Assembly: GCA_020279385.1 (NCBI GenBank)
Contig: GCA_020279385.1_4762.2
Source: a phage
Reading direction: 5' to 3' (one strand)
DNA length: 64,000 nt
In this document: one piece after another, positions 1 to 64,000 of the stretch
Numbering within the stretch: position 1 is the first letter of the stretch
Layout of the letters: every line of letters begins with the position of its first letter
Position numbers and translations under genes: made by a program
The notes under the pieces: generated by a model
The model's database searches: none
The model's input: the letters and a program-made list of their open reading frames with translations, nothing else
Told to the model about the DNA's origin: nothing

Positions 1-564
1 TTTAAACCATCCAGACTCTGTACCAAAGTTAATGGTTTTTTGGAACATCCGATCTACTTCTTGTTTGCTGTACACATTCAATTCTGACGGACTAGGCTTA
101 TCACCTTCGTGATACATGCGATATGAATATGCCAATGCACCATCAGCGTTATAACCATAGGTTTTTACAGTCGGAACAACGTTAGAACCATAAGTAAAAT
201 CCAACCCACGAGCATGATTTATACCGCTAGGATGGGGAATATGCAAAGCCAATGCTAGATGACCATCCATATCATTAGTACGAAATGCCCCAAATTTATC
301 AAGATTTCGTGCGGTCGGGTCATCGAAATAGTTTGCGGTATTACTCCACATAAGGTCATCTGCAACCACACGACCTTTTACATTAACGCTCTTGTCATAA
401 ACTGGAGGGCAACTTAAATTAACAATTTGCCCACCATCATTTTTTGTAAGCAGATATTGGTCTGCTAAGTTAATTGCCAACTCTCCCGGATTCATCGTAC
501 CAGCATCCGGTTTACGTCCGGCGGTGCTAGTGCGTTTAAACTGGATTCTGTTTAAATCTGCCAT
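1..564 (-). CDS. 37: Long tail fibre distal subunit gp37, N-terminal 188 codons (partial; continues past window start)
   Basis: Minus-strand ATG at 564..562; translation MADLNRIQFKRTSTAGRKPDAGTMNPGELAINL... resembles T4 gp37 N-terminus as recalled; no stop before position 1; absent from ORF track because truncated. Confidence 0.8.
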   Translation of the reverse strand, partial: MADLNRIQFKRTSTAGRKPDAGTMNPGELAINLADQYLLTKNDGGQIVNLSCPPVYDKSVNVKGRVVADDLMWSNTANYFDDPTARNLDKFGAFRTNDMDGHLALALHIPHPSGINHARGLDFTYGSNVVPTVKTYGYNADGALAYSYRMYHEGDKPSPSELNVYSKQEVDRMFQKTINFGTESGWFK

Positions 565-605
565 TTTATAAAATCCTTAAACGGTTATTAGAATAATATT
601 ATTTA

Positions 606-630
606 GAAAAGCGGGGAGAATCCCCGCTAA
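606..630 (-). terminator. Rho-independent terminator after gene 36
   Basis: Minus-strand GCGGGGATTCTCCCCGC hairpin followed by TTTTCT. Confidence 0.5.
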
Positions 631-632
631 TA

Positions 633-2123
633 TTAGAAAGTACCAAAATCAATTACCGCATTGAGCGGAACCGCGCCAACCTCGCCAGGAGTTGGTTTAT
701 GTCCTTCGTGGTATAATTCAAAGGTATCGGTGTCCTGAGTATTGTCACGAGATTTAACGAAAATAATTTTAGAATCATGTGTGATTCCTAGTTTCTCGTG
801 CGCTTTAATATCACTAACACGATGAATCATTGCTGTACCATTTAAGCTATTAAGTCCAGCATAGCAATTATCACCATTATAGTTAGATTCTGCGGTATGA
901 ACGCCGTTCGCAGCAGGAACCGTCAAAGCGCCAGTCATGGTATCGCCAGTCACATTAACATAGCGAATATCAGCCAATTTACGGTGATCTACATAGTTCC
1001 ATGCAGTCCATGATTCATTAGAACACGAACGCCAGCACATCGGATGGTCAATAGATTCAGGATAATAAACCTGAACAATTCGACGAGTACCGACCGCATC
1101 TTCTGGGCGATATACCATCAAAACGCCGTTATAATAGCTATCAGACGGTTTATTAGTACCTGACCCAGCATTTTCCACACGATAGATACCGCGATTAATA
1201 AGAGTGTTCCAATCAACGTTTCCAATGATGGTTGGATTTGCTACCATTGATTTTTTCTCAAAGTAGCTCAAACGAACCAATTCATTAGGACCAGCCGGAT
1301 CGTTTGTCGCCAACATTCTAGGCGCTTGTAAGTTACCTTCCATAATATCACCAGCACGTTTAACCTGTGCATCATTGGTGACATTGCCTAGTCCAACATC
1401 GGCTTTAGTTGGTTTATTGTTGGTGTGATAAAAACTACCTTCTTTGCCATTAACAAAAATGGTAGGCTCATCTTTACTTCGGAAGACCAACGTGTCAAGA
1501 ACGTTACCATAATAGATCTTAGTCGCATCAAAATTAATTAAATCACGTTCCCTTGCAATTAATTTCGAATCAACCGATAGTTTAACAGTGACAGTGTTTA
1601 AATTATATGTTCCTGTGAGGGTATCACCGCGACGAGACACCAAATCTAAATCATTATTCGTTGGTTTATTAACAGGGCTATAGACGCGTTGACCAGTGTC
1701 TTTAATGGTTGTCCCTTCGATGGTCCCTTTAGTTTTAAAATCACCTGTGGTAGTGTCAATATAAGCCATGATAACATCATCACGAGCATTAACAAAACCA
1801 ATAGATTTCCACGAATGCAACCCCCAACTTACACCGTCAAAGTTAGCCGCATCACTATTGCCTTTAAAGATCCCGTTCTTTTTGGTTTCTCCACCGGATG
1901 CGCTACCTACGCTTAAACCTTCCTCAAAATGGACCAGTTTCTGAAATGTACCCCCTTCGGATGCACTAACAGCATCAAAATCGGCAGCCGAAGGTTTATC
2001 AAAAGCGGTATAGATTTTATGACCTTTGTAGAAAAGCTGATCACCCGCTGGCTGGATCGTCAAGTTTCCTTGCGTCCAAATGGGAGATCCGCCTACAGTA
2101 GATCCATGTTTCAAATCTGCCAT
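633..2123 (-). CDS. 36: Long tail fibre distal-half connector gp36 (enlarged, 496 aa)
   Basis: N-terminus MADLKHGSTVGGSPIWTQGN...FYKGHKIY matches T4 gp36 as recalled (MADLKVGSTTGGSVIWHQGN...LYKSFKIY); synteny between 35 and 37. Confidence 0.85.
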   Translation of the reverse strand: MADLKHGSTVGGSPIWTQGNLTIQPAGDQLFYKGHKIYTAFDKPSAADFDAVSASEGGTFQKLVHFEEGLSVGSASGGETKKNGIFKGNSDAANFDGVSWGLHSWKSIGFVNARDDVIMAYIDTTTGDFKTKGTIEGTTIKDTGQRVYSPVNKPTNNDLDLVSRRGDTLTGTYNLNTVTVKLSVDSKLIARERDLINFDATKIYYGNVLDTLVFRSKDEPTIFVNGKEGSFYHTNNKPTKADVGLGNVTNDAQVKRAGDIMEGNLQAPRMLATNDPAGPNELVRLSYFEKKSMVANPTIIGNVDWNTLINRGIYRVENAGSGTNKPSDSYYNGVLMVYRPEDAVGTRRIVQVYYPESIDHPMCWRSCSNESWTAWNYVDHRKLADIRYVNVTGDTMTGALTVPAANGVHTAESNYNGDNCYAGLNSLNGTAMIHRVSDIKAHEKLGITHDSKIIFVKSRDNTQDTDTFELYHEGHKPTPGEVGAVPLNAVIDFGTF

Positions 2124-2156
2124 AAAGTAACCTCAAAAATTAGTTATAGTTCCGAG

Positions 2157-2164
2157 TATTTATA
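2157..2164 (-). promoter_or_regulatory. T4-type late promoter (TATAAATA) for gene 36
   Basis: Exact TATAAATA on minus strand 34 nt upstream of the gp36 start. Confidence 0.5.
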
Positions 2165-2282
2165 GAATGTTAACAAAATATCGCTTCGCGACGTGCCGTA
2201 GGCACTGACTACTTTTTAACCGAAACAAATTTTTTATTATTCTAAAGATCTTTCTTCGTTTTGGTTATGTTTTAACCAACTG

Positions 2283-2314
2283 TATAAAAATAAAGCCGAC
2301 CACGAGGATCGGCG
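2283..2314 (-). terminator. Rho-independent terminator after gene 35
   Basis: Minus-strand hairpin GCCGATCCTCGTGGTCGGC followed by TTTATTTTTA. Confidence 0.45.
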
Positions 2315-2325
2315 TGTTAAAAATG

Positions 2326-3465
2326 TTAATCAACATCGAACTCTTTAAAGTTGTTGGATGTGACATGTTTATTGTCTCTAGGTAGTTTAAGAAGACTCAT
2401 AACAGGGTTAGTAAAATCACCGTTATCCTGAATATGAGTTGTTCTAACACCATTAACACCAAAGGAAGTAGGACCAGTAGTTTTGACGACTCCACTGATC
2501 GGCGTTATTAGTATGTTTCTAATTTTAACAATACCTTCGTTGGAGTTGGTTGGATATCTGATACAACCAGTTACTACACTATCAACTCCTTCCGGTACGG
2601 TATAGACGGCTTCAAACTTTTCCCATTGATCTTTCTGGCTGGCATTATAACGAACGCCAGTTTTATATTGTCCATCGGTGAAGTAGTTGTGATAGAAACG
2701 CGCTGTTACGTTGGCTGCGGCTGCGGCACTATCACGGAACAATTCAAAGGATATTGATAGTTTGTCACCTGCCTTTATGTTAAAATATTCAAGTGGTGCG
2801 CTGATCTCATCATGAGGCCATTGTATTAGCTCGAAATGTTCGGCATCTTCGCTAACATATTCAACCGGATAATCTAAAAATCGTTGTGGTGTTCCTGTTA
2901 TAGCAAGATCATCTATAGTATCATAGACTTTCTCAATTTGTATAGATGAATCTTGTCCTTCCCCGTGGGTCGCTTGCATCCCTTCGCACACAATTTTACC
3001 CATTTTAGTAGAATAAATTGCTGCATAGGATACACGAGGCATTTGCTGTAACAAAATATGATTCGGGAATGATACAGATCCCATCTTAGAAAACACATCA
3101 TCGCTTATCGGATCTGCAAACAATTCTCCATGCGTTGCCATCGCAATGATATAGTCACCTTTCAGCAAAGAAAGATAATCACGCATTGCCAAAACAGCAC
3201 CGCGACCATAGAATACCTTTTCTTCGTGTAGTTGTCCAGTTGGAGTAAGAACTTTAAAATTTAGGCCATTTTCATAGCCAGTGCCAACGATCTCCACTCC
3301 ATTAAATCTAATTCTTGCTGGTTTGGTAGAATCCGCATTAGATCCGCGCACTTCCAGCTTATACATCACAGAGTTATTTTCTGAAATGCTGGTAAATGTC
3401 GCAGAGTCTTCGTCGAAATGCGCAAACCTAATTCCAGTGTTGCGTAATTCTATCTCTTGTGTCAT
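2326..3465 (-). CDS. 35: Long tail fibre hinge protein gp35
   Basis: 379 aa ORF between gp34 and gp36; size and position match T4 gp35 (372 aa). Confidence 0.65.
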   Translation of the reverse strand: MTQEIELRNTGIRFAHFDEDSATFTSISENNSVMYKLEVRGSNADSTKPARIRFNGVEIVGTGYENGLNFKVLTPTGQLHEEKVFYGRGAVLAMRDYLSLLKGDYIIAMATHGELFADPISDDVFSKMGSVSFPNHILLQQMPRVSYAAIYSTKMGKIVCEGMQATHGEGQDSSIQIEKVYDTIDDLAITGTPQRFLDYPVEYVSEDAEHFELIQWPHDEISAPLEYFNIKAGDKLSISFELFRDSAAAAANVTARFYHNYFTDGQYKTGVRYNASQKDQWEKFEAVYTVPEGVDSVVTGCIRYPTNSNEGIVKIRNILITPISGVVKTTGPTSFGVNGVRTTHIQDNGDFTNPVMSLLKLPRDNKHVTSNNFKEFDVD

Positions 3466-3498
3466 AATAACCCCATAGGGGGCTTTCGCCCCCTTTAA

Positions 3499-6400
3499 TT
3501 AGTCTTCCCAGATAAAATCTACGGTACGAGTCAAATTATTGGCAATAATTTTAACATTACCAACCTTGATCCAATCACGAACCGTCATAGAGTTCATCAA
3601 ACCACCTTCGGCAACCACTGCCCCGATTTCCTGAGCGGTAGGCTTGTTCTGTTTGGTGTAAATTTCGCCCCATGCGGTCCATTGACCATCTGTACCAGAA
3701 CGGATATAATGCTTATGAGTACCATCAGGCGACCAGATTTGGGTAAGGCCGTTTTCGTCAGTACCCCATTGCATCAATGTACCATTTTTCTTTTCTGGGT
3801 AGGTTTCTTTGATGTTTTGGGTAGTTACTCGCATGTTCCAGAAGCCAATGTTACCAATTGCTGGCGCAGTAGTAGCGATCGCTTCATGCTTAACGGATAC
3901 AATAGACGCATTATCCATAATCAATTTACCAGTCATTGTATCACCAGCATTCTTAACAAACTGACGATTAAGAACTTCGTCTGCGTTTCCTGCGTGGACG
4001 ATCTGATATTTCTGTCCGGCAATCTCTGTAGTAAGCGTCTGATAACCTGCTTTGATGTTAACACTTCCACCGTGACCGATATTCAGCATACCATCTGGGG
4101 AACGAGTCATTGCCGGATTAGACTGGTCAACAATGTATAAACCGCCTTGTTTCGCATACAGGTTACGACCTGCAATAAAGTCTCTATATGCTGTCGCGTC
4201 GCCATTGTGTTCCATAGCAAAGGCGTAATGCTCGACTAATCCACCATCATTGATTTTACCGAAAGCGATAGCATTACTATCAACAACTTGAGATGTTCCA
4301 GTGCCACCAACGATAATAGACCATGAGTTTTCCATACCTTCCGATGCGGTTGCGCCATGCAGAGTAATTCCGGTGTGACCGTCAACTCCACGCTCACCCA
4401 ACACCAGATGACCATTACTCGGATCATCAGTCGAGTTCTTAGTCACAAACAGAGTTTCAAAGGAACCTGATTTTAAGCACTCTAAATCGCCCTTCACGTT
4501 AACGTTTTTATTAAACGTGTAATTGCTCTCAATGGTCTGGTCAATGTCTCTACGCGCCCATTTAGCGGCCTCTACGTCACCCAATTTCAAACTATTCTGA
4601 GCGGTTGCCATCTTAGGTAAGAAATTAGCAAGTGCGTAGTTTAATCCTTTAGGGGTAACAGCAATTCCGTCATGCTGGTAGTTTCCTAGTTCTTGAGTAG
4701 AACCTTGCAGATTGTCACCAACAAAACAGTTTTCCTGAGTAGCAACTTTCAAGAAACCACGACGAGCTTCGGTTGCTTTCCATGTATCCTCTGTCTGAAC
4801 AACATATTTGAAGTTCTTCGGAGAAATTGCTACATTAGCCAGTGTACCAGCCACGGTTTCGGCTTGAGTACCAACTCGGATAATACCTTCTTTACCTTCG
4901 GTGGCCTTTTTGCCTTGCAGCTTTTTAGGAGTAATGATCGTAGCGTCATCTTCTCCTGCGTCTGTAAGCTGAGTAGTTGCAACTTTAGCGACACCTTTTG
5001 TATCTTCGGTTGCATCAAGACCGCTGATCATGATACCCTGCCACAAGTCACCAGTAAGGTTAAGCCCCTGAGTCGGGTCTACTTTCAAACGCTGCGCATT
5101 CTCAAAGAAGGTTTTAATCTTCAATGGGGTAGAAATGCGAGCATCGTCAAGACCTGCGTCAAATTCCGGTTGAGTTGCAATTTCTGCTAAACCATGTAAA
5201 GTTTCCGTTGCGCGGCGAGTATGCAGCTTTTTAGGCGTGATGATATGGTTATCACTTTGACCTAAGTTTGTTTCTTCCTGAGTTGCAATTTCAGCGATAC
5301 CAGTGCGCGATTCGGTAGCAGTACGTTTCGTTAGCGTGCGAGTCGTGATTAGTAAAGCATCTTGCGGGGTTGATTCTGTAGCCCCTTGCACTTCCGCGTC
5401 AGTTGCCAGATAACCAACACCACGGGAAGTTTCGGTCGCCTTGACTTCGTTGATGTTTTGTGGCGTAACAATTTTAACATGGTCGTTGATGTTATAGATC
5501 CCTGTACCAGCTTCACCACGTCTAGCGGCAGCACTACCGCCAGCCTGAACAATTTCAGCAATACCAGCGAGATCTTCGGAAGCGCGACGTTCTTCTAATT
5601 TCTTAGGAGTAATAGCGCGGGTATCGTCTAAACCTTCATTGGTTTCTTGCTGGGTTGCAATTTCCATCACGCCACGACGGGCTTCGGTAGCAACACAATC
5701 ATTTAACTTTTTAGGCGTAACGATAACATCATCCAGGAAGCTGGAACCAGTATCTTGATGCGTTTCCGCTTGAGTTGCAATGCGAGCAATACCGCGTCGA
5801 GTTTCGTTGGCTGTTTTGTTAGCCAGAACCTTTGGAGTCACCGCAACTTCGTCGCTAGGATTATCTTCATGGTTTTTGTTTGTTTCATCCTGGGTAGCCA
5901 GTGCAATTACACCAACACGATCTTTACGAGTCGGATCTACTCGTTCTACAATCGGGTGAGCATGTGCCACCAACCAGTATTTCTTACCATCATCACCTTC
6001 TGAATAAGAGAACTCCAGATAAGGTACATAATCATTTGCAGCGTTGAAAGACAATTCAGACACTCCCGTCCATGTATCGGTCCCATTGAATGGGTACTCG
6101 CTACGCTTAGGAAACTGAACCATGTTTTTCTGAATAAGGATTTTTGTATCCTCTGTGGCGGTGATAATACGGCAATTCTGGTTTCCGTGCATATACTGCA
6201 TAGAAACTTGAATACGATCACCCGGCTCGACATTGGTTGGTAAAGTCAAGGTAACATCACGTTCACCAAATACTGCAACATAGCTATTAGGGGATAAGCG
6301 AGTATCACTAATGATAGGATTCAAGCGAACAGACTGATCACCATCCCACAAACGCCATAAGTTTTCCGGTTTGTCAAATATGAATACACCATGACCGCTA

Positions 6401-7239
6401 CGCTTACCAACAATTTCTTTTACCCCGAAAGTACCGATCGATTGTTCTTGTGCACCTTCATGCACTTTTACCGTAACATGGTTGGTTGCAGTCAATCCGT
6501 CAAGATCGGTAGTCTGGATCATATCACCGTTATTAGCAAACTTAGGAAGCATCAAAACAATGTTACCCAAAGAACTACGGCGGAATACCTGATCACCGTT
6601 TTGCATCTGGATCGGGTCGATAGATGGTTGTGCATATACCCCGCGTGGCTCCGTTCCCGTCTGGTAAACGTGCCAGCGATTGCGAACAAAAATGAAGTAG
6701 TTCATTGCATAAGGGGTAGTACAGTACCATTTGCGGTTGTTTACCACACCGTTATGATAGAACTCATGACCAGCCGCAAGGAACGATAACTCATTAACAC
6801 CGCACTTGCCACCGATATCTTTTACTGTTATAGTGTCGCCCTCTGCCGGATTAGTAGGCATTGAGAATGTCAAGTTTGCAAACTGACAGTCCGCTGCGAT
6901 ATAGTCACCGGACTTTAAAGGAGTATCGCCGGAAGTTGCTGCAACATAATCCCAACGTGGGTCCGTGCGCAGTGCTTGCCATTTAGTCGGGTCAAAGTCA
7001 CCTGCTGGTTTTGCGATATCTTCTTTTGCATAATACGGACGGTTTTGATAGATTGTAGTGCCGTATTGATCATAACCGCGAGTTGTGTCATACTGAGTAA
7101 TACCATTATGGTAATTGAAAAATTCAACGTTGACCGCATCGGTGTTGACATTCTTATCAGCCAATGCTACATTGACGACCTTTTCATTACCAGCGTCAAA
7201 GCCAAATGTGGCCTTGAAATGTTGAGAAAAATCTGCCAT
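3499..7239 (-). CDS. 34: Long tail fibre proximal subunit gp34
   Basis: 1246 aa; N-terminus (...VVNVALADKNVNTDAVNV...YDTTRGY) and C-terminus (IRDWIKVGNVKII...VDFIWED) match T4 gp34 as recalled. Confidence 0.93.
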   Translation of the reverse strand: MADFSQHFKATFGFDAGNEKVVNVALADKNVNTDAVNVEFFNYHNGITQYDTTRGYDQYGTTIYQNRPYYAKEDIAKPAGDFDPTKWQALRTDPRWDYVAATSGDTPLKSGDYIAADCQFANLTFSMPTNPAEGDTITVKDIGGKCGVNELSFLAAGHEFYHNGVVNNRKWYCTTPYAMNYFIFVRNRWHVYQTGTEPRGVYAQPSIDPIQMQNGDQVFRRSSLGNIVLMLPKFANNGDMIQTTDLDGLTATNHVTVKVHEGAQEQSIGTFGVKEIVGKRSGHGVFIFDKPENLWRLWDGDQSVRLNPIISDTRLSPNSYVAVFGERDVTLTLPTNVEPGDRIQVSMQYMHGNQNCRIITATEDTKILIQKNMVQFPKRSEYPFNGTDTWTGVSELSFNAANDYVPYLEFSYSEGDDGKKYWLVAHAHPIVERVDPTRKDRVGVIALATQDETNKNHEDNPSDEVAVTPKVLANKTANETRRGIARIATQAETHQDTGSSFLDDVIVTPKKLNDCVATEARRGVMEIATQQETNEGLDDTRAITPKKLEERRASEDLAGIAEIVQAGGSAAARRGEAGTGIYNINDHVKIVTPQNINEVKATETSRGVGYLATDAEVQGATESTPQDALLITTRTLTKRTATESRTGIAEIATQEETNLGQSDNHIITPKKLHTRRATETLHGLAEIATQPEFDAGLDDARISTPLKIKTFFENAQRLKVDPTQGLNLTGDLWQGIMISGLDATEDTKGVAKVATTQLTDAGEDDATIITPKKLQGKKATEGKEGIIRVGTQAETVAGTLANVAISPKNFKYVVQTEDTWKATEARRGFLKVATQENCFVGDNLQGSTQELGNYQHDGIAVTPKGLNYALANFLPKMATAQNSLKLGDVEAAKWARRDIDQTIESNYTFNKNVNVKGDLECLKSGSFETLFVTKNSTDDPSNGHLVLGERGVDGHTGITLHGATASEGMENSWSIIVGGTGTSQVVDSNAIAFGKINDGGLVEHYAFAMEHNGDATAYRDFIAGRNLYAKQGGLYIVDQSNPAMTRSPDGMLNIGHGGSVNIKAGYQTLTTEIAGQKYQIVHAGNADEVLNRQFVKNAGDTMTGKLIMDNASIVSVKHEAIATTAPAIGNIGFWNMRVTTQNIKETYPEKKNGTLMQWGTDENGLTQIWSPDGTHKHYIRSGTDGQWTAWGEIYTKQNKPTAQEIGAVVAEGGLMNSMTVRDWIKVGNVKIIANNLTRTVDFIWED

Positions 7240-7267
7240 TATTGGGTCTCCTTTTATAGTATGTTCA

Positions 7268-7275
7268 TATTTATA
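7268..7275 (-). promoter_or_regulatory. T4-type late promoter (TATAAATA) for gene 34
   Basis: Exact TATAAATA on minus strand 29 nt upstream of the gp34 ATG. Confidence 0.5.
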
Positions 7276-7313
7276 AAATAAGGCTTGATAGAAACAAAAG
7301 AGGATGATATATT

Positions 7314-7499
7314 ATGGTTAAATTTGATTTGTCAGAAGGTGCAAAATGGATAGTTGACAGAATACCTGATAAGGATTATAATTATTTTCGCGCAGAACTA
7401 AACAATGCAATTCTGCGAGTTATGGAGAAATACGGGTATGATCGTGAAGTATCTAGCTCGTTTGATGAGTCTGTTGTTGTGAGAGTGGAGAGAACTTAA
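7314..7499 (+). CDS. Hypothetical small protein (61 aa)
   Basis: ORF just upstream of rnh, separated from its ATG by 2 nt; no recognisable motif. Confidence 0.4.
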   Translation: MVKFDLSEGAKWIVDRIPDKDYNYFRAELNNAILRVMEKYGYDREVSSSFDESVVVRVERT

Positions 7500-7501
7500 T
7501 T

Positions 7502-8449
7502 ATGACGTATAACCCGTTTACAAAAACTACCGCTACACTTAATGATTTCTTCGATGCTCCAGAAGATAAACTGCCGGAAGGTGTGCATTTGATTGATATG
7601 TCGCAGCTTATGATTGCTACTATCTCGCATACCTTTAAACCGGAAGACCCTATTAGTGAAGGCATGATCCGTCATCTTATTCTTGACACCATGCGTTATA
7701 ATATGACAAAATTCAAAGAGCAATACCCAATTACGGTACTTGCCTTTGATTCAAGCAAAGGTTACTGGCGACGTGATATCGCCCCTTACTATAAACGCAA
7801 CCGTAAGGAAAAACGAGACGCAGATCCGCGTGATTGGGAGATGATCTTTGCTGCGATCAATAAGATCACCGAAGAGTTTAAAGAGAACATGCCTTATCAC
7901 GTTATTAAGGTTGACAAAGTTGAAGCGGATGATATAATCGCTGTGTTAACTAAAAAGTTTTCTGTAGAAGGTCGCCAGGTGCTAATCAACTCCGGCGATG
8001 GTGACTACACACAGTTGCACAAATACAAAAACGTGAAACAGTGGGCGCCAGTACAGAAAGCATGGAAGAAATGCAAATATGGTAGCCCTTACAAAGACCT
8101 TATGGTAAAATGTGTTAAGGGTGACGCAAAAGACGGTGTAGCTTCGATCAAGTGCCGTAGTGATTTCATTATCTCACGACTGGAAGGAGAACGAGCTAAA
8201 CCAATTGCAACCAAATGGTTAGAGCAAATTTTCGATGCCGAAGATCCAAAGTCTTTGATGACAGAGGAAGAAGCACGACGCTTTGACGAAAACCGCGAAC
8301 TTATTGATTTTGAATTTATTCCTGATAACATCGAATATGAAATTTTGTTAGCATGGGAAAAATCTAAACCAGCACCACGCGGTAAAATTTATAACTATTT
8401 TGTAACAAATGCGTTAGTTAAAATGTTGCAGAAAATTGGTGAGTTCTAA
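7502..8449 (+). CDS. rnh: RNase H (5'-3' exonuclease, FEN family)
   Basis: 315 aa; GYWRRDIAPYYKRNR, ADDIIAVL, GDGDYTQLHKY, IYNYFV blocks match T4 RNase H as recalled. Confidence 0.9.
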   Translation: MTYNPFTKTTATLNDFFDAPEDKLPEGVHLIDMSQLMIATISHTFKPEDPISEGMIRHLILDTMRYNMTKFKEQYPITVLAFDSSKGYWRRDIAPYYKRNRKEKRDADPRDWEMIFAAINKITEEFKENMPYHVIKVDKVEADDIIAVLTKKFSVEGRQVLINSGDGDYTQLHKYKNVKQWAPVQKAWKKCKYGSPYKDLMVKCVKGDAKDGVASIKCRSDFIISRLEGERAKPIATKWLEQIFDAEDPKSLMTEEEARRFDENRELIDFEFIPDNIEYEILLAWEKSKPAPRGKIYNYFVTNALVKMLQKIGEF

Positions 8450-8459
8450 GGGTTGACAT

Positions 8460-9056
8460 ATGAAAGAACTTGAATTAAAATACTATGCACACTCACAAAT
8501 TGGCGTCGAAACAATCTGTGATTTGTGGGTAGCAATGTATGACGGGTACAATATCGTAGATCATGCTAACACACTAAAACACGAATTTTATTATGATACC
8601 GAAGAACATGCACTGCGTCGAAAAGGAATTTATGCTCGACTTGACGTTAATAGATCATTGATCATGGTCAAAATAGGTGATGGTGAATCTGGACTATTCA
8701 ACCGAGAAGAAATTACTTTTTCAACAATGGATGATTTTTATCACTATGTTGATAGTCTAGGCGTAAACTCCGACCTTATCGTTCCTTTATTGCAAGTAAT
8801 GACATACCGCAAGTCATTGACACTTGACCTTGAGGGTGCTATAGTGGAAATGTGCAAAGACACTTTATATTATTGCAAAGTCGGTGAAGGGATGGGCGAT
8901 GCTCACTATGAACTTGAGTTCGAGTTAAAATCAGGTGACGAAAAAGCACTTGACATTATCCGAGAAATGATGCTAAAATATGTTGGTGACGATTTACGTC
9001 CTAGCGAAATCTCAAAAGCTGAACGTGGTTTTCAATTAATGACTAAAGAGGGTTAA
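8460..9056 (+). CDS. CYTH-like protein (class IV adenylyl cyclase / triphosphate tunnel metalloenzyme-like)
   Basis: 198 aa; N-terminal ExExK (MKELELKYY) and C-terminal acidic YELEFELK patch typical of CYTH domains; not present between rnh and dsbA in T4 as far as I recall. Confidence 0.5.
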   Translation: MKELELKYYAHSQIGVETICDLWVAMYDGYNIVDHANTLKHEFYYDTEEHALRRKGIYARLDVNRSLIMVKIGDGESGLFNREEITFSTMDDFYHYVDSLGVNSDLIVPLLQVMTYRKSLTLDLEGAIVEMCKDTLYYCKVGEGMGDAHYELEFELKSGDEKALDIIREMMLKYVGDDLRPSEISKAERGFQLMTKEG

Positions 9057-9060
9057 TATT

Positions 9061-9336
9061 ATGACTGAACAGAAAAAAGAAAAAGTAGTATTTGATGAAG
9101 CAGTACACGGAAATACCCTGGCACAACTGATTAAAGAAGCCAGCGATCAGAAAACCATTCAAGAAGCATATGGCGATAAGATCAAAGAGATCAAACAGCG
9201 TGCTAAAGAAGAATTAGGCGTAGATGGTAAAATGTGGGGCATTCTGTTTAAACTGTATCACCAGCAACAGCGCGAAACCTTCGAAGCAGAACGCGACGAA
9301 GCGGTAGAACTCTATGATCGGGTGTTCAATGCTTAA
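9061..9336 (+). CDS. dsbA: dsDNA-binding late-transcription protein DsbA
   Basis: 91 aa, lysine/glutamate-rich; size and position (rnh-dsbA-33) as in T4. Confidence 0.7.
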   Translation: MTEQKKEKVVFDEAVHGNTLAQLIKEASDQKTIQEAYGDKIKEIKQRAKEELGVDGKMWGILFKLYHQQQRETFEAERDEAVELYDRVFNA

Positions 9337-9583
9337 TGAACATGCGGTAAAAGCCGCAAACAAAACAGCAAACGGTCTTGCAATCGAAAAACTGGTTGTT
9401 GAAGAGGGATTGACTTATCTTGAAGCGACAACGCAGTTTGTAGAGGAAAACTCTATCGAATATGGTCACTATCAGAAGTATATTCCGGTGTCCATTATTG
9501 ACAAGATCACACAAGAATGTATAGTAAATAGAACGCTCAGGAAGGGAGTGATCGACGAACCGACCAACACTCTCGATATTTAA
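9314..9583 (+). CDS. 33: Late transcription co-activator gp33
   Basis: LTYLEATTQFVEENSI and C-terminal TNTLDI match T4 gp33 as recalled; start could be 9314 or 9329. Confidence 0.75.
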   Translation: MIGCSMLNEHAVKAANKTANGLAIEKLVVEEGLTYLEATTQFVEENSIEYGHYQKYIPVSIIDKITQECIVNRTLRKGVIDEPTNTLDI

Positions 9584-9592
9584 GGGGTATGT

Positions 9593-10270
9593 ATGATCAG
9601 AAACCGTCTTCCTCCAGATCCAGATATGCGAATTAATGCTAAATCTGTGTATATGTTATATTGCATGATGAAAGCTCATATGAACGGGCGTTATGATTGC
9701 GTAAAATATAATTGGAGGATGCGGTTGTCTGATGCCGCATTCAATAAACGCAGAGATAAGTATTATTTCGCAAAATTAGCGGAAAAGTACAATCTAAGAG
9801 AATTATACTTCTTATTCCTAAGCAATCTGGTAGCCAATACCGATGCATGGGTAGGTGAAATCACCGATGTTGACGCATACGGCTTTTATATGGAATACAT
9901 AGGAAAGATAACTGATGCAGCAACACGATTTGACGATGACATTAAAAGTCTGGTATACTTCTCAGAGAAACGCGGGGTTACTCTTAAAGAGCTAATTACA
10001 TACAATCCCGCAACCGAAACTAGCGGTATCTTTAAACTACTGCAAAATCGGATTATATCGTTTGAGTCGTTTATGTTGTTAGATAGCTTTCTAAATATAA
10101 TCGACGAACACGATAAGGTAGCCAAAGACTTGATTTGGCAAACTTATAGTGTTAAAATGAAGGCGTACAAGAAACTACTTGTTATTGACGCCGCAAAAGC
10201 AAGAGCATTATTTGTTAAAGTAGTTAAAGAGTGTAAAGAAATATCGAGGTTAAAAGGTGAAAACATATGA
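9593..10270 (+). CDS. 59: gp59 helicase loader
   Basis: 225 aa; KSVYMLYCMMKAHMNGRYDCVKYNWRMRLSDAAFNKRRDKYYF... closely matches T4 gp59 as recalled. Confidence 0.9.
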   Translation: MIRNRLPPDPDMRINAKSVYMLYCMMKAHMNGRYDCVKYNWRMRLSDAAFNKRRDKYYFAKLAEKYNLRELYFLFLSNLVANTDAWVGEITDVDAYGFYMEYIGKITDAATRFDDDIKSLVYFSEKRGVTLKELITYNPATETSGIFKLLQNRIISFESFMLLDSFLNIIDEHDKVAKDLIWQTYSVKMKAYKKLLVIDAAKARALFVKVVKECKEISRLKGENI

Positions 10271-10853
10271 TCCTGAATTGTATGCTCGTTGTCATGAACT
10301 CTTTAAATATGATAACGGTAAGCTGATTCGCAAGATATCGACAAACCGAAAGCATAAAGTCGGATCTAGAGCGGGTGGAGTTAATCCTAGTCATGGATAC
10401 AGATTGGTGTGTATCGATGGTAAACATCATAAAGAGCATAGAATAATTTTCTTTATGCATCATGGATACATGCCAAAATACGTTGACCATGTTAACCGAA
10501 TTATAACAGATAATCGGATTGAAAACTTGAGAGATGCGAACGAGCAACAAAACTCAAGAAATATGGGTAAACAGAAAGGTCGATCGTCTGAATATATCGG
10601 TGTTAGTCTTTATAAACGAGATGGTAAATATGTTGCCAATATTCAGGTCGAAAGAAAGAAGTTGATATATTTGGGAATATATGTTCATGAGAAAGCGGCA
10701 GCACTTGCGAGAAACTTTGTTGCTGATGCTATAGACCCAAACTTTTTCAACAAAACAGAAGTAGTTGACATTTCTCCCGAAGAGATGTTAGAATTTGAAA
10801 ATAGAAAGCCAAAACTGTTAGATATAATTGATAAAGTATTGACAAGCAATTAA
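10257..10853 (+). CDS. HNH homing endonuclease with AP2-type DNA-binding domain (free-standing, inserted between 59 and 32)
   Basis: GTG start overlapping gp59 end; HNH_3-like GYRLVCIDGKHHKEHRIIF...VDHVNRIITDNRIENLR; AP2-like SEYIGVSLYKRDGKYVANIQ...GIYVHEKAAALA. Confidence 0.8.
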   Translation: MKTYDPELYARCHELFKYDNGKLIRKISTNRKHKVGSRAGGVNPSHGYRLVCIDGKHHKEHRIIFFMHHGYMPKYVDHVNRIITDNRIENLRDANEQQNSRNMGKQKGRSSEYIGVSLYKRDGKYVANIQVERKKLIYLGIYVHEKAAALARNFVADAIDPNFFNKTEVVDISPEEMLEFENRKPKLLDIIDKVLTSN

Positions 10854-10913
10854 GTATCTGATATAGTATAAAACGTAAATTAATCAATAGTTAATGTATA
10901 AAGAGGTATAATT

Positions 10914-11888
10914 ATGAACATGTTTCGTCGTCAAGATAGCTCCAAACTGCAAGCTCAACTGGCCGCACTGAAAGGTGGCAACGGTTTCTCCAAAGAAGAT
11001 CCGAAAGAGTGGAAGATTAAGACTGATGCAGCAGGTAACGGTGAAGCCCTGATTCGCTTCCTGCCGTCTAAGACAGAAGACGGTCTGCCGATTGTGAAAC
11101 TGGTAAACCATTCCTTCAAAGTTAATGGTAAATGGTATTGGGAAAACTGCTCCAGCACCCACGGTGATTTTGATTCTTGCCCTGTGTGCAAATATATTAA
11201 CGAAAAAGATCTGTACAATACCGATAAAACCGAATGGCAACTGATTAAGCGTAAAGCGTCTTACTACGCAAATATTCTGGTACTGAAAGATCCTCAAGCA
11301 CCAGAAAATGAAGGTAAGGTATTCAAATTCCGCTTCGGTCAGAAAATTTATGATAAGATCGTTGCGATGGTGAACGTGAATACCGATATGGGCGAAGTTC
11401 CGGTAGATGTAACTTGTGTGTTCTCCGGTGCTAACTTCCTCCTGAAAGCTAAGAAGGTTGATAAACACCAGAACTATGATGATTCTCGTTTCATGCAGCA
11501 ATCACAGCTTCCGAAAATTGAAGACGAAGCATATCAGAAATATCTGATGGAAAACATGGTTGATCTGAGTGAGATTGTAGCGCCTAGCCAGTTTAAACCG
11601 TTCGATGAACTGGAAACCAAATTTAAGAAAACTATGGGCGTTTCTATGGTAGCTGGTGCTGCGGCTTCCAGTGCCGCGGCAGCGATTAACAGCCAGCTTG
11701 ACGATTTTGACGCACAGATGAATGCATTCGATTCTGGTATGACCGCAGCTAGCACTGTAGTTGGTATTAACGCAGCTAGCACGGCGTTAGATTCTTCCGC
11801 TGATGACCTGATGGCATCTCTGGATCTGGGTGGCGGTACTTCCTCCGCTTCTGATCTGGATGACCTGGATTCTCTGTTAGCGATGTAA
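10914..11888 (+). CDS. 32: gp32 single-stranded DNA-binding protein
   Basis: 324 aa; [61 protein letters not shown] match T4 gp32 as recalled; S/A/D-rich C-terminal tail. Confidence 0.95.
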
Positions 11889-11896
11889 TGAATTTT

Positions 11897-11926
11897 ACAG
11901 CCTCCCTTCGGGGAGGCTTTTTTATT
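11897..11926 (+). terminator. Rho-independent terminator after gene 32
   Basis: AGCCTCCCTTCGGGGAGGCT hairpin followed by TTTTTTATT. Confidence 0.7.
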
Positions 11927-11950
11927 GCCTAAATTTTTATGAAAAAGGTG

Positions 11951-11979
11951 TTGACATGCTGATGTTAGGATGTATAATA
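11951..11979 (+). promoter_or_regulatory. Sigma70-like early promoter
   Basis: TTGACA - 17 nt - TATAAT, then the recurrent ...ACAAACATCGAAACA...AGGAGG leader. Confidence 0.6.
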
Positions 11980-12008
11980 CAAACATCGAAACAAAGGAGG
12001 ATAAAATT

Positions 12009-13187
12009 ATGTTAGTACGTCAAGCACATGAGATTCGTATAGAAATAAAAGGAAACACGAAAACTCCCTTCTATTGGGAAAATGTTGTAAAAAATTCATG
12101 TTTGGAAGTTGGTTATTCTTTCATGGGGTTTGTTGGAGAATGGTCTGGTCTCAAAACAAAAGCTCTTATATTATGTAATAACAAGCATGAATACACATCA
12201 ACTCTAGCAAATATCAGGAAAAAAGTTTCGTGTAAGAAATGTGTGGTTGATTCTCAAAGATTAAACCTAAACCATGTGATAGAAAGAATAAAACAAGAAA
12301 CAAACGATGTATTTGTTGGTTTTGTTGGTGGGGAGTATAAAAATAGCAGAACAAGACTCATTATGAACTGTGCAAACGGACACACATACCAACCAACATA
12401 TACAGATTTCATTCATCAAAAAACAAGATGTCCTTTATGTAACGGTGGCAAGATGTATGATAAAGAAGATTCCTTATCTTATATAAATGAAAATAAAGGA
12501 GATTATAAATTTTTGGGTATAATTGGGGAATGGAAAGGAACAAAAACTAAACTTAAATTTGAGTGTCCTAATAATCACATTTACGAACAAAGTTATGATA
12601 AGTTCAAACTAGGTCGTCGGTGTCACAAATGTAGCGGAACAGCACCAATAACAAAAAGTGACCGATTAAAACAAATTGAAAAAATATGCGAAACCAACAG
12701 ACTAAAATTTATTGGGATTTCAGGAAAGTGGAAAGGTGCATTAACAAGAATACTTCTGACATGCGAACGTAACCATGAATGGGTTGTAACTATTGATAAT
12801 TTTGTTAATCGCGGAACACGCTGCCCGTTGTGTTCTAAGCATGGTTATCAGGCATTAAAGACAGGAACTCTTTATATACAGAAATTAACCAACAATGATT
12901 CCTTTGTTGGCGTGAAATTTGGAATAACAAACAAAGAAACACATGAGCGCATGAGAAACCAATCTCGTGTTTCAAAGTTCGATCACGAGATCTTTTATGA
13001 ATTGACTTTACAAGATGGTCAAAAGATCTTAGAATTAGAAAACAAAATCAAGGAAGCGATGAAAGGTAAAACTTCCTATATCTCGAAAGAAGATATGCCG
13101 GATGGCTGGACAGAGACAGTAGCGCCGTCTGAATTGAGCACTATCATGTATATCGTAAAATCTTTTGAAAAAGAGTTGACAGCGTAA
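12009..13187 (+). CDS. Four tandem zinc-ribbon repeats plus C-terminal GIY-YIG-superfamily (T5orf172-like) domain; putative homing-endonuclease-like or DNA-binding protein
   Basis: Four ~65-aa repeats each with GxxGEWxGxKTK...C..NH.Y...Y..F.....C..C; C-terminus GTLYIQKL...VGVKFGITNKETHERMRNQ...DGWTET; start reassigned to ATG 12009 after AGGAGG. Confidence 0.5.
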   Translation: MLVRQAHEIRIEIKGNTKTPFYWENVVKNSCLEVGYSFMGFVGEWSGLKTKALILCNNKHEYTSTLANIRKKVSCKKCVVDSQRLNLNHVIERIKQETNDVFVGFVGGEYKNSRTRLIMNCANGHTYQPTYTDFIHQKTRCPLCNGGKMYDKEDSLSYINENKGDYKFLGIIGEWKGTKTKLKFECPNNHIYEQSYDKFKLGRRCHKCSGTAPITKSDRLKQIEKICETNRLKFIGISGKWKGALTRILLTCERNHEWVVTIDNFVNRGTRCPLCSKHGYQALKTGTLYIQKLTNNDSFVGVKFGITNKETHERMRNQSRVSKFDHEIFYELTLQDGQKILELENKIKEAMKGKTSYISKEDMPDGWTETVAPSELSTIMYIVKSFEKELTA

Positions 13188-13203
13188 CGCAACAGTGTAT
13201 AAT
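13176..13203 (+). promoter_or_regulatory. Sigma70-like early promoter
   Basis: TTGACA - 16 nt - TATAAT at the 3' end of the preceding ORF, followed by ACAAACATCGAAACAAAGAGAGG leader. Confidence 0.45.
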
Positions 13204-13234
13204 ACAAACATCGAAACAAAGAGAGGATTATATT

Positions 13235-13564
13235 ATGTGGACAGTAGAAAAAATCGTAGACGAATCAACCGAAATTGTCTCATGCGGGACTATTGAAGAA
13301 TGTCTTAACGCCGCTAACCGCGATTGTATTACGGTTTATGAATCTCGTCGCGGGGATGGCAGCTTAATTCAAAGTGATTATCGTTACACCGCACATAAAA
13401 TTGTATTCCGTTTCTGGGAAAACGGTGTTAATGTTGGTGTCAGCTTACTGAAAATGTGGCGTGATTATTCCGAACGCTATTATGTTTCTCCCGATGATGG
13501 TAATGAATTTAAAACCGAGATCACAGAAGAAAATGTAAACGAAAACTTCTTTAAACTGATTTGA
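13235..13564 (+). CDS. Hypothetical protein (109 aa)
   Basis: ORF with RBS AGAGAGG; no recognisable motif. Confidence 0.5.
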   Translation: MWTVEKIVDESTEIVSCGTIEECLNAANRDCITVYESRRGDGSLIQSDYRYTAHKIVFRFWENGVNVGVSLLKMWRDYSERYYVSPDDGNEFKTEITEENVNENFFKLI

Positions 13565-13578
13565 CAGGAGATTATATT

Positions 13579-14148
13579 ATGATTCAATGTGTATTTGCGA
13601 TTGGTAACACTAAAATGTCGGATGAAAATTGGGCTTTTGGTTTTAAAGGTGGCTTACCGTGGGGTCGTCCAATCAAAAAAGATATGGAAAACTTTCAAAT
13701 CCGCACTATTGGTGAGGTTGATTTTTCTGCGGTAGTAATGGGACGCAATACCTTTGAAAGTCTGCCTAAAGCACTTTGGGGACGTTTGAATGTGGTTGTT
13801 AGCACCGATACCAACAAGCCAGAACCGAAAGCTAAAAACGGCGACCAACCTGATGTGTATACTGGAATTGAATTGAAGGATCTGTTAAAAGCCCTAGAGA
13901 AAACGCAAGGTTTGGTAAGTGTTATCGGCGGACCTTCCCTGATTGAAAAAGCGGTTGACTTTGCGGACCGTATTGTGTTAACGTATGTTCAACGTTCAGG
14001 GATCAACGATCCATTTGAATATGATGTTGGAATCTCTAAGGAAATGATTCAGGAATTATATTTTGACTTTGCAACAAAAGAAGAACATAGTTACTTCCTT
14101 GATGATTACCTGATCAGCGAACAAATTTTAGAACGTAAGAAGGCGTAA
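13579..14148 (+). CDS. frd: Dihydrofolate reductase
   Basis: Position between 32 and td as in T4; size ~190 aa; start set at ATG 13579 after AGGAG. Confidence 0.75.
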   Translation: MIQCVFAIGNTKMSDENWAFGFKGGLPWGRPIKKDMENFQIRTIGEVDFSAVVMGRNTFESLPKALWGRLNVVVSTDTNKPEPKAKNGDQPDVYTGIELKDLLKALEKTQGLVSVIGGPSLIEKAVDFADRIVLTYVQRSGINDPFEYDVGISKEMIQELYFDFATKEEHSYFLDDYLISEQILERKKA

Positions 14149-14149
14149 C

Positions 14150-14242
14150 ATGAAAATTCTGACAGATTATGAGTGCAAACATTGTGGTGAATCTTTGATG
14201 TTTGCTGGTAGTCGGTGTTTACACTGCGGACGGGAACAATAA
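14150..14242 (+). CDS. Mini zinc-ribbon peptide (30 aa)
   Basis: MKILTDYECKHCGESLMFAGSRCLHCGREQ; CxxC-x13-CxxC; stop overlaps next ATG (TAATG). Confidence 0.3.
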   Translation: MKILTDYECKHCGESLMFAGSRCLHCGREQ

Positions 14243-14505
14243 TGAAAATCAGTATTATTCGATTATGGTCGGCAACCCATGAAAACTACGCAGTAGCAGA
14301 AGATCTTTACGGGTTGCAATATCTCTATGATGAATCGAAAGCGTCATGGTTTCCTGTACAAGAAAATAGCGATATATCAAGACCTGTTACTGTATTCGGT
14401 CCAGACGATATTTTTATTAACATTAGCGAGACAGTAGCAAAACTGCGTAAGAAAGCAAAGAAAAAGGGGAAGTGGGATGAAAGAATATTTGAAACTGTTA
14501 CGTGA
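14242..14505 (+). CDS. Hypothetical protein (87 aa)
   Basis: Coupled via TAATG to upstream mini-ORF; track ORF 14215..14505 probably starts at this internal ATG. Confidence 0.4.
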   Translation: MKISIIRLWSATHENYAVAEDLYGLQYLYDESKASWFPVQENSDISRPVTVFGPDDIFINISETVAKLRKKAKKKGKWDERIFETVT

Positions 14506-15712
14506 TGTTATTGATAATGGCTGGCCTCGTGAAGACCGCACGGGGGTAGGTACGCTCTCTAAATTCGGCGCAGAGATGCGAATTGATTTAAGCAAGGGTT
14601 TCCCCTTACTGACCACTAAAAAGATGGCTACAGCCTCTGTAATTGGCGAATTGCTATGGTTTATGGAGGGATCACTTGACCGCCGTCGCTTACAGGAAAT
14701 TACACGCGGCAAGTTTGACGAGGAAGCCTTTGATATTTGGCGCGGCAACTGTCTTGATATGAAAGAAAAGAATCCCTTGCGATTCAATGGTTATAATGTC
14801 GGCAATATGTATGGTATGGCGTGGCGACGCAAACCGATTCATCCACACGGTGAAATCAAAATTAAGCGAGTTAAGAGCAAATATGCACATACATTTAAGC
14901 ACCCGTGGGTAGAAGACTTTACGCCAACCAATGAAACAGAAGACCGTTTATGTGCTATCTGGCGTGGTATGCGTTATGAAGAGTTTGATTCTGAATATAA
15001 TCAATTCTTAGTAGCCGATCACTGGAAGACTCAATCTAATTTTGTTAATGATGCATATTGCTTGTGGGGATTCCAGGAATGGGTAGATGATGGTTATTTC
15101 GGTTATCTGCTTGATAGTGATTATCTGGGTGGGGATATTTTAGCACCAGATACCACGATCTTTGCTAGTATGGACGTAGACACATCAAGCACTAAAGACG
15201 ATGAAGAATATGTCTATCGCCCGAAGATTTGGGAAGACCAGTTACAAAAAGTTATTGACATGATCAAGAATGATCCGTATAGTCGTCGTATTATCATTGA
15301 TTCATGGAACGTACAGGAAACGCATAATGCTGTGTTAGGTGTATGTCATCCGATGGTACAGTTTTATGTTTCCAACGACAACAAATTGAGTTGTTTATTT
15401 TTCATGCGTTCGAATGATCTCTTTTTAGGGAATCCGTTCAACGTAGCGAGCTATGCACTGTTAACGCATATCATCGCGAAGATTTGCGGGTTAGAAGTTG
15501 GCGAACTGGTTTATCAGTGTGGGGATTGCCACATTTACAAAAACCATTTTGATCAAGTTATGGAACAGTTAAGCCGTGTTCCGTTTGATAAACCAACAAT
15601 TGAGTTGCCGGAATTTAAGTCTTTAGATGAGGTATTGACAAAGACTCCGAAAGACTTTAAAATTCACAACTATCAAAGCCATCCAGCAATCACCGCTCAA
15701 ATGGCAGTATAA
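14477..15712 (+). CDS. td: Thymidylate synthase with ~130-aa internal insertion
   Basis: TS blocks DRTGVGT, GFPLLTTKK, RRIIIDSWNV, CHPMVQFYV, LFLGNPFNVASYALLTHI, continuous frame; 411 aa versus ~286 in T4. Confidence 0.9.
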   Translation: MKEYLKLLRDVIDNGWPREDRTGVGTLSKFGAEMRIDLSKGFPLLTTKKMATASVIGELLWFMEGSLDRRRLQEITRGKFDEEAFDIWRGNCLDMKEKNPLRFNGYNVGNMYGMAWRRKPIHPHGEIKIKRVKSKYAHTFKHPWVEDFTPTNETEDRLCAIWRGMRYEEFDSEYNQFLVADHWKTQSNFVNDAYCLWGFQEWVDDGYFGYLLDSDYLGGDILAPDTTIFASMDVDTSSTKDDEEYVYRPKIWEDQLQKVIDMIKNDPYSRRIIIDSWNVQETHNAVLGVCHPMVQFYVSNDNKLSCLFFMRSNDLFLGNPFNVASYALLTHIIAKICGLEVGELVYQCGDCHIYKNHFDQVMEQLSRVPFDKPTIELPEFKSLDEVLTKTPKDFKIHNYQSHPAITAQMAV

Positions 15713-15781
15713 ACAAAAGGGGGCGAAAGCCCCCAATATGGAGGATAAACTTGTTCCTGCTAAAATATGAAGTGAGGTAAT

Positions 15782-18025
15782 ATGATTAAAAATGTTGTTA
15801 AGTCTTCCGGTCTGACTGTTCCGTTTGAAAAAGAAAAAGTAATGAAAATTCTGGAAGCGGCAGCCGAAGGTCATAACGTTGATCCATATGAATTGTTTGA
15901 TATGGTTGAACCACTTCTGACAGAAGGTATGTCTACCAATGATATCCAGAAAGTATTGATTAAGGTCGCCGCAGATAACATTACTGTAGAAACTCCTGAT
16001 TATCAATATGTAGCAAGTAACCTTGCAATGTTCGCGCTTCGTAAATCAGTATACGGTCAATTCCAACCTATTGATTTTTATAGCCATATTGAGCGTAATA
16101 TTGCAACCGGAAAATATGATCGCGAAATTCTACAAAAGTATTCCCGTGAAGAAGTGGAATATCTGGAGAAATTCATCGACCATAAACTTGATTTTAAAAT
16201 GACCTATGCTGGTGCGATGCAGTTAAAAGAGAAATATCTTGTTCAGGATCGCAGCACTAAGAAAATCATCGAAACACCGCAATTTGCGTATATGCTGATC
16301 GGTATGTGCTTACATCAAGAAGAGACAGAAAATCGACTTGAACATGTGATTGATTTTTATAATGCTGTTGCGAATAAGCAAATCTCTCTGCCTACTCCGA
16401 TTATGGCAGGTGTGCGTACCCCAACACGCCAATTTAGTTCGTGTGTGGTGATTGAAAGTGATGACTCATTGCAGGGTATTAATGAAACCGCAAATGCAAT
16501 CATTAAGTATATTAGCAAGCGTGCTGGTATCGGTATCAACGCTGGCATGATTCGCGCGGAAGGATCTAAGATCGGGCATGGTGAAGTTCGTCATACTGGC
16601 GTTATCCCATTCTGGAAACATTTTCAGACTGCCGTTAAGTCATGCTCACAAGGCGGTATTCGTGGAGGGGCAGCTACTCTCTATTACCCAATGTGGCATT
16701 TAGAGTTTGAAAGTCTGATTGTGTTAAAGAACAATAAGGGGGTGGAAGATAACCGCATTCGTCATCTTGATTACGGCGTACAGATTAATAACCTGATGGT
16801 AGAGCGATTCCTTAAACGGGATTACATTACTCTGTTTAGTCCAGATGTTGCAGGTGGCTTGTTGTGGGATCTGTACTTCCGAGATGAGGAAGGTTTCCGC
16901 CAGCTTTACGAAAAACTGGAAAAAGATCCGAGTGTTCGTAAAACTCGTGTTAAAGCCGAAGACCTGTTTTTAGCGGTGGCAATTGAACGTTTTAACACTG
17001 GTCGAATCTACCCAACATTCACAGACAACATGAACAATCACGGGGCGTTTATTCGTAATGTAGCACCAATTAAACAATCTAACCTGTGTTGTGAAATTGC
17101 TCTGCCTACTAAACCGATGGGGCGTGATGATTCAGAGATCAGCCTATGTACTTTGGCAGCATATGTTTTAGGTAATTTCGATATCGAAAACATGGAAGAA
17201 GTAGAACGCATTGCTATGGTTATGGTGCGTGCACTTGACAACCTGTTAGATTATCAGGATTATCCTGTAGAACAAGCTCTGACAGCCAAAAAACGTCGCT
17301 CTCTGGGTGTTGGTGTTACTAACTTTGCGTCATATCTAGCGGATAATTTCTTCACATATGAAGACGCTAACGAGTTTACGCATAAAACGTTTGAACGCTT
17401 GCAATATGCTCTGATTAAGGCTAGTGTGCAACTGGCTAAAGAGAAGGGTGCTTGCGAACTGATGCACGAAACACGTTATGGACGCGGTGAACTGCCTATC
17501 GACTGGTACAAAAAGACAGTAGATGAACTGGTTGATCCTGTGTATGAGATGGATTGGGAAGAACTGCGCGAAGACCTGAAAAAATATGGCATTCGTAATA
17601 GTACGCTTTCGGCTCTGATGCCTTGTGAGTCGTCTTCTCAGGTATCTAACAGCACAAACGGTATTGAACCGCCTCGCGGGATTGTATCGGTTAAAGGATC
17701 GAAAGAAGGGCAATTTAATCAGGTTATTCCGAACGTAGAGAATAATGCTGATGTTATTGACCTGCTTTGGACACTGATCAAGAAAGGTAACAAGCCCTAT
17801 CTGACACTGGCAGCGATCATGCAGAAGTTTGTAGATCAGGCGATTAGTTCCAATACATCCTATGATCCAAGCACTTATAAGACTGGTAAAGTCGATATTG
17901 CTGATGTGTTAGATGATATGTTGTTCGCTCAACATTACGGTCTGAAAACCCTGTATTATGCGAACGTTCGCGACGGTGCAGATGGTACGGAAGACGCTAG
18001 CGAGTGCTCATCTTGCAAGCTGTAA
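15782..18025 (+). CDS. nrdA: Ribonucleotide reductase large subunit (class Ia)
   Basis: 747 aa; N-terminal ATP-cone-like region; catalytic SNLCCEIALPT; synteny with T4 nrdA. Confidence 0.95.
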   Translation: MIKNVVKSSGLTVPFEKEKVMKILEAAAEGHNVDPYELFDMVEPLLTEGMSTNDIQKVLIKVAADNITVETPDYQYVASNLAMFALRKSVYGQFQPIDFYSHIERNIATGKYDREILQKYSREEVEYLEKFIDHKLDFKMTYAGAMQLKEKYLVQDRSTKKIIETPQFAYMLIGMCLHQEETENRLEHVIDFYNAVANKQISLPTPIMAGVRTPTRQFSSCVVIESDDSLQGINETANAIIKYISKRAGIGINAGMIRAEGSKIGHGEVRHTGVIPFWKHFQTAVKSCSQGGIRGGAATLYYPMWHLEFESLIVLKNNKGVEDNRIRHLDYGVQINNLMVERFLKRDYITLFSPDVAGGLLWDLYFRDEEGFRQLYEKLEKDPSVRKTRVKAEDLFLAVAIERFNTGRIYPTFTDNMNNHGAFIRNVAPIKQSNLCCEIALPTKPMGRDDSEISLCTLAAYVLGNFDIENMEEVERIAMVMVRALDNLLDYQDYPVEQALTAKKRRSLGVGVTNFASYLADNFFTYEDANEFTHKTFERLQYALIKASVQLAKEKGACELMHETRYGRGELPIDWYKKTVDELVDPVYEMDWEELREDLKKYGIRNSTLSALMPCESSSQVSNSTNGIEPPRGIVSVKGSKEGQFNQVIPNVENNADVIDLLWTLIKKGNKPYLTLAAIMQKFVDQAISSNTSYDPSTYKTGKVDIADVLDDMLFAQHYGLKTLYYANVRDGADGTEDASECSSCKL

Positions 18026-18033
18026 AATAAGTG

Positions 18034-18062
18034 TTGACGCGGGGAGAAATCCCCGCTATAAT
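18034..18062 (+). promoter_or_regulatory. PeSL-type early promoter
   Basis: TTGACG - GCGGGGAGAAATCCCCGC hairpin as 17-nt spacer - TATAAT. Confidence 0.55.
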
Positions 18063-18093
18063 ACAACCATCAAAAACAAGTGAGGATTTTATT

Positions 18094-18261
18094 ATGACCA
18101 AATTAAAATGTGTTGCTGTAGATTTTGAGCTAGCTGATAGCTTTGTTGTCGGTGATGTATATGAGGCTCGATATGATGGGACTTGCTACTACGTTGAGGA
18201 TGAATACGGCGTAGAATGGGCTATTCTTCCCGATGATAAATGTTTTGAGGTTGTAGGATAA
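18094..18261 (+). CDS. Hypothetical small protein (55 aa)
   Basis: ATG after GTGAGG RBS; track ORF start at 18031 lies inside the promoter. Confidence 0.45.
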   Translation: MTKLKCVAVDFELADSFVVGDVYEARYDGTCYYVEDEYGVEWAILPDDKCFEVVG

Positions 18262-18434
18262 TGGCTACTGTATGGTTATTGATTGCAATAAGCAATTCAA
18301 TGTATAATTACGGAAATATGTCAAGCATTGAGTTTGCAACAAAGCAGGATTGCGTTAAAGCTCGCGAGATTATCCGTGAAGACAATAAACGCTTTATGAA
18401 TCTATATTGCGTTGAAAAACAAAAGGTGAACTAA
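18261..18434 (+). CDS. Hypothetical small protein (57 aa), paralogue A
   Basis: MATVWLLIAISNS...; start overlaps upstream stop (TAATG); paralogue of next ORF. Confidence 0.45.
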   Translation: MATVWLLIAISNSMYNYGNMSSIEFATKQDCVKAREIIREDNKRFMNLYCVEKQKVN

Positions 18435-18601
18435 TGGCTACATTATGGTTATTGCTTTCCGTTAGCGTAGGATCATATAATAAAGGAACTGTTACCAGCG
18501 TGGAGTTTTCATCACATCAAAGCTGTTTTGAAGCCGTGCAGGAATTGCAACAGGATAACGAAATAAACAGAAATACTAAGTTCTTTTGTGTTAAAAAGTG
18601 A
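18434..18601 (+). CDS. Hypothetical small protein (55 aa), paralogue B
   Basis: MATLWLLLSVSVG...; TAATG coupling; shares MATxWLL, SxEF, FxCV with previous ORF. Confidence 0.45.
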   Translation: MATLWLLLSVSVGSYNKGTVTSVEFSSHQSCFEAVQELQQDNEINRNTKFFCVKK

Positions 18602-18616
18602 TAGTGAGGTGAATTA

Positions 18617-19804
18617 ATGAGCGTATTTAACCGCGAACATGTTGATATTATGAACGAACCGATGTTTCTGGGTAGTGGGTTGGGTATCGCTCGCTATGAT
18701 ATTCAGCGTCATCAAGTATTTGAAGAACTGATCGAAAAGCAATTGTCATTTTTCTGGCGTCCCGAAGAGATTTCACTTGCAACCGACCGCATACAATATC
18801 TTAATATGGGTGACGTTGAAAAGCGTTTCTTTACCGAAAACTTGAAGTATCAGACATTACTTGATTCTATTCAAGGTCGCGCACCGTCCGCAGCATTTGG
18901 TCCAATTGTATCTGATCCAACTCTCGATACATGGTTGCAAACATGGACATTCAGCGAAACGATTCATAGCCGAAGCTATACACACATTATGCGTAACTGT
19001 TTCATTGATCCGGCTAGTGAGTTCGACCAGATCATCGATAACCCTGCTATCATGAAGCGAGCGGAATCTATCGGGAAATATTATGATGATGTTCTTTATT
19101 GGATTCGTAAGTATGAGAATGCAAAAGAAGATCTCCGCTATTGGGAAGAAGAAGTTCTCCACCACTATTGGGAAGAACGAGACGATCAGACAGAATTAGA
19201 TGATGCAAGAAGATTTTTTGAAGATACAAAACGAGATCTGATGGCTTCGATTTATCTGTGTGCACACTGCGTCAATGCACTGGAAGCAATCCGTTTTTAT
19301 GTGTCCTTTGCATGTACTTTCAGCTTTGCCGAACGTGGTTTACTGGAAGGTAACGCGAAGATCATGAAATTTATTGCGCGTGATGAACAACTTCATTTAA
19401 AAGGCACACAATACATTATTCGTCAATGGCAAACGGGGGGTGATGGTGATGAGTGGAAACAGATTGCGGAAGAACTTGAAGGCGAAGCAACGAAAATCTT
19501 TCTGGATGTTGTCGAGCAAGAAAAAGAATGGGTAGACCACCTATTCGCAATGGGGGCAATTCCTAACCTGTCACCGGAAATTCTGAAAACCTATGTAGAA
19601 TACCTGGCAGATTCCCGTATGCGTGCTGTCGGACTGAAAAGCCCGTTTAGTGTTCGTCGTCATCCGTTACCGTGGATGCGTAAGTGGTTAAACTCTGACG
19701 AAGTTCAAAACGCGGCGCAAGAAGTAGAGATTATGTATCTGGTGTCTCAGGTTAATACCGATTTAACAGACGATGACTACAACCGATTCGGTAAATATCT
19801 ATGA
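18617..19804 (+). CDS. nrdB: Ribonucleotide reductase small subunit
   Basis: 395 aa, position after nrdA; continuous frame. Confidence 0.9.
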   Translation: MSVFNREHVDIMNEPMFLGSGLGIARYDIQRHQVFEELIEKQLSFFWRPEEISLATDRIQYLNMGDVEKRFFTENLKYQTLLDSIQGRAPSAAFGPIVSDPTLDTWLQTWTFSETIHSRSYTHIMRNCFIDPASEFDQIIDNPAIMKRAESIGKYYDDVLYWIRKYENAKEDLRYWEEEVLHHYWEERDDQTELDDARRFFEDTKRDLMASIYLCAHCVNALEAIRFYVSFACTFSFAERGLLEGNAKIMKFIARDEQLHLKGTQYIIRQWQTGGDGDEWKQIAEELEGEATKIFLDVVEQEKEWVDHLFAMGAIPNLSPEILKTYVEYLADSRMRAVGLKSPFSVRRHPLPWMRKWLNSDEVQNAAQEVEIMYLVSQVNTDLTDDDYNRFGKYL

Positions 19805-20277
19805 TATATTTTGTCGATTTAGATTTTACGATCACAGATCCAACACATCGACTAGCAAAGATGCCAACCGAAAATCTTGATAAAGTCGAGTCATGGATCG
19901 AATATAACAAGGCATGTGGGGGAGATTCCCCCATTTACGATGTAATTCGTGTTATTAATGCTCTTTCCGACAACGGGCATTTGATTTACATCCTCACCGG
20001 ACGAAGTTCACATGCTTACATGGAAACAATTGATTGGTTAATTTCTAACGGGGTGTGTTTTGATAAAATCTTTATGAGAGGCCGTACCGATTCCCGTAAA
20101 GATTATCACATCAAATTAGAGGTAATTAAATCCTTTGATAAAGATGAAGTTGTCGGAGTCTTTGAGGATAACCCAGAAGTGATTAAAGTTTTGCGTGAAA
20201 ATGGTTATCGTGTCTTTGACGTAGGAAATCACAAAGATAAGACGCGAGCGGATATTGCAAATCACGGTCATGATTAA
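19801..20277 (+). CDS. HAD-superfamily phosphatase-like protein (putative nucleotidase)
   Basis: N-terminal VDLDFTIT (DxDxT-like), LTGRS, FEDNP. Confidence 0.5.
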   Translation: MIYFVDLDFTITDPTHRLAKMPTENLDKVESWIEYNKACGGDSPIYDVIRVINALSDNGHLIYILTGRSSHAYMETIDWLISNGVCFDKIFMRGRTDSRKDYHIKLEVIKSFDKDEVVGVFEDNPEVIKVLRENGYRVFDVGNHKDKTRADIANHGHD

Positions 20278-20286
20278 TGTTTGTTC

Positions 20287-20314
20287 AAAGTCGCCCATAG
20301 TGGCGACTTTTTTG
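20287..20314 (+). terminator. Rho-independent terminator
   Basis: AGTCGCCCATAGTGGCGACT hairpin followed by TTTTTTG. Confidence 0.7.
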
Positions 20315-20324
20315 TTATTGGGTG

Positions 20325-20353
20325 TTGATAATCGGATCTTGCCATAGCATAAT
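20325..20353 (+). promoter_or_regulatory. Sigma70-like early promoter
   Basis: TTGATA - 17 nt - CATAAT, then CGCACATCGAAACGGAGGAACAT ATG leader. Confidence 0.45.
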
Positions 20354-20377
20354 ACGCACATCGAAACGGAGGAACAT

Positions 20378-20596
20378 ATGGAAACAGAAGAACAAGTCAT
20401 TGCATATTTTCATCGTAAAAAGATGAAACTTAGAATCGAAAAACAGTACATCAATCACTATATTGACCGAGTCCACTTAACAAGTACACCTTACCTATTC
20501 CGGTTGATAAACCCTCGAAAACGGTGGGATAAGTTGGATAGAAACACAAAAATAATTGATAAGCTCACTCAATGGTGGAATGAATACAACAAGTAA
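20378..20596 (+). CDS. Hypothetical protein (72 aa)
   Basis: ORF immediately after promoter/leader. Confidence 0.45.
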   Translation: METEEQVIAYFHRKKMKLRIEKQYINHYIDRVHLTSTPYLFRLINPRKRWDKLDRNTKIIDKLTQWWNEYNK

Positions 20597-20602
20597 AAAG
20601 TA

Positions 20603-20631
20603 GTTGACACTGAATAACGGGGGTAGTAATA
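20603..20631 (+). promoter_or_regulatory. PeSL-type early promoter (copy 1 of near-identical pair)
   Basis: TTGACA - 17 nt - TAATAT embedded in GGGGGTAGTAATATACCCCC stem-loop, then CATCGAAACGAAAC leader. Confidence 0.55.
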
Positions 20632-20665
20632 TACCCCCATCGAAACGAAACAAAGGAGAATCAAA

Positions 20666-20884
20666 ATGAAATTTACTTGCACCGACTCTATCAGCAAACA
20701 CTTTGTAGTAGGAGAAGTATACGAATCTACTACCATTCGCCAGCGTGACCTGATGGGTCGCCTTTACAATCAGCCAGTATTCATTATTGGTGAAGAATTG
20801 TTCTACATTGAAAACCGTCCGTGGGTTGCTTTCAATAAACGAGGACGCAAGGTAGCAAAATTCGAACTTGTCATTAAAAAGTAG
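20666..20884 (+). CDS. Hypothetical protein (72 aa), PeSL-flanked cassette
   Basis: ORF bracketed by two near-identical PeSL repeats. Confidence 0.5.
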   Translation: MKFTCTDSISKHFVVGEVYESTTIRQRDLMGRLYNQPVFIIGEELFYIENRPWVAFNKRGRKVAKFELVIKK

Positions 20885-20913
20885 TTGACAGCATGAAACG
20901 GGGGTAGTAATAT
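20885..20913 (+). promoter_or_regulatory. PeSL-type early promoter (copy 2)
   Basis: TTGACA - 17 nt - TAATAT in GGGGGTAGTAATATACCCCC stem-loop. Confidence 0.55.
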
Positions 20914-20954
20914 ACCCCCATCGAAACGAAACTAACTTACTAAGGAGTATCAAG

Positions 20955-21353
20955 ATGATTAAATTTCAAACTCGCAAAGACGTTCTGGACTTCGTTAAAG
21001 TTTTCGGTTACGCTGCATTGCAACATGCAATGGACAAAATGACCATCTCCCCAGATCAGACTATGCTGATCCGTATGGTTAAAGCAACCGCCTACAAAAA
21101 CGACATTACCCTCTCAGAAATCAACGACGGTAATAATGTCCGCGAGGTAATTGTTTCTTTCGAATCACCGAAAATTGGCGGTTTTCATACCACGATGTTA
21201 GGTGAAATCACTGTCACTGTATACGGGCAAGGTGGCGGAGTGTTTACCGTCAAAGAAGCAATGGAAAACGGAACACTGAACAAAGAAAAACTGGAATTTG
21301 TCCTGAAAATCATCAAGGAGCGTAACGAAGCTCGCGATATTCTGGAAAGTTAA
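20955..21353 (+). CDS. Hypothetical protein (132 aa)
   Basis: ORF with AGGAG RBS. Confidence 0.5.
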   Translation: MIKFQTRKDVLDFVKVFGYAALQHAMDKMTISPDQTMLIRMVKATAYKNDITLSEINDGNNVREVIVSFESPKIGGFHTTMLGEITVTVYGQGGGVFTVKEAMENGTLNKEKLEFVLKIIKERNEARDILES

Positions 21354-21358
21354 TAAGG

Positions 21359-21385
21359 TGGGCGGGAGAAATCCCGCCTTTGTTG
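21359..21385 (+). terminator. Stem-loop / weak terminator
   Basis: GGCGGGAGAAATCCCGCC hairpin followed by TTTGTTGTG. Confidence 0.5.
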
Positions 21386-21403
21386 TGACGTGAGGAAAGG
21401 ATA

Positions 21404-21865
21404 ATGATTAATGAGCTAATAGAAAACTATGGATTCGTTAAATATTCATGTTTAGAGTGTAAAGATGGTGATGTGATTCTACCGCCTCAGAAGAACCGTT
21501 TAAATGTTCTTTACGCTATTGTGGTTGATGATGAACTGGTATATATTGGTCAGACTGTTAATCTCAGAAAGCGGATCAATTATTACCGGACTAGCATTAA
21601 CAGACAGACACCAACGGCGGATACTCGCAAGAGTAAGAATATTCATAAGGCGCTAGAGGAAGGGAAGACAGTAACATTCTATTACCGCCAGTGCTTTGAG
21701 TTATATATTGAGAATCCAACGGGTAAAGATATTATAAGCACTGCCGATATCGAAGAACCTGTTTTGATCACCAAATTTAAACCAGAATGGAACACAAATT
21801 ATGTCAACAAAAGAAAACAACAAAAAAGTTTTAGCATTGTTCAAAAATCTGATGGCACTATGTGA
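21404..21865 (+). CDS. denA: Endonuclease II (GIY-YIG family)
   Basis: YAIVVDDELVYIGQTVNLRKRINYYRTSINR matches T4 DenA as recalled (YAIAINDELVYIGKTKNLRKRINYYRTAINR). Confidence 0.85.
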   Translation: MINELIENYGFVKYSCLECKDGDVILPPQKNRLNVLYAIVVDDELVYIGQTVNLRKRINYYRTSINRQTPTADTRKSKNIHKALEEGKTVTFYYRQCFELYIENPTGKDIISTADIEEPVLITKFKPEWNTNYVNKRKQQKSFSIVQKSDGTM

Positions 21866-22970
21866 CGGATCTGATACGTTCTATTACAAAGATGAAATTA
21901 CGGCGATGCAAACCCGTATGCGCATTTTTAGCTATCTGTACTTGAGCAAACCGGAAATGTGGAATAAACCAGATGCGTTAGAGTGTCGCGGGATCATGTT
22001 TGAAATTGACGATAAAGGTCGTCCGGTCCGCATCGCATCTCGTCCTATGGAGAAGTTTTTTAATTTGGGCGAGAATGATCGCGCTCGCTTTAAGCCGGAA
22101 GATGTGGAAATGGTCATGGACAAAATGGACGGTAGTCTAGTAAGCACATACATTGATAACGGCTATGTTCAGTTGAAGTCTAAAGCGGCCTTGTACTCAA
22201 GCCAGGCAGAGAGAGCAAACGGTCTTCTGTATTCAGAGAAGTATGCGGATCTACGCGCTAAGATTGCTGATATTGGGTCTGATTATACTTTCAACTTTGA
22301 ATATACAGCACCCAGCAACCGAATTGTTGTAGAATATTCTGAACCGTCGCTAACACTTCTGAATGTACGCCATAACGTCACAGGAGAGTACGTACCGCAT
22401 CAAATGCTATTTGCTGACGCAATCCTACGTCCTCATCTGGTAAATGCGTTACAGGTTGATTCAGCGCGTTTTAGCAATATTCTTGATGAAGTTAGGATCG
22501 CAGAAGGTATCGAAGGAATTGTTGCCCGCACTAAAGACGGTCAAATGTTCAAAGTGAAGAGTGAATGGTATATTGGTGTGCACAACATTAAAAACACATC
22601 GATGTTTCCTAATAACCTGATCTACTATGTCGTAGAAAGCGAAACCGATGATTTGCGTGCTGCATATGAAGGCGAACCGGAAGCAATGGAACGAATCGAG
22701 CTATTCGAGGAAGCATTCAGGTCTATTCTTCGCAATGCCTTCACGACAGCAACAGAATTTTATAACGCACACGCGGGAGAAGACAGAAAGACATATGCAT
22801 CAAATGCGACTATCGAATCACGTAAACACGGTGATGCACAAGCATATATTTTCATGTGTCTGATGATTGCATTTGATGGTCTTGATTATGACCGTATTAT
22901 GGATTCAATGAAAACTTACTATCTACGGAATTATAAGAAACTTATTCCGGCTGATAAGATTGATTGGTAA
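21801..22970 (+). CDS. rnlA: RNA ligase 1
   Basis: PDALECRGIMFEIDDKGRPVRIASRPMEKFFNL, FEYTAPSNRIV, NYKKLIP match T4 RnlA (gene 63) as recalled; start may lie later (long overlap with denA). Confidence 0.9.
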   Translation: MSTKENNKKVLALFKNLMALCDGSDTFYYKDEITAMQTRMRIFSYLYLSKPEMWNKPDALECRGIMFEIDDKGRPVRIASRPMEKFFNLGENDRARFKPEDVEMVMDKMDGSLVSTYIDNGYVQLKSKAALYSSQAERANGLLYSEKYADLRAKIADIGSDYTFNFEYTAPSNRIVVEYSEPSLTLLNVRHNVTGEYVPHQMLFADAILRPHLVNALQVDSARFSNILDEVRIAEGIEGIVARTKDGQMFKVKSEWYIGVHNIKNTSMFPNNLIYYVVESETDDLRAAYEGEPEAMERIELFEEAFRSILRNAFTTATEFYNAHAGEDRKTYASNATIESRKHGDAQAYIFMCLMIAFDGLDYDRIMDSMKTYYLRNYKKLIPADKIDW

Positions 22971-22974
22971 TAAT

Positions 22975-23000
22975 AAGCGGGGCTAGTTCCCCGCCTTTTG
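22975..23000 (+). terminator. Stem-loop after rnlA
   Basis: GCGGGGCTAGTTCCCCGCC hairpin followed by TTTTGTCG. Confidence 0.4.
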
Positions 23001-23014
23001 TCGTTGGGGGTAAT

Positions 23015-23338
23015 ATGTCAAAGCTGATATACATTGTTATCATATCTGTATTGCTGGGGGTGGGTGGCAATATGTGGTGGGAAAATAAAAAAGAGGTAGA
23101 TCGACTGAATCAGGAATTTACAGAATATAAGAAAAAGACAGATGAAAAGATGAAGGTCGTAGACTCACTACAAAAGGAGATGTACGGAATAAGAACTAAG
23201 TTTGCAGAAGAACAAAACAAAGCAATGAAAGACGCTACACGAGGCTATGTAGTAGCACAAAAACCCAAGTTGGTAGAGAAACAGCTTAATGATTCATTTA
23301 AGGAGTTTACCGAAGAATTAAAGGAGGCGACTAAATGA
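23015..23338 (+). CDS. Putative i-spanin (Rz-like; PseT.3-like)
   Basis: N-terminal TM helix LIYIVIISVLLGVGG then charged coiled-coil-like region; sits just upstream of pseT; start set at ATG 23015 after GGGGG RBS. Confidence 0.45.
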   Translation: MSKLIYIVIISVLLGVGGNMWWENKKEVDRLNQEFTEYKKKTDEKMKVVDSLQKEMYGIRTKFAEEQNKAMKDATRGYVVAQKPKLVEKQLNDSFKEFTEELKEATK

Positions 23339-23787
23339 GCATAGAAATATTGTCTACGCAAGAGCAGATAAACAATTTTAATCTTGTTGATTATCTGGGG
23401 ATAGGTGCAAGCATTATTATCCTGATGGTGTTTTCAATTTTCGTGATACACTGGATGTTTAAGAAAGCACATAAGAATTTTCAGACCGCCATAATCCATG
23501 TCTTCGCTGTGCCTATTGTATTTGCGCTTTCTTCGTGTACAATGGACCATTATTCACAGGAACCGAAATTACATCCTCCACTACCAGCACCAATAGAAAA
23601 AGTTGACATTGACCTGAAAGTGGATACAATAGACGGTAAACCTAGAGTTTCTATGTCGTGGGAGGACTCCCAAAAATTCAGAGTCTGGCTTGCGGATATT
23701 AAGAGATATACACTTGAAAGTAAGTTGATCATGTGTTATTATCGAAAAGAACTTAATGAGGAACGGTGCAAACCGAAGGAGAAATAA
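23335..23787 (+). CDS. Putative o-spanin lipoprotein (Rz1-like; PseT.2-like); alternative start near 23455
   Basis: Lipobox-like FALSSC after a hydrophobic stretch, then proline-rich PKLHPPLPAP; internal Met (MFKKAHKNF...) gives a canonical lipoprotein signal peptide. Confidence 0.4.
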   Translation: MSIEILSTQEQINNFNLVDYLGIGASIIILMVFSIFVIHWMFKKAHKNFQTAIIHVFAVPIVFALSSCTMDHYSQEPKLHPPLPAPIEKVDIDLKVDTIDGKPRVSMSWEDSQKFRVWLADIKRYTLESKLIMCYYRKELNEERCKPKEK

Positions 23788-24665
23788 TGCCGAAATGTGA
23801 AGTGATTTTAACCGTTGGTTGTTCTGGGTCCGGTAAAACTACATGGGCTATGGAAACATGTAAAAGGTTTAGTAATTATCGTAATGTGAATCGTGATGAC
23901 CTTCGTCTTATGTTGTTTGGTGTTGACTCACTTTTGAAATACAAATATACTAAGGAAAAGGAAAAGCTGGTAGAGTCTATTCAGAGAATGATTGCTCGCG
24001 AGACTCTATCACGCGGATTGAGTATCATTATCTCTGATACCAACCTGAAAGAAAAACATCGTGTATTCTACAAAGAACTTGCAAAAGAATTTAACGCGGT
24101 GTATACTGAACAAGTGTTCAATGAACCGTTTGAGACACTAAAGAAACGTAATTTCTATCGCGGCGAGAAAGCAATTCCACTTTCTCATTTGCGTAACCAA
24201 TTTTATCTGATGCAGGAATATATGGGTCAAGAAGTATACAAACCGAATACTATGCTGCCAAAGGCAGTGATCTTTGATATTGATGGAACATTAGCGGATA
24301 AGGGCGGTCGTCATCCGTTTGACTGGACAAAGGTCAAAGAAGATAAACCACGTCAGCAAGTGGTCGAAATGCTTAAACTGTATCGTGATAATGGTTATCG
24401 TATCATTACATGCTCAGGGCGTGAGGATGTTTGCGAAGAAGATACTCTGCAATGGTTGCGTGAACAGGGTATTGAACCTAGTGATCACTTTCAACGTGAA
24501 ACTAATGATCGTCGTCCTGATCATGAAGTGAAGAAAGAGATCTTCTTCTCTGAAATTGCACCGCGTTATCATGTTGTTTTGGCGGTAGATGACCGTGATC
24601 AAGTGGTTGACATGTACCGCGCAATTGGTGTAGAATGTTTTCAGGTTAACTACGGAGACTTTTAA
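23787..24665 (+). CDS. pseT: Polynucleotide kinase / 3'-phosphatase
   Basis: Walker A GCSGSGKTTW, HAD-like VIFDIDGTLA, C-terminal AIGVECFQVNYGDF match T4 Pnk as recalled. Confidence 0.9.
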   Translation: MPKCEVILTVGCSGSGKTTWAMETCKRFSNYRNVNRDDLRLMLFGVDSLLKYKYTKEKEKLVESIQRMIARETLSRGLSIIISDTNLKEKHRVFYKELAKEFNAVYTEQVFNEPFETLKKRNFYRGEKAIPLSHLRNQFYLMQEYMGQEVYKPNTMLPKAVIFDIDGTLADKGGRHPFDWTKVKEDKPRQQVVEMLKLYRDNGYRIITCSGREDVCEEDTLQWLREQGIEPSDHFQRETNDRRPDHEVKKEIFFSEIAPRYHVVLAVDDRDQVVDMYRAIGVECFQVNYGDF

Positions 24666-24868
24666 TGTTTACCGATAAACTCAAGCAATTAGGCGAAGCA
24701 CTTGCTAAACGTGGTTTTAATGTTGAAATTGAACCCGCACCAGTTAACCCGTTTAGCGATGAGCGTCGTAGTGTATATGTCATTATGAGCAATGGTCATG
24801 GCGTGAATACATTCAATGTAAAACAGTATAGCGACGGATCAGTAGAATACTTTCGCGTATACGGTTAA
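24665..24868 (+). CDS. Hypothetical protein (67 aa)
   Basis: ORF coupled to pseT stop. Confidence 0.45.
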   Translation: MFTDKLKQLGEALAKRGFNVEIEPAPVNPFSDERRSVYVIMSNGHGVNTFNVKQYSDGSVEYFRVYG

Positions 24869-24889
24869 TTAATATGTGAGGATTATATT

Positions 24890-25396
24890 ATGTTGTCACA
24901 AACTTACATGCAGATCGCCTATCTGATCGCAAAGAACTCTAAATGTGTTTCGTGGAAGGTAGGCGCACTGATCGAAAAAGACGGGCGAATCATTTCTACT
25001 GGATTTAACGGAACTCCAGCAGGGCAAGTAAATTGTAGCTGTCATGCACATAAAAACGGTTGGCTGGATGATGACGGCAAAATGATCCCAGAAAAACGAC
25101 CAGAGCATAGTGCATGGTCACAGAAAAACGAGATCCATGCTGAATTAAATGCTATTTTGTTTGCTGCCCGTAGCGGTGTATCGATTGAAGGCGCTAGTAT
25201 GTGGTGTACTGCTTCACCGTGTCCAGATTGCGCTAAAGCAATTGCAAACAGTGGTATTAAACATCTATACTATTGCGATACATACGACCGAAATGGTGGG
25301 CGTGATTGGGCTGATATTTTGGATAAAGCCGACATTACGGTTACGCGTATTCCAAAAGCATTATTGACTGATTTGAAGGGTATTGATAATGACTGA
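24890..25396 (+). CDS. cd: dCMP deaminase
   Basis: Cytidine/dCMP deaminase zinc motifs HAELNAI and PCPDC. Confidence 0.85.
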   Translation: MLSQTYMQIAYLIAKNSKCVSWKVGALIEKDGRIISTGFNGTPAGQVNCSCHAHKNGWLDDDGKMIPEKRPEHSAWSQKNEIHAELNAILFAARSGVSIEGASMWCTASPCPDCAKAIANSGIKHLYYCDTYDRNGGRDWADILDKADITVTRIPKALLTDLKGIDND

Positions 25397-25703
25397 ACAA
25401 ATTGATAATATCGCACTTCGTGAAGCACTAAAGAAAATGCTTGCTGTAGGTACTCACTCTTTACAGTTTACTAAGAAAGATGGTACTGTCCGTGAGATGT
25501 TCGCCACGCGAGATCCGGCACTGATGCCGTTTGAAACATACGAAAAGTGGTTAGTTCCTAATGTTGAAAAACCGCGTAAAGAATCAGAAACATCTTTGCC
25601 AGTATATGAAATTGCAGTTGAAGGTTTCCGTAGTTTTGGGCTTGATAGTCTGATTAATGTAGACGGGCTGACTCCAGCGCAGATCGTCGAAATTTATAAA
25701 TAA
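25383..25703 (+). CDS. Hypothetical protein (106 aa)
   Basis: ORF between cd and 31. Confidence 0.5.
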   Translation: MIMTEQIDNIALREALKKMLAVGTHSLQFTKKDGTVREMFATRDPALMPFETYEKWLVPNVEKPRKESETSLPVYEIAVEGFRSFGLDSLINVDGLTPAQIVEIYK

Positions 25704-25745
25704 TTCATCATTAAACTGTATTGATTTGAAGAGGTAATAAAAATT

Positions 25746-26069
25746 ATGACCGTTAAAACTCCTAAAGCACTTGGTGATTATGTAATTATCGAAGCTAAAG
25801 CAGAAAGCGCAGGGACCGAAGTAAAAAGCTCTATGGGGATCATTATTGAGCAAAAGCGCACTATGGGTGAGATTCCGCTGGTAGGTAAGATTATTGATAT
25901 TGGTGAAACGGTAGATAAAGAATTGCTGGGTAAAACTGTTCTACTGCCACACGGAAAGATGAATAAAGTTCCTCATCCAGACGTTATTAACGGCGTTAAG
26001 AAGGAAGAAGAGATCGACCTGAAATGGACTGTAACACACAAACAGAATATTGTGGTAGTTTACGGTTAA
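25746..26069 (+). CDS. 31: gp31 co-chaperonin (GroES-like)
   Basis: 107 aa; GDYVII...KVPHPDV resembles T4 gp31 as recalled (GEYVIL...NVPHPFV). Confidence 0.8.
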   Translation: MTVKTPKALGDYVIIEAKAESAGTEVKSSMGIIIEQKRTMGEIPLVGKIIDIGETVDKELLGKTVLLPHGKMNKVPHPDVINGVKKEEEIDLKWTVTHKQNIVVVYG

Positions 26070-26078
26070 TGATTTTAA

Positions 26079-26108
26079 ACGGCGGGATTATTTCCCGCCT
26101 ATATTTTG
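26079..26108 (+). terminator. Stem-loop / terminator after gene 31
   Basis: GGCGGGATTATTTCCCGCC hairpin followed by TATATTTT. Confidence 0.55.
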
Positions 26109-26151
26109 GCTATATGATTTTGTAAGTTATTGATTATTAAGGAATTTTATT

Positions 26152-26316
26152 ATGAAAACTATGAATGTAAACATCCACGAAATCCATACCGAAGTATTCA
26201 CCGAAGAAGACCAGTTTGGTGTATGGGTAAATCCTCATTCGATTACTATCGATATTCCTAATGACGATTATGATCCGTTCTCTCTGATTAGCGAGATTAG
26301 TTTCAATGACTTCTGA
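26152..26316 (+). CDS. Hypothetical small protein (54 aa)
   Basis: Short ORF with upstream AAGGAA; overlaps next gene start. Confidence 0.3.
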   Translation: MKTMNVNIHEIHTEVFTEEDQFGVWVNPHSITIDIPNDDYDPFSLISEISFNDF

Positions 26317-26785
26317 AATTGATATCTATGCGGGTGGACCTTATCCATCTGGTGAATTGAGTAATTTCAATAAAAGACCATTCCGTCTATTTGGTTGCGA
26401 TATTAACAGCACAGAAGGATTTTTACAGGGGCTAAGATTTAAGAACCCTCAGAGACAAAGAGAAATCTTTTTGATGCACGGTGGCAAAGCAAAAAGAACC
26501 GGAAGAACTGAAAAGATTGAGAATCACATGTTATATTTTCAGGGTCGCCCGATTCATCGAATGAGTGAGCATTATTACAGACTGGTACATCTGGCATTTG
26601 TTACGATGGCACGGAATAACCCAGAATTTTGTAAAGCATTACTCGCTACCGGAAATAAGAAATTACGTCATAGCATAGGTGGAACTGATCCGTTAAAGAC
26701 TATATTGACTGAATCGGAATTTTGTAGTATCCTCAATGATATTCGTGAACGTTTAACAAAACGAGGTGAAAATGTCAATTCTTAA
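26306..26785 (+). CDS. Hypothetical protein, possibly NADAR/YbiA-like
   Basis: 159 aa; N-terminal IYAGGPYPSGELSNF...FLQGLRF loosely resembles the NADAR (DUF1768) N-terminal block; weak assignment. Confidence 0.3.
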   Translation: MTSEIDIYAGGPYPSGELSNFNKRPFRLFGCDINSTEGFLQGLRFKNPQRQREIFLMHGGKAKRTGRTEKIENHMLYFQGRPIHRMSEHYYRLVHLAFVTMARNNPEFCKALLATGNKKLRHSIGGTDPLKTILTESEFCSILNDIRERLTKRGENVNS

Positions 26786-28268
26786 TATCATTAACCAGCT
26801 TGCAGCGACCGACAAAACATCGCTGAAAGAAAAGATTCTGAAAGAATCCGCGAGCAATGAAACGCTGAAAGAATGCTTTTATCTGGCATATTGCAAACAG
26901 GTTACGTTTGGCGTAAAGAAATACGATAAACCATCGCGCTATTCGTCTGTATTGTCTTTATCCGGTGCATTACAGGTCTTTAAAAATAAACTTGCCACGC
27001 GTCAAGTAACTGGTAATGCAGCATTACAGCTAGTTACCGATACTCTGACTTGCTTGTCAGAGGATGATGCTAAAGTTGCAATGATGGTCCTGAATCGTGA
27101 TCTGGAATGCGGTTGTTCCGCCACCACTGCAAACAAGGTATGGAAGAAACTGATCCCCCAGCAGCCGTGTCACCTTGCATCGTCATATTCTGATAAGGCT
27201 ATTGCTAATATCAAGTATCCGGCGTATGCACAACTTAAAAGCGATGGTGCTCGTGGTATGGCTGATATTGACGGGGAAACATTAGCAATCTATACCCGTT
27301 CAGGTAATACCTATCAGGGACTTGATGATTTGTTTGCGGTTTTAGAGCGTCTACGAGGCCGTGGAATTGTTCTAGATGGCGAATTGGTATATATGCCTAC
27401 CCTTTCGCAAACACCAGCGCAGAACTTCGTTGAGAGCGTTTATGATGGTACTCTGTCATGGATATTTGAAGAAGAGGAAATGCCATTAACGCCAGTAGCG
27501 GAAGCAGTAAAAGAATCCGTTGTTGCAGACCGTCAGACCGGAAATGGTATCCTCAACAAATCACTTAAAGGAACTATTCCAAAAGAAGAAGCCCAATGTA
27601 TTGTTTATACTGTCTGGGATGTTATCGACCGTGATGTGTATTACGGAAACGAGAAAGCAACGAAGCAATATAAAGATCGATTCGAAGAACTAAAACAGAT
27701 TGTTGAAGAACTTAACGATCCTCGTGTTCAGATAATCGAAAATACTGTAGTTAACAATATCGATGAAGCTCGCGAAGTATATCATCGCTATGTAAACATG
27801 GGCTTAGAAGGTATTATCCTTAAAAATTTACATGGTGTATTTGAAGATCGTCGCAGTAAAGATCAGGTTAAATTTAAAGAAGTGATTGACTTCGACGCTG
27901 AAATTGTTGATGTATATCCGCATAGTAAAGATCCTAATAAGGTAGGCGGTTTTACTGTCCGTAGTGCGTGCGGACGAATGATGACTAACACCGGATCGGG
28001 ATTAACCGACACCACAACCGAAAAAGGTGATGATGGTATTGAACGTGTAATTCCGTTCGATCGTCGAAATGAACTCGACCGAGAAATGTTATGGGCTGAC
28101 CGTCATAACCTGATTGGAAAAGTCATTGAGATGACATGCAACGGGTACATTCGCAGCAAATCACGTAAAGAAGATGAACCGGAGTTCTCTTTATTTCTCC
28201 CGATCATCAAACGTATTCGCTACGACAAGACCACTGCAAATACAGTAAAAGAGGTATTCGATGTGTGA
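26772..28268 (+). CDS. 30: ATP-dependent DNA ligase
   Basis: Ligase motif I KYPAYAQLKSDGARG and LDGELVY resemble T4 gp30 as recalled (KFPAFAQLKADGARC, IDGELVY); start set at ATG after GAGGTGA. Confidence 0.9.
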   Translation: MSILNIINQLAATDKTSLKEKILKESASNETLKECFYLAYCKQVTFGVKKYDKPSRYSSVLSLSGALQVFKNKLATRQVTGNAALQLVTDTLTCLSEDDAKVAMMVLNRDLECGCSATTANKVWKKLIPQQPCHLASSYSDKAIANIKYPAYAQLKSDGARGMADIDGETLAIYTRSGNTYQGLDDLFAVLERLRGRGIVLDGELVYMPTLSQTPAQNFVESVYDGTLSWIFEEEEMPLTPVAEAVKESVVADRQTGNGILNKSLKGTIPKEEAQCIVYTVWDVIDRDVYYGNEKATKQYKDRFEELKQIVEELNDPRVQIIENTVVNNIDEAREVYHRYVNMGLEGIILKNLHGVFEDRRSKDQVKFKEVIDFDAEIVDVYPHSKDPNKVGGFTVRSACGRMMTNTGSGLTDTTTEKGDDGIERVIPFDRRNELDREMLWADRHNLIGKVIEMTCNGYIRSKSRKEDEPEFSLFLPIIKRIRYDKTTANTVKEVFDV

Positions 28269-28737
28269 TAATGAAGGGGCGAAAGCCCCTAAACCTAAAA
28301 AATTGTCAAAGAAAGAGCAACGCCAGATCCTGAAAATGAAATACGGTGGACGTTGTGCCTATTGTGGCGAGGAACTAGGGGATCGCTGGCACGCAGACCA
28401 CATCAAACCAGTATTGCGACGCTCAAAAGTAGTCTATGATGAAAATGGACGAATTGCCCGTAATGATGATGGATCGTGGAAGTATAAGGTTGTAGGAATG
28501 CATAAACCGGAACATGATATACTTGATAACATGAATCCGTCGTGTGTGCAATGCAATCTTTATAAAAGCTGTATGGGCTTAGAATACTGGCGTAAGTGTA
28601 TACGCGAGAACTTCCAGAAATACATTCAGCGCAATATGGGGTTGCGAGCGGCTAAACGCTTTGGCTTACTGTCAATCCACGACCAGCCAGTAGAATTTTA
28701 TTTCGAAAAGTATGAGCGCGAGCATCAAGAAAAATAA
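28261..28737 (+). CDS. HNH endonuclease (small, free-standing)
   Basis: CAYCGEELGDRWHADHIKP...NMNPSCVQCNLYK: HNH His-Me finger with Cys pairs. Confidence 0.75.
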   Translation: MCDNEGAKAPKPKKLSKKEQRQILKMKYGGRCAYCGEELGDRWHADHIKPVLRRSKVVYDENGRIARNDDGSWKYKVVGMHKPEHDILDNMNPSCVQCNLYKSCMGLEYWRKCIRENFQKYIQRNMGLRAAKRFGLLSIHDQPVEFYFEKYEREHQEK

Positions 28738-28750
28738 TTCAAAAAAGTTG

Positions 28751-28779
28751 TTGACAGGGGATCACCGATCCCCTATACT
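28751..28779 (+). promoter_or_regulatory. PeSL-type early promoter
   Basis: TTGACA - GGGGATCACCGATCCCC palindrome as 17-nt spacer - TATACT; then ...CGAAACGA...AGGAGAATCAA leader. Confidence 0.55.
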
Positions 28780-28813
28780 ACACACATACCGAAACGAACT
28801 AGGAGAATCAATT

Positions 28814-28993
28814 ATGAACTTCAACGAAATCATCGCTAAAATCCGCTACAACGAAGAAACCATTGAACTGATGCAAAACAATATCACCAATGGTTATATG
28901 ATTGCAGCGTCACAAGAAATCATTGATTTGACGGTAGCAGAAAATGCTCAGTTGAAACATCAACTTTCAACGGCTGGCGTGATTGTTATGTAA
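28814..28993 (+). CDS. Hypothetical small protein (59 aa)
   Basis: ATG after AGGAGAATCAATT; track ORF 28712.. starts inside the previous gene. Confidence 0.45.
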   Translation: MNFNEIIAKIRYNEETIELMQNNITNGYMIAASQEIIDLTVAENAQLKHQLSTAGVIVM

Positions 28994-29010
28994 TAAAGAG
29001 AGGTGACTAA

Positions 29011-29313
29011 ATGGCAAAAGTTAAGGTAGGCGAGGTCTTCAAAATGGAAGACCACACCGTGGAAGAGATGAAAGGCGCAGTATTGAAAGTAACTAATTCA
29101 ATGTGTCGTAGTGTGCTTTACATCAACTTTATAGACGGTGATGTGTGGTGGGCTAGCGATAGCGATAAATGGGATATCAAGTTCTACAAAGGTCATACTC
29201 ACTGGTTAGGAACAGAGGATGTTGTAGAAGTTCTGGCGGTTGATGTTATGCCAGGCGAGATCGAAAGTCTTAGCGGAACCGCAAAAGAAGCATTGACACG
29301 CCATTTTGTGTGA
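29011..29313 (+). CDS. HxHW-motif small protein, paralogue 1
   Basis: ...KFYKGHTHWLGTEDVVEVLAVDV... Confidence 0.55.
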   Translation: MAKVKVGEVFKMEDHTVEEMKGAVLKVTNSMCRSVLYINFIDGDVWWASDSDKWDIKFYKGHTHWLGTEDVVEVLAVDVMPGEIESLSGTAKEALTRHFV

Positions 29314-29370
29314 TATAATATAACAATCATTGGGAGGGGTAATACTCTCCCACAAATTGAGGATAATATT

Positions 29371-29562
29371 ATGTGTGGTCTTAAAATGGTTGCTGAATAT
29401 AAGCGAACTGGTAATATTATTATGTATCGACGCAATGCCAACGAAGACTGGAAACCTTCCAACCGCATTAAATCCATCCAGACGTTTATGAATAACATCA
29501 AAGAAAACCTTTTCGTTAAGCGTGTTGGCGCTGAACATTGGGAAGTTTACGAAGCTGTATAA
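29371..29562 (+). CDS. Hypothetical small protein (63 aa)
   Basis: ORF with AGGATAATATT ATG start context. Confidence 0.35.
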   Translation: MCGLKMVAEYKRTGNIIMYRRNANEDWKPSNRIKSIQTFMNNIKENLFVKRVGAEHWEVYEAV

Positions 29563-29578
29563 TTTTGAGGAAAATATT

Positions 29579-29881
29579 ATGGAACGTACCAATTTGTTTG
29601 TAACCGAACCTTTCGTTGAAGGAAACAAGAACCTTGCTAATACGGTTATTCTTTACGAAGATTGGATCTTTTACATCGATGAGAATTTAGATGTATATTG
29701 TCGTCCAACCCCAAATGACTCATTCTATATCGAAGAAAACGATACCCATAATCATTGGTATGACGGAAACGACGAAACCGATCTTGCTATTGTTCTCGAA
29801 TCCGGCGTAGAATCGGAACATGCCGATGAAGTAGCAGACAAATTTATGAAATACGCATATAAAGATAAAGTTGAAGAATAA
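29579..29881 (+). CDS. HxHW-motif small protein, paralogue 2
   Basis: ...IFYIDENLDVY...NDTHNHWYDGNDETDLAIVLE... Confidence 0.5.
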   Translation: MERTNLFVTEPFVEGNKNLANTVILYEDWIFYIDENLDVYCRPTPNDSFYIEENDTHNHWYDGNDETDLAIVLESGVESEHADEVADKFMKYAYKDKVEE

Positions 29882-29889
29882 AAAAGTTG

Positions 29890-29918
29890 TTGACAGGGGA
29901 TCGGTGATCCCCTATAAT
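29890..29918 (+). promoter_or_regulatory. PeSL-type early promoter
   Basis: TTGACA - GGGGATCGGTGATCCCC - TATAAT. Confidence 0.55.
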
Positions 29919-29951
29919 GCACACATACCAACGAGATATAGGAGAATCAAA

Positions 29952-30119
29952 ATGTTCCAGACTAAAGCAGAATGCGAAGCATACATTGTAGCAAACCACG
30001 GTGAAGACTACCTGAAATTCGATATCGTAGTAGCACAGAAGATCACCGGAATGGTTGCAAAATATCTAGGTGTTAAAGAAGGTTACTATCCAAGCAACGC
30101 ACCAGAAATTAACAAATAA
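29952..30119 (+). CDS. Hypothetical small protein (55 aa), duplicated cassette copy 1
   Basis: MFQTKAECEAYIVANHGEDYLKFDIVVAQKITGMVAKYLGVKEGYYPSNAPEINK; near-identical to 33212..33379. Confidence 0.55.
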   Translation: MFQTKAECEAYIVANHGEDYLKFDIVVAQKITGMVAKYLGVKEGYYPSNAPEINK

Positions 30120-30122
30120 TAG

Positions 30123-30151
30123 TTGACAATGATTAAAGGGAGTAGTAAGAT
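30123..30151 (+). promoter_or_regulatory. PeSL-type early promoter
   Basis: TTGACA - 17 nt - TAAGAT within GGGAGTAGTAAGATACTCCC stem-loop. Confidence 0.45.
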
Positions 30152-30183
30152 ACTCCCATCAAGACAACAAACGGAGAATCAAA

Positions 30184-30363
30184 ATGAAAGCTATCGAAGT
30201 TCAGAAGTACATGGAACTCATCATTGAAGGTAAAGCACATACAGTATTGACTACCAACGTAGGATATGATAAAAATGTGCATATGCTGGTAGACAATATC
30301 GGCTGGATGAAGTTTAATCCTAATGAGAATGTACAAGCTCAAGAAATGACCATCCCTTTCTAA
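30184..30363 (+). CDS. Hypothetical small protein (59 aa)
   Basis: MKAIEVQKYMELIIEGKAHTVL...; ATG after GGAGAATCAAA. Confidence 0.4.
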   Translation: MKAIEVQKYMELIIEGKAHTVLTTNVGYDKNVHMLVDNIGWMKFNPNENVQAQEMTIPF

Positions 30364-30375
30364 GAGGAATATATT

Positions 30376-30654
30376 ATGATGCGAATTACTGCAACGCTGG
30401 ATAAGACACACAAAGAAAGATTTTTCGGTATGATCTTAAAAACGCCGATTTTCGATAATTACCTTTATGTTGACTATGAAGGCCATATTAGCTATAAATG
30501 TAAAAATGATATTCGTGATTCCTTTGGTGATAAATCACAAGCTGATATTCACGATCATTGGTGGACCTTCGACGAACCTTTACGGATTATCGCAGTTGAT
30601 GTAAAAACAATAAAAGAAGCTGATAAGGTAGTTAACGATTATGAGCAAATTTAA
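30376..30654 (+). CDS. HxHW-motif small protein, paralogue 3
   Basis: ...YLYVDYEGHISY...ADIHDHWWTFDEPLRIIAVDV... Confidence 0.55.
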   Translation: MMRITATLDKTHKERFFGMILKTPIFDNYLYVDYEGHISYKCKNDIRDSFGDKSQADIHDHWWTFDEPLRIIAVDVKTIKEADKVVNDYEQI

Positions 30655-30850
30655 AGACTATAAAGCATATCAACAGATCCTGCGAGTATACGCACCAGAG
30701 TTCGCCGAAAAGATGATGGAAGATGCATCAAAATGCCCGTCCTTTTCTGGAAACAAAAACCATTATTCGACTGGTATTGTGTCATGGAAAGAAACCGCAT
30801 ATACTCAACAATGGATAGATGTGTTTTCAAAAACTCTTGAGTGGTGTTAA
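30641..30850 (+). CDS. Hypothetical small protein (69 aa), MSKFKDY paralogue A
   Basis: MSKFKDYKAYQQILRVYAPEFAEKMMEDASKC... Confidence 0.5.
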   Translation: MSKFKDYKAYQQILRVYAPEFAEKMMEDASKCPSFSGNKNHYSTGIVSWKETAYTQQWIDVFSKTLEWC

Positions 30851-30852
30851 TT

Positions 30853-31068
30853 ATGAGCAAATTTAAAGATTATCGAGCATATAAAGCGATCTGCGATATA
30901 TTCGATGAAAAGACCGCTCATGAAATGATGGAAGATGCAGAACAATATGAATCATTCGTCAATTCCAAAGATTGCACAGTAAACGGGATTGTGTGCTGGA
31001 AAGATACAAAGTATGAAGAAAAATGGATTACCGTGTATTACGGAGAACTAGAATATGAAATTAACTAA
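30853..31068 (+). CDS. Hypothetical small protein (71 aa), MSKFKDY paralogue B
   Basis: MSKFKDYRAYKAICDIFDEKTAHEMMEDAEQY...; tandem paralogue of previous ORF. Confidence 0.5.
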   Translation: MSKFKDYRAYKAICDIFDEKTAHEMMEDAEQYESFVNSKDCTVNGIVCWKDTKYEEKWITVYYGELEYEIN

Positions 31069-31375
31069 AAAGATTTTCCCAGAATTGCGTAACTGTCTGT
31101 TATTGGTTACTGAATATAAGCCGTATACGATCTACTTGTATGTTGATGAAAATCTGAAAATCCGTTACTATGATTATACGTCTCCAGTGATGAAATCATT
31201 TGCTCACTCGATAGCAAATAACTGTATGAATCACAATCATTGGGTATCAGAAACGGATGACGATGCGTCAGAAGTTGTAGTGGTTGCATGGAATCTATCA
31301 CCAGCGGAAGCAGATCAAGCACGCATTAAGCATTATGCGAAAAACAATTGGTTTGACCTTATAAGTGAGGACTAA
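31055..31375 (+). CDS. HxHW-motif small protein, paralogue 4
   Basis: ...YLYVDENLKIRYY...NHNHWVSETDDDASEVVVVAWN... Confidence 0.5.
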   Translation: MKLTKKIFPELRNCLLLVTEYKPYTIYLYVDENLKIRYYDYTSPVMKSFAHSIANNCMNHNHWVSETDDDASEVVVVAWNLSPAEADQARIKHYAKNNWFDLISED

Positions 31376-31379
31376 TATT

Positions 31380-31658
31380 ATGTTCAAAGTAGGTGATAAG
31401 TTTATTCTTAGTCGTGATATTCTCCCTAATCTGAAAGGTTGTATCATCAATCCTAGTAAAAATTCATGGTTTTATCTGTTTATCGACGACAAACTGAATG
31501 TACGCGCAGAATATAAAGAAGGTCTTCGTACTGGTCTAGGTTTCTTTCACGATCATGATCATAGCCATTGGTTAAACGGTGGATTCGAAGCAACGGTGCT
31601 AGCGGTTGACGTGACCTACACAAACATCATAGAAAAATATCAAAAAATTATTTTATAA
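31380..31658 (+). CDS. HxHW-motif small protein, paralogue 5
   Basis: ...FYLFIDDKLNVRAEY...HDHSHWLNGGFEATVLAVDV...; ATG after GTGAGGACTAATATT. Confidence 0.55.
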   Translation: MFKVGDKFILSRDILPNLKGCIINPSKNSWFYLFIDDKLNVRAEYKEGLRTGLGFFHDHDHSHWLNGGFEATVLAVDVTYTNIIEKYQKIIL

Positions 31659-31664
31659 AAAGTG

Positions 31665-31693
31665 TTGACACCGGATCGGGGATATAGCATAAT
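31665..31693 (+). promoter_or_regulatory. PeSL-type early promoter
   Basis: TTGACA - 17 nt - CATAAT inside GGGGATATAGCATAATATCCCC stem-loop. Confidence 0.5.
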
Positions 31694-31739
31694 ATCCCCA
31701 TCGAAACGAGATACACTTTCTAACTAGGAGAATCAAATT

Positions 31740-32027
31740 ATGGCATACATTACTATCACTCTGAAAGTTAACAAATTTGCTCACGCTGCACACGAAACAG
31801 ACAATGCAATCCGTAACAACAAGTTCGCACGTCTGGTACGCGATGCAGTAGCTAAAGAGTTCAACTTCAAATTTGCAGACGGTAAAGTTATCACTAAATG
31901 GACTCATGACGGAGAAACTAAAGTAGAACTTGCTGATAACTTCGCAAATCAGGAATATGCACACCGTCGCATTAATGAAATTATCAGCGATGAACTCTAC
32001 TACGGTGTACAGGAAGGACTGTTTTAA
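31740..32027 (+). CDS. Hypothetical protein (95 aa)
   Basis: ATG after AGGAGAATCAAATT. Confidence 0.5.
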   Translation: MAYITITLKVNKFAHAAHETDNAIRNNKFARLVRDAVAKEFNFKFADGKVITKWTHDGETKVELADNFANQEYAHRRINEIISDELYYGVQEGLF

Positions 32028-32030
32028 TAT

Positions 32031-32056
32031 ACGGGGCGTTAAGCCCCACCCCTTTT
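32031..32056 (+). terminator. Stem-loop / terminator
   Basis: GGGGCGTTAAGCCCC hairpin followed by ACCCCTTTTCATCC. Confidence 0.45.
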
Positions 32057-32080
32057 CATCCAACTATTGAGGATAATACT

Positions 32081-32389
32081 ATGAAAGATAATATCTTTGA
32101 ATTTACCCGCGAAAATCTCCCAATGTTCCGAAAGTCTCTGCTTAAACTAGAGAACAGCAATTACAACGTATATTTTTACATCACCGAAGACCTAGAGATC
32201 CTTTACGCAGATTATCCAGGTCCGATCCGTACCTTCGAAGAAGCATCGCAGTATAAAAATGTTCACGGTCATGAGCACTGGTTACGAGAAAACCCAGGTC
32301 GCAAGAAAGCACGCGTTAAAGTGTTGGCGATTGACATAACACCAGCATACGCCGACCGGATTGCACTGAATGATTATTTGTCTAAATGA
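32081..32389 (+). CDS. HxHW-motif small protein, paralogue 6
   Basis: ...YFYITEDLEILYAD...HGHEHWLRENPGRKKARVKVLAIDI... Confidence 0.55.
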   Translation: MKDNIFEFTRENLPMFRKSLLKLENSNYNVYFYITEDLEILYADYPGPIRTFEEASQYKNVHGHEHWLRENPGRKKARVKVLAIDITPAYADRIALNDYLSK

Positions 32390-32395
32390 TTTCAT

Positions 32396-32426
32396 TAGCC
32401 GACCTTAGTGTCGGCTTTTTTATTTC
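32396..32426 (+). terminator. Rho-independent terminator
   Basis: AGCCGACCTTAGTGTCGGCT hairpin followed by TTTTTTATTTCC. Confidence 0.65.
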
Positions 32427-32444
32427 CAAAAATTAAAAAAGTTG

Positions 32445-32473
32445 TTGACACCTGATCACGCCTATAGCACAAT
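32445..32473 (+). promoter_or_regulatory. PeSL-like early promoter (weaker -10)
   Basis: AAAAAAGTTGTTGACA ... CACAAT, then ACACACATCGAAACGAGATACCACTTAGGAGAATCAAACA ATG leader. Confidence 0.4.
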
Positions 32474-32513
32474 ACACACATCGAAACGAGATACCACTTA
32501 GGAGAATCAAACA

Positions 32514-32783
32514 ATGGCACTGACTAAAACCACTACCAACTTTGCAAAACGTCACGGCTTCGACCTTGAAATCAATAGCTTTAACGATTACACCCTTCTG
32601 TGTGTATATGAAATCGAAAATGATTGCGAGTGGATGTTCAGCTATCGCGTAAACGAAGACGGATCTTTCACTTGGAACGGAAATATCTATCTTGCACAGG
32701 AAGTAAAAGAAGAACTTCCGGCGACTATCAAAGATGAGAAACATTTACGTCAAGTTTTAAAATTTATTTCTGAAAATATCTAA
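32514..32783 (+). CDS. Hypothetical protein (89 aa)
   Basis: ATG after conserved leader/RBS. Confidence 0.5.
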   Translation: MALTKTTTNFAKRHGFDLEINSFNDYTLLCVYEIENDCEWMFSYRVNEDGSFTWNGNIYLAQEVKEELPATIKDEKHLRQVLKFISENI

Positions 32784-32791
32784 AAAAGTTG

Positions 32792-32820
32792 TTGACACCA
32801 AAGTAAGAACATAGCATAAT
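32792..32820 (+). promoter_or_regulatory. PeSL-like early promoter
   Basis: AAAAAAGTTGTTGACA - 17 nt - CATAAT, then ACACACATACCGAAACGAACTGGAGAATCAAAA ATG. Confidence 0.5.
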
Positions 32821-32853
32821 ACACACATACCGAAACGAACTGGAGAATCAAAA

Positions 32854-33135
32854 ATGAAATTCATCAAAGCAACCGAAATCCTGAAAAACAAAGAAGCATA
32901 CATCGGAAACATCGTTGGTATGAACATTCGCGGCGCTGGTAGCCAGTGGACCAAACTGGTTGATGTTAAAGCTAAAGGCGATAAAATTGAGTTCACTGTA
33001 AAAATGCTTACTCATAACGCACATATGGGTATCAAGACAAAAACGATGGCCGCAGATAAAAGCATCAACTATCAAGATCTGGGCGATTGGTTGAACTGGT
33101 GCAAAATGCACAACATCGAAACTAATCACGAATAA
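32854..33135 (+). CDS. Hypothetical protein (93 aa)
   Basis: ATG after conserved leader/RBS. Confidence 0.5.
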   Translation: MKFIKATEILKNKEAYIGNIVGMNIRGAGSQWTKLVDVKAKGDKIEFTVKMLTHNAHMGIKTKTMAADKSINYQDLGDWLNWCKMHNIETNHE

Positions 33136-33149
33136 TTTTAAAAAAGTTG

Positions 33150-33178
33150 TTGACGGGGATCGGGAGATCCCCTATAAT
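33150..33178 (+). promoter_or_regulatory. PeSL-type early promoter
   Basis: TTGACG - GGGATCGGGAGATCCC palindrome spacer - TATAAT. Confidence 0.55.
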
Positions 33179-33211
33179 ACACACATAACGAAACGAAATA
33201 GGAGAATCAAA

Positions 33212-33379
33212 ATGTTCGAGACTAAAGCAGCATGTGAAGCATATATCATTGAAACCCACGGCGAAGATTATCTGAAATTTGACATTGTAGTAGCACAGAA
33301 GATTGTAGGGATGGTTGCGAAATACCTCGGAGTTAAAGAAGGTTACTATCCTAGCAACGCACCAGAAATTAACAAATAA
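33212..33379 (+). CDS. Hypothetical small protein (55 aa), duplicated cassette copy 2
   Basis: MFETKAACEAYIIETHGEDYLKFDIVVAQKIVGMVAKYLGVKEGYYPSNAPEINK; ~90% identical to the 29952..30119 product. Confidence 0.55.
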   Translation: MFETKAACEAYIIETHGEDYLKFDIVVAQKIVGMVAKYLGVKEGYYPSNAPEINK

Positions 33380-33393
33380 TTTTATAAAAAGTG

Positions 33394-33422
33394 TTGACAG
33401 GGGAGGATAACTCCCCTACAAT
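33394..33422 (+). promoter_or_regulatory. PeSL-type early promoter
   Basis: TTGACA - GGGGAGGATAACTCCCC spacer - TACAAT. Confidence 0.5.
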
Positions 33423-33462
33423 ACAACCATCAAGACGAGATACCACTTAGGAGAATCAAACA

Positions 33463-33714
33463 ATGGCTAACATCGAAACCGCAAAGAAAATCGCTAAAGA
33501 CCTGAACGTTAAAGGCTTCCGTAAACTGAAATTACAGCGTGTACGCTACACCATCGGCAAACAGTGCTCTTTCATGAGCGAAGAAGTTGCTAACAGCCTC
33601 ATTGATAACCTGATTGCGGCTGGCTGGGAAGTTGCGGATCTGAAAACTTGCCGCGAACTGGCTAACAAAGGTCTTTTAGATTCTGTTACTATCAAACCAA
33701 TGGGGGCAGCGTGA
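33463..33714 (+). CDS. Hypothetical protein (83 aa), first gene of coupled operon
   Basis: MANIETAKKIAKDL...; ATG after TAGGAGAATCAAACA. Confidence 0.5.
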   Translation: MANIETAKKIAKDLNVKGFRKLKLQRVRYTIGKQCSFMSEEVANSLIDNLIAAGWEVADLKTCRELANKGLLDSVTIKPMGAA

Positions 33715-33956
33715 AAAGAAAATTAATTAAACGCAATAAGGAATTTCTTAATAACTGCATTAAGGCCGCTAATGGTTGGCCTTTGTTCCTCTTCCTTTAT
33801 GATTGGTATTCTAAACAATCGGTAGAGGAAACACGACACTATAAGAAGATCAGAAAAGAATCATATACAAAACAAGGCCGCATTAACGGACTTTACTTAA
33901 TGTGGCACGGCAAAGAACCTTCTAAAATCTGTGTTGGATTAAAGGGGCGTATATGA
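33711..33956 (+). CDS. Hypothetical protein (81 aa)
   Basis: GTG start overlapping upstream stop (GTGA); basic N-terminus, hydrophobic WPLFLFLYDWY segment. Confidence 0.4.
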   Translation: MKRKLIKRNKEFLNNCIKAANGWPLFLFLYDWYSKQSVEETRHYKKIRKESYTKQGRINGLYLMWHGKEPSKICVGLKGRI

Positions 33957-34669
33957 AACAAAAATTAATATTCTGCAACTTTGACGGATCGGGGATAATG
34001 GGGCTAGAATGGGCTAAAGCAGGTCATAAGGTGATCTGCTTTAATGCTGACGATGGCGACCACGGCACATACAAAAAGTATAATACCCGATTTGAACATC
34101 CAAACATTACCTATGTAAACACATGGATTGATTTGAACTGGCTGGAAAGAGCAATGGACCTTGAATGGGGGAAACCGGATATTATCTTTGCATTCCCACC
34201 GTGCACCAATTTAGCTGTTAGTGGCGCTGCACACTTTGAACGAAAGAAACGAGAACAAGGACCATTGATTCAAGTTCATGATGTAAGGGCAGCTAAAATA
34301 ACCGCTTATTTGGGTGAATGGCTAGGAGTTCCCTACATGATAGAGAATCCTGTAAGCGTTATCTCTAGCATGTGGCGTAAGCCTGATTATATGTTCCATC
34401 CGTGGGAATATGGTGGTTATTTGCCGGAAGATGATAAGCATCCTACGTTTCCTGAGTATATTGCCGCCCGTGATATGTACCCGAAAAAGACTTGCTTATG
34501 GACCGGACAAGGCTTTATGATGCCAGAAAAGAAACCTTTGCAGATTAATAAAGGGTACAGTAAACAGCATTCTAAGCTAGGCGGGAAAGGAACGAAAACA
34601 AAGACTATAAGGTCACTTACCCCGCGAGGATTCGCAAAGGCAGTATTTGAAGCCAATAAGGATCTATGA
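33953..34669 (+). CDS. Cytosine-C5 methyltransferase-like protein (divergent, no obvious target-recognition domain)
   Basis: FCNFDGSGIMG (motif I-like), FAFPPCTNLAVSGA (motif IV-like Pro-Cys), YMIENPVSV (motif VI ENV-like); 238 aa; ATGA overlap with neighbours. Confidence 0.5.
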   Translation: MKQKLIFCNFDGSGIMGLEWAKAGHKVICFNADDGDHGTYKKYNTRFEHPNITYVNTWIDLNWLERAMDLEWGKPDIIFAFPPCTNLAVSGAAHFERKKREQGPLIQVHDVRAAKITAYLGEWLGVPYMIENPVSVISSMWRKPDYMFHPWEYGGYLPEDDKHPTFPEYIAARDMYPKKTCLWTGQGFMMPEKKPLQINKGYSKQHSKLGGKGTKTKTIRSLTPRGFAKAVFEANKDL

Positions 34670-34998
34670 TGAGATTGTTTAAGTATTCGCTAACGTCAAA
34701 TTACGATAAACAAGGTCATTGCATCCGTTGCCCTGATTGTCATAGCCATAACATCGAAAGCAAGATCACCGATCATATTGATGGACTTTGGTCGCCAGCA
34801 AGTGAAATAGAATACTATTGCTCTGATTGTGGAATTGTAGTAGCATATTGGGCATACGGATCATATGATCCATACTTCCAGATGGGAGAGCGTTCAATCC
34901 CTGCGCTCATCTGGAGAATTAAGAACAATATCCGCCATTCATGGGATGAGTTCTTAAAAGATATTGATTTACGTGATGATCCATTCAGGAGACTATAA
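34666..34998 (+). CDS. Zinc-ribbon protein (110 aa)
   Basis: CIRCPDC ... CSDCG (CxxC-x29-CxxC); coupled to flanking genes. Confidence 0.5.
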   Translation: MMRLFKYSLTSNYDKQGHCIRCPDCHSHNIESKITDHIDGLWSPASEIEYYCSDCGIVVAYWAYGSYDPYFQMGERSIPALIWRIKNNIRHSWDEFLKDIDLRDDPFRRL

Positions 34999-34999
34999 C

Positions 35000-35518
35000 A
35001 TGAACCGTTTAACGCCTAAACGCCGCTACTATACCAATACTAAAAACTTTGTTATCTCTGTTTACGAAGCATGGTTAGAAGATGGCTATATCAACATGAA
35101 CCCAGATTATCAGCGTCCTTTAGTATGGGACACCGAAAACAAACGTATGTTTATTGAAAACCTGATTAATGATTTTCCGGTTGGTGCTATCGCAATGGCT
35201 AAGATTGATGATGGCTCTCGCTATGAGATCGAAATCGTGGACGGTAAACAGCGTTTAAACGCAATATTCTCCTTTATGAAGGATGAGTTTAGCATTGCCG
35301 GTAATGATGATTCTATGTTGTATTACAGTGATTTTACGCCAGCAGAAAAGCGACGTTTCCGAAATCTCGGACTACCCGCGATCATGATGGAAGAGAGCAC
35401 ACGAGAAGACCGATTAGAGTATTTCTACAAAACAAACTTTTTCGGTGTGCCTCAATCGGAAGAACATCGCCAGCATGTGATTGCCCTATTGCAAGATGAG
35501 CAATTAAAAAATAACTAA
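35000..35518 (+). CDS. DUF262 (ParB/GmrS N-terminal-like) domain protein
   Basis: DYQRPLVWDTENKRMFIENLINDFPVGAI...IVDGKQRLNAI matches the DUF262 signature (DxQR...W...DGQQR); ATG after CAGGAGA. Confidence 0.6.
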   Translation: MNRLTPKRRYYTNTKNFVISVYEAWLEDGYINMNPDYQRPLVWDTENKRMFIENLINDFPVGAIAMAKIDDGSRYEIEIVDGKQRLNAIFSFMKDEFSIAGNDDSMLYYSDFTPAEKRRFRNLGLPAIMMEESTREDRLEYFYKTNFFGVPQSEEHRQHVIALLQDEQLKNN

Positions 35519-35525
35519 AAAGTTG

Positions 35526-35554
35526 TTGACAGGGGATCGGTGATCCCCTATAAT
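35526..35554 (+). promoter_or_regulatory. PeSL-type early promoter
   Basis: TTGACA - GGGGATCGGTGATCCCC - TATAAT; same spacer as 29890..29918. Confidence 0.55.
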
Positions 35555-35590
35555 GCACACATACCGAAACGAACTACTAAGGAGTATCAA

Positions 35591-35803
35591 ATGGCTAACA
35601 TCGAAATCATCATTACCGACGTAACTTATGACCGCATTAACGAAATCGGTACTGCATTACTGGAAGATGGAACAACTCGTACCATCAACTACGCAGAATA
35701 CGTTGAAATGCGTGGTTGTATTAAACGAGTAGGAAAATATACCCTGATTGAAAAAGACTATTCAGGATACACCTTAGAGCAATTGCTTGATGGTGCATTA
35801 TAA
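35591..35803 (+). CDS. Hypothetical protein (70 aa)
   Basis: MANIEIIITDV...; first five codons shared with 33463 ORF, so the repeat runs into the coding start. Confidence 0.5.
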   Translation: MANIEIIITDVTYDRINEIGTALLEDGTTRTINYAEYVEMRGCIKRVGKYTLIEKDYSGYTLEQLLDGAL

Positions 35804-35808
35804 TAAAA

Positions 35809-35833
35809 AGGGGGCGTTAAGCCCCGTTTTCAT
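35809..35833 (+). terminator. Stem-loop / terminator
   Basis: GGGGCGTTAAGCCCC hairpin followed by GTTTTCAT. Confidence 0.5.
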
Positions 35834-35871
35834 AAATATAGGTTTATAGGTTATCAACTAGAGGATATAAA

Positions 35872-37923
35872 ATGTTTAACTTAGAAATCGACGATCTAAT
35901 GATTGAATCTTTCGAGAAATGGCTGTTGACGGAAGAGGAAGAAAACTTTGGCAGTATTGCTCCTGTACAGTGCTTAAAGCCTAAGCAGAATCCTAAACAG
36001 CTTTTTGCAGTACAGACACGCGATAAAGATGTGATTGTCCGTCTTTGCAACTTCACCAACAAAACACCTAAAATCATTCGTATGGGCGACAAGACCGCAC
36101 ATGTTGTACTGTGCGAAATGAACAAAAGCGGTCGTATTGTACAGCTTAAAAATGGTCTAGGCGATAACCCGATTGCAGTCATGGCAAGTGCTTTTGATGT
36201 GGTTATGGAAACAGCCCGTAAAGCGCAATTAGACGCTGTTATGTTCCGTTTTAACGTATCCCGCATGAAAGGTAAGACCGAACTGATTAAGCGCGTTATA
36301 GAGCGTTTGGTGCGTCGTACACCGAAGTTTGAAGTATTCCAGCAGGAAGTAATGACCAGCAAAAAGATCGCTTTAGTTGTTGTCAAGCGTCGCGGGATAG
36401 CGATTGATAAGATTAAAGGGATTAAACTTGATGAATCCTTGTTCACTAAAGTAGAAAGTGATTTAGGTGATCGCTGGGTATCTAAGGCTACTGGTGAATC
36501 TCTGACTAAAGATGAAGCGTATGCGGCTAGTCTTGTGTCAGAAGAAGAACGAAACGCGGAAGCAGAACAACGCGTAGCGGCTAAATCTCGTTTGACTAAA
36601 GAAGAAATGCTGAAAACTCAAGCGACCTATAACAGCGACTATGTGAATCATCCAGAAAAAATTAATCTTAAACCGGAAGAAGATATCACCGAAGCCGAAC
36701 CTAAGAAACAGTTTAATACTCTGATTGACCGTCAAGCCTTAGAACGTTCAACCGCCCGTTCTCTGAATGACTGGACAAGTGATATTATCACTCGCTATGG
36801 TTTCATGCGTACTATTTTTGAAAGCGAAGCCGATGCAAAATACGCAGTAAGCGAACTGGTAAAAGTTCAGGATCAATATGATCCGTTGTCTGCGGAAGTT
36901 ATCGCAGCATCAATCAAACGCTTAAAAGAAATCATGAGCGAGGAAGTATTCGAAAACAAGATCACCGCCCTGGCAATGGATCGAGTAGACCAGTCTATGC
37001 CAGCAGATGTAAAAGCTGAAATGCTGCGTAGTCATATCACCCAGATTAAAACCGATGCCCTACGTAATGTTGCTTCCGGTATGTTTGAAGCAATTGCTAG
37101 CAACATGGGTGAAATGATGGCAGATATTGATCTTGATCTGCCAGGTGCGGAAGGTTTTGTGTTGAGCGAATATGCGGATGCAGCATACATCAATATGAAC
37201 AACTTCCTAACCGACCGTAAGCTGGAAGAATTTGATGGTATCGCAGATCCAGAAGAATTGGTCAAGATGTGCGATGCACTGGATAATGCCTTCTCTAACT
37301 ATGGTGTTAAACTTGATCCGGGTACTATTCTGTATCGTGGTATGGACTTCCGGTCTCAAATGTGGGAAACTGCACGTAAGCAAAAAGCGTTTTACTTTAA
37401 AAACTATGTGAGCACTTCCCTTGCACCTAACATTTTTGGCGGCTGGAATGCAAACGTGGCTAGTGCCGTTGCTGGTGTTGATTCTATGGCTGGCTCTCGC
37501 GGTGAAGGTGGCGCTAATGTTGCTTTCTCCATTGCTGGCGCGGAAAACATCCCTGTATTGCCAGTAGGTAACAAAGCATTTGCTTACAAAGAATGCGAGA
37601 TTTTACTTCCTCGCGGTGTTGTGTTATCCTTTGATACGGTAACTCGTGCTACGGCATCGACGGATTCACAAGAAACTTATTACATTGAGGCACATATTAT
37701 GAACAAAAATGAACTGGCAGCATTACAAGAATCTGGCGAGATGATCGCGGACGGTGATGCATTCATCCGTGAAGGTGTTGTTAAACCTGCTTCTGACCTG
37801 TCTTTCTCCAGCTTTATTACCGAAGCTAAAACCGAACGTAAGAAAGCAGATAAGGCAACTCTACGTCAGCTTATCGCTGATCTGGTATCTGTAGACGCAA
37901 TGCCAGATAAATTTAAAATGTAA
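35872..37923 (+). CDS. alt: Alt-like ADP-ribosyltransferase
   Basis: 683 aa (T4 Alt ~682 aa as recalled); ART R-S-E triad LYRG, YVSTSL, KECEILLPRG; position next to gene 30. Confidence 0.85.
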   Translation: MFNLEIDDLMIESFEKWLLTEEEENFGSIAPVQCLKPKQNPKQLFAVQTRDKDVIVRLCNFTNKTPKIIRMGDKTAHVVLCEMNKSGRIVQLKNGLGDNPIAVMASAFDVVMETARKAQLDAVMFRFNVSRMKGKTELIKRVIERLVRRTPKFEVFQQEVMTSKKIALVVVKRRGIAIDKIKGIKLDESLFTKVESDLGDRWVSKATGESLTKDEAYAASLVSEEERNAEAEQRVAAKSRLTKEEMLKTQATYNSDYVNHPEKINLKPEEDITEAEPKKQFNTLIDRQALERSTARSLNDWTSDIITRYGFMRTIFESEADAKYAVSELVKVQDQYDPLSAEVIAASIKRLKEIMSEEVFENKITALAMDRVDQSMPADVKAEMLRSHITQIKTDALRNVASGMFEAIASNMGEMMADIDLDLPGAEGFVLSEYADAAYINMNNFLTDRKLEEFDGIADPEELVKMCDALDNAFSNYGVKLDPGTILYRGMDFRSQMWETARKQKAFYFKNYVSTSLAPNIFGGWNANVASAVAGVDSMAGSRGEGGANVAFSIAGAENIPVLPVGNKAFAYKECEILLPRGVVLSFDTVTRATASTDSQETYYIEAHIMNKNELAALQESGEMIADGDAFIREGVVKPASDLSFSSFITEAKTERKKADKATLRQLIADLVSVDAMPDKFKM

Positions 37924-37940
37924 TTTTTAAGAAATAATGG

Positions 37941-37985
37941 TTGACTCAAACGGGGACTAGTTTTATACTAGCCCCGTTTTCTGTT
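37941..37985 (+). promoter_or_regulatory. Combined terminator / PeSL-like promoter
   Basis: TTGACT - 17 nt - TATACT with -10 inside CGGGGACTAGTTTTATACTAGCCCCG hairpin followed by TTTTCTG. Confidence 0.45.
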
Positions 37986-38001
37986 ATATGGGAGGTTTAA
38001 A

Positions 38002-38826
38002 ATGTTCAAACAATTACAGGATTTTCGTCTTTCAGAAGAATCACGCGAATCAATGATGGAACGTATGGACAATTATATTGAAACATATGACATTGAGGGG
38101 ATTAATGGTTACATGATCACTGAGATGATCAGCGATCAGATTAACTTTGATGATTATGTGAAGGTTATCCGCTTCCTTGAGCGTGAGACACAAGATTATG
38201 GATTTGTCAAGAAAATCATTAATGTGATGTATGAAGTACACTCCGAAGACTTTGGAGATAATGTATTCAAACATTACAAACATAACAACATAACCCCAGC
38301 AGAATATAATGCAATCTGTGATTATGTATCTGAACAATACGAATGGGTAAATGGTGCTCTCTTAGGGGAAGAAGACATGACCGATGAGATATCAGAGATT
38401 GTCGATTTGATGGATTGCGTCATGGATAAAACCGAAAAGTTAAACGGTACTCTTTATCGCGGTCAACATCTTGACATTCAGACAATAGAGCGCATCATTG
38501 AAGATAAGGAGTTTACCTTTAAAAACTTTGTATCGACCAGCATGACACCGATCATCTTTGGAGGATGGCTATCAAACAGCACTAGCCTTTATTGTGAGAA
38601 TCGATATGAATCAATGACCGGAAAGATGCAACATTCTTGTAATGTATCATGGGTAATTGACGTAAAAGATCATAAAGGTTTTGTTGTTGGGTCAATTGCA
38701 TGGAACCCTTGCGAATGTGAAGTAATTTTACCGCGCGGGACTTGCGTCAAGGTAAACGACGTAGTAGAATCTTTCGGCGATGAGAATCGTAGACAATTTA
38801 CAATTTTCGGTGAGGTGACTAAATGA
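38002..38826 (+). CDS. Second ADP-ribosyltransferase (Alt/Mod-like paralogue, 274 aa)
   Basis: LYRGQHL, KNFVSTSMTP, CECEVILPRG: same R / STS / ExE triad and flanking context as the Alt C-terminal domain. Confidence 0.75.
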   Translation: MFKQLQDFRLSEESRESMMERMDNYIETYDIEGINGYMITEMISDQINFDDYVKVIRFLERETQDYGFVKKIINVMYEVHSEDFGDNVFKHYKHNNITPAEYNAICDYVSEQYEWVNGALLGEEDMTDEISEIVDLMDCVMDKTEKLNGTLYRGQHLDIQTIERIIEDKEFTFKNFVSTSMTPIIFGGWLSNSTSLYCENRYESMTGKMQHSCNVSWVIDVKDHKGFVVGSIAWNPCECEVILPRGTCVKVNDVVESFGDENRRQFTIFGEVTK

Positions 38827-39308
38827 AAATGATTAAACTGATTGGTCTTGCGGCTGCATTCATGCTTACTGGTTGTGCCAACATGGAAGCTATGATGAAT
38901 GCTAAATCAGATCCGGTTTTCTTGCTTCGTGAATGTAAAGCAGCATATGCAAGTGATGATCAGATCGAATCGTGCTTTATTTCTAAAATGGAACGTCGAG
39001 ACGTGGATCGCGTTAAAGTTGGTTTAGCACCACAAACGCAGATGTTCAAGGATGCAATCAAAGAAGCGCGGGAAGAGAAAGCACAAGAAGAAAAGAAGCG
39101 TCAAGAAGAATTGCGCAAGCAGAAAGAAGAGTCTATACAACTTGAGAAGATGAAAGCACGGGATCGCTGTATTATCATGTCTGACATGCAGATAGAGCAA
39201 GAAGCAAGAAAGGCAGCATTAAACGGTGATTATGACCGTTATGAAGAACTTAACAGCGCAGAATTTCAAACTAAGGCACTAAAATATTGCAATGATTTAG
39301 CAAAATAA
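38823..39308 (+). CDS. Putative lipoprotein with charged coiled-coil region
   Basis: Signal peptide MKMIKLIGLAAAFMLTGC with lipobox LTGC; K/E-rich EEKKRQEELRKQKEE segment. Confidence 0.6.
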   Translation: MKMIKLIGLAAAFMLTGCANMEAMMNAKSDPVFLLRECKAAYASDDQIESCFISKMERRDVDRVKVGLAPQTQMFKDAIKEAREEKAQEEKKRQEELRKQKEESIQLEKMKARDRCIIMSDMQIEQEARKAALNGDYDRYEELNSAEFQTKALKYCNDLAK

Positions 39309-39336
39309 AAAGGCGGGGGATAATCCCCGCCTTTCG
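39309..39336. terminator. Hairpin between convergent genes
   Basis: AGGCGGGGGATAATCCCCGCCT between plus-strand lipoprotein gene and minus-strand gene 54. Confidence 0.55.
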
Positions 39337-39340
39337 CTTA

Positions 39341-40273
39341 TCAGAACCAGTTAGTGACAGTATTCACCACACGCCCACCAACGCCATTTAGACGCGATAA
39401 AGCATTACCAGCAGCAGATAACCCACTATCAAGTAAATTATTGCCGAAAGTGTTTGTTATTGCGTTTATTGCCTTATCCTCAATCCATTCTCGCGCGGCT
39501 TGCTCTCCTACAGCACCAGTTTGCATAGAACGATATGCGAAAGTAACATCGAATGTTGTGATTTCGTTGTTGTTTTCATAGTTTAATTCCGGTGCACTCA
39601 CACCAACAGGAACACAACCATTAAACATCATGATCGTGTGAGGAACTCCCATTCGGTTATGTAAGTTGACCTGAATATCTGCTTCAACGTCAACAGGAAG
39701 CGCACGAAGCCCTGTAACGGGGTCTTCCACTGAGTTAACCCAATCCTGCATTGCTCTATAGTTTGATGCGCTAGAGTCCATTCTAAAGCTCAATACAAGC
39801 GGATCAAAATCACGTCCGGTAATTCGAATGTTTGGCGCATTGTGGTTACGGTCCATTTCATAATTCAATCTGTTTTCTGGAACCTTAACAGCATACACCA
39901 GAAGACCGCTTGTCTTATATGCCATATTGAACCAGTCAAGAGCATACGTACCAACATCAAATTGCCCCAGAAGAGATTGAACTACGCGGGATGACATTGC
40001 ACCTAAAAGATACTTTTTGACACCGGATGAATCAACAGCACGCCTAACACCCTGTACAGCAAGATTTGTTAATGCGTCAGTATAATCACCACGAGTAATC
40101 CCGAAATAGTCATTTAATGCATTTGGTATAATATCATATACCGCACCGCCCATACTTTCTAGGATCGCTTGTGTCTTATTACTTGGAGTGGTGGCAAATG
40201 CCACACTGAATAAGTTCGATCGCTGAAAGTCAAGGTTAGCGGCTTGTTCGTTAAAGTCATTTAAATCAAACAT
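39341..40273 (-). CDS. 54: Baseplate tail-tube initiator gp54
   Basis: 310 aa; FDLNDFNEQAANLDFQRSNLFSV..., NIRITGRDFDPLVLSFRMDS, YRAMQDWVNSVEDPVTGLRALP match T4 gp54 as recalled. Confidence 0.9.
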   Translation of the reverse strand: MFDLNDFNEQAANLDFQRSNLFSVAFATTPSNKTQAILESMGGAVYDIIPNALNDYFGITRGDYTDALTNLAVQGVRRAVDSSGVKKYLLGAMSSRVVQSLLGQFDVGTYALDWFNMAYKTSGLLVYAVKVPENRLNYEMDRNHNAPNIRITGRDFDPLVLSFRMDSSASNYRAMQDWVNSVEDPVTGLRALPVDVEADIQVNLHNRMGVPHTIMMFNGCVPVGVSAPELNYENNNEITTFDVTFAYRSMQTGAVGEQAAREWIEDKAINAITNTFGNNLLDSGLSAAGNALSRLNGVGGRVVNTVTNWF

Positions 40274-41331
40274 TATGCCGCACTCCCAAATATAGTACCA
40301 CGGGAAAGTGTCAAGATCTCTCTAAATGATACTTCCAGAACAAAGGTACTCGGCAAGTTAGGAGAAATAGCAAGGCCATTAAACTTACCATCAGGCGACT
40401 TGTCCAGACGTACACTTGAGATCTGAGCGGGACCAAATGCATCGCTACGCCCTTCAAACGATGTACGCTTGCCGAAGTTAGAGATCATCCATATTGTCGG
40501 GTTAGATACAGTAATTACGTTTGATAGAAAATCGGTGATCCCTTCAAACAGCGTATCATTTCTCTTTGCCTCGGCTGGAGTGGATTTGCTCAATAGTGTA
40601 TTTTTATACCACGCATCAACTTCCGCTTTTAATTCTTTTGCTGTGCTGGAAATACCACTAGAACCATAAGACAACTCTAAAAACGTTTCGTATATGATCA
40701 GAATATTGCGAAGGTCTTCAATACTACGTGGGGTTAGATGCCATACGTAGTTTTTCGTTCGTGCGTCAGCACCCGCATACATGCTTCGCGCAGTATTATA
40801 AATCTGTTCACCGTGATCGGCAAGGTATCCACCAGTAATACTTTCGATACCACCAAAAACGGCAGTAGATGCCATATTAGAAAGAGCACCGCCTAAAGTA
40901 CCACCGCCGCGAGAAATAACAGATTCACCAACATCATTAAACTTATGGCTGGCAGCGTCAACGTCAGATTGACTACGAGGAAGAAGAATATTAGCAATTG
41001 CCTCGCGGTCAAACGCAGCATTTCTCCCTCCCAAATTTAAATCAAAACCAGCGATATTAACGCTACCGCCAAAACCGCTAGCAACATTTTTCTTTTTCCT
41101 GAAATCACGCAGCGATCCAGTAGTACGAGATGTGTAATCGTATGCAGTGAATAACAGACCATTATTATATAAGTCGTTGATATAATAACCGCTAGCATCA
41201 TTACCGCTAGCACGTTCAGCGGGGAATTGAGCGGTTAATGTTTTCCCTTTATTTTTTGAGGTAAAACCAGCGGAGGTTTTAACCCCCGCTTTAAAGCTAT
41301 CAACGGCATCATTGATAACACTAATTTTCAT
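40273..41331 (-). CDS. 48: Baseplate tail-tube cap gp48
   Basis: 352 aa; position and size as T4 gp48. Confidence 0.75.
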   Translation of the reverse strand: MKISVINDAVDSFKAGVKTSAGFTSKNKGKTLTAQFPAERASGNDASGYYINDLYNNGLLFTAYDYTSRTTGSLRDFRKKKNVASGFGGSVNIAGFDLNLGGRNAAFDREAIANILLPRSQSDVDAASHKFNDVGESVISRGGGTLGGALSNMASTAVFGGIESITGGYLADHGEQIYNTARSMYAGADARTKNYVWHLTPRSIEDLRNILIIYETFLELSYGSSGISSTAKELKAEVDAWYKNTLLSKSTPAEAKRNDTLFEGITDFLSNVITVSNPTIWMISNFGKRTSFEGRSDAFGPAQISSVRLDKSPDGKFNGLAISPNLPSTFVLEVSFREILTLSRGTIFGSAA

Positions 41332-43064
41332 TAAAAGTTCCCCATATTAATTGTACCGGGGGCATCAATTCTAGTTGTTGGTGCACCCTGTTTAATAGTT
41401 CTATTGTTTGTTACAATTTGTGTATTATTTACGTTTGAGGTCTGATTTGTCGTTTGTTGCTGGATTGCAGCTTGTTTCTGCATTTGTTCAGTACGCTCCG
41501 CTTGTTTTGCTGTTTCCGTTTCAGTTGCAGGAACAGGTTTAGCTGGAACCACACCCTTAGTTTTATCGGTATACATCTCATCAAATTTTTCAATAAGACG
41601 CTCTAACTGAGAACGATCACTTTCAACTAATGTAGGATCTTGAACTTGCTCACGGTAAACATCAATATCCTTTTTCAACTCTTCCATTCTTTCTTTGTCA
41701 TAGTCACCGCTCAAATTCTCCATAACTTCATTAATATTATTGATCGCTCCCTCGCTTTTAATTCTAAGTTTACGACTAGCAGATCGTTGTTCAGCAGAAA
41801 CAGACTTATATTCTCCGCGTTTTAATTCTTCTTGTCGTTTCTCTGCGTCAACATCCTTTTGATCTCTCCAGCCCAGACTAACAAGACCTTCGTTAACTTT
41901 ATCCTTAATAGATTCGCCTATGGCCTCGCCAATATCACGGGCTTTTCCGGTCCAGCCAGTACGCTCCCCGTATTTGTCCTCTTCGTGTTCAGACTCGACC
42001 TTATCCATTAATTCGAGTTCTCTTTCATTTGGCGTATAGCCTTGAGCGACAGCAGATTTTAAAGCACCATATTCTAACTTATCGGCATAATCACCCATAC
42101 CAGGGATCATGCGAAGAATTTTAGCAATACCCGTAGTGATAATTCGATCAAGTTGGATAAAGGTTTTATAGAATGCATCACCAATACCCATAACAAGAGA
42201 TTTAATTAATTCTCCATATTCACCTTTAGACCAATAATCTCGAACTTGACGAATAGTTGTTAGAATATCACTAATTGGTCCAGCCCATTCTCCGGCCTTA
42301 TCCATAAATTCATCGAATTTTGTTTCGAATAAATCACTCCAATATCTGAAATGAATCATAAGGGTGTCGATGGCAAAAACAATACCCATCAAAATAGCGC
42401 CCCATTTTGCGGCTTCTGCCATAGCGGTCAAGGTGATCTTAAATAACATCCCTAAGACCTTATTAGAGATACCTATGGTTTCTTTAAATCCTCCACGAAC
42501 AACTTTAAGAAGATTTTCCATAGAATCCGCATTGCGCTTATCTGCGGCGTTCTTCTTCTTCCGTTCCTCAACATCTGGTTTTTTCTTTGGAAGACCTTGA
42601 TAGTTGTCATTATTAGGCTGTTCCGGTACAATAGGCAAAACTGGCTGAGGTGATGGCATTGTTTGCGGTTGTTCCGGTTTTTTCAGTGCTTCTTCAATCG
42701 CACCAATACCGCTAGCCATTTTACTGACAACACCAAATCTACGTTCCATCATAACACCAAAACCACGTAATTTCTCATTCATCTGAGAAGAGAAATTATT
42801 GAGTTTTTGCAATTCTTCATAAGTTTTTTGGGTATTGCCAGCGGTAGATTGGGTATTCTCTGCCGTCAATTCATTGGCTGCGGTGTTATCCTCTACCGCA
42901 CCAACAACTTCATTAGATTTTTGTTCTACTGTCTCCGCCACCAATTCGGTAGCGGCTTGCAAATTATCAATAGAATCAAGTTTATCTAACTTGTTAAGTT
43001 TATCAATCGGATTTTCTTCCGCTTCCTTGCGCATCCCGCGAAATGATGTTAATGCGTCATTCAT
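41331..43064 (-). CDS. 29: Baseplate hub / tail-length protein gp29
   Basis: 577 aa with central hydrophobic segment and charged C-terminal half; synteny 28-29-48. Confidence 0.75.
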   Translation of the reverse strand: MNDALTSFRGMRKEAEENPIDKLNKLDKLDSIDNLQAATELVAETVEQKSNEVVGAVEDNTAANELTAENTQSTAGNTQKTYEELQKLNNFSSQMNEKLRGFGVMMERRFGVVSKMASGIGAIEEALKKPEQPQTMPSPQPVLPIVPEQPNNDNYQGLPKKKPDVEERKKKNAADKRNADSMENLLKVVRGGFKETIGISNKVLGMLFKITLTAMAEAAKWGAILMGIVFAIDTLMIHFRYWSDLFETKFDEFMDKAGEWAGPISDILTTIRQVRDYWSKGEYGELIKSLVMGIGDAFYKTFIQLDRIITTGIAKILRMIPGMGDYADKLEYGALKSAVAQGYTPNERELELMDKVESEHEEDKYGERTGWTGKARDIGEAIGESIKDKVNEGLVSLGWRDQKDVDAEKRQEELKRGEYKSVSAEQRSASRKLRIKSEGAINNINEVMENLSGDYDKERMEELKKDIDVYREQVQDPTLVESDRSQLERLIEKFDEMYTDKTKGVVPAKPVPATETETAKQAERTEQMQKQAAIQQQTTNQTSNVNNTQIVTNNRTIKQGAPTTRIDAPGTINMGNF

Positions 43065-43579
43065 GATAGGCGATCCAATATGTTAATTCCACCATAGATA
43101 GTGCCTTCCGGCGTATCCAGCGCAATAGTTTTTCTTAATCCTGTAGCCCAATCCATAATAAAAGCTGGGAAATCATGGAAGTCTACGCTAGGATCGTGAT
43201 AATGATGACTCAAGAAATCAGCGTCATCGATAATGGGGTCAGAAGTATACATTGGATTTTTAAATTTAAAGACTTTACCATTTAAAGTAAATTCAGTCTC
43301 TGTACAAATATACACATCAGACAGCTTAAGACCATCTTTTTCTTCCAGACACTTACCATTAAACGCACAAAGGTTAAGCATAACCAATTCCGACTCGGCA
43401 GCGTTTAACCCAGGACAGATTGAATCAAGAAGAATCTTTAATGTTTCATCACAGCTACGAACATCTTTTAATAATCGATGTTGCTTAATCCCCATTTTTG
43501 GGATCTTGATATGTTTCCCGTTTATCTCTAAAGTTTTTACAGGAACAACAAATTTTAGCATAGGTTTAGTTTCTGTCAT
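43061..43579 (-). CDS. 28: Baseplate hub distal subunit gp28
   Basis: 172 aa; synteny and size (T4 gp28 ~177 aa). Confidence 0.7.
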   Translation of the reverse strand: MTETKPMLKFVVPVKTLEINGKHIKIPKMGIKQHRLLKDVRSCDETLKILLDSICPGLNAAESELVMLNLCAFNGKCLEEKDGLKLSDVYICTETEFTLNGKVFKFKNPMYTSDPIIDDADFLSHHYHDPSVDFHDFPAFIMDWATGLRKTIALDTPEGTIYGGINILDRLS

Positions 43580-44688
43580 TATATCTTACCTTCAAATTTG
43601 ACTTCCTGTAATTCTTCGCTGTTACCGATCATATACAGGTGAGTTAATGATTGTTCTCGGCTAATTTCATGCACCACTTCATCAACAATAAAATCATTGC
43701 GTGCTTGTTGCTTCTCATCAAAGAATCGAATAACCATACCAGGGCGCAACGAAAAATTACCATGACACACGGCGGTAGCATATGAATCATATTGTTCTAT
43801 TGTGGCAAGTTTAGAACCTTCCAAAAATGCATTCTTATAAGTCAACTCCCCATAAGCGCCACCATGTGCAAAATGAGCAATGTTATCCCCGTTACCAACA
43901 ACAATTTTATTATACTGCTTAGTAACAAAATCAATAGTCGTGTATGTCACATTGTTAAATGAATTTTTAACTTTAGCATTGCTCTTAGTCTGCCACTCGA
44001 AATTAAAAACCATCAGATTAGGTGACATATCAATAAATTGCCCCATGAGTCTAGGCTCACAGATTATAGCTGGTATTGGCTCATTTTTTAATATTGTATC
44101 GTGTCCGGCTATAGTTATACCATCAAAATCTTCCCAGCAATACACGAAAGACTCGGTTTCTACGCTTTGCCCGTATGCCCTCACAAAATCCATATAGTCA
44201 TTTATGGTACTAACCCACGGACAACGAGGAATAACAACGTTATCACCTTTTATGGTTGGTTTCCATAAAGGAACTTCTTTATAGATAGCGTCAATCATGC
44301 TGGTTACGTTATTAACAGCGTTATTTGTCAATGCGCGAGAAAATTTAAGGTTTAGTGTTTCGTGATAGCTCTTTAACTGGAATGTTAAAATGTTGTCGGA
44401 TTTTTGGTCAATCGTTACATTACTATGAGAGATCCCATAGATTCGGTTGAACACTTCATCTGTGTTGGCAGTAGATAACGAAATCTGAATGATCTCCCGC
44501 CCGTTTAATTTTGTATGCATCGCTTTATTATCATAGAATTGCAACAATCCTTCGTTCACCCCACGAATCGAATCACGCAGAGTCATTGTAACAAAGGTAG
44601 CACCCAATTCTATAAAGCGATGATTTAGAAACGCCTCATAATCCTGATAAAGTTTTATTGAGACATTAGGAAACCCCGTTCTTTGCAT
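43579..44688 (-). CDS. 27: Baseplate hub subunit gp27
   Basis: 369 aa; synteny (T4 gp27 ~391 aa). Confidence 0.7.
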   Translation of the reverse strand: MQRTGFPNVSIKLYQDYEAFLNHRFIELGATFVTMTLRDSIRGVNEGLLQFYDNKAMHTKLNGREIIQISLSTANTDEVFNRIYGISHSNVTIDQKSDNILTFQLKSYHETLNLKFSRALTNNAVNNVTSMIDAIYKEVPLWKPTIKGDNVVIPRCPWVSTINDYMDFVRAYGQSVETESFVYCWEDFDGITIAGHDTILKNEPIPAIICEPRLMGQFIDMSPNLMVFNFEWQTKSNAKVKNSFNNVTYTTIDFVTKQYNKIVVGNGDNIAHFAHGGAYGELTYKNAFLEGSKLATIEQYDSYATAVCHGNFSLRPGMVIRFFDEKQQARNDFIVDEVVHEISREQSLTHLYMIGNSEELQEVKFEGKI

Positions 44689-45436
44689 TGTTTGCCTCTT
44701 TTACGTCTTTCTCGACCAGTGTCAGTGCAATGTTTCTCTCGACGGGTAACATTTCCATAAGATCACTGATAGAATAATTTGATTTTGCCAACAGATGATT
44801 TATTCGATAAAATATGAATAACTCATCTGGATTCAACAACAATTTGAATAATGGAAGAAGACCTATGTATTTCAGGTCATGACTTTCACAACAAGATATC
44901 TTTTGTTCGATCTTGATCGTGTGCATTTGTTTAACAACTTCTTCAAATTCAGCAAACGAGATTGAATCGATAACCTGTTCTCTAACTTCTTCCGGTAATT
45001 CGGTCCACAGATAATCATTAACACCATCAGATACACGCTCTATCGCATCTAGAAACGTTTTTGCATAGTCGGTTGATGGTTTCACATACCGGAAAGTTAT
45101 TTTAAGCCCTGCGGCCTCCAGAACGATTGGTTTTAGTGCTTCGACCTGTAAGTTGAGCAACATTTTTCTTTCTTTGTTGCAAGTCGGGCAAGTAAAGCAA
45201 AGCGGTATCTTTGTTTTACCTATTGAGCTAGTAAAAACGTTCAGGAAAATATATTCACGAAATGCAGGGTCTACGTCTGGATATATTTCTTCTAGTAGCT
45301 CATCCAGGATAGTTTGTTCTTCTTCTGGATTCATCTTAATTTCAGTTGACACCAGAAGGAAATCTCTGTAATCTTTAACAGTGAAAGGTTTAAATCGCTG
45401 TACACCTTCCGGTAGTTTTATTCGTATAATATTCAT
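44666..45436 (-). CDS. 51: Baseplate hub assembly protein gp51
   Basis: 256 aa with Cys pairs; divergent from gene 26 as in T4. Confidence 0.7.
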   Translation of the reverse strand: MNIIRIKLPEGVQRFKPFTVKDYRDFLLVSTEIKMNPEEEQTILDELLEEIYPDVDPAFREYIFLNVFTSSIGKTKIPLCFTCPTCNKERKMLLNLQVEALKPIVLEAAGLKITFRYVKPSTDYAKTFLDAIERVSDGVNDYLWTELPEEVREQVIDSISFAEFEEVVKQMHTIKIEQKISCCESHDLKYIGLLPLFKLLLNPDELFIFYRINHLLAKSNYSISDLMEMLPVERNIALTLVEKDVKEANNAKNGVS

Positions 45437-45456
45437 GGTATAATCCCCCTTTCGGG

Positions 45457-45464
45457 TATTTATA
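45457..45464 (-). promoter_or_regulatory. T4-type late promoter (TATAAATA) for gene 51
   Basis: Exact TATAAATA on minus strand in the 51/26 divergent intergenic region. Confidence 0.4.
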
Positions 45465-45506
45465 AAATACTAAATAATTCTATGTGTTTATAAAGGGTGT
45501 TTTATT

Positions 45507-46136
45507 ATGCAATACTTTTTCAAGTTCCAAATAGGCGAAAAGTTGATACACGCCCGTGCTTTCACCTTCGGCGAATTTCAAAAACTAGTAGCAGCAAAAG
45601 AGACTGGCAAGCTGTCAGAGGTTGTTATAGAGATCATACATGAATGTACGGGGATCAATGCATTAGAGCTAGAGAAATGCGAAGCAGAATATATTTTTCT
45701 TCTCTTATGGTGTCACAGCCTCAATAAGATGAAAATTGATGCTACTTGGGTGTGTGGTGTATGCAATAAAGAGAAAGTATACTCTCTTGATGTTTCACGC
45801 ACACAGATACCAGAAGTTGAACCGTATATTCTGGACGTAGGACAAGTAAAAATCAAGTTTCGTCAACCTAAGTTTACAGAAGATGTTGATATTATGCAGA
45901 TGGTAATTGCATGTATCGAATATATCGTGATCGGCGATCAGCAATTCAATATAGACGACCTGAACGCACAGGACTTTGACCGCGTGCTGGATATGCTTAC
46001 CACGGATAAAGTGGAAGAAGTGATCGACGAGCTAACAAGAAATCAAATCACGCTGGCAGTACCGATCAAGTGCGAATGCGGGGAATCTGGTGTATATTCA
46101 TTATCAGGTCTATCCAGTTTCCTTAAAATTCTTTGA
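45507..46136 (+). CDS. 26: Baseplate hub subunit gp26
   Basis: 209 aa (T4 gp26 ~208 aa); synteny. Confidence 0.75.
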   Translation: MQYFFKFQIGEKLIHARAFTFGEFQKLVAAKETGKLSEVVIEIIHECTGINALELEKCEAEYIFLLLWCHSLNKMKIDATWVCGVCNKEKVYSLDVSRTQIPEVEPYILDVGQVKIKFRQPKFTEDVDIMQMVIACIEYIVIGDQQFNIDDLNAQDFDRVLDMLTTDKVEEVIDELTRNQITLAVPIKCECGESGVYSLSGLSSFLKIL

Positions 46137-46531
46137 GGTATAACATGGCAACTATTAATCAGATGTATACCGATTTGGATCTCAATATATCCAGATCGTG
46201 GAATAACGACGTTAAAAAGAACATAGGGATTAAAGCGGTTAAGGATTCTATTCTACTGATCGTTACTACTCGCAAGGGATCTCGTCCATTTGATCCACTG
46301 TTTGGATGCGATCTCAATAAATCTTTGTTTGAGAACATGAACCCACTGACGGTGGATACCTTATCAAAAAACATCAATGAGGCGATCCGAAACTATGAAC
46401 CACGGGTCCGAAACCTGACAGTAGAAGTAACTCCGCAGTACGACGATAACTCAATCATAGTATCAATCTACTTTTCAGTAATAGATAACCCGGATGATCT
46501 TGAACAACTACGCATAAGACTTGCAAAGTGA
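46133..46531 (+). CDS. 25: Baseplate wedge subunit gp25
   Basis: 132 aa; TTRKGSRPFDPLFGCDL and FSVIDNPDDLEQLRIRLA match T4 gp25 as recalled. Confidence 0.9.
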   Translation: MRYNMATINQMYTDLDLNISRSWNNDVKKNIGIKAVKDSILLIVTTRKGSRPFDPLFGCDLNKSLFENMNPLTVDTLSKNINEAIRNYEPRVRNLTVEVTPQYDDNSIIVSIYFSVIDNPDDLEQLRIRLAK

Positions 46532-46578
46532 TTTTGTGTGTGATATGATATAGGTCTTAGTGTGAATAAGGGGATATT

Positions 46579-46986
46579 ATGGACCTAAACGATTTGAAAG
46601 AACAATTAGAAGCTGACATGAAGATCGATGCGACTAAGTTGCAATGGGAGGCGCTGAATAATCCGGTAGTATACTCAAAGTGGTTAAGGATTTACAGCGA
46701 GGCGAAGCGAGAGACGATTGCACTTGAGGCTAAAAAGAAAAAGGCTATGAAAAATCGTCTTGACTTTTACACTAACCGTAGTGATGACTGGTGTCGCGCT
46801 GAATATGAGAAATCAGAATTGAAAGTTGTCATGGCAGCAGACGACGAGATCTTACCGCTTGATACGAAAATTGCATATTACCAGATGGTAATGGATTTCG
46901 CTGGTCGCGCACTTGATATCGTTAAATCTCGTGGATTTGCGATCAAGAATGCTATAGAATTGCGTATGCTGGAATCTGGTCGCTAA
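46579..46986 (+). CDS. uvsY: Recombination mediator UvsY
   Basis: 135 aa; YSKWL, RLDFYT, KSRGFAIKNAIELRMLESG resemble T4 UvsY as recalled. Confidence 0.85.
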   Translation: MDLNDLKEQLEADMKIDATKLQWEALNNPVVYSKWLRIYSEAKRETIALEAKKKKAMKNRLDFYTNRSDDWCRAEYEKSELKVVMAADDEILPLDTKIAYYQMVMDFAGRALDIVKSRGFAIKNAIELRMLESGR

Positions 46987-47006
46987 ATACATGCAGGAGG
47001 AATTTT

Positions 47007-47183
47007 ATGAAAATCTGTATTTGTTGTAAACAACCTGTCGAGGATGCGTTAGCCGTCCAGACAGAAAACGGCGTTGTTCACACTGGCTACTGCTTACAGC
47101 TAGTAACAGAACGTTCGATTAGTGAAGATGCGAACGGCGAAGAACAAGAACAACTCGTAGAGCAAACAATGCTGTTAATGTAA
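47007..47183 (+). CDS. Hypothetical small protein (58 aa, Cys-rich)
   Basis: ATG after AGGAGG; MKICICCKQP...; corresponds positionally to the small ORFs downstream of uvsY in T4. Confidence 0.45.
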   Translation: MKICICCKQPVEDALAVQTENGVVHTGYCLQLVTERSISEDANGEEQEQLVEQTMLLM

Positions 47184-47214
47184 TTTGTTGATAACCGATT
47201 TTAATTGGTTTATT

Positions 47215-47245
47215 TTGCCCCATCATTGATGGGGCTTTTTTATAT
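47215..47245 (+). terminator. Rho-independent terminator
   Basis: GCCCCATCATTGATGGGGC hairpin followed by TTTTTTATATC. Confidence 0.7.
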
Positions 47246-47246
47246 C

Positions 47247-47483
47247 TTAAAAATCCTCTTCCGGCTCCTCTTCTGGCTCGTTGTCCGCTTCCAATTGCTT
47301 ACGGCGTCCAGCGATGGCATCACGGATCGAAATATCATCAGCAGGTTTCAATTCTGTTTCTTTCTTGCGCTTCTCATAATATGCCTCAAGTTCATTTAAT
47401 CCCTCGATAGTATTACAAGAATAAATCTTACGCATGAAACCGTCAATAGCGGCCTCAACCAAAAAACGTTTAAAGCTAATCAT
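47247..47483 (-). CDS. uvsW.1: UvsW.1-like small protein
   Basis: 78 aa ORF immediately downstream of uvsW on the same strand. Confidence 0.55.
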   Translation of the reverse strand: MISFKRFLVEAAIDGFMRKIYSCNTIEGLNELEAYYEKRKKETELKPADDISIRDAIAGRRKQLEADNEPEEEPEEDF

Positions 47484-47499
47484 TTTTAATCTCCGTAGA

Positions 47500-47526
47500 A
47501 TAAAGGGGCATTAAAGCCCCTATTTA
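47500..47526 (-). terminator. Stem-loop / terminator after uvsW
   Basis: Minus-strand hairpin AGGGGCTTTAATGCCCCT followed by TTATTCT. Confidence 0.45.
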
Positions 47527-49044
47527 TTAGATCTCGATTGTTTTCGTGACATATTCGAATCGATCGGTGTTGTAAATTTTTATTCTTTCAAGGGCATGTT
47601 TAAGAGCATAATTAAGGTGGCTAAACTGTTTCTTAGCATTCTTGCTCTTTGTCTTAACCGCCAAATGATCGATAAGATCCCAGACCGTTGCAATGTCTTT
47701 CGAACCATGTTTACGCAATGCACGACCGATACTCTGACGAACGATAGTTGATTCCTTCACTGGATGACCGAAAATAACATGATGCAAATTCTTAATTGAA
47801 ACACCAGTAGAGAATACACCATAAGACGCAACACAAATGATCCCGGTGTCACCCTCCGCCATTTTCTTAAATTCATCACGTTCTTCTGTCTTAACTCCAC
47901 CGTCAATATAATAAACCTTGTCATGTACCTTCTGTAACGCGTCATACATAAGTTTTCCGTGCTTAGTATTGCGGAACATCAGGAATACGTTTTCGCCCTT
48001 CTTAGCGAGTTTTAGCGCCAAATTACAAGCAAACTTATTTCGTCGTGGGTTAGACGTAATATACTTGATCTCTTCCGCATATTCTCTCCCCTTAACCGCG
48101 CTACATTCCTCATCGGTATAACGAAGGAAAAGACAGTTAATTTTCAGTTTTGTCACCTGCCCTTCTTCCATCAGGCGGTCAATACTCACGATCTTAGAAA
48201 TATCACCGAAAAGCCCGACATACTGCATCATGTTAGCTTTCCCATCACGAGGGGAACCAGTCATGCCGATCTTAAATTGGCAATGATCCATATCAGTAAC
48301 GATGTTTAGCAGGTTTTTAGCAGTGGCCTTGTGACATTCATCAACAATTACCATCCCAAATTGCTGGAACCACTCACGAGGTTGTTTACATGCAGATTGC
48401 CACGTACTAACAACGATCAGGCGATCACCTACGTGTTTACTAGTACCGCTCATGATAGTATGAATTGCTTCATAAGGAAACTGGCGATAATCAACAAAGT
48501 CATCACGCATTTGCAGCACTAGCGACGTGGTAGGAACGATGATCAGCACTTTCCCTTCGTAGTTCTCTAAGTACCAGCGAGACAACATACAAGCAATCGC
48601 AGATTTACCAGCGGACGTAGGCAAAACTAACATACGGCGTTTATGATGAATACCTTCAAAGACAGCCTTTGATTGATACCAATGCGGGGTGATCCTGTTA
48701 GCACCGGAATATAATTCTAAGTCATTACACCATTTTGTAATTTCTTCTTCTGTAACTTGTTCTTTTTCGAATAAGCGAGGATCTACCCATACGCTATAGC
48801 CCATATTTTTAGCGAAGATTCCCACGGTTTTAGTTAGGCCGATTGGCAGCTTTCCGTTGTAATCTAAAAGACGAATACGCCCATCCCATCCACCATACTT
48901 AAATCTTTTTTGAAACCGCGCTCTCTCGACTTCAAAACTAAAATAATCTCGCATTTCTAATAAAATTGAATCGCTACATTCAATTTGAACATGGGAGTAG
49001 TTCAGAAAGTGAATTTTAATATCTTGCATAGCGAATAGCCTCAC
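47527..49044 (-). CDS. uvsW: UvsW SF2 helicase
   Basis: 505 aa; Walker A LPTSAGKS, DECH box (VIVDECHKAT), helicase C-terminal motifs; synteny. Confidence 0.9.
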   Translation of the reverse strand: MRLFAMQDIKIHFLNYSHVQIECSDSILLEMRDYFSFEVERARFQKRFKYGGWDGRIRLLDYNGKLPIGLTKTVGIFAKNMGYSVWVDPRLFEKEQVTEEEITKWCNDLELYSGANRITPHWYQSKAVFEGIHHKRRMLVLPTSAGKSAIACMLSRWYLENYEGKVLIIVPTTSLVLQMRDDFVDYRQFPYEAIHTIMSGTSKHVGDRLIVVSTWQSACKQPREWFQQFGMVIVDECHKATAKNLLNIVTDMDHCQFKIGMTGSPRDGKANMMQYVGLFGDISKIVSIDRLMEEGQVTKLKINCLFLRYTDEECSAVKGREYAEEIKYITSNPRRNKFACNLALKLAKKGENVFLMFRNTKHGKLMYDALQKVHDKVYYIDGGVKTEERDEFKKMAEGDTGIICVASYGVFSTGVSIKNLHHVIFGHPVKESTIVRQSIGRALRKHGSKDIATVWDLIDHLAVKTKSKNAKKQFSHLNYALKHALERIKIYNTDRFEYVTKTIEI

Positions 49045-49099
49045 TCAATAAATACAGTATACAAATATTTATACAAACACCCCCAATCAGGAGAATAAC

Positions 49100-49825
49100 A
49101 TGTTTGATAAAGAATATTTCGAAGAACTCCGCGCTATTGCGGCGTCCGACGACAAAGAAGCACAGAAAACAGCTAAAACAGAATTAGCTGACTACGCAAA
49201 ACAATTTGATATTAAGGTCAAAAAGACGCTCTCGTTAGAGAACATGATCGAGTTCGTAGAAACCGAATTAACTAAACTGGCTTCCGAAATGGAAGAAGAA
49301 ACTCCGGCAGAAGGAACCAGTATTAACGATCTTATTCTGGCAGCAGACACCGCAGATGATAAAGTGGTATTCGACGAAGTTGATCCGTCTCTGGTTGAAG
49401 CAATGAAAGAACCTGAGATCGTCATTGAAGAAACAAAAGAAGAATCTCCAGCAGTTGAACCAGTGGTCGAAGAAGTTAAGTCAGATGTTGAAGAAGCACC
49501 GGAAGTTAAAGTGGAATCTCCGGCAGCCAACATTTTCTCTGACGAAGCAGAACATCGTTCTCCAGCACATAACACTGATTCATTTTGCGATCTTACTGGC
49601 TTCCGTCCGACCATTTGCTTGATCGGTGGCGGTCGTGGTTACTACTCCTGCCCGTGGTGGATTTTCGACTGGATCGTTAATACTCCAGATTGGAAGAAGT
49701 ATCCAGAGCGTTTCCCGCACGCGTATGTACACGACACCCTCAAGTCACTGATCTATTATATCAAACGCGATGGGTCTGTCAAGGTGAGAGAGACTAAACA
49801 TAGCCAATTCCACACACTCAAGTAA
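49100..49825 (+). CDS. Acidic capsid-associated protein at the inh position (Inh-like; C-terminus with Hoc-like WW motif)
   Basis: 241 aa, E-rich low-complexity middle; C-terminal YYSCPWWIFDWI resembles Hoc IYIGWWVFDEI; between uvsW and hoc where T4 has inh. Confidence 0.4.
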   Translation: MFDKEYFEELRAIAASDDKEAQKTAKTELADYAKQFDIKVKKTLSLENMIEFVETELTKLASEMEEETPAEGTSINDLILAADTADDKVVFDEVDPSLVEAMKEPEIVIEETKEESPAVEPVVEEVKSDVEEAPEVKVESPAANIFSDEAEHRSPAHNTDSFCDLTGFRPTICLIGGGRGYYSCPWWIFDWIVNTPDWKKYPERFPHAYVHDTLKSLIYYIKRDGSVKVRETKHSQFHTLK

Positions 49826-49921
49826 TTTTTGGGTGATAAAAGTTGTGAAATATTTGTTATAATTTTAATTGTAGTTCCGTTATGCAATTAAAAAGAGGAT
49901 ACTACATGTCTAACAAAATCA

Positions 49922-50119
49922 ATGTATTACATCAAACAGAACAAATACCCAGACGAGATCGATACTATTTCGTCCTCGTTGCATCACTATTCTAATACTC
50001 ATGTATTGGAATCTCGCAATGGTTATCTGGTTGATGGCAATCAACTATTTCAATTAATTAAATTCGGATTTTCTATGGGAGTGGCTTTATATGGCTTTCA
50101 CAGTATCAATACAATCTAA
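49922..50119 (+). other. Short ORF with Hoc C-terminus-like ESRNGY motif (possible remnant)
   Basis: 65-aa ORF containing VLESRNGYLVDGNQL, similar to Hoc C-terminal CMESRNGFMYHSKEL; overlaps hoc start; coding status uncertain. Confidence 0.25.
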
Positions 50120-51305
50120 CAAAAGATGTTTTCTTGCTGGTGATGGTTTCACCTTAACGGCGACTGTAGCGGGTGACGAACCATCACCCAGCAATTTGAC
50201 ATATACATGGACAAAAGACGGCAAACCGCATGAAAATAAGACAGCTACGCTAACTGTAGAAGGCGCAACAAGTGAAAATGCGGGTAGCTATAAAGTAACG
50301 GTACAAGATACCGATACGACGGAATCAGTAGAATCTGAAGTTTTCCTCATGGAAGAAGCGGAATTAATCGTAAATATCACCGAACCGCCGCATTTCTACG
50401 TATCATCACAAAAAGACGTAGAATTACATGCAACAGTAAAATTTTCGGGTGGGAAGACTCCAGCAGACAACTATGAACTACATTATAGTTGGAGTAAGGG
50501 CGAAGAAGTTATAGACACAAAACAGAATATTACAATCCAAAAATTTACAGCAGATAAAAACGGCGTGTATACTGTAAAAGTGTGGGGCGAGTCGGAAAAT
50601 TCAGCCGATAGCGCATCGACTAAAATCATGCTGGCAACAATGAACGTAGATCAGGATGTGGTGGAATCAAAGACCGTGGCACTAGGTAATGAGATCTTAC
50701 TTAATTATGTTGTGTCAGAGGACATTGTAGGCGATTCTAGCGGTATGCCTGAATTGACGATCAAACATAACTGGTATTTGCAGCGCGAAGGGCAACTGTC
50801 ACCGACTCTGATCGGTAATGAGGTCGGCGAAGCACTGGAAGGATTTTCTATCACTCCAGACGGTCATCTGTTCAAAGAGAGTGCTACTTACGATGACACA
50901 GCCAAATTCTGGTGTGTTGCTAAACTATATCAACAGATTGAAGATGAACCAGTAGAAGTTGCAACAAGTACAAGTAGAAAATGTTCAATGGAAGTTGTTA
51001 AAATGTTTCGTTACGTACACCCGATCCCGTGGCGCAAAACTTCATTTATCTACATTGGATGGTGGGTATTTGACGAGATTGTTAAATTCAATGAGGCTGG
51101 GTTAGAGTGGCGTGACCGAGAAGTTTATTCTACCAGCAAGTACGCCAAAGATCTGGAGACAATCGCGGCAGCGGAAGAAAAATATAGTGATTGCACTTGC
51201 ATGGAATCTCGCAATGGTTTCATGTATCATTCCAAAGAGTTACATAAACTGGACCGAGATACGTTAGAGCGAGTTCTACGCATTCGTGAAACGCATCCTG
51301 CTTAA
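50091..51305 (+). CDS. hoc: Hoc outer capsid decoration protein (Ig-like domains)
   Basis: 404 aa; Ig-like repeats (TYTWTKDGKP...SYKVTV); C-terminal YVHPIPWRK...GWWVFDEI...ESRNGF matches the T4 Hoc capsid-binding region as recalled. Confidence 0.85.
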   Translation: MAFTVSIQSNKRCFLAGDGFTLTATVAGDEPSPSNLTYTWTKDGKPHENKTATLTVEGATSENAGSYKVTVQDTDTTESVESEVFLMEEAELIVNITEPPHFYVSSQKDVELHATVKFSGGKTPADNYELHYSWSKGEEVIDTKQNITIQKFTADKNGVYTVKVWGESENSADSASTKIMLATMNVDQDVVESKTVALGNEILLNYVVSEDIVGDSSGMPELTIKHNWYLQREGQLSPTLIGNEVGEALEGFSITPDGHLFKESATYDDTAKFWCVAKLYQQIEDEPVEVATSTSRKCSMEVVKMFRYVHPIPWRKTSFIYIGWWVFDEIVKFNEAGLEWRDREVYSTSKYAKDLETIAAAEEKYSDCTCMESRNGFMYHSKELHKLDRDTLERVLRIRETHPA

Positions 51306-51314
51306 TGAAATCTA

Positions 51315-51347
51315 TCAGCCATCCTTCGGGGTGGCTTTTTTGTTTTT
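51315..51347 (+). terminator. Rho-independent terminator after hoc
   Basis: AGCCATCCTTCGGGGTGGCT hairpin followed by TTTTTTGTTTTT. Confidence 0.7.
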
Positions 51348-51352
51348 AGTGC

Positions 51353-51380
51353 TTGACAGAGCGATTTAGATGCCTATAAT
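51353..51380 (+). promoter_or_regulatory. Sigma70-like early promoter
   Basis: TTGACA - 16 nt - TATAAT. Confidence 0.55.
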
Positions 51381-51507
51381 GACACGCATCGACATGCTAC
51401 TGTCCATAGTGAGGCGAAGAAAATATTATGAATATGGGGTTGAAAATGGCGTTGATAACTGTTACTGTATTATTCGTTGTTGTGTTTATGAATGTATGAG
51501 GTGAAGT

Positions 51508-51705
51508 ATGAATGAGATTGTACGATTGATCAAAGAAGCACCAATCGAGATGTATTTTCTGGCTTTGGTTGCAACAATGGTCTATCAGCTAGTCGCATGT
51601 CATGTGTGGAAGTCGGAAAATGCGTTTATCCGGTTTTTTGGTACTGTCATGATCCAGTTTCCGGTACTGATCACTATCCTGTTAATCGTCAATGGGGCGA
51701 AGTGA
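51508..51705 (+). CDS. Hypothetical small membrane protein (65 aa)
   Basis: Two hydrophobic segments (FLALVATMVYQLVA; VMIQFPVLITILLIV). Confidence 0.45.
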   Translation: MNEIVRLIKEAPIEMYFLALVATMVYQLVACHVWKSENAFIRFFGTVMIQFPVLITILLIVNGAK

Positions 51706-51980
51706 TGGACAAGAAAACAGCGTTAATGGTTTACATGCTACGCGAAGACCACGGTCTTAATTTTGTTGATATTGCTAAGAAGATTGGCGGTATCAGCGGA
51801 CAAGATGCGGCTAAGGCATGGTTGATGGTAAAAGATGCACGCGAGGCTTACGCCAACCGTGAAAAGGTTGTTTATCGTAAACACCACATCAACAAAAAAT
51901 TTAAAAATAAAGTTCAAAAACGTGTTGACAAGCCAAATAACACTGTTATAATGGACGCATTCAAACGGGCAATGTCCTGA
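51705..51980 (+). CDS. Hypothetical protein (91 aa)
   Basis: ATG overlapping upstream stop (TGATG); basic C-terminus. Confidence 0.45.
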   Translation: MDKKTALMVYMLREDHGLNFVDIAKKIGGISGQDAAKAWLMVKDAREAYANREKVVYRKHHINKKFKNKVQKRVDKPNNTVIMDAFKRAMS

Positions 51981-52026
51981 TTTGTAATTAATATTCTGAA
52001 TAACTAATCAATAGAGGTGACTAATT

Positions 52027-52464
52027 ATGAAATTCCGTAAAAACCACGTAGCAATGAAAAAGGCAATGTTCGAAGCATTCAAAGCAGTTGATCAGGGCGG
52101 TGTTACTCTGATTGAGCAAATTAATGTTGATGTTTGGCAATCTCCGGCGATCACCTGCTCCCGTCTTGCTACGGCTGGCCTTCTGAAAGTTCACAGCTCT
52201 ACCGCATACGACGAAGCATTGCAAGTTATTAAGGCTTTTGCTGGAGACGTTACCAGCAAGTGGGTCTATGAGAATAAAGGTGAAATTGCGGTTGCTCACG
52301 TAGGCAACAATATCCAGATGGAAATCAAGATTAAGGAAGGGTCTAAACGCAATCAGATGCTTGTTCGCTTCCAGCCATACAAAACTAACGTAGTGCCGGA
52401 TGATCTGATCATCTCTAAGAGTAATGTTACCATTCGCCGAAATCAGATCGTTATCAACAAATAA
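52027..52464 (+). CDS. Hypothetical protein (145 aa)
   Basis: ORF with GAGGTGA RBS. Confidence 0.5.
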   Translation: MKFRKNHVAMKKAMFEAFKAVDQGGVTLIEQINVDVWQSPAITCSRLATAGLLKVHSSTAYDEALQVIKAFAGDVTSKWVYENKGEIAVAHVGNNIQMEIKIKEGSKRNQMLVRFQPYKTNVVPDDLIISKSNVTIRRNQIVINK

Positions 52465-52470
52465 TTAACA

Positions 52471-52500
52471 TTAGCCGTCCTTCTGGGCGGCTTTTTTGTA
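52471..52500 (+). terminator. Rho-independent terminator
   Basis: AGCCGTCCTTCTGGGCGGCT hairpin followed by TTTTTTGTATC. Confidence 0.7.
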
Positions 52501-52520
52501 TCTGTTATTAACATAATTTT

Positions 52521-52576
52521 AGTTTACATGTGCACAATATTAATACTGTTTGATTAAATTATGATCAAAACGAAGA
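52521..52576 (+). repeat. Intergenic direct repeat copy 1 (TTACATGT...TGATTAAATTATGATCAAAACGAAGA)
   Basis: 26-bp core TGATTAAATTATGATCAAAACGAAGA at 52551..52576 repeated exactly at 52700..52725; both preceded by TTTACATGT. Confidence 0.6.
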
Positions 52577-52686
52577 AAGATCTTTAGAACATAGAAAATG
52601 TATCTTTGGTTAATTATTAATCACTACATATTGTAACACAAATGTTATACTCCGTAGGAGTTCGCGAAGCGATATCCTTTTGTGTA

Positions 52687-52725
52687 GTTTTTACATGTAT
52701 GATTAAATTATGATCAAAACGAAGA
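52687..52725 (+). repeat. Intergenic direct repeat copy 2
   Basis: Exact second copy of the 26-bp core. Confidence 0.6.
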
Positions 52726-52878
52726 CTTATCTTATAGAATAATAAAAATTTGTTTCGAACATTTATTAATCAATTACTGGAAGTGTTTTTATTGCTCGCT
52801 GTGCTCGCTTCCGCTACGCGGATACTTGTATTTGTTATTAACTTGTAGTATGATATTGCTTTCTATGGAGGAAATATT

Positions 52879-53466
52879 ATGTTTGACCAGTTACAAGATC
52901 TATTTGGAGTAAAACCACTTCGTAGATGTGCTTTAATAGGCTCTAGAAAAGCGCCTAGCGACATTTTGATAATGGCTAGTACCATTGGGAGGGTATTGTC
53001 AGAAAATCGCGTTGTAGCGCATTCTGGAGGGGCTTACGGTATGGACAATGCTTTCATGAAGTATTACGATCCAGATTATAGAAAAATTTTCATTCCAAAT
53101 TGGAAGTTTTATGACCACAAGCATAACGGTCATGATGTTATTGCATGGCAAACATTAGAACAAAAAAATCTGGCGATGGATGAATTAGAACATGTTTATG
53201 ATAATCCTCGTTCTATACCGTTATACATGCAAAATCTGTTTTCTAGAAATGTTGCTCAAGTCTTAGGTGAGACACTTGATGATCCTGTAGATTGTGTGAT
53301 ATTCTGGGCGAAAGAAGTTAATGGAATCGTTTCGGGAGGAACTAGAATTGCTGTTTATGTTGCCCGTAGACATGGGATACCATGTTTTAACTTATATCAT
53401 CAAGAAAATAGATCCGCCGTCGAAAAAATCTTGGGCGGATCTGACTTGTCTTGGTTAGATATTTAG
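52879..53466 (+). CDS. SLOG / DprA-like Rossmann-fold protein
   Basis: LIGSRKAPSD, HSGGAYGMDNAF, SRNVAQV, IVSGGTRIAVYVARRHGIPCF resemble DprA/SLOG motifs; sits where T4 has rnlB but lacks a ligase KxDG motif. Confidence 0.45.
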   Translation: MFDQLQDLFGVKPLRRCALIGSRKAPSDILIMASTIGRVLSENRVVAHSGGAYGMDNAFMKYYDPDYRKIFIPNWKFYDHKHNGHDVIAWQTLEQKNLAMDELEHVYDNPRSIPLYMQNLFSRNVAQVLGETLDDPVDCVIFWAKEVNGIVSGGTRIAVYVARRHGIPCFNLYHQENRSAVEKILGGSDLSWLDI

Positions 53467-54708
53467 TTAAGCGTTGTCAATCTCAAGCGGTGGCAGTTCG
53501 ATTCCTAAAATGTAGGACATTTCTGAACGTCCAGCCATTTTACCCCAATCGTCACCCTTGATGACCTGGTGTTCTTCCTGATCAACTTTTGATGTGTATG
53601 GGTTGACAGAGAGTGAATAACGATTCATAATAGCTACATGATGCTGGAAGCTATTGGGGTCAATTACACTCTTATACGCGCCAGCGCCGTCGGCTTCTGT
53701 ATATGGGGAGTAGAACAGAGAACCTACACTCTCCATATCACCGATCATGTGCTTACAACCAACGAGCATATAATCGAAAGGTGTTGTCGTGTCTGCGTAC
53801 ACTTCCAGACCGCAACGTAGACGACCTTCGCTTAGAGCATTGTCGGTTTCTTCCATCCAACCGGAAGATTGCAGGAGGCCAACCACGCGAGAAGACGCCA
53901 AAACGTATGTACCAGCAAAGGAGGAAGTCCGCAACATTTGATTGCTCATTTCGCAAGCATAGCGGTAAAGTTCACGCGCTTGTGCTGGTGCATCCTGAAC
54001 GCTAACGAGAGAAAGTACGCCGTCAGGGGTGATCCCTTTAATTTTATAGCGAGATGATACAGTGATCAACTTCTGAATAATATCTTTGTTGATCTCTTCG
54101 GAAGCGATCGTAGCCAGAAGATCAATTACAGAGTTTTCAGAGTTGATTTGGCTTGCCTCAAGATCCTGCATCAATTCGGTCGTGAATGAGGTTTTCAGTT
54201 TACGAGAACCTACATTAACCTGCCATTTATCAAACTGCATAGAGGTAGACGAAATTTCGGTGTTTTTATCTTCAAAGTATTCTACCGATGCACAATCGCT
54301 ATAGAAACGAATTTTGTTTGTCATTACGCCTTTAAAGATTGCGGCTTCTGGAGTTTCGGCATCTTCACCGACTGTACCAGCGGTCACAACTTCGTATACA
54401 ACATCGCCTGATTTGAATAGTGCGCCTTCGTCATAAGATTTTTCTTTTGAAAACTCTTCAATCTCTGTGCGATCACCAGCCGCGCCACCGTAGGTTGTAG
54501 CAGTTCGGAAAGTCATCTGACCATCACGATTAAGATAACGTAGTCCGTACAATGCAGATACTGGTTGATCCGTTGGCTGGATTGCTACCAGATCAGAGAA
54601 AATCAGGTTGTTTACCGCGCGAGTTAATGATAATAGTTGCGGTCGCGCTGTCTGGTTAGCTACTGAGGAAGTAGATTCCCGCAACAGTTCAGTAAAAATA
54701 TGAGTCAT
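53467..54708 (-). CDS. 24: Head vertex protein gp24
   Basis: MTHIFTELLREST... aligns with T4 gp24 N-terminus as recalled (MAKINELLREST...); start moved to internal Met at 54708 so the late promoter lies upstream; gp23-like fold. Confidence 0.85.
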   Translation of the reverse strand: MTHIFTELLRESTSSVANQTARPQLLSLTRAVNNLIFSDLVAIQPTDQPVSALYGLRYLNRDGQMTFRTATTYGGAAGDRTEIEEFSKEKSYDEGALFKSGDVVYEVVTAGTVGEDAETPEAAIFKGVMTNKIRFYSDCASVEYFEDKNTEISSTSMQFDKWQVNVGSRKLKTSFTTELMQDLEASQINSENSVIDLLATIASEEINKDIIQKLITVSSRYKIKGITPDGVLSLVSVQDAPAQARELYRYACEMSNQMLRTSSFAGTYVLASSRVVGLLQSSGWMEETDNALSEGRLRCGLEVYADTTTPFDYMLVGCKHMIGDMESVGSLFYSPYTEADGAGAYKSVIDPNSFQHHVAIMNRYSLSVNPYTSKVDQEEHQVIKGDDWGKMAGRSEMSYILGIELPPLEIDNA

Positions 54709-54745
54709 GTTTATGAATCCTGTATTTGCCTTAATGGATATATCA

Positions 54746-54753
54746 TATTTATA
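54746..54753 (-). promoter_or_regulatory. T4-type late promoter (TATAAATA) for gene 24
   Basis: Exact TATAAATA on minus strand 38 nt upstream of the proposed gp24 start. Confidence 0.5.
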
Positions 54754-54793
54754 CAAAAAGAAAAAGGAATCCGAAGGATTCCAAAAATAAACT

Positions 54794-54945
54794 TACTTCT
54801 TCCTAGAAACATTATCAACGCTACGGTTAACTTTGTTTACCAGATTAATTGCATGGTCAGAACGAATAATTGCATAAGCTAATGCTAACATCAATTCGTT
54901 GTATTCCTTACGAGTCATAACATAGCTGTTTTCTTTCTTACTCAT
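54794..54945 (-). CDS. Hypothetical small protein (50 aa) between genes 23 and 24
   Basis: Minus-strand ORF MSKKENSYVMTRKEYNELMLALAYAIIRSDH... after strong AAGGAGGAAATGC RBS. Confidence 0.4.
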
Positions 54946-55197
54946 GCATTTCCTCCTTATGGAGAATTTGGGGTTAATTCAGGGAACAGCGTACCAAAAC
55001 CAAAATTACCGCTAGCGTCACGCTGAAATGTCATAACAAGGCAGATCTGTATATCTACCAAATCTATCCGACCTAATATCAACATGAACGCTCATTTCAT
55101 TCATTGGTCCTTTGCCATGCAGTTACTACGAAAATTTGTGGAATTGTTTGTTGTGTGTATCTATTTTCGCTCCCAATAGAATATAGGCTTGCAACCC

Positions 55198-55205
55198 TAT
55201 TTATA
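55198..55205 (-). promoter_or_regulatory. T4-type late promoter motif (TATAAATA)
   Basis: Exact TATAAATA on minus strand just downstream of the gene 23 terminator. Confidence 0.35.
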
Positions 55206-55208
55206 TAC

Positions 55209-55240
55209 GCAAAAAGGGAAGACCCTTTCGAGTCTTCCCT
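55209..55240 (-). terminator. Rho-independent terminator after gene 23
   Basis: Minus-strand hairpin GGGAAGACTCGAAAGGGTCTTCCC followed by TTTTTGCG. Confidence 0.7.
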
Positions 55241-55323
55241 TTGGAATTAACACTTTACACTGTCATAAGGTTTATGATAAGTCGGGCATTGCACCCGACA
55301 GGAGTTTTCAGGAATGGCTTATA

Positions 55324-56910
55324 TTAGCAACCTTTAACCCATACACGACGGAAGTATGCGTTTTTACCTACGCTGTCTTTGCTCAACATACCGGAGGTGA
55401 TGCGAGCGGACGGTGCCTGGGATTTGCTGTCTGCAAACGGGTTAATACCGATGCCGTAGCGAGTCTTGAAGCCCAGAACCGGGTGGAAAGACTGCGGATC
55501 AGTTGCACGCAGCGGAGTCAGAGCAACATACGGAGCATAGTAGATACCAGCATCCATTTCGTTGTCGCCTTTGTAACCTACGGTGAAGTAGTCCTGACGA
55601 GCATACTGGTCGATGAATACTTTGTACTTACCAGCCAGAACACCAGCGAAAACAGCTTTAGTGGTGTCGGTATTCAGACCTTTTGCAGCACCCTGCATAG
55701 CAAGACTGATACCCTGATCAGCAGAAGCCAGAATGTTTACAACGTTACGGGAAGCGATAACAAAGTTACCAGCACCGCGACCAGTCTGACGAGCGATTTC
55801 AGCAGCTTCTTTGTCGATCTGGTAGATCAGAGATTTGAAGGATTCACCAGCCCAACGAGCACCGCGAGTATCGATCGGGTCTTGCAGGTCAAATACACCA
55901 GCTTTAGAACCAACGGTCTGAGTCATACCAGTCTTACCCACCTGAGCGGTAAAGTTGATAACGTCAACGATTTCACGGTTGATTTCCAGCAGAACTTCGT
56001 TAGCTAGGATAGCATTCAGTTCAGCGTCAGCGTCCATACCGTGTACAGCACGCAGATCCTGCGCAACTTCGATAGAATAACGAGCTTTCAGTTGGCGAGA
56101 TTTCGCTTCAACAACCTGTTTGTCAATACGCATTGACATTTCAGCCCACGGGTTATTGCTGGAACCGTTAAAACCTTCCTGAATTTCGGCAATGGAAGTA
56201 GCCATACCATAAGCGATTTCAGCCAATTTACCTTCTTCCATCAGCTTCATAACAGTTTCGTCTGCGGTTTCTTGACCTGCTTTGGTAGGGGTTACTGCGT
56301 CTGCGGTAACGTTTTGCAGATATGCAATACCAGTTTCTGCGAAGGTGTGGTGAACAATATCACCAGCTGCAATCTGAGTACCGATTTCCAGTTTAGCAAA
56401 CGGAGTACCAGTCGGGGAACCAGTGGTTGCACCTTTAGCAGCCAGAGAGCTATGGAACACATCAGGCGCATACATCGGATGGAATGCTTCTTTCGCCTGA
56501 GATGCCAGCGGGTTAGGACCGTATACAGAACGGATTGCAAAGATCTGGCTAGTCGGAGTGCTCATCGGCTGAACGCCACAAATATCAAATGCGATCAGGT
56601 TAGGGATAGCACGGCGAACCATACCGATAACAGCCGGACCTACGTTGGTGATTGCACCAGTAGTCTGACCAGACGCGATATTAGATGCGTCATAACCGTG
56701 GTCGCCAGCAACTTCGGCTTCTGCGATAAAGCCACCGAATGCTTCAACAACTTTTTCATCCTTATAGATCGGGTCTACAGCAAAATCCGCTTCCTGAGAT
56801 TCCAGAATTTTAGCAACCAGTTTCTGCTTAGACGCAGTTGCGATTTCCGGCAGTTTTTCGTTCTCCAGCAGCGGGGACCATTTTTCCATCAGTTCTTTGG
56901 TAGTTTTCAT
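55324..56910 (-). CDS. 23: Major capsid protein gp23
   Basis: 528 aa; long stretches match T4 gp23 as recalled (VRRAIPNLIAFDICGVQPM, RIDKQVVEAKSRQLKA, GIYYAPYVALTPLR, KNAYFRRVWVKG). Confidence 0.97.
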   Translation of the reverse strand: MKTTKELMEKWSPLLENEKLPEIATASKQKLVAKILESQEADFAVDPIYKDEKVVEAFGGFIAEAEVAGDHGYDASNIASGQTTGAITNVGPAVIGMVRRAIPNLIAFDICGVQPMSTPTSQIFAIRSVYGPNPLASQAKEAFHPMYAPDVFHSSLAAKGATTGSPTGTPFAKLEIGTQIAAGDIVHHTFAETGIAYLQNVTADAVTPTKAGQETADETVMKLMEEGKLAEIAYGMATSIAEIQEGFNGSSNNPWAEMSMRIDKQVVEAKSRQLKARYSIEVAQDLRAVHGMDADAELNAILANEVLLEINREIVDVINFTAQVGKTGMTQTVGSKAGVFDLQDPIDTRGARWAGESFKSLIYQIDKEAAEIARQTGRGAGNFVIASRNVVNILASADQGISLAMQGAAKGLNTDTTKAVFAGVLAGKYKVFIDQYARQDYFTVGYKGDNEMDAGIYYAPYVALTPLRATDPQSFHPVLGFKTRYGIGINPFADSKSQAPSARITSGMLSKDSVGKNAYFRRVWVKGC

Positions 56911-56944
56911 GTTCTTTAAACCTTGTTTGTTGTTAACCTAAAGT

Positions 56945-56952
56945 ATTTATTA
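56945..56952 (-). promoter_or_regulatory. Late promoter-like motif (AATAAATA) for gene 23
   Basis: One mismatch from TATAAATA, 35 nt upstream of gp23 ATG. Confidence 0.35.
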
Positions 56953-56968
56953 GTAGATTTGAATTGCA

Positions 56969-57763
56969 TTAGATGAAATTCAGGTAGCGAGATACGCCGG
57001 AATCTACAGTTGCTTTTTTCTCTGATTCTTCGACAGCTTCTGCAATAACATTCAGCTTGTCGGCATCAGTATTTAGTGATTCTTCAATCTTCGCTGGTTT
57101 GTCTTCTTTCTTAGCCACCATTTCGACAATTGTAGTTAATTTCTTATCGAAAGTTTCGCTATATTCCAGACCTTCAATCAGCGCGGTTACTTTTTCTTTC
57201 TGAGTATCGGAAAGATCACGAGTGCTTTCATTGATCGCTTGTTCGCGCTTCATGCCACGAATTTCGCTTTCAAGTTGCAGTTTGGCATCAAAGAGTTCGG
57301 AGGTTTTTTCTTTTTCTTCTTTGAGTGCTTCGTCAAGTTCAGCAACAACGTCTACAGATTCTTCCGGTACTACAACATTGTGAGTAACGAAAACATCTTT
57401 CAGAGAACCAATCAGGGATTCGCACAGATCCGCTTTAATATTACGGGTGACGGCTTCTTTATTTTCTGCCAGCCATTTAGCGCCTAAGTGATTCAGGAAT
57501 TTATCTGCATCTTCGTACAGTTTGGTTTCAATCTCGGTGCGTGCTTCTTCGACCTTTGATTCTACCAGTTCATCGGCTTTAGCGGCGATTTTTTCAATGT
57601 GGCTTTCTGCCAGTGCAACAGCATTAGCTTTTACCGCCTGAGCGTAGATAGTACCAAAATTTTCTTTTACTTCCGGCGACAGTTCGACGGATTCAAACAG
57701 GTCATCGAGAGCAACGTCTACGGTGATCTGTTTTGCTTCTTCGAGCAGCATTTCTTTAAGCAT
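56969..57763 (-). CDS. 22: Prohead core scaffold protein gp22
   Basis: 264 aa, acidic coiled-coil; N-terminus MLKEMLLEEAKQI... and HNVVVPEESVDVVAE match T4 gp22 as recalled. Confidence 0.9.
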   Translation of the reverse strand: MLKEMLLEEAKQITVDVALDDLFESVELSPEVKENFGTIYAQAVKANAVALAESHIEKIAAKADELVESKVEEARTEIETKLYEDADKFLNHLGAKWLAENKEAVTRNIKADLCESLIGSLKDVFVTHNVVVPEESVDVVAELDEALKEEKEKTSELFDAKLQLESEIRGMKREQAINESTRDLSDTQKEKVTALIEGLEYSETFDKKLTTIVEMVAKKEDKPAKIEESLNTDADKLNVIAEAVEESEKKATVDSGVSRYLNFI

Positions 57764-57794
57764 GGTTATAACCTTCTTGTTGATAACGACGTTA

Positions 57795-58490
57795 TTATTT
57801 ATAGCGTTTAGATAACGCTTCTGCGAGCGCCATAAACGCGCTATTATTCGATTCTACGATGTTTTGTTGTGAGACTGTAGGGTTAATCACTTTTTCGGTT
57901 TTATCGCTTTCTGGTGCGTCTGACGCGCTAGAATCGCTATCCGTTGACTCAACCACAGGAGTTACCCACGCATCCGGTGCGCTCGGACCCCAAACAACAT
58001 CAACACCAACCGTCAACACAAAACCTTCCTGTACAATATTGTATCCGCGACCAGAGTCTTTCAACCGACCCAACCCACGGGAGGAAACGCCAGGAATCCA
58101 GCCAGCGCGAATCAGTGCCGCAAGTTTATCACCTGCGCCTTTATCCCCTTCAATAACACGGGCTTTACCCATCACGTTATTACCTTCCCACCATAATTTT
58201 TCAATTATGATGCAAGCATTAGATGGGTCTGGCATTGCTCTTGCTGGGTGATTAAGTTCGCCTAGAGCTTGATGTGTCTCAACTTGTTCATGTATGTATT
58301 TAGTAACCGCATTTTCTAGAACACTGCGAGGATACCAGCGTTTATTGCGGTTTACCGTTTCGGCTTGCAGGAAAATCCCTTGAATATAGAGATTTCCTGT
58401 AGCCTTATCATCAAATGATTCAAGCAATGACGAACTACCGCGAGCACAAGGAACGCCCCATTGTTCGATCAGTAATTCGTTCTTTTCCAT
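57795..58490 (-). CDS. 21: Prohead protease gp21
   Basis: NRNKRWYPRSVLE, QALGELNHP, IRAGWIPGVSSRGLG, VWGPSAPDAWVTP match T4 gp21 as recalled. Confidence 0.93.
   Translation of the reverse strand: MEKNELLIEQWGVPCARGSSSLLESFDDKATGNLYIQGIFLQAETVNRNKRWYPRSVLENAVTKYIHEQVETHQALGELNHPARAMPDPSNACIIIEKLWWEGNNVMGKARVIEGDKGAGDKLAALIRAGWIPGVSSRGLGRLKDSGRGYNIVQEGFVLTVGVDVVWGPSAPDAWVTPVVESTDSDSSASDAPESDKTEKVINPTVSQQNIVESNNSAFMALAEALSKRYK
57796..57803 (-). promoter_or_regulatory. T4-type late promoter (TATAAATA) for gene 22
   Basis: Exact TATAAATA on minus strand 33 nt upstream of gp22 ATG, inside the 3' end of gene 21. Confidence 0.45.
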
Positions 58491-58501
58491 GTTGTTTCCT
58501 G

Positions 58502-58909
58502 TTATAATCCTAACGCCTTACGTTTACGCATTGCTTTTTTGCGCTTACGTTCCGCATGACGTTCGATAGATGGATTTGCGCGTTTGGTTTTTGCAGCACG
58601 ACGGGCAATTTGACGGCGTTTAGCTTTGCTTAGGCCAGTAGTCATGTAAGCATTACGCTCACGGGTTTTGCGATCTTTCTTACGTGCAACTTCCCCGCGT
58701 GCGTTTACATGTTTAACCATTGCTTCATTTACAGTAATTCCGTCGATGATAGACAGCATTGCTACCGCCAGTTCCGGCTCATCCTCGGAGATACCTTCAA
58801 CGATTTTCAATAGTTCTTCTGACTCAAACATAGCCAACATGTCCAATTTTTCCTGTGCTTCCGGCAGAAAAGTTTCTAAGTCAGCTTTAGGAGTAAAATC
58901 TTTAATCAT
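58502..58909 (-). CDS. 68: Prohead core protein gp68
   Basis: 135 aa, basic C-terminus; position between 67 and 21. Confidence 0.7.
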   Translation of the reverse strand: MIKDFTPKADLETFLPEAQEKLDMLAMFESEELLKIVEGISEDEPELAVAMLSIIDGITVNEAMVKHVNARGEVARKKDRKTRERNAYMTTGLSKAKRRQIARRAAKTKRANPSIERHAERKRKKAMRKRKALGL

Positions 58910-58921
58910 GTTGGCTTCCTA

Positions 58922-59164
58922 TTATTCGTCGTCTTCTTTGTCTTTTTTATCGTCTTTGCGATCTTCGTCTTCGTCGTCCTCATCATCCATATCTTTTTCA
59001 TCATCGCGGTCTTTTTCTTCTTCACCTTCGATCATGATACTGGATGCGATTTCGACACGCTGGGATTCGATGATCTGGGCTTTTTTAGCCTCCATGATCT
59101 TATCAAATTCTTTTTCGATCAGCGTTAGATCGCGAGTTTTAATTGCTTCGATAAATTGTTTCAT
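58922..59164 (-). CDS. 67: Prohead core protein gp67
   Basis: 80 aa with highly acidic D/E-rich C-terminus; position after gene 20. Confidence 0.75.
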   Translation of the reverse strand: MKQFIEAIKTRDLTLIEKEFDKIMEAKKAQIIESQRVEIASSIMIEGEEEKDRDDEKDMDDEDDEDEDRKDDKKDKEDDE

Positions 59165-60730
59165 TTAAAAATCCTCTATTTCATCGGGAGTTTGTTTAAA
59201 GCGCGGATCGTTCGCTTCTTCTTCGATCTGTTTCTTCTCGGTGTCCATCTGGTCATCGGTATATTTCAGAATGTCACGCATCACTGTCTGGTTAGAGAAA
59301 TATTTACCAATGTAAGGTGTAATACGTTCGATTAGACCGATTCGACGTTCTAAAATTTCCGCGTCTTTAACTTCTGTATAGTAAGAGTCCCGATGGAAAA
59401 CCACCTTGATATTATTTATTTCACGATCCCAATCGTCTTCCGTAATTACATTTTTGAGAATCAGATTATATTTCAGAGGATCGCGCAATACTTCCGAAAA
59501 CTGTGATTGCAGAGTTCTAATGAATTTCGAAAATTCCAACTCATCGCGAGTAATTTCTGAACCGTCACCACCGATCACCATATTAGCATCGGAGAGATTA
59601 CTGCGTGACAATGGTACACGCAACGCTTCATACAATTTACGGTTAAAGTAGCGAATATCATCGATATCACTCATACCGGATGCACCGGGTAAAGTAGTAA
59701 CGTCGGTGATTGCTTTACCATCTCGACGCTGTAACCAGTAGTCCTCTGTCATTGATAGATTTGCTTGCTGGTTTTTAAGTTTACCAGTCGATGCATCATA
59801 AACAACGCGGTTTTTAAAAGACTGTGCCACTGAGTTCATGTGCTGTGCAGCCTTGCGGTTGTTCATGTTTCCGGTATCAATAAAGAACACTCGGCGTTCC
59901 GGTGCACGCGTGATACGATAAACGACCATTGCGTCTTCCAACAATTTAAGCTGGTTTGCTGGCTTAACAGCCCGATGCAAATAACCAATGATATATTTAT
60001 CATCACAATCCATCAAGCCGCTGTGAGCGTATGTAATAGCACTACGCGGGATTTTAACGCGACTATTAGGAGAGAATACTTGACCACCCGCGCAATAAGA
60101 ACTATTGCCTACGGTGTAAATGAAATATTCTTTCGTTGCTTTATAAATTTTACCTTCCGGTGTGTCTTCTGTAATGATCTCGCGAACATATTCAAGATTA
60201 CGTGGGTCAAGCTGGCGTAATTCTACGATACCATCTTTTGGATTTTTGCCGATGATTTTATGGAAGAAAATACGCGAATCGACATACCAGCGACGGAACA
60301 TATCCTGACCGCGCCTATCAAACTGGATAGTGTTTAAAAGATCTTTAAATTCTTCATGAATGCGCTCTTTTACAGATTCACTAAAGCCAGTCGCCTCAAG
60401 ATTTAATGAAACAACTTCATGACCTTCTTCAAATACAATCGCATCGTTAACGATATTTTGTACAGCGTTTTCGACTTCATGGTTATTCATCAAACCGCGA
60501 TATGTGTTAACTAATTGCTTAGTTGTGCTGATTTTCTGGTCGGTGCTGTAAAATTGCTGGGTAAGAGAGTTCCACGAGCTAGCCGGAGAATTATCATTAA
60601 TTTCTACTTCCGTAGCACCATCATTGTTTTTAGGTGCGGCGATAGACTCTGCTTTATCTTTAATTTGTTCTTCGTATTTGTCGTTGTCAAAATCAGCCCA
60701 ACGCGCAAGCATTTTTAATCTACTAAACAT
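59165..60730 (-). CDS. 20: Portal vertex protein gp20
   Basis: 521 aa; FRRWYVDSRIFFHKIIG, GYLHRAVKPANQLKLLEDA, MTEDYWLQRRDGKA match T4 gp20 as recalled. Confidence 0.95.
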   Translation of the reverse strand: MFSRLKMLARWADFDNDKYEEQIKDKAESIAAPKNNDGATEVEINDNSPASSWNSLTQQFYSTDQKISTTKQLVNTYRGLMNNHEVENAVQNIVNDAIVFEEGHEVVSLNLEATGFSESVKERIHEEFKDLLNTIQFDRRGQDMFRRWYVDSRIFFHKIIGKNPKDGIVELRQLDPRNLEYVREIITEDTPEGKIYKATKEYFIYTVGNSSYCAGGQVFSPNSRVKIPRSAITYAHSGLMDCDDKYIIGYLHRAVKPANQLKLLEDAMVVYRITRAPERRVFFIDTGNMNNRKAAQHMNSVAQSFKNRVVYDASTGKLKNQQANLSMTEDYWLQRRDGKAITDVTTLPGASGMSDIDDIRYFNRKLYEALRVPLSRSNLSDANMVIGGDGSEITRDELEFSKFIRTLQSQFSEVLRDPLKYNLILKNVITEDDWDREINNIKVVFHRDSYYTEVKDAEILERRIGLIERITPYIGKYFSNQTVMRDILKYTDDQMDTEKKQIEEEANDPRFKQTPDEIEDF

Positions 60731-60754
60731 TATTCACCTCGAATTGGGAGAAAT

Positions 60755-60777
60755 TAGGCGGGGAACTTCTCCCCGCA
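60755..60777 (-). other. Stem-loop between genes 19 and 20
   Basis: GCGGGGAGAAGTTCCCCGC hairpin on minus strand. Confidence 0.35.
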
Positions 60778-60788
60778 TGATAATATAT

Positions 60789-61283
60789 TTATTCTACCCA
60801 ATCGATAGCAAAAGTAACTTCAAACGTTTCAACTTCGTTGTTTTGTTCCCAATCGAGGGTTACTTCACCAACGTTGGTCGGGAAAATACCGTACAATGTT
60901 TTTTCGCTAGTTGATTCGGTGTTACGGTTAAGTTGACGAACAATAGCTTGTTTCTTATATTGTGCAGGAGTTGCACCAGTGATTGCCGAACCAGTGCCAT
61001 GTGTCTGATCGCTCCATGCAACGATAGCATCACGGATCTTGTGTGCGTCATCGTTGAATACAGTGATGGTCCAGTCGTCGTATACACGGTCGCCAGCGAT
61101 GTTAATTTTACGGTTTTGATAGCCTACAGCAATTTTTTCTACGGTAGCAGCCGGGACAGTAGCAGCCTTACACATCAGCTTAAAGTTTTGCCCCAGATAT
61201 GGGATCTCAACTTCAAACAGGTTAGGACGAGCAAAATCGCCAGACTCGAAACCGCGTGTAATATCATTCAAATCGAGTGCCAT
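60789..61283 (-). CDS. 19: Tail tube protein gp19
   Basis: 164 aa; FESGDFARPNLFEVEIPYLGQNF and C-terminal TFEVTFAIDWVE match T4 gp19 as recalled. Confidence 0.93.
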   Translation of the reverse strand: MALDLNDITRGFESGDFARPNLFEVEIPYLGQNFKLMCKAATVPAATVEKIAVGYQNRKINIAGDRVYDDWTITVFNDDAHKIRDAIVAWSDQTHGTGSAITGATPAQYKKQAIVRQLNRNTESTSEKTLYGIFPTNVGEVTLDWEQNNEVETFEVTFAIDWVE

Positions 61284-61309
61284 AATTGATATTCCTTAAT
61301 AGAGCGGGG

Positions 61310-61330
61310 ATTTTCTCCCCGCTTGATTTA
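61310..61330 (-). other. Stem-loop between genes 18 and 19
   Basis: GCGGGGAGAAAATCCCCGC hairpin on minus strand. Confidence 0.35.
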
Positions 61331-61356
61331 ACTTTTAATCTATGCTAATTTACTGA

Positions 61357-63366
61357 TTATGCCTGGTTAGCTGGACCGATAATTTCGTCAAAGTCAGCAC
61401 CAGTTGCAACAGCAGTGAAATTGAGCATGATATAGTTGATCGATTTTGCTGGTTTGATGAACATACTAGCAACAAATTCATTACGATCAATTACATCCGG
61501 CGTGTTGTTCGTGGTGTCGCATTGTACTCGGAAGTCATAAATGCCGCCCAGAGAGCGAATCGTGCTGAGATATTGCGAAACCTCCATACGGAAGGAAGCG
61601 CGAGTAAAGTTATCGTTGTTTTCAAACAGTTTGTATTTGCTTGAATCGCCGATATTCTTTTTCAGCATGTTAAACAGACGACGAACGTTAATTCGGTCAA
61701 ACGGGCTAGGAACAGTCGTAGCGGTTTTATCACCCATCAGGATAAACCCTTCACCACCAGCACCGATCACCGGGTTAATTGCGGCCTGATACAGACGATC
61801 GCGGTGCGCCTTGCGAGGCTCAATTGCCAGTTTAACCACGTTCATGATCTGACCACGGTTATAACCTGCCGGACTCATCCACGGCTGGGATACAGCATCA
61901 GTACGAGCGCACAAACCAGCAATATCAGCAGCCAACGGAACCCAACGGTTTACGTCGTTGTATTTGTCATACTGATATTTGTAGTTACCATCAATAACCG
62001 CGTAAGTGGTATTAATGTTCATGTTGTTTTCATTATAGTTTCCTGAACCTTCGCGCCATGCAATCAGGTTATCAATTGCGGTAGTCACCGGAATATTAAC
62101 AACAGTGCTACGCGGCGGAGAAACCATTACTAAGCAATCCTGACGCTCATCACCGATGGAAACAGCATGTTTCTGTACGGTAGAGAACGCATCGCCTTCG
62201 CCAGCACATGCACCAGCGATCAACAGGTTTACGTGAATAGATTCACGTTCAGCAAACAGATCCCAACCTTGCATCATCGCACCGATGAACGGATCAGCAC
62301 CAACTCCACCAGTCGTTGCTTCGTTAGCAGAAACACCACCAGCAAGAGAGATAATACCACTGAAACCATCTACCCACCCTTGAGCGGTTGCATAGATGTA
62401 CTGGCTAGAACCACGAGCAAAGAAGTCGTCCATGTAGATAGAATTTCCGTATACGTCTTTATCCCCTTTCAGAGTAGACAGTACATAGGATTCTACCACA
62501 ACACCATCGCGACGAACAATAAATGCATATTGATTATCATTCTGCGGTGCATATGGAATCAGGTTGCGTGCTGCGGCACGAGTTCCGCCGAACGGATACA
62601 TAGTTAATTCAGGTGCTACCGCGCCACTGAACGCGCTACGTGCCAGAATTTCAACTTCCAGCGAGTTGCCAATCTCACCAGCATAGATCGCGCTTACCGC
62701 TGGCATATCATACTTCTGGAGTTTAGTCAAGAAAGTCTGATTTGTGATATTGGCGCGGGAAGTTTCCAGATCCGTTAACAGAAGACCGGAATCAGTAACA
62801 ATTTTAGTTACTGACAGCGCCGCACTACCGTTACCTGACGAAGAAGTGAACTCTGCCGTCCAACCGCCATCAAGTTCTGGATATACACCGATTGCTTTAG
62901 CGTGAGCGATAATTTTACCAGTTGGGATAAATACGCCCTTAACTTTACCATCACCATCACCATCAACTTTAGTTACTTTACCAGCCGTTTCAATATCTTG
63001 ACGGTTATGTTTAATCTTGATGGTATCGCCTACTTCATAGTTTGAACCTTCGTTTGTGATTTCAAACTCTACGTTACCAGCTAGGGCAGTTGCGTTTTTT
63101 GCTTTTTCTTTATTGAGTACACGAACAACACGCAGGTCATTGCCATACTGGAGGAAGTTAGCCCCGCTCATGAAATAGTCTGCGGTGTTATTATCCGGCT
63201 GACCAAATTTATTAACTAATTCAACTTCATTAGTTACTTGAACAATCTGGAAAGCTGGACCCCATTGAAATTTACCTACCAGCGCCGCGCGACCAGTCGC
63301 AGATTGCACAATGGTAGTGGAGAGAGTAGTTTCTTTCGTTTCGAAACCCGGTGATAATAGAGTCAT
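61357..63366 (-). CDS. 18: Tail sheath protein gp18
   Basis: 669 aa; MTLLSPG..., GKFQWGPAFQI, YKYQYDKYNDVNRWVPLAADIAGLCARTD, SPFDRINVRRLFNMLK match T4 gp18 as recalled. Confidence 0.96.
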   Translation of the reverse strand: MTLLSPGFETKETTLSTTIVQSATGRAALVGKFQWGPAFQIVQVTNEVELVNKFGQPDNNTADYFMSGANFLQYGNDLRVVRVLNKEKAKNATALAGNVEFEITNEGSNYEVGDTIKIKHNRQDIETAGKVTKVDGDGDGKVKGVFIPTGKIIAHAKAIGVYPELDGGWTAEFTSSSGNGSAALSVTKIVTDSGLLLTDLETSRANITNQTFLTKLQKYDMPAVSAIYAGEIGNSLEVEILARSAFSGAVAPELTMYPFGGTRAAARNLIPYAPQNDNQYAFIVRRDGVVVESYVLSTLKGDKDVYGNSIYMDDFFARGSSQYIYATAQGWVDGFSGIISLAGGVSANEATTGGVGADPFIGAMMQGWDLFAERESIHVNLLIAGACAGEGDAFSTVQKHAVSIGDERQDCLVMVSPPRSTVVNIPVTTAIDNLIAWREGSGNYNENNMNINTTYAVIDGNYKYQYDKYNDVNRWVPLAADIAGLCARTDAVSQPWMSPAGYNRGQIMNVVKLAIEPRKAHRDRLYQAAINPVIGAGGEGFILMGDKTATTVPSPFDRINVRRLFNMLKKNIGDSSKYKLFENNDNFTRASFRMEVSQYLSTIRSLGGIYDFRVQCDTTNNTPDVIDRNEFVASMFIKPAKSINYIMLNFTAVATGADFDEIIGPANQA

Positions 63367-63397
63367 TAGAATTTCCTCATCTTTTTATGCATTATCG

Positions 63398-64000
<603 letters not shown>

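What the first reader, a model, noticed from the sequence alone, without database searches (positions are those of the whole stretch)
14820..15230. Thymidylate synthase carries a ~130-residue in-frame insertion
The td product is 411 aa versus about 286 in T4 and 264 in E. coli. The extra segment lies between the conserved YGMAWRR region and the DPYSRRIIIDSWNV block, the site where some thymidylate synthases carry a small-domain insertion, but this one is much larger. It does not look like an intein (no Cys/Ser start or His-Asn end) and the frame is continuous, so it is not an intron. It may be an accessory domain.
Basis: partly seen in the sequence, partly recalled or inferred. Interest (0 to 1): 0.55.

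Follow-up and report, generated by a model that had tools for sequence, protein, structure and literature searches.

The report
Dead homing-endonuclease domain inside thymidylate synthase
The extra 132 residues in this phage's thymidylate synthase are the shrunken, inactive remains of a mobile endonuclease-like gene that inserted in frame into a surface loop and is never spliced out, a way of carrying such elements that I could not find described.

Summary
The window is a Krischvirus (RB49-like) genome. Its td gene (14477-15712) encodes a 411-aa thymidylate synthase with a 132-aa in-frame insert (aa 119-250, nt 14831-15226) after YGMAWRR.

The insert is neither an intron nor an intein. It is translated and under purifying selection (dN/dS about 0.2, against about 0.04 for the core). 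AlphaFold models it confidently as a compact domain on a two-strand stalk.

Profile searches show it is a cut-down copy of a 190-280-aa module inserted at the same loop in more than 100 phage thymidylate synthase genes. These include Klebsiella jumbo phage KP13-7, Vibrio phage D69 and Bacillus phage Kioshi. The same module forms free-standing phage genes annotated as homing endonucleases, which sit between nrdA and nrdB or between primase and polymerase.

Full-length inserts keep an N-terminal beta-barrel, a conserved LDKD...N motif and a C-terminal NUMOD/HTH module. The window's copy has lost both flanking modules and the motif (LDSD), and it is strongly acidic.

Insert-bearing and insert-less enzymes interleave on the tree, and some inserts are more alike than their host genes, which suggests mobility.

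Verdict: a nuclease-dead relic, possibly structurally entrenched. No literature on it was found.

The parts
14477..15712 (+). td gene: thymidylate synthase, 411 aa plus stop (48.0 kDa; 32.4 kDa without the insert)
14477..14830 (+). N-terminal part of the TS core (aa 1-118), ending in YGMAWRR
14831..15226 (+). In-frame insert (aa 119-250): relic of a homing-endonuclease-like module
14831..14866 (+). Stalk strand 1 (KPIHPHGEIKIK, aa 119-130). P120, P123 and G125 are conserved across insert-bearing TS
14933..14986 (+). Long helix ETEDRLCAIWRGMRYEEF (aa 153-170), carrying the family's invariant W..M. The RCYNP segment that follows in full-length copies is largely deleted here
14990..15001 (+). SEYN (aa 172-175): a 4-residue indel polymorphic among Krischvirus phages, in the only stretch of lower model confidence
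15020..15097 (+). Helices HWKTQSNFVNDAY / CLWGFQEWVDDGY (aa 182-207): family W..F..F motif plus the LWGFQExVD motif seen in the TS-embedded copies of clades A-C, the best-conserved part of the insert
15107..15166 (+). Degenerate beta-beta element LLDSDY...APDTTIFA (aa 211-230). It corresponds to LDKDY...YSPxTCxF in full-length copies; Lys, Tyr and Cys are lost
15167..15208 (+). Acidic, Ser-rich coil SMDVDTSSTKDDEE (aa 231-244). It replaces the helix with the conserved Asn and the whole C-terminal NUMOD/HTH-like module of full-length copies
15209..15235 (+). Stalk strand 2 (YVYRPKIWE, aa 245-253), modelled as the second long strand of the stalk; RPxI is conserved across insert-bearing TS
15236..15709 (+). 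C-terminal part of the TS core (DQLQKVID onward), with SRR, catalytic Cys290, RSND, PFN and HIY

Best explanation
The insert is the translated, unspliced and catalytically dead remnant of a phage homing-endonuclease-like gene. That gene once inserted in frame into the variable surface loop of thymidylate synthase between YGxQWRxW and IDQL (E. coli residues 102-108).

Full-length versions of the cassette have five parts:
- an entry beta-strand;
- a Tudor/SH3-like beta-barrel;
- a helical W..M..RCY / W..F..F core;
- a beta-beta-alpha element carrying LDKD...N;
- a NUMOD/HTH-like DNA-binding tail followed by an exit beta-strand.

In the Krischvirus lineage the barrel, the tail, the RCYNP loop and the LDKD...N residues have been lost. 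A 132-residue helical core remains, held away from the enzyme on a two-strand stalk.

Shown:
- homology to the full-length inserts and to free-standing genes;
- the same insertion site in every insert-bearing TS examined;
- translation under purifying selection;
- a confident fold;
- an intact TS catalytic set.

Inferred:
- the ancestral cassette was a mobile homing element;
- the relic no longer cuts or binds DNA;
- it persists because it is structurally entrenched, since in-frame partial deletions are tolerated while a clean excision is rare, rather than because it contributes chemistry.
For: Homology
- tblastn of the insert finds KP13-7 thyA (E 4e-12, 95% coverage) and the Vibrio D69 gene (E 1e-5).
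- Both are TS-family genes with larger inserts at the same loop.
- The KP13-7 insert matches PHROG 'HNH endonuclease' families at 1.7e-33 and 1e-25.
- An HMM built from 23 free-standing proteins only scores it at 32.7 bits (E 3e-6).
- The BFVD fold search gives 52 hits at E <= 1e-3, including proteins named homing endonuclease.
- Free-standing copies sit between nrdA and nrdB, and between primase and DNA polymerase.

Reduction
- The alignment shows nested deletions.
- The core tree shows that short inserts arose twice, each time sister to full-length ones.
- LDKD is kept in nearly all long inserts and in all free-standing copies listed, but in none of 11 short or intermediate ones.
- The central module has net charge -14 (pI 4.05), against pI mostly 8-9.5 for full-length inserts and free-standing proteins.

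Translation and folding
- dN/dS is about 0.2 in the insert and 0.03-0.08 in the N-core.
- The AlphaFold model has pLDDT 95.3 and pTM 0.93, with the insert well ordered.

Not spliced.

TS intact: R21, E58, R270 and C290 are invariant across 139 sequences, 45 of them insert-bearing.
Against: - No nuclease or homing activity has been shown for any member of this module family.
- Pfam HNH models do not match it.
- hhalign against the window's own canonical HNH_3-AP2 protein gives probability 0.1.
- Purifying selection, two independent reductions to the same core, and a well-conserved LWGFQExVD motif in TS-embedded copies could equally mean that the relic has gained a function.
- No model coordinates or PAE were available, so contact with the TS core is untested.
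Confidence: 0.78

Rival explanations
1. Exapted accessory domain. The relic has been recruited for a new role, for example protein-protein contacts in the phage dNTP-synthesis complex, regulation of TS, or acting as an acidic decoy surface. It is maintained for that role.
For: - dN/dS is about 0.2, well below 1.
- The insert is fixed in all 59 Krischvirus records.
- Two lineages independently converged on the same retained core.
- The LWGFQExVD motif is highly conserved in TS-embedded copies but variable in free-standing ones.
- The module has an unusual net charge of -14.
- pTM of 0.93 suggests a fixed orientation relative to the core.
Against: - Other short-insert lineages are not acidic: -3 to -6 in the nearest relatives and +4 and +7 in the second lineage. 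No common new surface is evident.
- The conserved positions are mostly buried-type residues (W, F, L, P, G), as expected from selection for folding alone.
- No partner or phenotype is known.
Confidence: 0.3
2. Still an active mobile element: the Krischvirus Td-insert fusion cuts insert-less td alleles and homes.
For: A divergent mosaic patch lies immediately downstream of the insert (aa 258-352) and assorts independently of the indel in the insert, so recombination is frequent in this gene.
Against: - The LDKD...N motif is lost (LDSD, and Asn to Asp).
- The helix of the beta-beta-alpha element is missing, and both DNA-binding modules are deleted.
- The module has pI 4.
- No insert-less Krischvirus td exists to serve as a target.
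Confidence: 0.03
3. The segment is removed after transcription or translation, by an unrecognised intron, intein-like splicing or translational bypass.
For: T4 td carries a group I intron, and inteins are common in phage nucleotide-metabolism genes (established knowledge).
Against: - No Rfam match, and the RNA fold is not unusual.
- No Hint domain or junction nucleophiles.
- Synonymous changes exceed non-synonymous changes per site within the insert.
- The insert is modelled as a folded domain continuous with the TS core.
Confidence: 0.02
4. Unrelated lineage-specific loop elaboration, whose similarity to endonuclease-like proteins is spurious or convergent.
For: The direct PHROG match of the window insert is weak (E 0.1), and there is no Pfam hit.
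Against: - Custom profiles give E 7e-18 and 3e-6.
- Intermediates of graded length connect the short and full-length forms at the identical site.
Confidence: 0.03

Closest known systems
Inteins carrying homing-endonuclease domains in phage nucleotide-metabolism genes (e.g. ThyX, RNR, DNA polymerase)
   Same: A mobile, in-frame insertion in a conserved enzyme, with sporadic distribution and a tendency to decay into shortened relics.
   Different: There is no Hint splicing domain and there are no junction nucleophiles. The insert stays in the mature protein, tolerated because it sits in a surface loop on a beta-stalk.
Group I introns with I-TevI (T4 td) and I-BmoI (Bacillus mojavensis thyA)
   Same: The same host gene family is targeted by endonuclease-based mobile elements.
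   Different: Those are RNA-spliced and carry GIY-YIG enzymes. By my recollection of the T4 intron position they insert near the RSxDxFLG|xPFN coding region (window aa 318/319), not at aa 118/119. Here no RNA element is present.
mobE insertion that splits nrdA in Aeromonas phage Aeh1 ('genes in pieces'; known to me from the literature)
   Same: A free-standing-type endonuclease gene sits inside the coding sequence of an essential nucleotide-metabolism gene, without an intron or intein, and the enzyme stays functional.
   Different: That insertion splits the host gene into two polypeptides. Here the cassette is fused in frame on both sides.
Free-standing phage homing endonucleases of the HNH + NUMOD/AP2 type (I-HmuI; T4 mobE between nrdA and nrdB; PHROG 2081/953/374)
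   Same: The module is homologous. Full-length inserts have C-terminal I-HmuI NUMOD-like or HTH tails. Free-standing copies occupy the same intergenic niches.
   Different: The module has Lys where HNH enzymes have the catalytic His, and it is not recognised by Pfam HNH models. The window copy lacks even that motif and all the DNA-binding tails.
Lineage-specific inserts of thymidylate synthase (L. casei 50-residue small domain; short eukaryotic loop inserts)
   Same: These are surface-loop length variation in an otherwise very conserved enzyme. From my knowledge of the human sequence, the 8-residue eukaryotic insert (human 146-153) lies in this same loop.
   Different: The L. casei insert is about 15 residues upstream. 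None of these inserts is related to endonuclease-like genes, and none approaches 130-280 residues.
WHO elements / HO of yeasts (PMC7282813)
   Same: A homing-type element that uses neither an intron nor an intein to spare its host gene.
   Different: WHO elements replace the 3' end of FBA1 rather than residing as an internal domain. They are LAGLIDADG/intein-derived and eukaryotic.

Membership tests
Thymidylate synthase ThyA (PF00303 / TIGR03284) | Profile match over both halves of the fold, above the curated cut-off | tested here: met
   Pfam 281.1 bits (cut-off 24.3). TIGR03284 275.9 bits (cut-off 108.35).
Thymidylate synthase ThyA (PF00303 / TIGR03284) | Catalytic set: DRTG Arg, Glu58, Tyr of VYG, SRR pair, Cys-His, RSxD, PFN, HxY | tested here: met
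   All are present in the alignments. R21, E58, R270 and C290 are invariant in 139 sequences. Gln165 of E. coli is Met here, as in related phage sequences.
Thymidylate synthase ThyA (PF00303 / TIGR03284) | dUMP to dTMP activity | not testable with these tools
   Needs an enzyme assay or thyA complementation.
Intein | Hint domain (blocks A, B, F, G) | tested here: not met
   No Pfam family hits the window insert or the full-length inserts beyond NUMOD/HTH.
Intein | N-terminal Cys/Ser/Thr, and C-terminal His-Asn followed by Cys/Ser/Thr | tested here: not met
   The junctions are R118|K119 and K250|I251. The junction residues vary among homologues.
Group I intron | Covariance-model match or a conserved RNA structure | tested here: not met
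   Rfam at E <= 1 finds nothing in td here or in three full-length loci. The RNA fold z-score is -1.44.
Group I intron | The sequence is not constrained as protein in the host frame | tested here: not met
   The frame is open (p about 1.7e-4 by chance), with dN/dS about 0.2.
HNH / His-Me finger endonuclease | Beta-beta-alpha-metal fold | tested here: inconclusive
HNH / His-Me finger endonuclease | Catalytic His at the end of strand 1 | tested here: not met
   The family consensus is LDKD, with Lys nearly invariant. The window has LDSD.
HNH / His-Me finger endonuclease | Match to curated HNH profiles | tested here: not met
   No Pfam HNH hit on inserts or free-standing homologues. hhalign against the window's HNH_3-AP2 protein gives probability 0.1.
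Phage homing-endonuclease-like 'LDKD' module (PHROG 2081/953/374) | Profile similarity to the module | tested here: met
   KP13-7 insert 1.7e-33. The window insert scores only E 0.1 against phrog_2081, but 7e-18 and 3e-6 against custom profiles. BFVD fold hits support the relationship.
Phage homing-endonuclease-like 'LDKD' module (PHROG 2081/953/374) | Conserved LDKD...YSPxTC...N motif | tested here: not met
   The window has LDSD...LAPDTT...D. The motif is likewise degenerate in all 11 short or intermediate inserts.
Phage homing-endonuclease-like 'LDKD' module (PHROG 2081/953/374) | Accessory DNA-binding modules (N-terminal barrel; C-terminal NUMOD, AP2 or HTH) | tested here: not met
   These are present in full-length inserts (P0040, PF22083 at 30.4 bits) and in free-standing genes. 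They are deleted in the window.
Phage homing-endonuclease-like 'LDKD' module (PHROG 2081/953/374) | Site-specific DNA cleavage and biased inheritance | not testable with these tools
   Only indirect signs are available: interleaving with insert-less TS, and insert identity above core identity in 85 of 496 pairs.
L. casei-type TS small domain | Insertion between the IWDEW helix and LGxVYG (E. coli residues about 86-90) | tested here: not met
   The insert follows YGMAWRR, so it lies after E. coli W101.

The most novel reading that the evidence does not exclude
The full-length relatives are a previously undescribed kind of mobile element: a 'splice-less' homing cassette. It colonises one permissive loop of thymidylate synthase, is expressed as an internal domain of a still-active enzyme, and uses a Lys-for-His beta-beta-alpha nuclease to home into insert-less TS genes across very different phages. 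The Krischvirus insert is the fossil of that cassette, entrenched or co-opted after the nuclease died.
Probability: 0.4. Interest if true: 0.8.

Novelty: new variant of a known kind. Interest (0 to 1): 0.62.

Why it matters
Homing endonuclease genes are thought to survive inside essential genes only by hiding in self-splicing introns or inteins, or by sitting between genes. Here the cassette appears simply to be tolerated as an extra domain in a surface loop.

It occurs at one loop in more than 100 thymidylate synthase lineages. It shows a visible decay series, from full-length forms with the motif intact down to a 130-residue core with the motif dead.

If the full-length forms are active, this is a third way for such elements to spare their host gene, and a natural example of domain insertion into a well-studied drug-target enzyme.

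For annotation, it explains why RB49-like td genes are 410 aa long, and why some TS-family genes are labelled 'HNH endonuclease'.

Tried and rejected
- The word-indexed homologue search with the insert alone found nothing, which is a limit of the index.
- Pfam and NCBIfam give nothing on the insert.
- A profile search of PDB sequences found nothing at E <= 10.
- Foldseek against the PDB found nothing significant.
- The afdb50 library was not available.
- hhalign of the module family against the window's canonical HNH_3-AP2 protein showed no relation. I therefore do not file the module as HNH.
- I tested whether the RB49-type allele of the downstream mosaic patch came recently from T-even td. 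It matches those genes at only about 70% nucleotide identity over half its length, so this is not supported.
- MAFFT aligned a KDDFGS stretch in the 30-residue loops of some 'insert-less' TS to LDKDYFGS. I judged this too short to call an ultimate relic.
- A first attempt at comparing insert and core identity used wrong E. coli column limits. It was redone with P0008 boundaries.
- Seven literature searches and four papers read gave no description of this insert.

Full report
**What is there**

The window is a Krischvirus (RB49-like, T4-type) phage. The best match to the gene is Escherichia phage Skers at 99.5%, with RB49 at 91.8%.

The gene order around the finding is:
- gene 59
- an HNH-AP2 gene
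- gene 32
- a CapR-domain gene
- a small ORF
- frd
- a small ORF
- td
- nrdA

.

The td ORF (14477-15712, +) is one open frame of 411 aa. Pfam Thymidylat_synt covers residues 2-411 at 281 bits. Solved thymidylate synthases align only to residues 3-88 and 254-411.

A multiple alignment with E. coli, T4 and about 30 relatives puts the extra segment at aa 119-250, which is nt 14831-15226. It lies directly after YGMAWRR and before (W)EDQLQKVID.

In E. coli numbering this is the PTPDGRH loop, residues 102-108. Insert-less enzymes have 3-31 residues in this loop.

**Is it real and is it protein?**

- An open frame of 132 codons has a chance probability of about 1.7e-4 at this composition, and the other frames hold 4-19 stops.
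- All 59 matching phage records cover at least 80% of the gene.
- Among seven Krischvirus td genes, dN/dS in the insert is about 0.2 (range 0.07-0.7), against 0.03-0.08 typically in the N-terminal core. The insert is therefore translated and constrained, but 4-5 times more loosely than the enzyme.
- Rfam finds no intron at E <= 1, either here or in three loci with full-length inserts. The RNA fold is unremarkable (z = -1.44).
- No Hint domain is found. The junction residues (R118|K119, K250|I251) are not nucleophiles or His-Asn, and they vary among homologues.
- GC content is uniform across the gene.

**Where the insert comes from**

A tblastn search with the insert found all the Krischvirus genomes and three more distant sets of hits:
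- the thyA of Klebsiella jumbo phage KP13-7 (31.7% identity, E 4e-12);
- a Vibrio phage D69 gene annotated 'HNH endonuclease' (E 1e-5);
- weaker matches to genes annotated HNH endonuclease or DNA-binding protein.

The KP13-7 (517 aa) and D69 (477 aa) genes, and the Bacillus phage Kioshi gp41 (548 aa), are all TS-family proteins with larger inserts at the same loop.

The KP13-7 insert matches PHROG families annotated 'HNH endonuclease' at 1.7e-33, 1e-25 and 1.7e-20.

Database searches then recovered a large set of related genes:
- 45 insert-bearing TS in the first set.
- A further 58 among the top 144 new representatives of an exhaustive profile search. In every one the TS profile is interrupted at the same position, about 118-120.
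- In total the module family has 122,143 representative clusters at E <= 1e-3.
- The module occurs in 1,441 of 50,697 phage records.

Free-standing members are 170-340 aa. They carry AP2 or I-HmuI NUMOD-like tails. They lie in classic free-standing endonuclease niches: between nrdA and nrdB in phage VEcB, and between primase and DNA polymerase in Vibrio phage D391.

**Anatomy and decay**

The full-length insert of P0008 (the KP13-7 type) models at pLDDT 93.8 and pTM 0.89. In order, it has:
- an entry strand;
- a small beta-barrel, whose weak fold matches are Tudor/SH3-like domains;
- a long helix carrying W..M..RCY;
- helices carrying W..F..F;
- a strand-strand-helix element carrying LDKD...YSPxTCxF...N;
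- a small C-terminal module;
- an exit strand.

In some relatives the C-terminal module is recognised as I-HmuI NUMOD-like or HTH.

The whole window protein models at pLDDT 95.3 and pTM 0.93. Its insert consists of:
- long strands at 119-130 and 245-253, which I read as a two-strand stalk;
- helices at 153-170, 181-193 and 199-204;
- short strands at 210-213 and 228-231.

There is no barrel, no helix after the second short strand, and no C-terminal module.

The alignment shows nested deletions. On a tree of TS cores, inserts of 125-145 aa arose twice independently, each time as sister to 243-246-aa forms. Intermediate forms of 174-198 aa lack only the barrel.

The LDKD motif is intact in nearly all long inserts and in all free-standing proteins listed. 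It is degenerate in every short or intermediate insert:
- LDSD in the window and P0001;
- LDCD in P0002;
- LTQK in P0003;
- LSCD in P0004;
- LSCK in P0005;
- LSLV in P0006;
- LDKN in P0007;
- LNKS in P0013;
- LDAE in P0017 and P0018.

.

The window's central module is strongly acidic, with net charge -14 and pI 4.05. Most full-length inserts and free-standing proteins have pI 8-9.5. I infer that the relic neither cuts nor binds DNA.

**Evidence that the ancestral cassette was mobile (indirect)**

- Insert-bearing and insert-less enzymes interleave. P0034 is 81% identical in its core to the insert-less P0095, but only 66% identical to the nearest insert-bearing TS. P0043 and P0040 behave similarly.
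- In vertically related pairs the insert diverges faster than the core (window against P0003: core 68%, insert 50%).
- Yet in 85 of 496 pairs of full-length forms the inserts are more alike than the cores. Examples are P0142 against P0154 (44% against 28%) and P0146 against P0151 (54% against 41%).
- The element sits at the same loop in very different TS-family clades, including the divergent Kioshi and P0142 types.
- Two contexts that I examined are phage-like, one on a 308-kb contig.

**What I do not claim**

The module is annotated 'HNH', but this is not established:
- Pfam HNH models do not match.
- hhalign against the window's own canonical HNH_3-AP2 protein finds no relation.
- The position of the catalytic His holds a nearly invariant Lys.

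Membership of the HNH superfamily is therefore unproven. 'Homing-endonuclease-like' rests on architecture, genomic niche, distribution and database names. No activity is known.

**Most likely mechanism**

The window's Td is an active thymidylate synthase. Its catalytic set is intact, and R21, E58, R270 and C290 are invariant over 139 sequences. It carries a folded but inert passenger domain.

I judge the relic reading most likely (0.78 for origin and inactivity). A gained role remains open (about 0.3) for these reasons:
- there is purifying selection on the insert;
- two lineages converged on the same retained core;
- the LWGFQExVD motif is conserved in the TS-embedded copies of clades A-C but not in free-standing proteins.

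No coordinates or PAE were available, so I could not test whether that motif packs against the enzyme.

**Novelty**

Seven full-text searches and four papers read turned up no description of this insert, or of in-frame unspliced endonuclease-like cassettes in TS. That library is incomplete.

The closest precedents are:
- inteins;
- the td and thyA introns with I-TevI and I-BmoI;
- the mobE-split nrdA of phage Aeh1;
- the yeast WHO elements (PMC7282813).

I rate it a new variant of a known kind.

Noticed in passing
window 15248-15532 (td aa 258-352): There is a mosaic patch just downstream of the insert, with two alleles among Krischvirus td genes. Synonymous sites are saturated and dN is 0.23. 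The window's allele occurs in only 9 of 59 records, all at least 99% alike. The patch assorts independently of the SEYN indel. It spans the position homologous to the T4 td intron site (window aa 318/319; the T4 position is from my memory). The donor is unknown, and T-even td genes match at only about 70%.
   Followed up: partly
window 10257-10853 (+): A canonical free-standing HNH_3 (43.6 bits) + AP2 endonuclease gene lies between gene 59 (9593-10270) and gene 32 (10914-11888).
   Followed up: partly
window 11970-13187 (+): A 405-aa ORF has four CapR homology domains and a treble-clef zinc-finger domain (DUF4379). By eye its C-terminus looks T5orf172/GIY-YIG-like. RB49 has a gene (ORF239c) at the corresponding position, but in JSE gene 32 directly abuts the next gene, so this gene looks optional or mobile.
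   Followed up: partly
window 14990-15001 (td aa 172-175, SEYN): A four-residue indel inside the insert is polymorphic among Krischvirus phages. It is present in the window, RB49, SSG23 and KFS-EC, and absent in JSE, Phi1 and JK32. It lies in the only stretch of lower model confidence.
   Followed up: yes
window 14215-14505 (+): A 96-aa ORF with no Pfam hit overlaps the td start by 29 nt. RB49, JSE and others annotate a hypothetical protein at the same position.
   Followed up: no
L002 2138-3571 (Vibrio phage D69): A TS-family gene with a 196-aa insert is annotated only as 'HNH endonuclease'. Its core departs from TS consensus (ETRSG for DRTG, MYPVAFR), so it may not be a plain dTMP synthase.
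   Followed up: partly
L017 3019-3675 (phage VEcB) and L016 2504-3028 (Vibrio phage D391): Free-standing homologues of the insert module lie between nrdA and nrdB, the same niche as T4 mobE, and between the DNA primase and DNA polymerase genes.
   Followed up: partly
proteins P0123, P0129, P0128 (metagenomic): P0123 and P0129 carry two tandem copies of the module. P0128 is a 259-aa ORF made of a Kioshi-type insert plus about 25 residues of downstream TS sequence, which suggests a disrupted or split TS gene in a related Bacillus phage.
   Followed up: no
proteins P0199, P0225, P0234, P0239, P0246, P0268, P0278 and others: Some insert-bearing TS have a second interruption of about 20-45 residues at TS profile positions about 165-171. 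P0246 (739 aa) and P0278 (663 aa) are larger still.
   Followed up: no

Follow-up and report, generated by a model that had tools for sequence, protein, structure and literature searches.

The question raised by this locus is what three very small open reading frames are doing between the genes for the two subunits of a phage ribonucleotide reductase: whether they are genes at all, how they are expressed, and whether their position says anything about their function. The window, meaning the whole stretch of DNA that was analysed, is 64,000 nucleotides of phage sequence (GCA_020279385.1, contig GCA_020279385.1_4762.2). The reading preferred here, with a probability of roughly 70%, is that the locus is an early gene cassette of an RB49-like phage, headed by a promoter-early stem-loop (PeSL) and placed between nrdA and nrdB. 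The three mini-genes are real, already annotated small genes in an ordinary variable spot, and do not constitute a new system.

The window comes from a Krischvirus, an RB49-like T4-type coliphage. Over the 801 bases around the locus, identity is 100% to Escherichia phage vB_EcoM_Skers and 93-99% to 58 further records, all of them Krischvirus. The gene for the large subunit of the class Ia reductase, nrdA (15782-18025, + strand), is a 747-aa ORF annotated as nrdA in both RB49 and Skers; nrdB, for the small subunit (18617-19804, + strand), has a GAGGTG Shine-Dalgarno sequence of its own. In RB49 (GenBank AY343333), ORF1, ORF2 and ORF3 of the window are RB49ORF233c, RB49ORF232c and RB49ORF231c, hypothetical proteins between nrdA and nrdB, and Skers has an identical gene layout. 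These are the same genes in the same place, with 93-100% amino-acid identity and only allelic variation. They belong to PHROG families phrog_16302 and phrog_5579. GenBank gives no function for RB49ORF231c-233c, and no literature on them was found.

The three ORFs, of 55, 57 and 55 aa, are arranged as the first-pass annotation had described, with one-base overlaps that read TAATG at both junctions. ORF1 occupies 18094-18261, ORF2 18261-18434 and ORF3 18434-18601, all on the + strand, with a Shine-Dalgarno motif ahead of each (GAGG for ORF1). The annotation had begun the first frame at 18031, which proves to be a GTG upstream extension lying inside the promoter; the start of ORF1 is the ATG at 18094. 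Conservation of the frames in relatives had been proposed as a check, and the frames are indeed conserved. Across 12-13 Krischvirus genomes dN/dS was 0.154 for ORF1, 0.053 for ORF2 and 0.162 for ORF3 (0.012 for the 3' 900 nt of nrdA), and variable sites in all three were enriched at third codon positions. Each ORF also matches its PHROG family over its full length. On these grounds all three are judged to encode proteins that are maintained by purifying selection. None of them has a significant match in Pfam, NCBIfam or the PDB by sequence search.

The promoter that had been placed at 18034 is upheld by near-consensus hexamers and a stem-loop in the spacer. The element (18034-18062, + strand) consists of a -35 hexamer TTGACG (18034-18039), a stem-loop GCGGGGA-GAAA-TCCCCGC (18039-18056) and a -10 hexamer TATAAT (18057-18062). 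The hexamers, 17 nt apart, agree with the sigma-70 consensus at 11 of 12 positions. The spacer forms a 7-bp stem with a GAAA loop; the fold of the promoter core is -15.1 kcal/mol, and the interval 18020-18095 has a fold z-score of -4.1. The pattern TTGAC-N18-TATAAT occurs six times in the window against 0.09 expected, and a G/C hairpin lies in the spacer of six promoter-like sites on the + strand. The same PeSL is labelled a promoter in the GEC-3S record and a terminator in the Makalu_001 record; its stem-loop has no U run behind it and was not picked up by a terminator scan. Transcription would be expected to start near 18069.

PeSLs were described as a class in RB49 and phi1 (Arbiol et al. 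2010, PMC2839356; Comeau et al. 2014, PMC4122927). Entire cassettes of other PeSLs had promoter activity in lacZ reporters and one stem-loop had terminator activity; the main text of that study does not mention the PeSL at 18034 (PMC2839356). The window element resembles the published ones in several respects. Sigma-70 hexamers at the usual spacing with a G/C stem-loop between them make up the commonest PeSL subclass. Like its counterparts, the element is intergenic, following an upstream stop codon (that of nrdA, at 18023-18025) and preceding a Shine-Dalgarno sequence (GAGG, 18083-18086) and the start of an ORFan, ORF1. It is also associated with indels, and a methyltransferase cassette between two copies of the PeSL in phage Delraymugoa, described below, fits the mini-circle shuffling model. 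It differs in its setting, a conserved block of nucleotide-metabolism genes and not a large hyperplastic region, and in that it would also serve a core gene, nrdB. The PeSL at this junction is invariant across six Krischvirus, and its 29-nt core is identical in a lineage (L026) whose NrdA is only 84% identical over its N-terminal part.

Five tightly packed cistrons follow the PeSL – ORF1, ORF2, ORF3, nrdB and a gene for a HAD/PNKP-type phosphatase – joined by 1-nt or 4-nt overlaps or, between the ORF3 stop and the nrdB start, a 15-nt gap. The phosphatase gene (19801-20277, + strand; Pfam HAD_PNKP, E=2.9e-13), whose start overlaps the nrdB stop (ATGA), would be the last cistron of the operon. 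It is followed by a terminator-like hairpin and T run (20287-20320, + strand), with a 9-bp stem AAAGTCGCC...GGCGACTTT and then TTTGTTATTG, the likely end of the transcript started at the PeSL. In the proposed sequence of events, host RNA polymerase would start at the PeSL early in infection and produce a single mRNA of ~2.25 kb that carries all five cistrons and ends at this hairpin, while the PeSL stem-loop may lower read-through from nrdA. RB49 has no motA orthologue and no middle-promoter consensus (PMC1524935). RB49-type phages lack MotA-dependent middle promoters, and therefore the PeSL appears to be the nearest promoter serving nrdB; nrdB in these phages probably depends on it. No transcript, ribosome-profiling or proteomic data were found for any Krischvirus, so promoter use, read-through and translation at the locus are inferred. 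For the products of ORF1-3 the likeliest role is that of early accessory proteins which the phage can do without, transcribed together with nrdB and acting by binding to some host or phage protein. The family of ORF2 and ORF3 includes natural two-domain fusions, and so these two may work as a pair.

Placement inside the reductase operon had been singled out as notable in its own right. Comparison with relatives does not support this: the junction is a known landing site and its contents vary. In T-even phages genes are known to land at the nrdA/nrdB junction, mobE being the T4 example (PMC2790892, PMC2988022). Among the Krischvirus, nrdA and ORF1 are separated by ~900 nt of inserted DNA in four genomes (Delraymugoa, Aragogtheria, LF73P4 and KMB43); where annotated, the insert is a cytosine methyltransferase gene. 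In Delraymugoa (L002 1626-2590) the gene, for a C5-cytosine DNA methyltransferase, sits between two ~40-nt PeSL copies that differ at one base; going by the sequence, a cassette between duplicated PeSLs is exactly what the PeSL shuffling model predicts. Other insertions lie on the far side of the mini-genes. A NUMOD3-type endonuclease gene separates ORF3 from nrdB in phiS, and the alignments of SSG23, SFHK24 and PTE-Eco09 diverge at the same point. An HNH_3/AP2 endonuclease gene is found between ORF3 and nrdB in G5211, with G2494 diverging at the same point, and JSE too has an endonuclease gene ahead of nrdB.

The mini-genes themselves come and go. JSE has kept ORF1, with ORF2 and ORF3 precisely deleted, and AV108 and FL15 are without ORF2/ORF3, their alignments ending at ORF1 at the same breakpoint as in JSE. 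G37-3 has a single chimeric ORF2/3 copy and counts among the phages without ORF2. Conservation at the junction in related phages, which had been suggested as a check, is therefore divided: the frames are under purifying selection where present, but ORF2 and ORF3 are missing from JSE, AV108 and FL15. The locus illustrates cleanly how a PeSL can serve as a landing pad between two paired genes of core metabolism.

T4 mobE and other free-standing homing endonucleases share with the mini-genes the insertion site and the one-base stop/start overlap (PMC2790892, PMC2988022), and both depend on the local promoter and terminator arrangement. The mini-proteins differ from the mobE/seg endonucleases in having no nuclease motif or domain and in being far too small. 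An identity of ORF1-3 as free-standing homing endonucleases was rejected: there is no Pfam match above threshold, and HNH/GIY-YIG-type domains occur only in the extra genes of the relatives. The mini-genes are most likely passengers, the cargo of a variable site, and neither endonucleases nor parts of the reductase.

ORF2 and ORF3 had been called paralogues with conserved SxEF and FxCV motifs. They are clearly homologous (40% identity, E=1e-16) and SxEF is present in both; FxCV holds for ORF3 (FFCV), while ORF2 reads LYCV. Both match the phrog_5579 profile over positions 1-52 of 52 (E=6.8e-24 for ORF2 and 1.2e-24 for ORF3). A recent local tandem duplication as their origin is not supported, since the family is single-copy outside Krischvirus and the identity between the two proteins (42%) is no higher than their identity to homologues in unrelated phages (43-51%).

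When 1.84 billion representative proteins were searched with a profile, 357 clusters of this family came up at E<=1e-3, nearly all of 45-80 aa. Its members are found in Autographiviridae, T1-like Drexlerviridae, an Erwinia jumbo phage, Vibrio phages and temperate-like contigs. Homologues found by tblastn were in a T7-like Enterobacter phage, the T1-like phages Motto and Henu7, an Erwinia jumbo phage and Vibrio phages; with two metagenomic subfamily members as queries, tblastn matched only Krischvirus and one Enterobacter phage. There were no T4-group matches by tblastn that would make the T4 genes at this junction homologues. An IMG/VR single-protein scan returned only two close relatives, and a scan of GTDB genomes and IMG/VR with a degenerate family motif gave no match. 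Two clear family members are unannotated in their GenBank records: one in Enterobacter phage SDFMU_EhYP (L004 2501-2671) and one in Escherichia phage Henu7 (L006 2001-2156).

Cysteines C31 and C52 (ORF3 numbering) are invariant in 51 of 51 diverse members, and W5, L7, G18 and F25 nearly so. There are only two cysteines per chain, 21 residues apart, and in the two-domain fusions P0085 and P0117 each half has kept both. An AlphaFold2 model of ORF3, from a 28-sequence alignment, has a pLDDT of 92.4 and a beta-beta-alpha-beta arrangement, with strands at 5-12, 17-25 and 48-54 and helices at 28-39 and 42-47. The fold matches were generic. The DUF1482 small prophage proteins are similar in size and predicted fold, one BFVD entry of that name giving a TM of 0.68 at 27% identity; membership of DUF1482 was rejected, as none of the 51 family members matches the Pfam model even at E<=1. 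From the model, ORF2 and ORF3 are most likely soluble cytoplasmic proteins with a beta-beta-alpha-beta fold.

The alternative that survives best, though unlikely, is that ORF2 and ORF3 serve the reductase or nucleotide metabolism as accessory factors. In bacteria the ferredoxin YfaE and the flavodoxin NrdI maintain the NrdB cofactor. By analogy, the four cysteines of an ORF2/ORF3 dimer could form a redox or metal centre that keeps the NrdB cofactor; a partnership with the HAD phosphatase would be another form of the same idea. The two genes do lie in the same putative operon as nrdB and the phosphatase gene, their two cysteines are invariant, and the diverged L026 lineage retains at this junction the identical 29-nt PeSL and one family gene before nrdB (51% identical to ORF3), with no ORF1. 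On the other side, JSE, AV108 and FL15 retain nrdA and nrdB without ORF2/ORF3. The complete Henu7 genome has a family member and, by tblastn, neither NrdA nor NrdB. The family shows no Pfam or NCBIfam similarity to YfaE, NrdI, NrdH or thioredoxin families; identity with any of these was rejected, the cysteines forming neither a CxxC motif nor a set of four in the chain.

Gene context outside Krischvirus bears on the same alternative from both sides. In T1-like phages a phosphatase gene (L005 1471-2150; L006 1471-2156) directly precedes and overlaps the family gene, and the window phosphatase is homologous to gp30 of Henu7 (39% identity, E=1e-33). The HAD phosphatase and the ORF2/3-family gene may be a conserved pairing, one seen in only two lineages. 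In a T7-like contig the family gene overlaps a helicase gene and is upstream of a DNA polymerase gene; this location has been counted in favour of a nucleotide-metabolism role, and equally as an unrelated context that speaks against a link to the reductase. Elsewhere the family is found without nucleotide-metabolism genes, after a Cro-like gene or near lysis or tail genes. The association of the family with nucleotide-metabolism genes appears weak. The conservation in L026 and the strict invariance of the cysteines leave room for such a link.

The invariant cysteines hint at chemistry rather than plain binding. A more specific proposal, that the family is a cysteine-pair mini-protein dimer whose four cysteines serve as a redox or metal centre for phage nucleotide-metabolism enzymes, is a long shot. 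On this proposal the dimer would be a heterodimer in Krischvirus and one two-domain chain in some metagenomic members, and it would act in maintenance of the NrdB cofactor or in partnership with the HAD/PNKP-type phosphatase. If true, the proposal would explain why two diverged T4-type lineages have retained the family next to nrdB, and T1-like phages next to the homologous phosphatase. What interest remains in the locus would be residual, in the invariant cysteine pair and the seemingly weak association with nucleotide-metabolism genes. Its importance is modest: two unstudied hypothetical proteins can be assigned to a wide-ranging family of small phage proteins, one whose fold is predicted with confidence and whose two cysteines are invariant. 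A screen of early phage proteins could reasonably include this family, and nothing indicates a new kind of system.

The chain of TAATG overlaps raises a different alternative, that the ORFs act mainly in cis, as a translated leader that sets nrdB expression by translational coupling, with products of no importance. The short distance from the ORF3 stop to the nrdB start would suit such a leader, as would the single mini-gene of L026, which stops 7 nt ahead of nrdB, and T4 mobE at this junction is likewise coupled to nrdA (PMC2988022). A leader of this kind is nonetheless quite improbable: the amino-acid sequences are under purifying selection (dN/dS 0.05-0.16), the ORF2/3 family is kept as protein across unrelated phages in other contexts, the Shine-Dalgarno sequence of nrdB is strong, and in relatives an endonuclease gene precedes nrdB instead. 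Early accessory proteins remain the preferred reading of the three products.

The N-termini of ORF2 and ORF3 had been described as hydrophobic, with signal-peptide and transmembrane prediction as the proposed check, and very probably the proteins are not exported or inserted into the membrane by this segment with the two cysteines forming a periplasmic disulfide. The segment is followed by small residues (S-x-G or S-x-S), some distant members start with MK, and small proteins stabilised by a disulfide typically show an invariant pair of cysteines like the one here, all of which would suit export. However, the strictly apolar run is just 5-7 residues, residues 1-5 include no Lys or Arg (and so no basic n-region), and the Kyte-Doolittle 19-residue maximum is 0.61 for ORF2 and 0.81 for ORF3, against a usual membrane threshold near 1.6; neither a Sec signal peptide nor a transmembrane segment is indicated. 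W5 and L7 are nearly invariant, the alternation of S and V is strand-like, and in the AlphaFold2 model residues 5-12 are a core strand of the sheet with pLDDT of about 90. In the two-domain fusions the second copy of the segment is internal, and in P0085 it is weakly hydrophobic. According to the model, the hydrophobic N-terminus is the first strand of a small sheet, and a signal peptide or membrane helix is unlikely.

That the ORFs are not genes but frames that happen to be open in an intergenic spacer, as their shortness and the interruption of ORF1 in several isolates might suggest, is scarcely credible given the low dN/dS with third-position variation, the full-length PHROG matches, the homologues in many phage lineages, the confident fold predictions and the Shine-Dalgarno motif at each start, and for ORF2 and ORF3 it is already contradicted.

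ORF1 is of a different kind from its neighbours. Its homologues are confined to Krischvirus, its product is acidic (net charge -9), and the model, built on a shallow alignment, is an SH3-like barrel of five strands (pLDDT 89.7), so that it is best described as a genus-specific acidic ORFan of predicted SH3-like, all-beta fold. The only hint from the Pfam, NCBIfam and PDB searches is DUF7244, under the family cut-off at E=0.0023. A nonsense codon breaks the frame in G37-3, as does a 1-nt insertion in kaaroe; the GEC-3S copy contains a duplication of 21 nt, and several other isolates have ORF1 in fragments. By predicted fold it can be compared with SH3-like small phage proteins such as Bas11 Gp54 (PDB 9axb), which triggers CapRel(SJ46) (PMC11578894). 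A 72-aa ORF elsewhere in the window (20666-20884; phrog_14957) has the motif FVVG[DE]VYE in common with ORF1; this does not establish the two as paralogues, with just 13 residues aligning and a pairwise E of 5e-4.

Several further features of the window and its relatives were observed. Five more PeSLs of the same subclass, with a G/C hairpin in the spacer, lie on the + strand at 28751, 29890, 33150, 33394 and 35526, those at 29890 and 35526 having identical 29-nt cores; the cluster at 28-36 kb is probably a hyperplastic region. In L026 (1753-5883; ENA metagenome contig k119_183409) a gene for a NUMOD-type homing endonuclease divides nrdA into two ORFs, an arrangement also described for Aeromonas phage Aeh1. 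The head-tail module of Henu7 includes gp53 (L031 34427-34798; 123 aa), which bears the label 'putative ribonucleoside-triphosphate reductase'; this looks like a misannotation, as the tblastn searches with NrdA and NrdB find nothing in that genome. NrdB has 395 aa in the window and 386 aa in the RB49 annotation, and relative to L026 the window protein has an additional acidic segment of ~20 residues around residues 170-200. The thymidylate synthase ORF (14477-15712) is 411 aa, and 412 aa in L026. Compared with E. coli ThyA (about 264 aa) and T4 Td (about 286 aa), the window ORF seems to carry a large insertion.

Follow-up and report, generated by a model that had tools for sequence, protein, structure and literature searches.

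Promoter-early stem-loops flanking a 72-residue ORFan of an RB49-like phage and their probable role in the deletion and exchange of gene cassettes

A class of compact regulatory elements was described in 2010 in the phages RB49 and phi1 and termed PeSLs, for 'promoter-early stem-loop' (Arbiol et al., Genome Biol Evol 2:140, PMC2839356), and the description was extended in 2014 to PST/T4 and nt-1/KVP40 (Comeau et al., PMC4122927). Three parts define a PeSL: an AT-rich tract, a promoter for sigma-70 and a polyG/polyC stem-loop, which can take one of five positions relative to the promoter, the overlap of the stem with the -10 box being among the commonest subclasses; 51 copies have been counted in RB49 and 52 in phi1 (PMC2839356). 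Assays with lacZ revealed promoter function for PeSL193/192 and PeSL206/205 and terminator function for PeSL211/210, whose stem-loop cuts downstream lacZ about as much as rrnB T1 does, and whole PeSLs proved to be very strong promoters (PMC2839356). Mini-circles generated by recombination between nearby PeSLs were recovered by inverse PCR for ORF192 and ORF210 only, and the published crossover zones are the AT-rich tract, the interval from the -10 box to the Shine-Dalgarno sequence, and the Shine-Dalgarno sequence itself; the exchange was put down either to T4-type recombination, whose requirement for homology is below 50 bp, or to some other factor (PMC2839356). PeSL-mediated modular shuffling is accordingly a published concept (PMC2839356, PMC4122927).

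Two other systems invite comparison. The deletions between short direct repeats of T4 (Singer et al. 1982 and Mosig et al. 1998, as cited in PMC2839356) are likewise dependent on homology, of which T4-type recombination can use less than 50 bp, and GGGC/GCCC motifs occur at deletion endpoints (PMC2839356); they are laboratory mutants at arbitrary repeats, whereas the repeats considered here form a functional, dispersed regulatory family, so that the recombination products would stay correctly expressed. The analogy with integrons, whose cassettes are exchanged between attC and attI by IntI, was drawn by Arbiol et al. (PMC2839356), and it rests on promoter-associated single-ORF cassettes, structured repeats, and a circle that carries one repeat upon excision.

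The locus described here lies in a 64-kb stretch of phage DNA (the window), which belongs to a Krischvirus, an RB49-like T4-type coliphage. Escherichia phage vB_EcoM_Skers matches the region at 100% identity, and the other listed Krischvirus records match it at 96.7-98.4% (RB49, 97.4%; n=59 matching records). The comparison was based on these 59 Krischvirus records with flanks, six of which are RefSeq duplicates, which leaves about 53 distinct genomes. The deposited Skers genome (MW748999) measures 154.8 kb, at least 7 kb below every other listed Krischvirus record (162-176 kb) and about 9 kb under the commonest Krischvirus genome sizes; several cassettes may be missing from it, or the record may be incomplete.

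The early-gene region is arranged in the order nrdA, nrdB, a HAD phosphatase gene, a group of small ORFs, denA and rnlA, all features given below being on the + strand. In RB49 numbering, the small ORFs at the locus are 228, 227, 226 and 225, of which the window harbors 228-227-225. The upstream edge of this island is a canonical intrinsic terminator at 20287-20316 (9-bp hairpin and T run, -13.1 kcal/mol, z -4.3, called by the terminator scan), 3' of the HAD-phosphatase gene at 19801-20277, and its downstream edge is a second canonical intrinsic terminator at 21360-21386 (8-bp G/C hairpin with a T-rich tail, from folding and the terminator scan), ahead of denA (21404-21865). Between them are located the ORF228 homologue (20378-20596, 72 aa, phrog_18672), the focal 72-aa ORF, a homologue of RB49p227 with an ATG start (20666-20884, phrog_14957), and the ORF225 homologue (20955-21353, 132 aa, phrog_10173). 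The ORFs flanked by PeSLs here, the focal one included, have no Pfam match, and all three PHROG families are of unknown function.

The focal ORF is bracketed by two direct copies of a 61-nt repeat, at 20594-20654 and 20875-20935, which were found by a repeat search to be 88.5% identical without gaps, with a start-to-start spacing of 281 nt and a longest common exact run of 36 nt. A sequence-only reading of the stretch had proposed near-identical repeats on both sides of this ORF with the -10 hexamer inside the stem-loop, and both descriptions are borne out. The 29-mer GGGGGTAGTAATATACCCCCATCGAAACG occurs exactly twice in the 64 kb and in none of 100 dinucleotide-preserving shuffles. A weaker third copy at 20325-20368, whose 3'-half match covers 20345-20368, precedes the ORF at 20378-20596; it falls within the predicted promoter and leader of ORF228 (20325-20377; TTGATA, 17 nt, CATAAT, CATCGAAACG, GGAGG), a weaker member of the repeat family that is devoid of the G/C hairpin in the window strain and carries TTGATA as its -35 hexamer, where the relatives have TTGACA.

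The left element, which corresponds to RB49 PeSL 228/227, occupies 20594-20665 and the right one 20875-20954, as delineated by sequence, repeat search, folding and promoter scan, and for the right one also by alignment. Each opens with the A-rich tract TAAAAAGTAG (20594-20603 and 20875-20884), in which the stop codon of the preceding gene is embedded: the TAA of ORF228 provides the first three bases of the left repeat, and the TAG of the 72-aa ORF lies at 20882-20884. The tract is followed by a sigma-70 promoter of the form TTGACA-17-TAATAT, scoring 10/12 in both copies (20604-20632 and 20885-20913), with the -35 hexamers at 20604-20609 and 20885-20890 and the -10 hexamers at 20627-20632 and 20908-20913. 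The hairpins span 20619-20638 and 20900-20919; in the left copy GGGGGTA (20619-20625) pairs with TACCCCC (20632-20638) over 7 bp around the loop GTAATA (-14 kcal/mol, z = -3.2), so that the -10 hexamer sits in the loop and the 3' arm. The spacer between the -35 hexamer and the hairpin differs between the copies, being CTGAATAAC in one and GCATGAAAC in the other, and the motif CATCGAAACGAAAC is present in each. Transcription is predicted from the spacing to the sigma-70 -10 hexamer to start at A20639, within CATCGAAACG, and at A20920. The Shine-Dalgarno sequence AAGGAG (20653-20658 and 20942-20947) is placed 7 nt ahead of each ATG, and the intergenic spaces measure 69 and 70 nt; from its predicted promoter, the right element would drive the ORF225 homologue.

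A U tract is missing from the hairpin, which is not called by the terminator scan. Covariation in the stem is limited to one pair, found as G-C, G-U or A-U among seven distinct sequences, and 50 of 500 shuffles equal it. No match to Rfam was obtained at the gathering score, the two sub-threshold chance matches both being at the flanking terminators. The 3' half of the right element with its Shine-Dalgarno sequence (20903-20970) aligns over 68 nt at 81% identity with MT511058, the 46-kb genome of the unrelated small coliphage vB_EcoD_SU57, on whose side the match is the ribosome-binding region of a lipoprotein gene; this may be a chance match or a common promoter/leader module.

Compared with the published PeSLs, the two elements agree in the genus, in the upstream stop within an AT-rich tract, in the TTGACA-N17-TAnnnT promoter, in the GN-loop-CN stem over the -10 box, and in the Shine-Dalgarno sequence and start codon at the 3' end, within an intergenic space of at most about 100 bp. 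They also agree in their many copies (about 16 here), mostly in hyperplastic regions upstream of ORFans, and in indels or replacements bounded by PeSLs that leave a single chimera (ELT3 and AV108; phiS and the Skers type; ELT4, 011D4 and E26), with crossovers in the AT-rich/-35, -10-to-Shine-Dalgarno and Shine-Dalgarno zones. RB49 itself carries orthologous elements flanking RB49p227. Judged by every PeSL feature that can be read from sequence, the elements are PeSLs. The papers illustrate ORF192 and ORF210 instead, and nothing essential differs; in the accessible part of their text the ORF225-228 locus is not mentioned, RB49 and phi1 having the same gene content there. The kind of element has thus been known since 2010 from the same genus, and the variants of ELT3/AV108, phiS and the ELT4 type are only further instances from later-sequenced genomes. 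The best explanation of the locus, to which we assign a probability of roughly 90%, is that the two repeats are PeSLs whose recombination deletes or swaps the cassettes between them.

An inventory of the window, in which TTGACA-like and TAnnnT-like hexamers were scanned for and the CATCGAAACG sites were inspected, gave about 16 elements built alike, which are spread over the + strand from 11.9 to 38 kb, every one just 5' of a small ORF. The hairpin lies between the -35 and -10 hexamers in some of them (for example GGGGATCGGTGATCCCC at 29890 and 35526) and overlaps the -10 hexamer in others (20604, 20885, 30123 and 31665). The sequence-only reading had made its proposal dependent on the repeats being more alike than any two random promoters of the genome. 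The 120 pairs among the 16 elements have a median identity of 66% over these 61 nt, far below the 88.5% of the focal pair, whose likeness is nevertheless not unique, being equaled by a second subfamily (-35 starts at 28751, 29890, 33150 and 35526, + strand) with 88-90% identity and a 49-nt exact run. The repeats are chiefly regulatory elements, an early promoter with a hairpin, of a dispersed family, and not dedicated recombination sites. A distance of 5.6 kb separates the copies at 29890 and 35526, which have the 49-nt exact run in common, so that larger deletions or circles, spanning several genes, could conceivably arise between them. Another PeSL, with the hairpin GCGGGGAGAAATCCCCGC, was noticed at 18034-18062 (+) within the listed 76-aa ORF at 18031-18261; the true start of that ORF is probably the ATG near 18091, since its PHROG match spans residues 22-76. 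Paralogy between this ORF and the focal one was considered and rejected, as the sole match, a 13-residue stretch with FVVG(E/D)VYE (E 7e-4 in a single comparison), is too weak.

The evidence for recombination at the locus comes wholly from the comparison of genomes, which documents the deletion of the focal gene in relatives. Two of the 59 records, ELT3 and AV108, are without the 72-aa ORF and read ORF228, one PeSL, ORF226, ORF225, which is the precise absence with one repeat left behind that the sequence-only reading had suggested looking for, the single PeSL being chimeric in both. In ELT3 it is composed of the context and spacer of the left element followed by the 227/226 leader (…CATCGAAACGAAATACACTTTAAGGAGAATCAA-ATGAAC). 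In AV108 the leader of the left (228/227) element is kept (…GAAACAAAGGAGAATCAA) and is joined to ORF226 in the Shine-Dalgarno region, within AAGGAGAATCAAA. The ORF228 alleles of the two phages are 97.3% identical to each other, each being 98.6% identical to a different group, and their ORF225 alleles differ as well, that of AV108 being the kaaroe allele and that of ELT3 nearest to GEC-3S. These different junctions and different ORF228/ORF225 haplotypes favor two independent deletions. The alternative of one ancestral deletion followed by conversion of the PeSL would draw on a 2-nt deletion in the ORF228 promoter that ELT3 and AV108 have in common.

Both records have peculiarities of their own. 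In ELT3, denA is annotated with 255 nt versus 462, and several homopolymer runs are one base off all relatives, which suggests sequencing errors or a noisy assembly and is a caveat on the use of this record as evidence. In AV108, the 226/225 PeSL, 5' of the ORF225 homologue, is rearranged, the -35 hexamer being lost and the 12-mer TAGTAAGATACT duplicated (GCAGTTGGGGAGTAGTAAGATACTTAGTAAGATACTCCC), through either hairpin slippage or an assembly error.

Neighboring cassettes show the same behavior. ORF226 is held by 46 of the 59 records and is missing from 13, the window included, and at least two different junction types accompany its loss. In phiS a clean chimera is left, with the crossover in AGTTGACAGCAT (the -35 region) and the RB49 226/225 element making up everything 3' of it. 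Skers, G2494, ECD7, JK32 and JSE have the 227/226 element on the 5' side and the leader CTAACTTACTAAGGAGTATCAAG after it; the crossover in these genomes lies in or 3' of the hairpin core. Ec_Makalu_003, which keeps ORF226, has this leader natively, as the 3' half of its 226/225 PeSL. The right PeSL of the window is therefore itself a chimera, its 5' part as in RB49 PeSL 227/226 and its 3' leader as in the Makalu_003 226/225 variant, and its sequence is exactly what a crossover between the two PeSLs on either side of ORF226 would leave in a Makalu_003-like parent. Of the 46 records, 45 agree to 99-100% in the nucleotide sequence of ORF226, even where the ORF228 of the strains is up to 10% apart (phi1 versus others), a uniformity that fits either a recent spread of this cassette through recombination or strong constraint.

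Replacement and allele exchange at the locus were found as well. ELT4, 011D4 and E26 carry two unrelated 55-aa ORFs in place of ORF228, together with a different PeSL ahead of ORF227. Between phi1 and GEC-3S, ORF228 is 90% and ORF227 100% identical, and the last mismatches fall inside the left PeSL. Within that PeSL, the block TAATATACCCCC occurs in Skers, G2494, JK32, Brandy, GEC-3S and one IMG/VR contig, and the block TAAGATACTCCC in RB49, kaaroe, phi1, ECD7 and phiS; each block is also found in an adjacent PeSL, and this sharing between neighbors suggests conversion between PeSLs. At a single locus of 1 kb, the roughly 53 distinct genomes thus show four or more cassette arrangements, with several independent junctions that without exception lie within PeSLs.

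Promoter activity, terminator activity and mini-circle formation are ascribed to these copies by inference or from the literature, and on that footing the following mechanism can be proposed. Within about 70 nt, a PeSL would combine the stop codon of the gene before it, embedded in A-rich sequence, with an early promoter close to the consensus of the host sigma-70, a G5/C5 hairpin around the -10 hexamer, CATCGAAACG and what follows it, and a Shine-Dalgarno sequence. Since the predicted start lies immediately 3' of the hairpin, the latter would be outside the mRNA of its own promoter; only transcripts entering from upstream would carry it, at their 3' end, and these it would attenuate or terminate; the attenuator role is proposed for these hairpins by analogy with the published test of another PeSL (211/210). 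With incoming transcripts stopped in this way, each small ORF would be a self-contained, insulated early transcription unit. Neighboring PeSLs, which are directly repeated, are nearly identical over 30-60 nt and would for that reason be open to the homologous recombination of the phage. A crossover would then delete the intervening gene, leaving one chimeric and still functional PeSL and, according to the published model, releasing the gene as a mini-circle, and alleles or cassettes could also be swapped between co-infecting relatives. Units could thereby be deleted or swapped while promoter, hairpin and ribosome-binding site keep working. The exchange looks homology-driven, with no recombinase implied, because the crossovers vary among the -35 region, the hairpin/start core and the Shine-Dalgarno region.

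The likeness of the repeats might instead stem from functional convergence of strong early promoters, without any part in recombination, the deletions being unrelated to them. The A tract, TTGACA, the -10 hexamer, the CAT start and GGAG are consensus parts common to all PeSLs, whose pairwise identity has a median of already 66%, and the spacers CTGAATAAC and GCATGAAAC differ between the two copies, as convergence would allow. However, the 36-nt identity includes stem bases and leader positions that are filled otherwise in other functional PeSLs, all the indel boundaries examined (ELT3, AV108, phiS, the Skers type and the ELT4 type) lie inside a PeSL and leave one intact chimera, and the haplotype switch between phi1 and GEC-3S is also inside a PeSL. 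Convergence is accordingly disfavored and may be regarded as improbable.

Slightly less probable still is an integron-like, site-specific system, in which the G5...C5 hairpin would be recognized by a dedicated recombinase or a structure-specific nuclease and the ORF cassettes excised and inserted. Such a system would agree with the conservation of the hairpin, including one compensatory change, and Arbiol et al. raised the possibility by considering the exchange 'either homologous or site-specific' (PMC2839356). The crossovers, however, are not fixed, falling in the -35 region (phiS), in the hairpin/start core (ELT3 and the Skers type) and in the Shine-Dalgarno region (AV108), where an integron requires a tyrosine-recombinase integrase and a fixed attC/attI crossover; RB49 and phi1 are reported to have no known integrase, excisionase or recombinase other than the T4-type machinery (PMC2839356), and the ORF occurs in no second context in the phage records or the protein collection. 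The repeats also lack the imperfect palindrome with extrahelical bases of the attC type, and each cassette has a promoter of its own, unlike integron cassettes. The likeness to integrons is best taken as one of analogy and not of membership.

An ancient tandem duplication with diverged coding parts, to which the spacing of the three copies (279 and 281 nt) and the equal length of ORF228 and ORF227 (72 aa each) could point, is rejected, as the two proteins are without similarity (BLASTP gives no alignment at E <= 100, and their PHROG families differ), the next RB49 units measure 217 and about 470 nt, and members of the repeat family are scattered across more than 26 kb of the window.

To return to the preferred reading, recombination between PeSLs, the distribution of the focal ORF sets the extent of its mobility. 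The ORF was found in 57 of the 59 records, one copy each, with at least 97% amino-acid identity, all in Krischvirus. Mobility beyond the locus was sought by tblastn of 50,697 phage records, which returned the ORF only in Krischvirus and at the same locus, and by scans of IMG/VR with the protein and the 29-mer core, which returned only two Krischvirus contigs, again at the same locus. The protein forms one 90%-identity cluster in a collection of 5.8 billion proteins. The 72-aa ORF is a genus-restricted ORFan that is always found at one locus, with no sign of wider mobility, so that excision is documented and insertion elsewhere is not. The sequence-only reading had taken the direct repeats as the signature of a cassette that can be excised or inserted by recombination between them. 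Its excision half is supported by the junctions in ELT3 and AV108, and neighboring cassettes are gained, lost or swapped, while insertion at another place found no counterpart. A reader provided with the raw sequence alone had in this respect recovered the cassette logic correctly. The outcome is confirmatory and carries little weight as a discovery, although as a natural record of the mechanism it is cleaner than the comparison of two genomes made originally.

One mildly new question is whether the hairpin stimulates conversion or recombination actively or merely supplies homology. Because the TAATATACCCCC and TAAGATACTCCC blocks are shared by adjacent PeSLs across strains with differing coding haplotypes, PeSLs could conceivably go beyond passive homology and undergo active concerted evolution, in which the hairpin or a cruciform would stimulate conversion or be cut by a structure-specific phage nuclease; this we consider a doubtful though not negligible prospect. 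If true, active conversion would keep neighboring PeSLs homologous and the ORFan cassettes exchangeable, which would amount to an integrase-free, integron-like system.

Two minor observations concern the surrounding early genes. Between nrdA and nrdB, the adjacent small ORFs at 18261-18434 and 18434-18601 (+; 57 and 55 aa) encode paralogous proteins with 40% identity (E 1e-16), both beginning with MAT(V/L)WLL, and by their sequences they represent the tandem duplication of one small protein, whose function is unknown and whose N-terminus may be hydrophobic. Furthermore, the window harbors two genes for HAD/PNKP-type phosphatases, at 19801-20277 and 23766-24665 (+). The product of the former, which adjoins nrdB, is a phosphatase only (158 aa) and is named 'polynucleotide kinase' in databases, yet only the phosphatase domain matches (PF25109), while that of the latter (299 aa) carries in its ORF translation an N-terminal P-loop-like GCSGSGKT motif and is presumably a full polynucleotide kinase/phosphatase.

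Follow-up and report, generated by a model that had tools for sequence, protein, structure and literature searches.

Which genes lie between rnlA and pseT in a T4-like phage that has no alc at this place, and what does the gap say about the cytosines of its DNA? The stretch of 64,000 nucleotides analysed here (the window) comes from a Krischvirus, an RB49-like relative of T4. From rnlA to cd, its identity amounts to 99.3% with phage Skers and 98.3% with RB49. The T4 gene order is denA-rnlA-alc-pseT.3-pseT.2-pseT.1-pseT, and an earlier note on this DNA had correctly placed alc between rnlA and the pseT-linked ORFs. Both flanking genes are readily recognized. RnlA is 43% identical to its T4 homolog (tblastn E 6.9e-91) and its RB49 counterpart is named rnlA in RefSeq. 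PseT is 44% identical to T4 PseT (E 9.6e-68) and has the same length in RB49. As the earlier note had stated, only two ORFs with homologs or coding signatures are found in between (22964/23015-23338 and 23335-23787). T4 PseT.1 has no homolog in the window, RB49 or Skers (tblastn), and gp56, denA, dam and cd are all present. The two ORFs correspond to the genes labelled pseT.3 and pseT.2, "Rz-like spanin", in the RB49 RefSeq record. We consider it very probable that the locus is the standard separated two-component spanin cassette (pseT.3/pseT.2) of RB49-type Krischvirus, and that alc is missing together with the whole hydroxymethylcytosine (hmC) system.

Table 1. Features of the rnlA-pseT region and the methyltransferase-like gene; positions are those of the window.
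Feature	Positions	Strand	Evidence
rnlA (RNA ligase 1, gp63)	21801..22970	+	phrog_562, 4.8e-124; upstream neighbour of the spanin pair
Terminator-like G+C hairpin, GCGGGGCTAGTTCCCCGC then CTTTTG (predicted)	22977..22994	+	consensus match only
pseT.3, i-spanin, 107 aa	23015..23338	+	phrog_739 Rz-like spanin, 7.8e-27 over residues 2-107
pseT.2, o-spanin precursor, 150 aa	23335..23787	+	phrog_812 Rz-like spanin, 1.5e-32, residues 53-150 only
Clade-specific extension, residues 1-40	23335..23454	+	conservation, pN/pS, absence elsewhere in the family
Lipoprotein signal segment, residues 41-67	23455..23535	+	hydropathy, charge and lipobox analysis
Mature o-spanin, Cys68-Lys150, 83 aa	23536..23784	+	alignment with T4 PseT.2
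pseT (polynucleotide kinase/phosphatase)	23787..24665	+	phrog_505, 5.3e-115; downstream neighbour
C5-cytosine-methyltransferase-like gene, 238 aa (RB49p189 homolog)	33953..34669	+	phrog_757 "DNA methyltransferase", 2.1e-90

The product of pseT.3 is 35% identical to T4 PseT.3 (tblastn E 6.6e-10). It contains a single hydrophobic stretch, its transmembrane domain (TMD), at residues 4-22 (23024-23080, mean Kyte-Doolittle value 1.86), and no cysteine. From about residue 25, the heptad a/d positions read V-L-F-Y-T-K-V-L-M-I, a pattern equalled in 15 of 2000 shuffles. PseT.3 is a predicted type II inner-membrane protein whose periplasmic domain is helical and prone to form a coiled coil. The supplement of Kongari 2018 (PMC6139136) describes the i-spanins of RB49 and JSE as 107-residue proteins with a coiled coil at 25-56, and window PseT.3 does not differ from the JSE sequence given in that supplement. 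The earlier note was right in describing a spanin-like type II protein with a coiled coil, but it started the ORF at 22964, whereas the true start is ATG 23015. Position 22964 is the TTG at which the longest ORF mechanically begins, and this ORF reads across the rnlA stop and the terminator-like hairpin. The ATG start agrees with the Skers GenBank CDS ("putative i-spanin", same extent), with 107-aa gene calls in four diverged relatives and with the JSE and Phi1 sequences as curated in Kongari 2018. A practical point is that in the RB49 and JSE RefSeq records pseT.3 starts at an internal Met (88 aa), so that the TMD is lost. This is an annotation error, not biology.

The product of pseT.2 is 48% identical to T4 PseT.2 (tblastn E 6.2e-19), and the Skers CDS is annotated "putative o-spanin". 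The two spanin genes are adjacent, in a "separated" architecture: the pseT.2 ATG, with AAGGAGG 7 nt upstream, overlaps the pseT.3 stop (ATGA, 23335-23338). At the other end, the pseT ATG overlaps the o-spanin stop (TAATG). Pfam searches with both spanins returned only sub-threshold noise (Terpene_synth, DUF2569) and no spanin-family match; PF26831 (Phage_T4_Spanin) is carried by close relatives in precomputed tables. The lipoprotein signal is made of a positive loop, MFKKAHKNF, followed by the h-region AIIHVFAVPIVF, the lipobox ALSS and Cys68. AF2 predicts a helix at residues 47-67, and L65 and C68 are invariant. Cys68 is followed by Thr(+2)-Met; thus the +2 residue is not Asp. The mature protein contains a proline-rich linker, EPKLHPPLPAP, a beta hairpin and a C-terminal helix (AF2 strands 94-99 and 102-107, helix 109-144). 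The lipobox and the proline-rich stretch had both been seen in the earlier note. Cys134 and Cys145 align with Cys87 and Cys98 of T4 PseT.2, which are essential (PMC6139136). C134 shows no variation in conservation set A1, where C145 is conserved to at least 90%, and both are invariant in set A2. Membrane topology of the two ORFs was tested: a TMD was found in one and a lipobox signal in the other.

The pair shares its setting with T4 PseT.3/PseT.2, downstream of rnlA and upstream of pseT with a 4-nt ATGA overlap. The T4 proteins are said to have been described by Summer in 2007 as a two-component spanin of separated architecture. Like window PseT.3, T4 PseT.3 lacks Cys and has a TMD at its N-terminus followed by a helical domain in the periplasm, but the window protein is 10 residues shorter. 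Similarly, the two PseT.2 proteins share the lipobox, the proline-rich linker, a domain of beta structure plus helix, and a pair of cysteines 11 residues apart, but the window precursor begins with 40 extra residues that contain an additional TM helix. The window locus also differs from that of T4 by the lack of pseT.1 after the pair and of alc before it. With the pseT.3/pseT.2 pairs of RB49, JSE, Phi1 and Skers (98-99% DNA identity, 107 + 150 aa, same neighbours), there is no substantive difference beyond the RB49 and JSE RefSeq start calls. As in lambda Rz/Rz1, an inner-membrane type II protein would be joined across the periplasm to an outer-membrane lipoprotein. However, no sequence similarity with the lambda proteins is observed, the cysteine arrangement differs, and Rz1 is embedded within Rz whereas the window genes are separate.

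By analogy, the pair probably functions like the T4 spanins, which complement lambda Rz/Rz1 amber mutants (PMC6139136). The Kongari 2018 supplement (PMC6139136) places RB49, JSE and Phi1 in the T4 families of i- and o-spanins and classes their genes as "sep", with an overlap of -4. PseT.3 would be anchored in the inner membrane by its N-terminal helix, its helical, coiled-coil-prone domain reaching into the periplasm. PseT.2 would be exported, lipidated at Cys68, cut by signal peptidase II and sorted to the outer membrane because its +2 residue is Thr and not Asp. The C-terminal regions of the two proteins would bind across the periplasm. Once the holin and the endolysin have removed the peptidoglycan, the spanin complex would disrupt the outer membrane, the last step of lysis. 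No T4-type late promoter (TATAAATA) was found ahead of the spanin genes on the + strand between 7268 and 25695; transcription of the pair thus appears to be of the early type, as in T4.

The place filled by alc in T4 is here a 44-nt gap between rnlA and pseT.3 containing only the hairpin. T4 Alc (PF17527), a transcription terminator on cytosine-containing DNA, shares only its genomic address with this gap. A tblastn search with T4 Alc found no homolog in the window and the complete RB49 genome (best E 0.38) or in Skers (best E 0.24). An Alc too diverged for tblastn was rejected, as a profile built from 17 homologs, down to 49% identity, was also negative on six-frame translations (hmmsearch --max, best E 0.71; T4 positive control 4e-88). 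In the window, RB49 and Skers, tblastn with gp42 matched only the td paralog (E 2.6e-4), and the alpha- and beta-glucosyltransferases (a-gt, b-gt) gave E > 0.2. The search for alc, gene 42 and glucosyltransferases suggested in the earlier note therefore finds all of them absent from the three sequences, and the claim that no alc lies between rnlA and pseT holds. Genome-wide absence of alc in this phage rests on the 64 kb window, the two closest complete genomes (RB49 and Skers) and genus-level literature. According to Petrov 2010 (PMC2993671, Table 4), alc has the same distribution as gene 42 and RB49-type phages are excluded from it. In a 2025 review, hmC, denB, ndd and alc are all given as missing from Krischvirus (PMC12115623, Table 4). 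The absence of alc is an ordinary, published trait of Krischvirus. The probable explanation is that the entire hmC system (gene 42, glucosyltransferases, denB, alc) is missing from this lineage, whose DNA is replicated with cytosine; with Alc, the phage would shut off transcription from its own template.

The earlier note had also pointed to a C5-methyltransferase-like gene at 33953 and asked which cytosine modification this phage uses. At the level of motifs, the resemblance is real. FxGSG, PPC and ENPV motifs (F10-x-G12-S13-G14, P82-P83-C84 and E131-N132-P133-V134, motifs I, IV and VI) are invariant in 25 homologs. The AF2 model (pLDDT 87.6) finds DNMT1, MET1, the CP-933R MTase (3g7u) and DNMT2 as best Foldseek matches, all weak (E ~1e-4, TM 0.42-0.47). 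The protein has no Pfam match at E <= 0.01 and no match in a PDB sequence search; a few of its 7309 homologs carry PF00145. It is short (238 aa), with no obvious target-recognition domain. As for the question itself, the published default answer is that there is no modification: the Krischvirus TB34 contains only canonical nucleosides by HPLC/MS (PMC13390438). We infer that the cytosine of the present phage is unmodified.

Both parts of the preferred explanation have a competitor. The two ORFs could encode membrane proteins that serve a different purpose, for example superinfection exclusion or lysis inhibition, as suggested by their location beside pseT, distant from holin t and endolysin. 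However, the T4 pair occupies the same non-cassette position and its spanin function was shown by deletion and complementation (PMC6139136). With significant homology to that pair (tblastn, PHROG) and every hallmark of the family present, another role is extremely improbable, and the reading of the earlier note, a spanin-like pair upstream of pseT, stands. Somewhat less remote, though still very unlikely, is that the lineage modifies its cytosines by a route not involving gp42 and glucosyltransferases, possibly via the 33953 gene; absence of alc would then not imply plain cytosine. This idea draws on the conserved C5-MTase-like gene and on the Krischvirus SAP: 5-hmdC and alpha-gentiobiosyl-mdC are reported in its DNA, which BrxU cuts, although no pathway genes were found (PMC13390438). 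Yet TB34, with its canonical nucleosides, is 99.96% identical to SAP, whose profile groups with those of seven Tequatrovirus phages from the same collection (PMC13390438). From this grouping, a mix-up of the SAP stock seems the simpler explanation. Also against modification, gp42, a-gt and b-gt homologs were not found in the window, RB49 and Skers, and RB49-type phages, which lack denB and alc, transduce plasmids (PMC12115623). Furthermore, T4 relatives without this gene network are reportedly cut by type II restriction enzymes to which modified T4 DNA is resistant (PMC2993671). Given SAP, unmodified cytosine is not proven for every member of Krischvirus. SAP is one unexplained published exception and merits independent re-testing.

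The o-spanin gene raises a further question. It carries a lipoprotein signal, whose lipobox the earlier note had seen, but it is not a plain lipoprotein gene, as an extra N-terminal transmembrane segment precedes the signal. The extension is composed of an acidic tail (0 positive and 3 negative charges) and of TM helix 1 (residues 21-40); AF2 predicts a helix at residues 17-44. It is conserved in relatives down to 61% identity. A PHROG search with residues 1-67 of the precursor and with the same region in two diverged relatives gave a best E of 0.07; without a PHROG match, the extension has no recognisable relatives. The functional o-spanin might instead start at codon 41 (ATG 23455) and be a 110-aa prolipoprotein, the 40 upstream codons being untranslated or giving a minor long isoform (dual start). 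From Met41, the sequence is indeed a textbook lipoprotein signal, MFKKAHKNF-h-region-ALSS|C, and the family profile covers residues 53-150 only. Among 107 family representatives, the extension is restricted to one clade with two listed entries; all others open directly with the signal peptide. The curators of Kongari 2018 (PMC6139136) also doubted the long form for its "too long signal sequence", the sole earlier flag. The nucleotide data argue the other way. In all six lineages, a conserved AAGGAGG/AAGGAGA stands 7 nt before ATG 23335, and this ATG is coupled (ATGA) to the stop of pseT.3, whereas no Shine-Dalgarno sequence is found ahead of codon 41. This codon reads ATG in four sequences (the window, RB49, P0004 and P0005), TTG in JSE, but ATT or ATA in P0007 and P0008. 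Moreover, the extension is open in frame, its specific residues F15, N16, L17, G22 and G24 are conserved, and it is under purifying selection (pS 0.58-0.81 against pN 0.23-0.46, dN/dS 0.2-0.35). An internal start is disfavoured and we regard it as unlikely. What was called a "too long signal sequence" is most probably genuine and under selection rather than an error in the choice of start codon.

The spanin nature of both genes was already known: they are catalogued as spanins in GenBank, RefSeq and the 2018 spanin census. The interpretation of the earlier note is supported as correct, and it adds nothing new. It illustrates that a reader of raw sequence can spot a spanin pair and a missing gene, both facts being already in databases and reviews. 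One small oddity is left, the 40-residue extension. A possible, though rather doubtful, idea is that the Krischvirus o-spanin is a "pre-pro-lipoprotein", one ORF giving two products. The precursor would have its N-terminus out, its positive loop in the cytoplasm and Cys68 in the periplasm, a putative route of export and processing. Cleavage by signal peptidase II would then leave an outer-membrane o-spanin of 83 aa and, in the inner membrane, a conserved peptide of 67 aa with two helices. Alternatively, the extension may be a long leader that is then degraded. The extension offers a cheap experimental target to researchers interested in lipoprotein export or spanin regulation. If the two-product idea is true, the 67-aa peptide may have its own role, for example in delaying spanin maturation or otherwise tuning lysis.

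Sequence comparison identifies this phage as a Krischvirus, a genus of RB49-like, "pseudo-T-even" phages. Over region 21800-25400, identity to Escherichia phage vB_EcoM_Skers is 99.3%; for the remaining Krischvirus members listed, among them RB49, kaaroe, W115 and ECD7, the values are 97.7-98.3%. Of the 60 records matching this region, 59 reach at least 95% identity. The window and RB49 have in common the order nrdA, nrdB, small HAD phosphatase ORF, denA, rnlA, pseT.3, pseT.2, pseT, which continues with cd.2, cd, 31.1, 31, 30.3 and 30. The HAD ORF (PF25109, 2.9e-13) is additional to the full-length pseT kinase-phosphatase. In the Skers record (MW748999, 12717-15222, outside the window), the large terminase gene is found almost directly after the baseplate wedge genes. 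With about 10 kb less sequence than RB49, this record apparently lacks genes 9-16, which could reflect a deletion or an assembly gap.

Features of the window around the spanin pair and the methyltransferase-like gene
Feature	Coordinates	Length	Remarks
HAD ORF	19801-20277		stand-alone PNKP-type phosphatase domain, between nrdB and denA
denA	21404-21865		endonuclease II, acts on cytosine DNA
rnlA	21801-22970		upstream neighbour of the spanin pair
Terminator-like hairpin	22977-22994		G+C-rich, followed by CTTTTG; inside the 44-nt rnlA-pseT.3 gap
pseT.3 (i-spanin)	start 23015	107 aa	22964 is the mechanical TTG start of the ORF listing
pseT.2 (o-spanin precursor)	23335-23787	150 aa	ATG overlaps the pseT.3 stop (ATGA)
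pseT	23787-24665		starts with ATG; downstream neighbour of the spanin pair
C5-MTase-like gene	33953-34669	238 aa	homolog of RB49p189 and SKERS_54
Zinc-ribbon ORF	34666-34998		directly 3' of the C5-MTase-like gene
DUF262 ORF	within 34666-35518	173-184 aa	GmrSD N-terminal domain only (PF03235, 4.2e-20)

The ORF listing contains only two coding ORFs between rnlA and pseT, as stated in an earlier note made from the sequence alone, which described them as a spanin-like pair. The first of these ORFs stands, but its proposed start does not. Initiation at TTG 22964 would run through the rnlA stop and the terminator-like hairpin, and the real start is the ATG at 23015. The resulting extent agrees with the Skers annotation and with gene calls in four diverged metagenomic relatives, and was also curated for JSE and Phi1 (Kongari et al. 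2018, PMC6139136). The RefSeq entries of RB49 (NC_005066, 129055-129321) and JSE (NC_012740, 132795-133061) give pseT.3 as 88 residues from the internal Met20 (window 23072), a start that deletes the transmembrane domain. Judged on sequence, the 107-residue form fits an i-spanin and the 88-residue call does not. Its product has a single hydrophobic segment (residues 4-22), no cysteine and, from about residue 25, a heptad a/d pattern that only 15 of 2000 shuffles reach. pseT.2 is preceded by AAGGAGG, 7 nt 5' of its ATG. Its product contains the lipobox ALSS-C68 with Thr at +2, the proline-rich linker EPKLHPPLPAP and two further cysteines, 134 and 145. Both ORFs therefore deserve the i-spanin-like and o-spanin-like descriptions that they had received.

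The two products match "Rz-like spanin" families of PHROGs (PseT.3, phrog_739, 7.8e-27; PseT.2, phrog_812, 1.5e-32). By tblastn, T4 PseT.3 is 35% identical to the i-spanin of the window (E 6.6e-10) and T4 PseT.2 48% identical to its o-spanin (E 6.2e-19). The genes are already annotated as pseT.3 / pseT.2 "Rz-like spanin" in RB49 RefSeq and as putative i- and o-spanin in Skers, and in the census of Kongari et al. the T4 families of i-spanins and o-spanins have RB49, JSE and Phi1 among their members (PMC6139136). The two T4 genes can replace lambda Rz/Rz1 in amber mutants, and Cys87 and Cys98 of T4 PseT.2 are both essential (PMC6139136). These two residues align with Cys134 and Cys145 of the window o-spanin. 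Both are invariant among close relatives; when T4 is included, Cys134 remains invariant and Cys145 is at least 90% conserved. When the precursor is modelled with AlphaFold (pLDDT 67), a disordered linker precedes a beta hairpin (94-107) and a long helix (109-144), as has been described for T4 PseT.2 (PMC6139136). At the sequence level, the pair carries every hallmark of the T4 spanin family.

The earlier note correctly places alc of T4 between rnlA and the pseT-linked ORFs; the T4 order is denA, rnlA, alc, pseT.3, pseT.2, pseT.1, pseT. Whereas T4 has alc between rnlA and pseT.3, the same place in the window holds only 44 nt with the hairpin, and all diverged relatives examined have the 107-aa i-spanin directly after rnlA. 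For tblastn (word size 2, no masking), the T4 products Alc, gp42, a-gt, b-gt, gp56, dam and PseT.1 were translated as queries, together with controls, and compared with the window, the RB49 genome in full and nearly all of Skers, the 2-kb remainder of which is covered by the window. Controls were recovered (rnlA, pseT, denA, cd, gp56 and dam, E ~1e-41 to 1e-91). In the same three targets, Alc gave no match better than E 0.24-0.38, gp42 matched thymidylate synthase only, and a-gt, b-gt and PseT.1 were not found. An Alc profile was built from 17 homologs, the most distant at 49% identity, and applied to every six-frame piece with hmmsearch --max; it recovered the T4 Alc control at 4e-88 and nothing else better than E 0.71. 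No alc, gene 42 or glucosyltransferase gene was found in these three targets, and the absence of alc between rnlA and pseT holds. The lineage retains gp56, a dCTPase/dUTPase 49% identical to that of T4 (RB49 L003 9490-10008), as well as denA. The retention of these two without gene 42, denB and alc is noted in the literature, without mechanistic explanation there.

The absence of alc is an already published, genus-level trait. alc and denB have "the same distribution as gene 42", with RB49-type phages outside the list (Petrov et al. 2010, PMC2993671). In T4 relatives without this gene network, dCMP is probably unmodified, since type II enzymes cut some of their DNAs (PMC2993671). In a 2025 survey, Krischvirus is scored as having dCTPase and denA but not hmC, denB, ndd or alc (PMC12115623, Table 4). 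Direct nucleoside measurement in a 2026 study found only canonical bases in Krischvirus TB34; phage SAP, 99.96% identical to TB34, had 5-hmdC and gentiobiosyl-mdC but no genes that could be identified as their pathway (PMC13390438). The authors themselves term the SAP modification unexplained, and it may be a real puzzle. A stock mix-up would be the simpler explanation, because the SAP profile falls into one group with seven Tequatrovirus phages that belong to the same collection (PMC13390438).

The gene at 33953 was also cited in the earlier note as C5-MTase-like. Its product matches phrog_757 "DNA methyltransferase" (2e-90) and belongs to a very large family of ca 230-residue phage proteins with 7309 matches in phage and metagenome data, a few of them with PF00145. 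The PF00145 model gave no match to the product itself in a Pfam search at E <= 0.01, and no obvious target-recognition domain is seen in it. The FxGSG, PPC and ENPV motifs are invariant in 25 homologs. The confidently predicted structure (pLDDT 87.6) best matches DNMT1, MET1, the CP-933R prophage methyltransferase and DNMT2 in the PDB, although weakly (E ~1e-4, TM 0.42-0.47). "C5-MTase-like" is a fair label for the product. We found nothing linking this gene to bulk cytosine replacement. The nearby phage-encoded DUF262-only ORF corresponds to half of a type IV restriction enzyme fold.

Overall, the observation and interpretation of the earlier note are correct, apart from where the first gene starts; the genes were already annotated, and the absence of alc was published for the genus. 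The o-spanin precursor also has an N-terminal extension (residues 1-40). The phrog_812 profile covers only residues 53-150 of the 150. The extension is composed of an acidic tail (no positive, 3 negative charges) and a strongly hydrophobic helix (21-40), followed by a positive loop, MFKKAHKNF (3 positive, no negative charges), and the lipoprotein signal. AlphaFold predicts two helices, 17-44 and 47-67. The extension is retained in relatives down to 61% identity, with F15, N16, L17, G22 and G24 nearly invariant. In all six lineages examined, the upstream ATG, Shine-Dalgarno and ATGA coupling are conserved and nothing resembling a Shine-Dalgarno precedes codon 41. This codon is ATG in the window, RB49 and the relatives P0004 and P0005, TTG in JSE, and ATT and ATA in the relatives P0007 and P0008. 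Within the extension, pS is near saturation (0.58-0.81) whereas pN is much lower (0.23-0.46), and stops are abundant in both other frames. Where computable, dN/dS is 0.2-0.35 for the extension and 0.06-0.18 for the mature domain, a constraint weaker than on the mature domain yet clearly of coding type. These data indicate that the extension is real, translated and under purifying selection.

When 1.84 billion representative proteins were searched exhaustively with a profile, 107 family members were found. Only the clade's own entries, P0004 (its representative) and P0009 (a truncated fragment), align to the extension. In all the others the profile match is confined to position 48 onward, and nearly all of these proteins have 70-132 residues; one outlier of 1832 residues matches a short stretch. 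A 98-residue relative, 54% identical to the o-spanin, lacks the extension and adjoins the same 107-residue i-spanin, so that the spanin itself does not require the extension. Neither PHROGs nor Pfam has a match to the extension, and the only earlier mention of it is as a "too long signal sequence" (PMC6139136, supplement). The precursor would insert with its N-terminus outside; with the positive loop kept in the cytoplasm, Cys68 would come to lie at the periplasmic face, where it would be lipidated. Cleavage by signal peptidase II would then free the mature 83-residue o-spanin, and a 67-residue two-helix peptide may stay in the inner membrane. This additional membrane segment, conserved in the o-spanin precursor, is a minor curiosity accessible to experiment.
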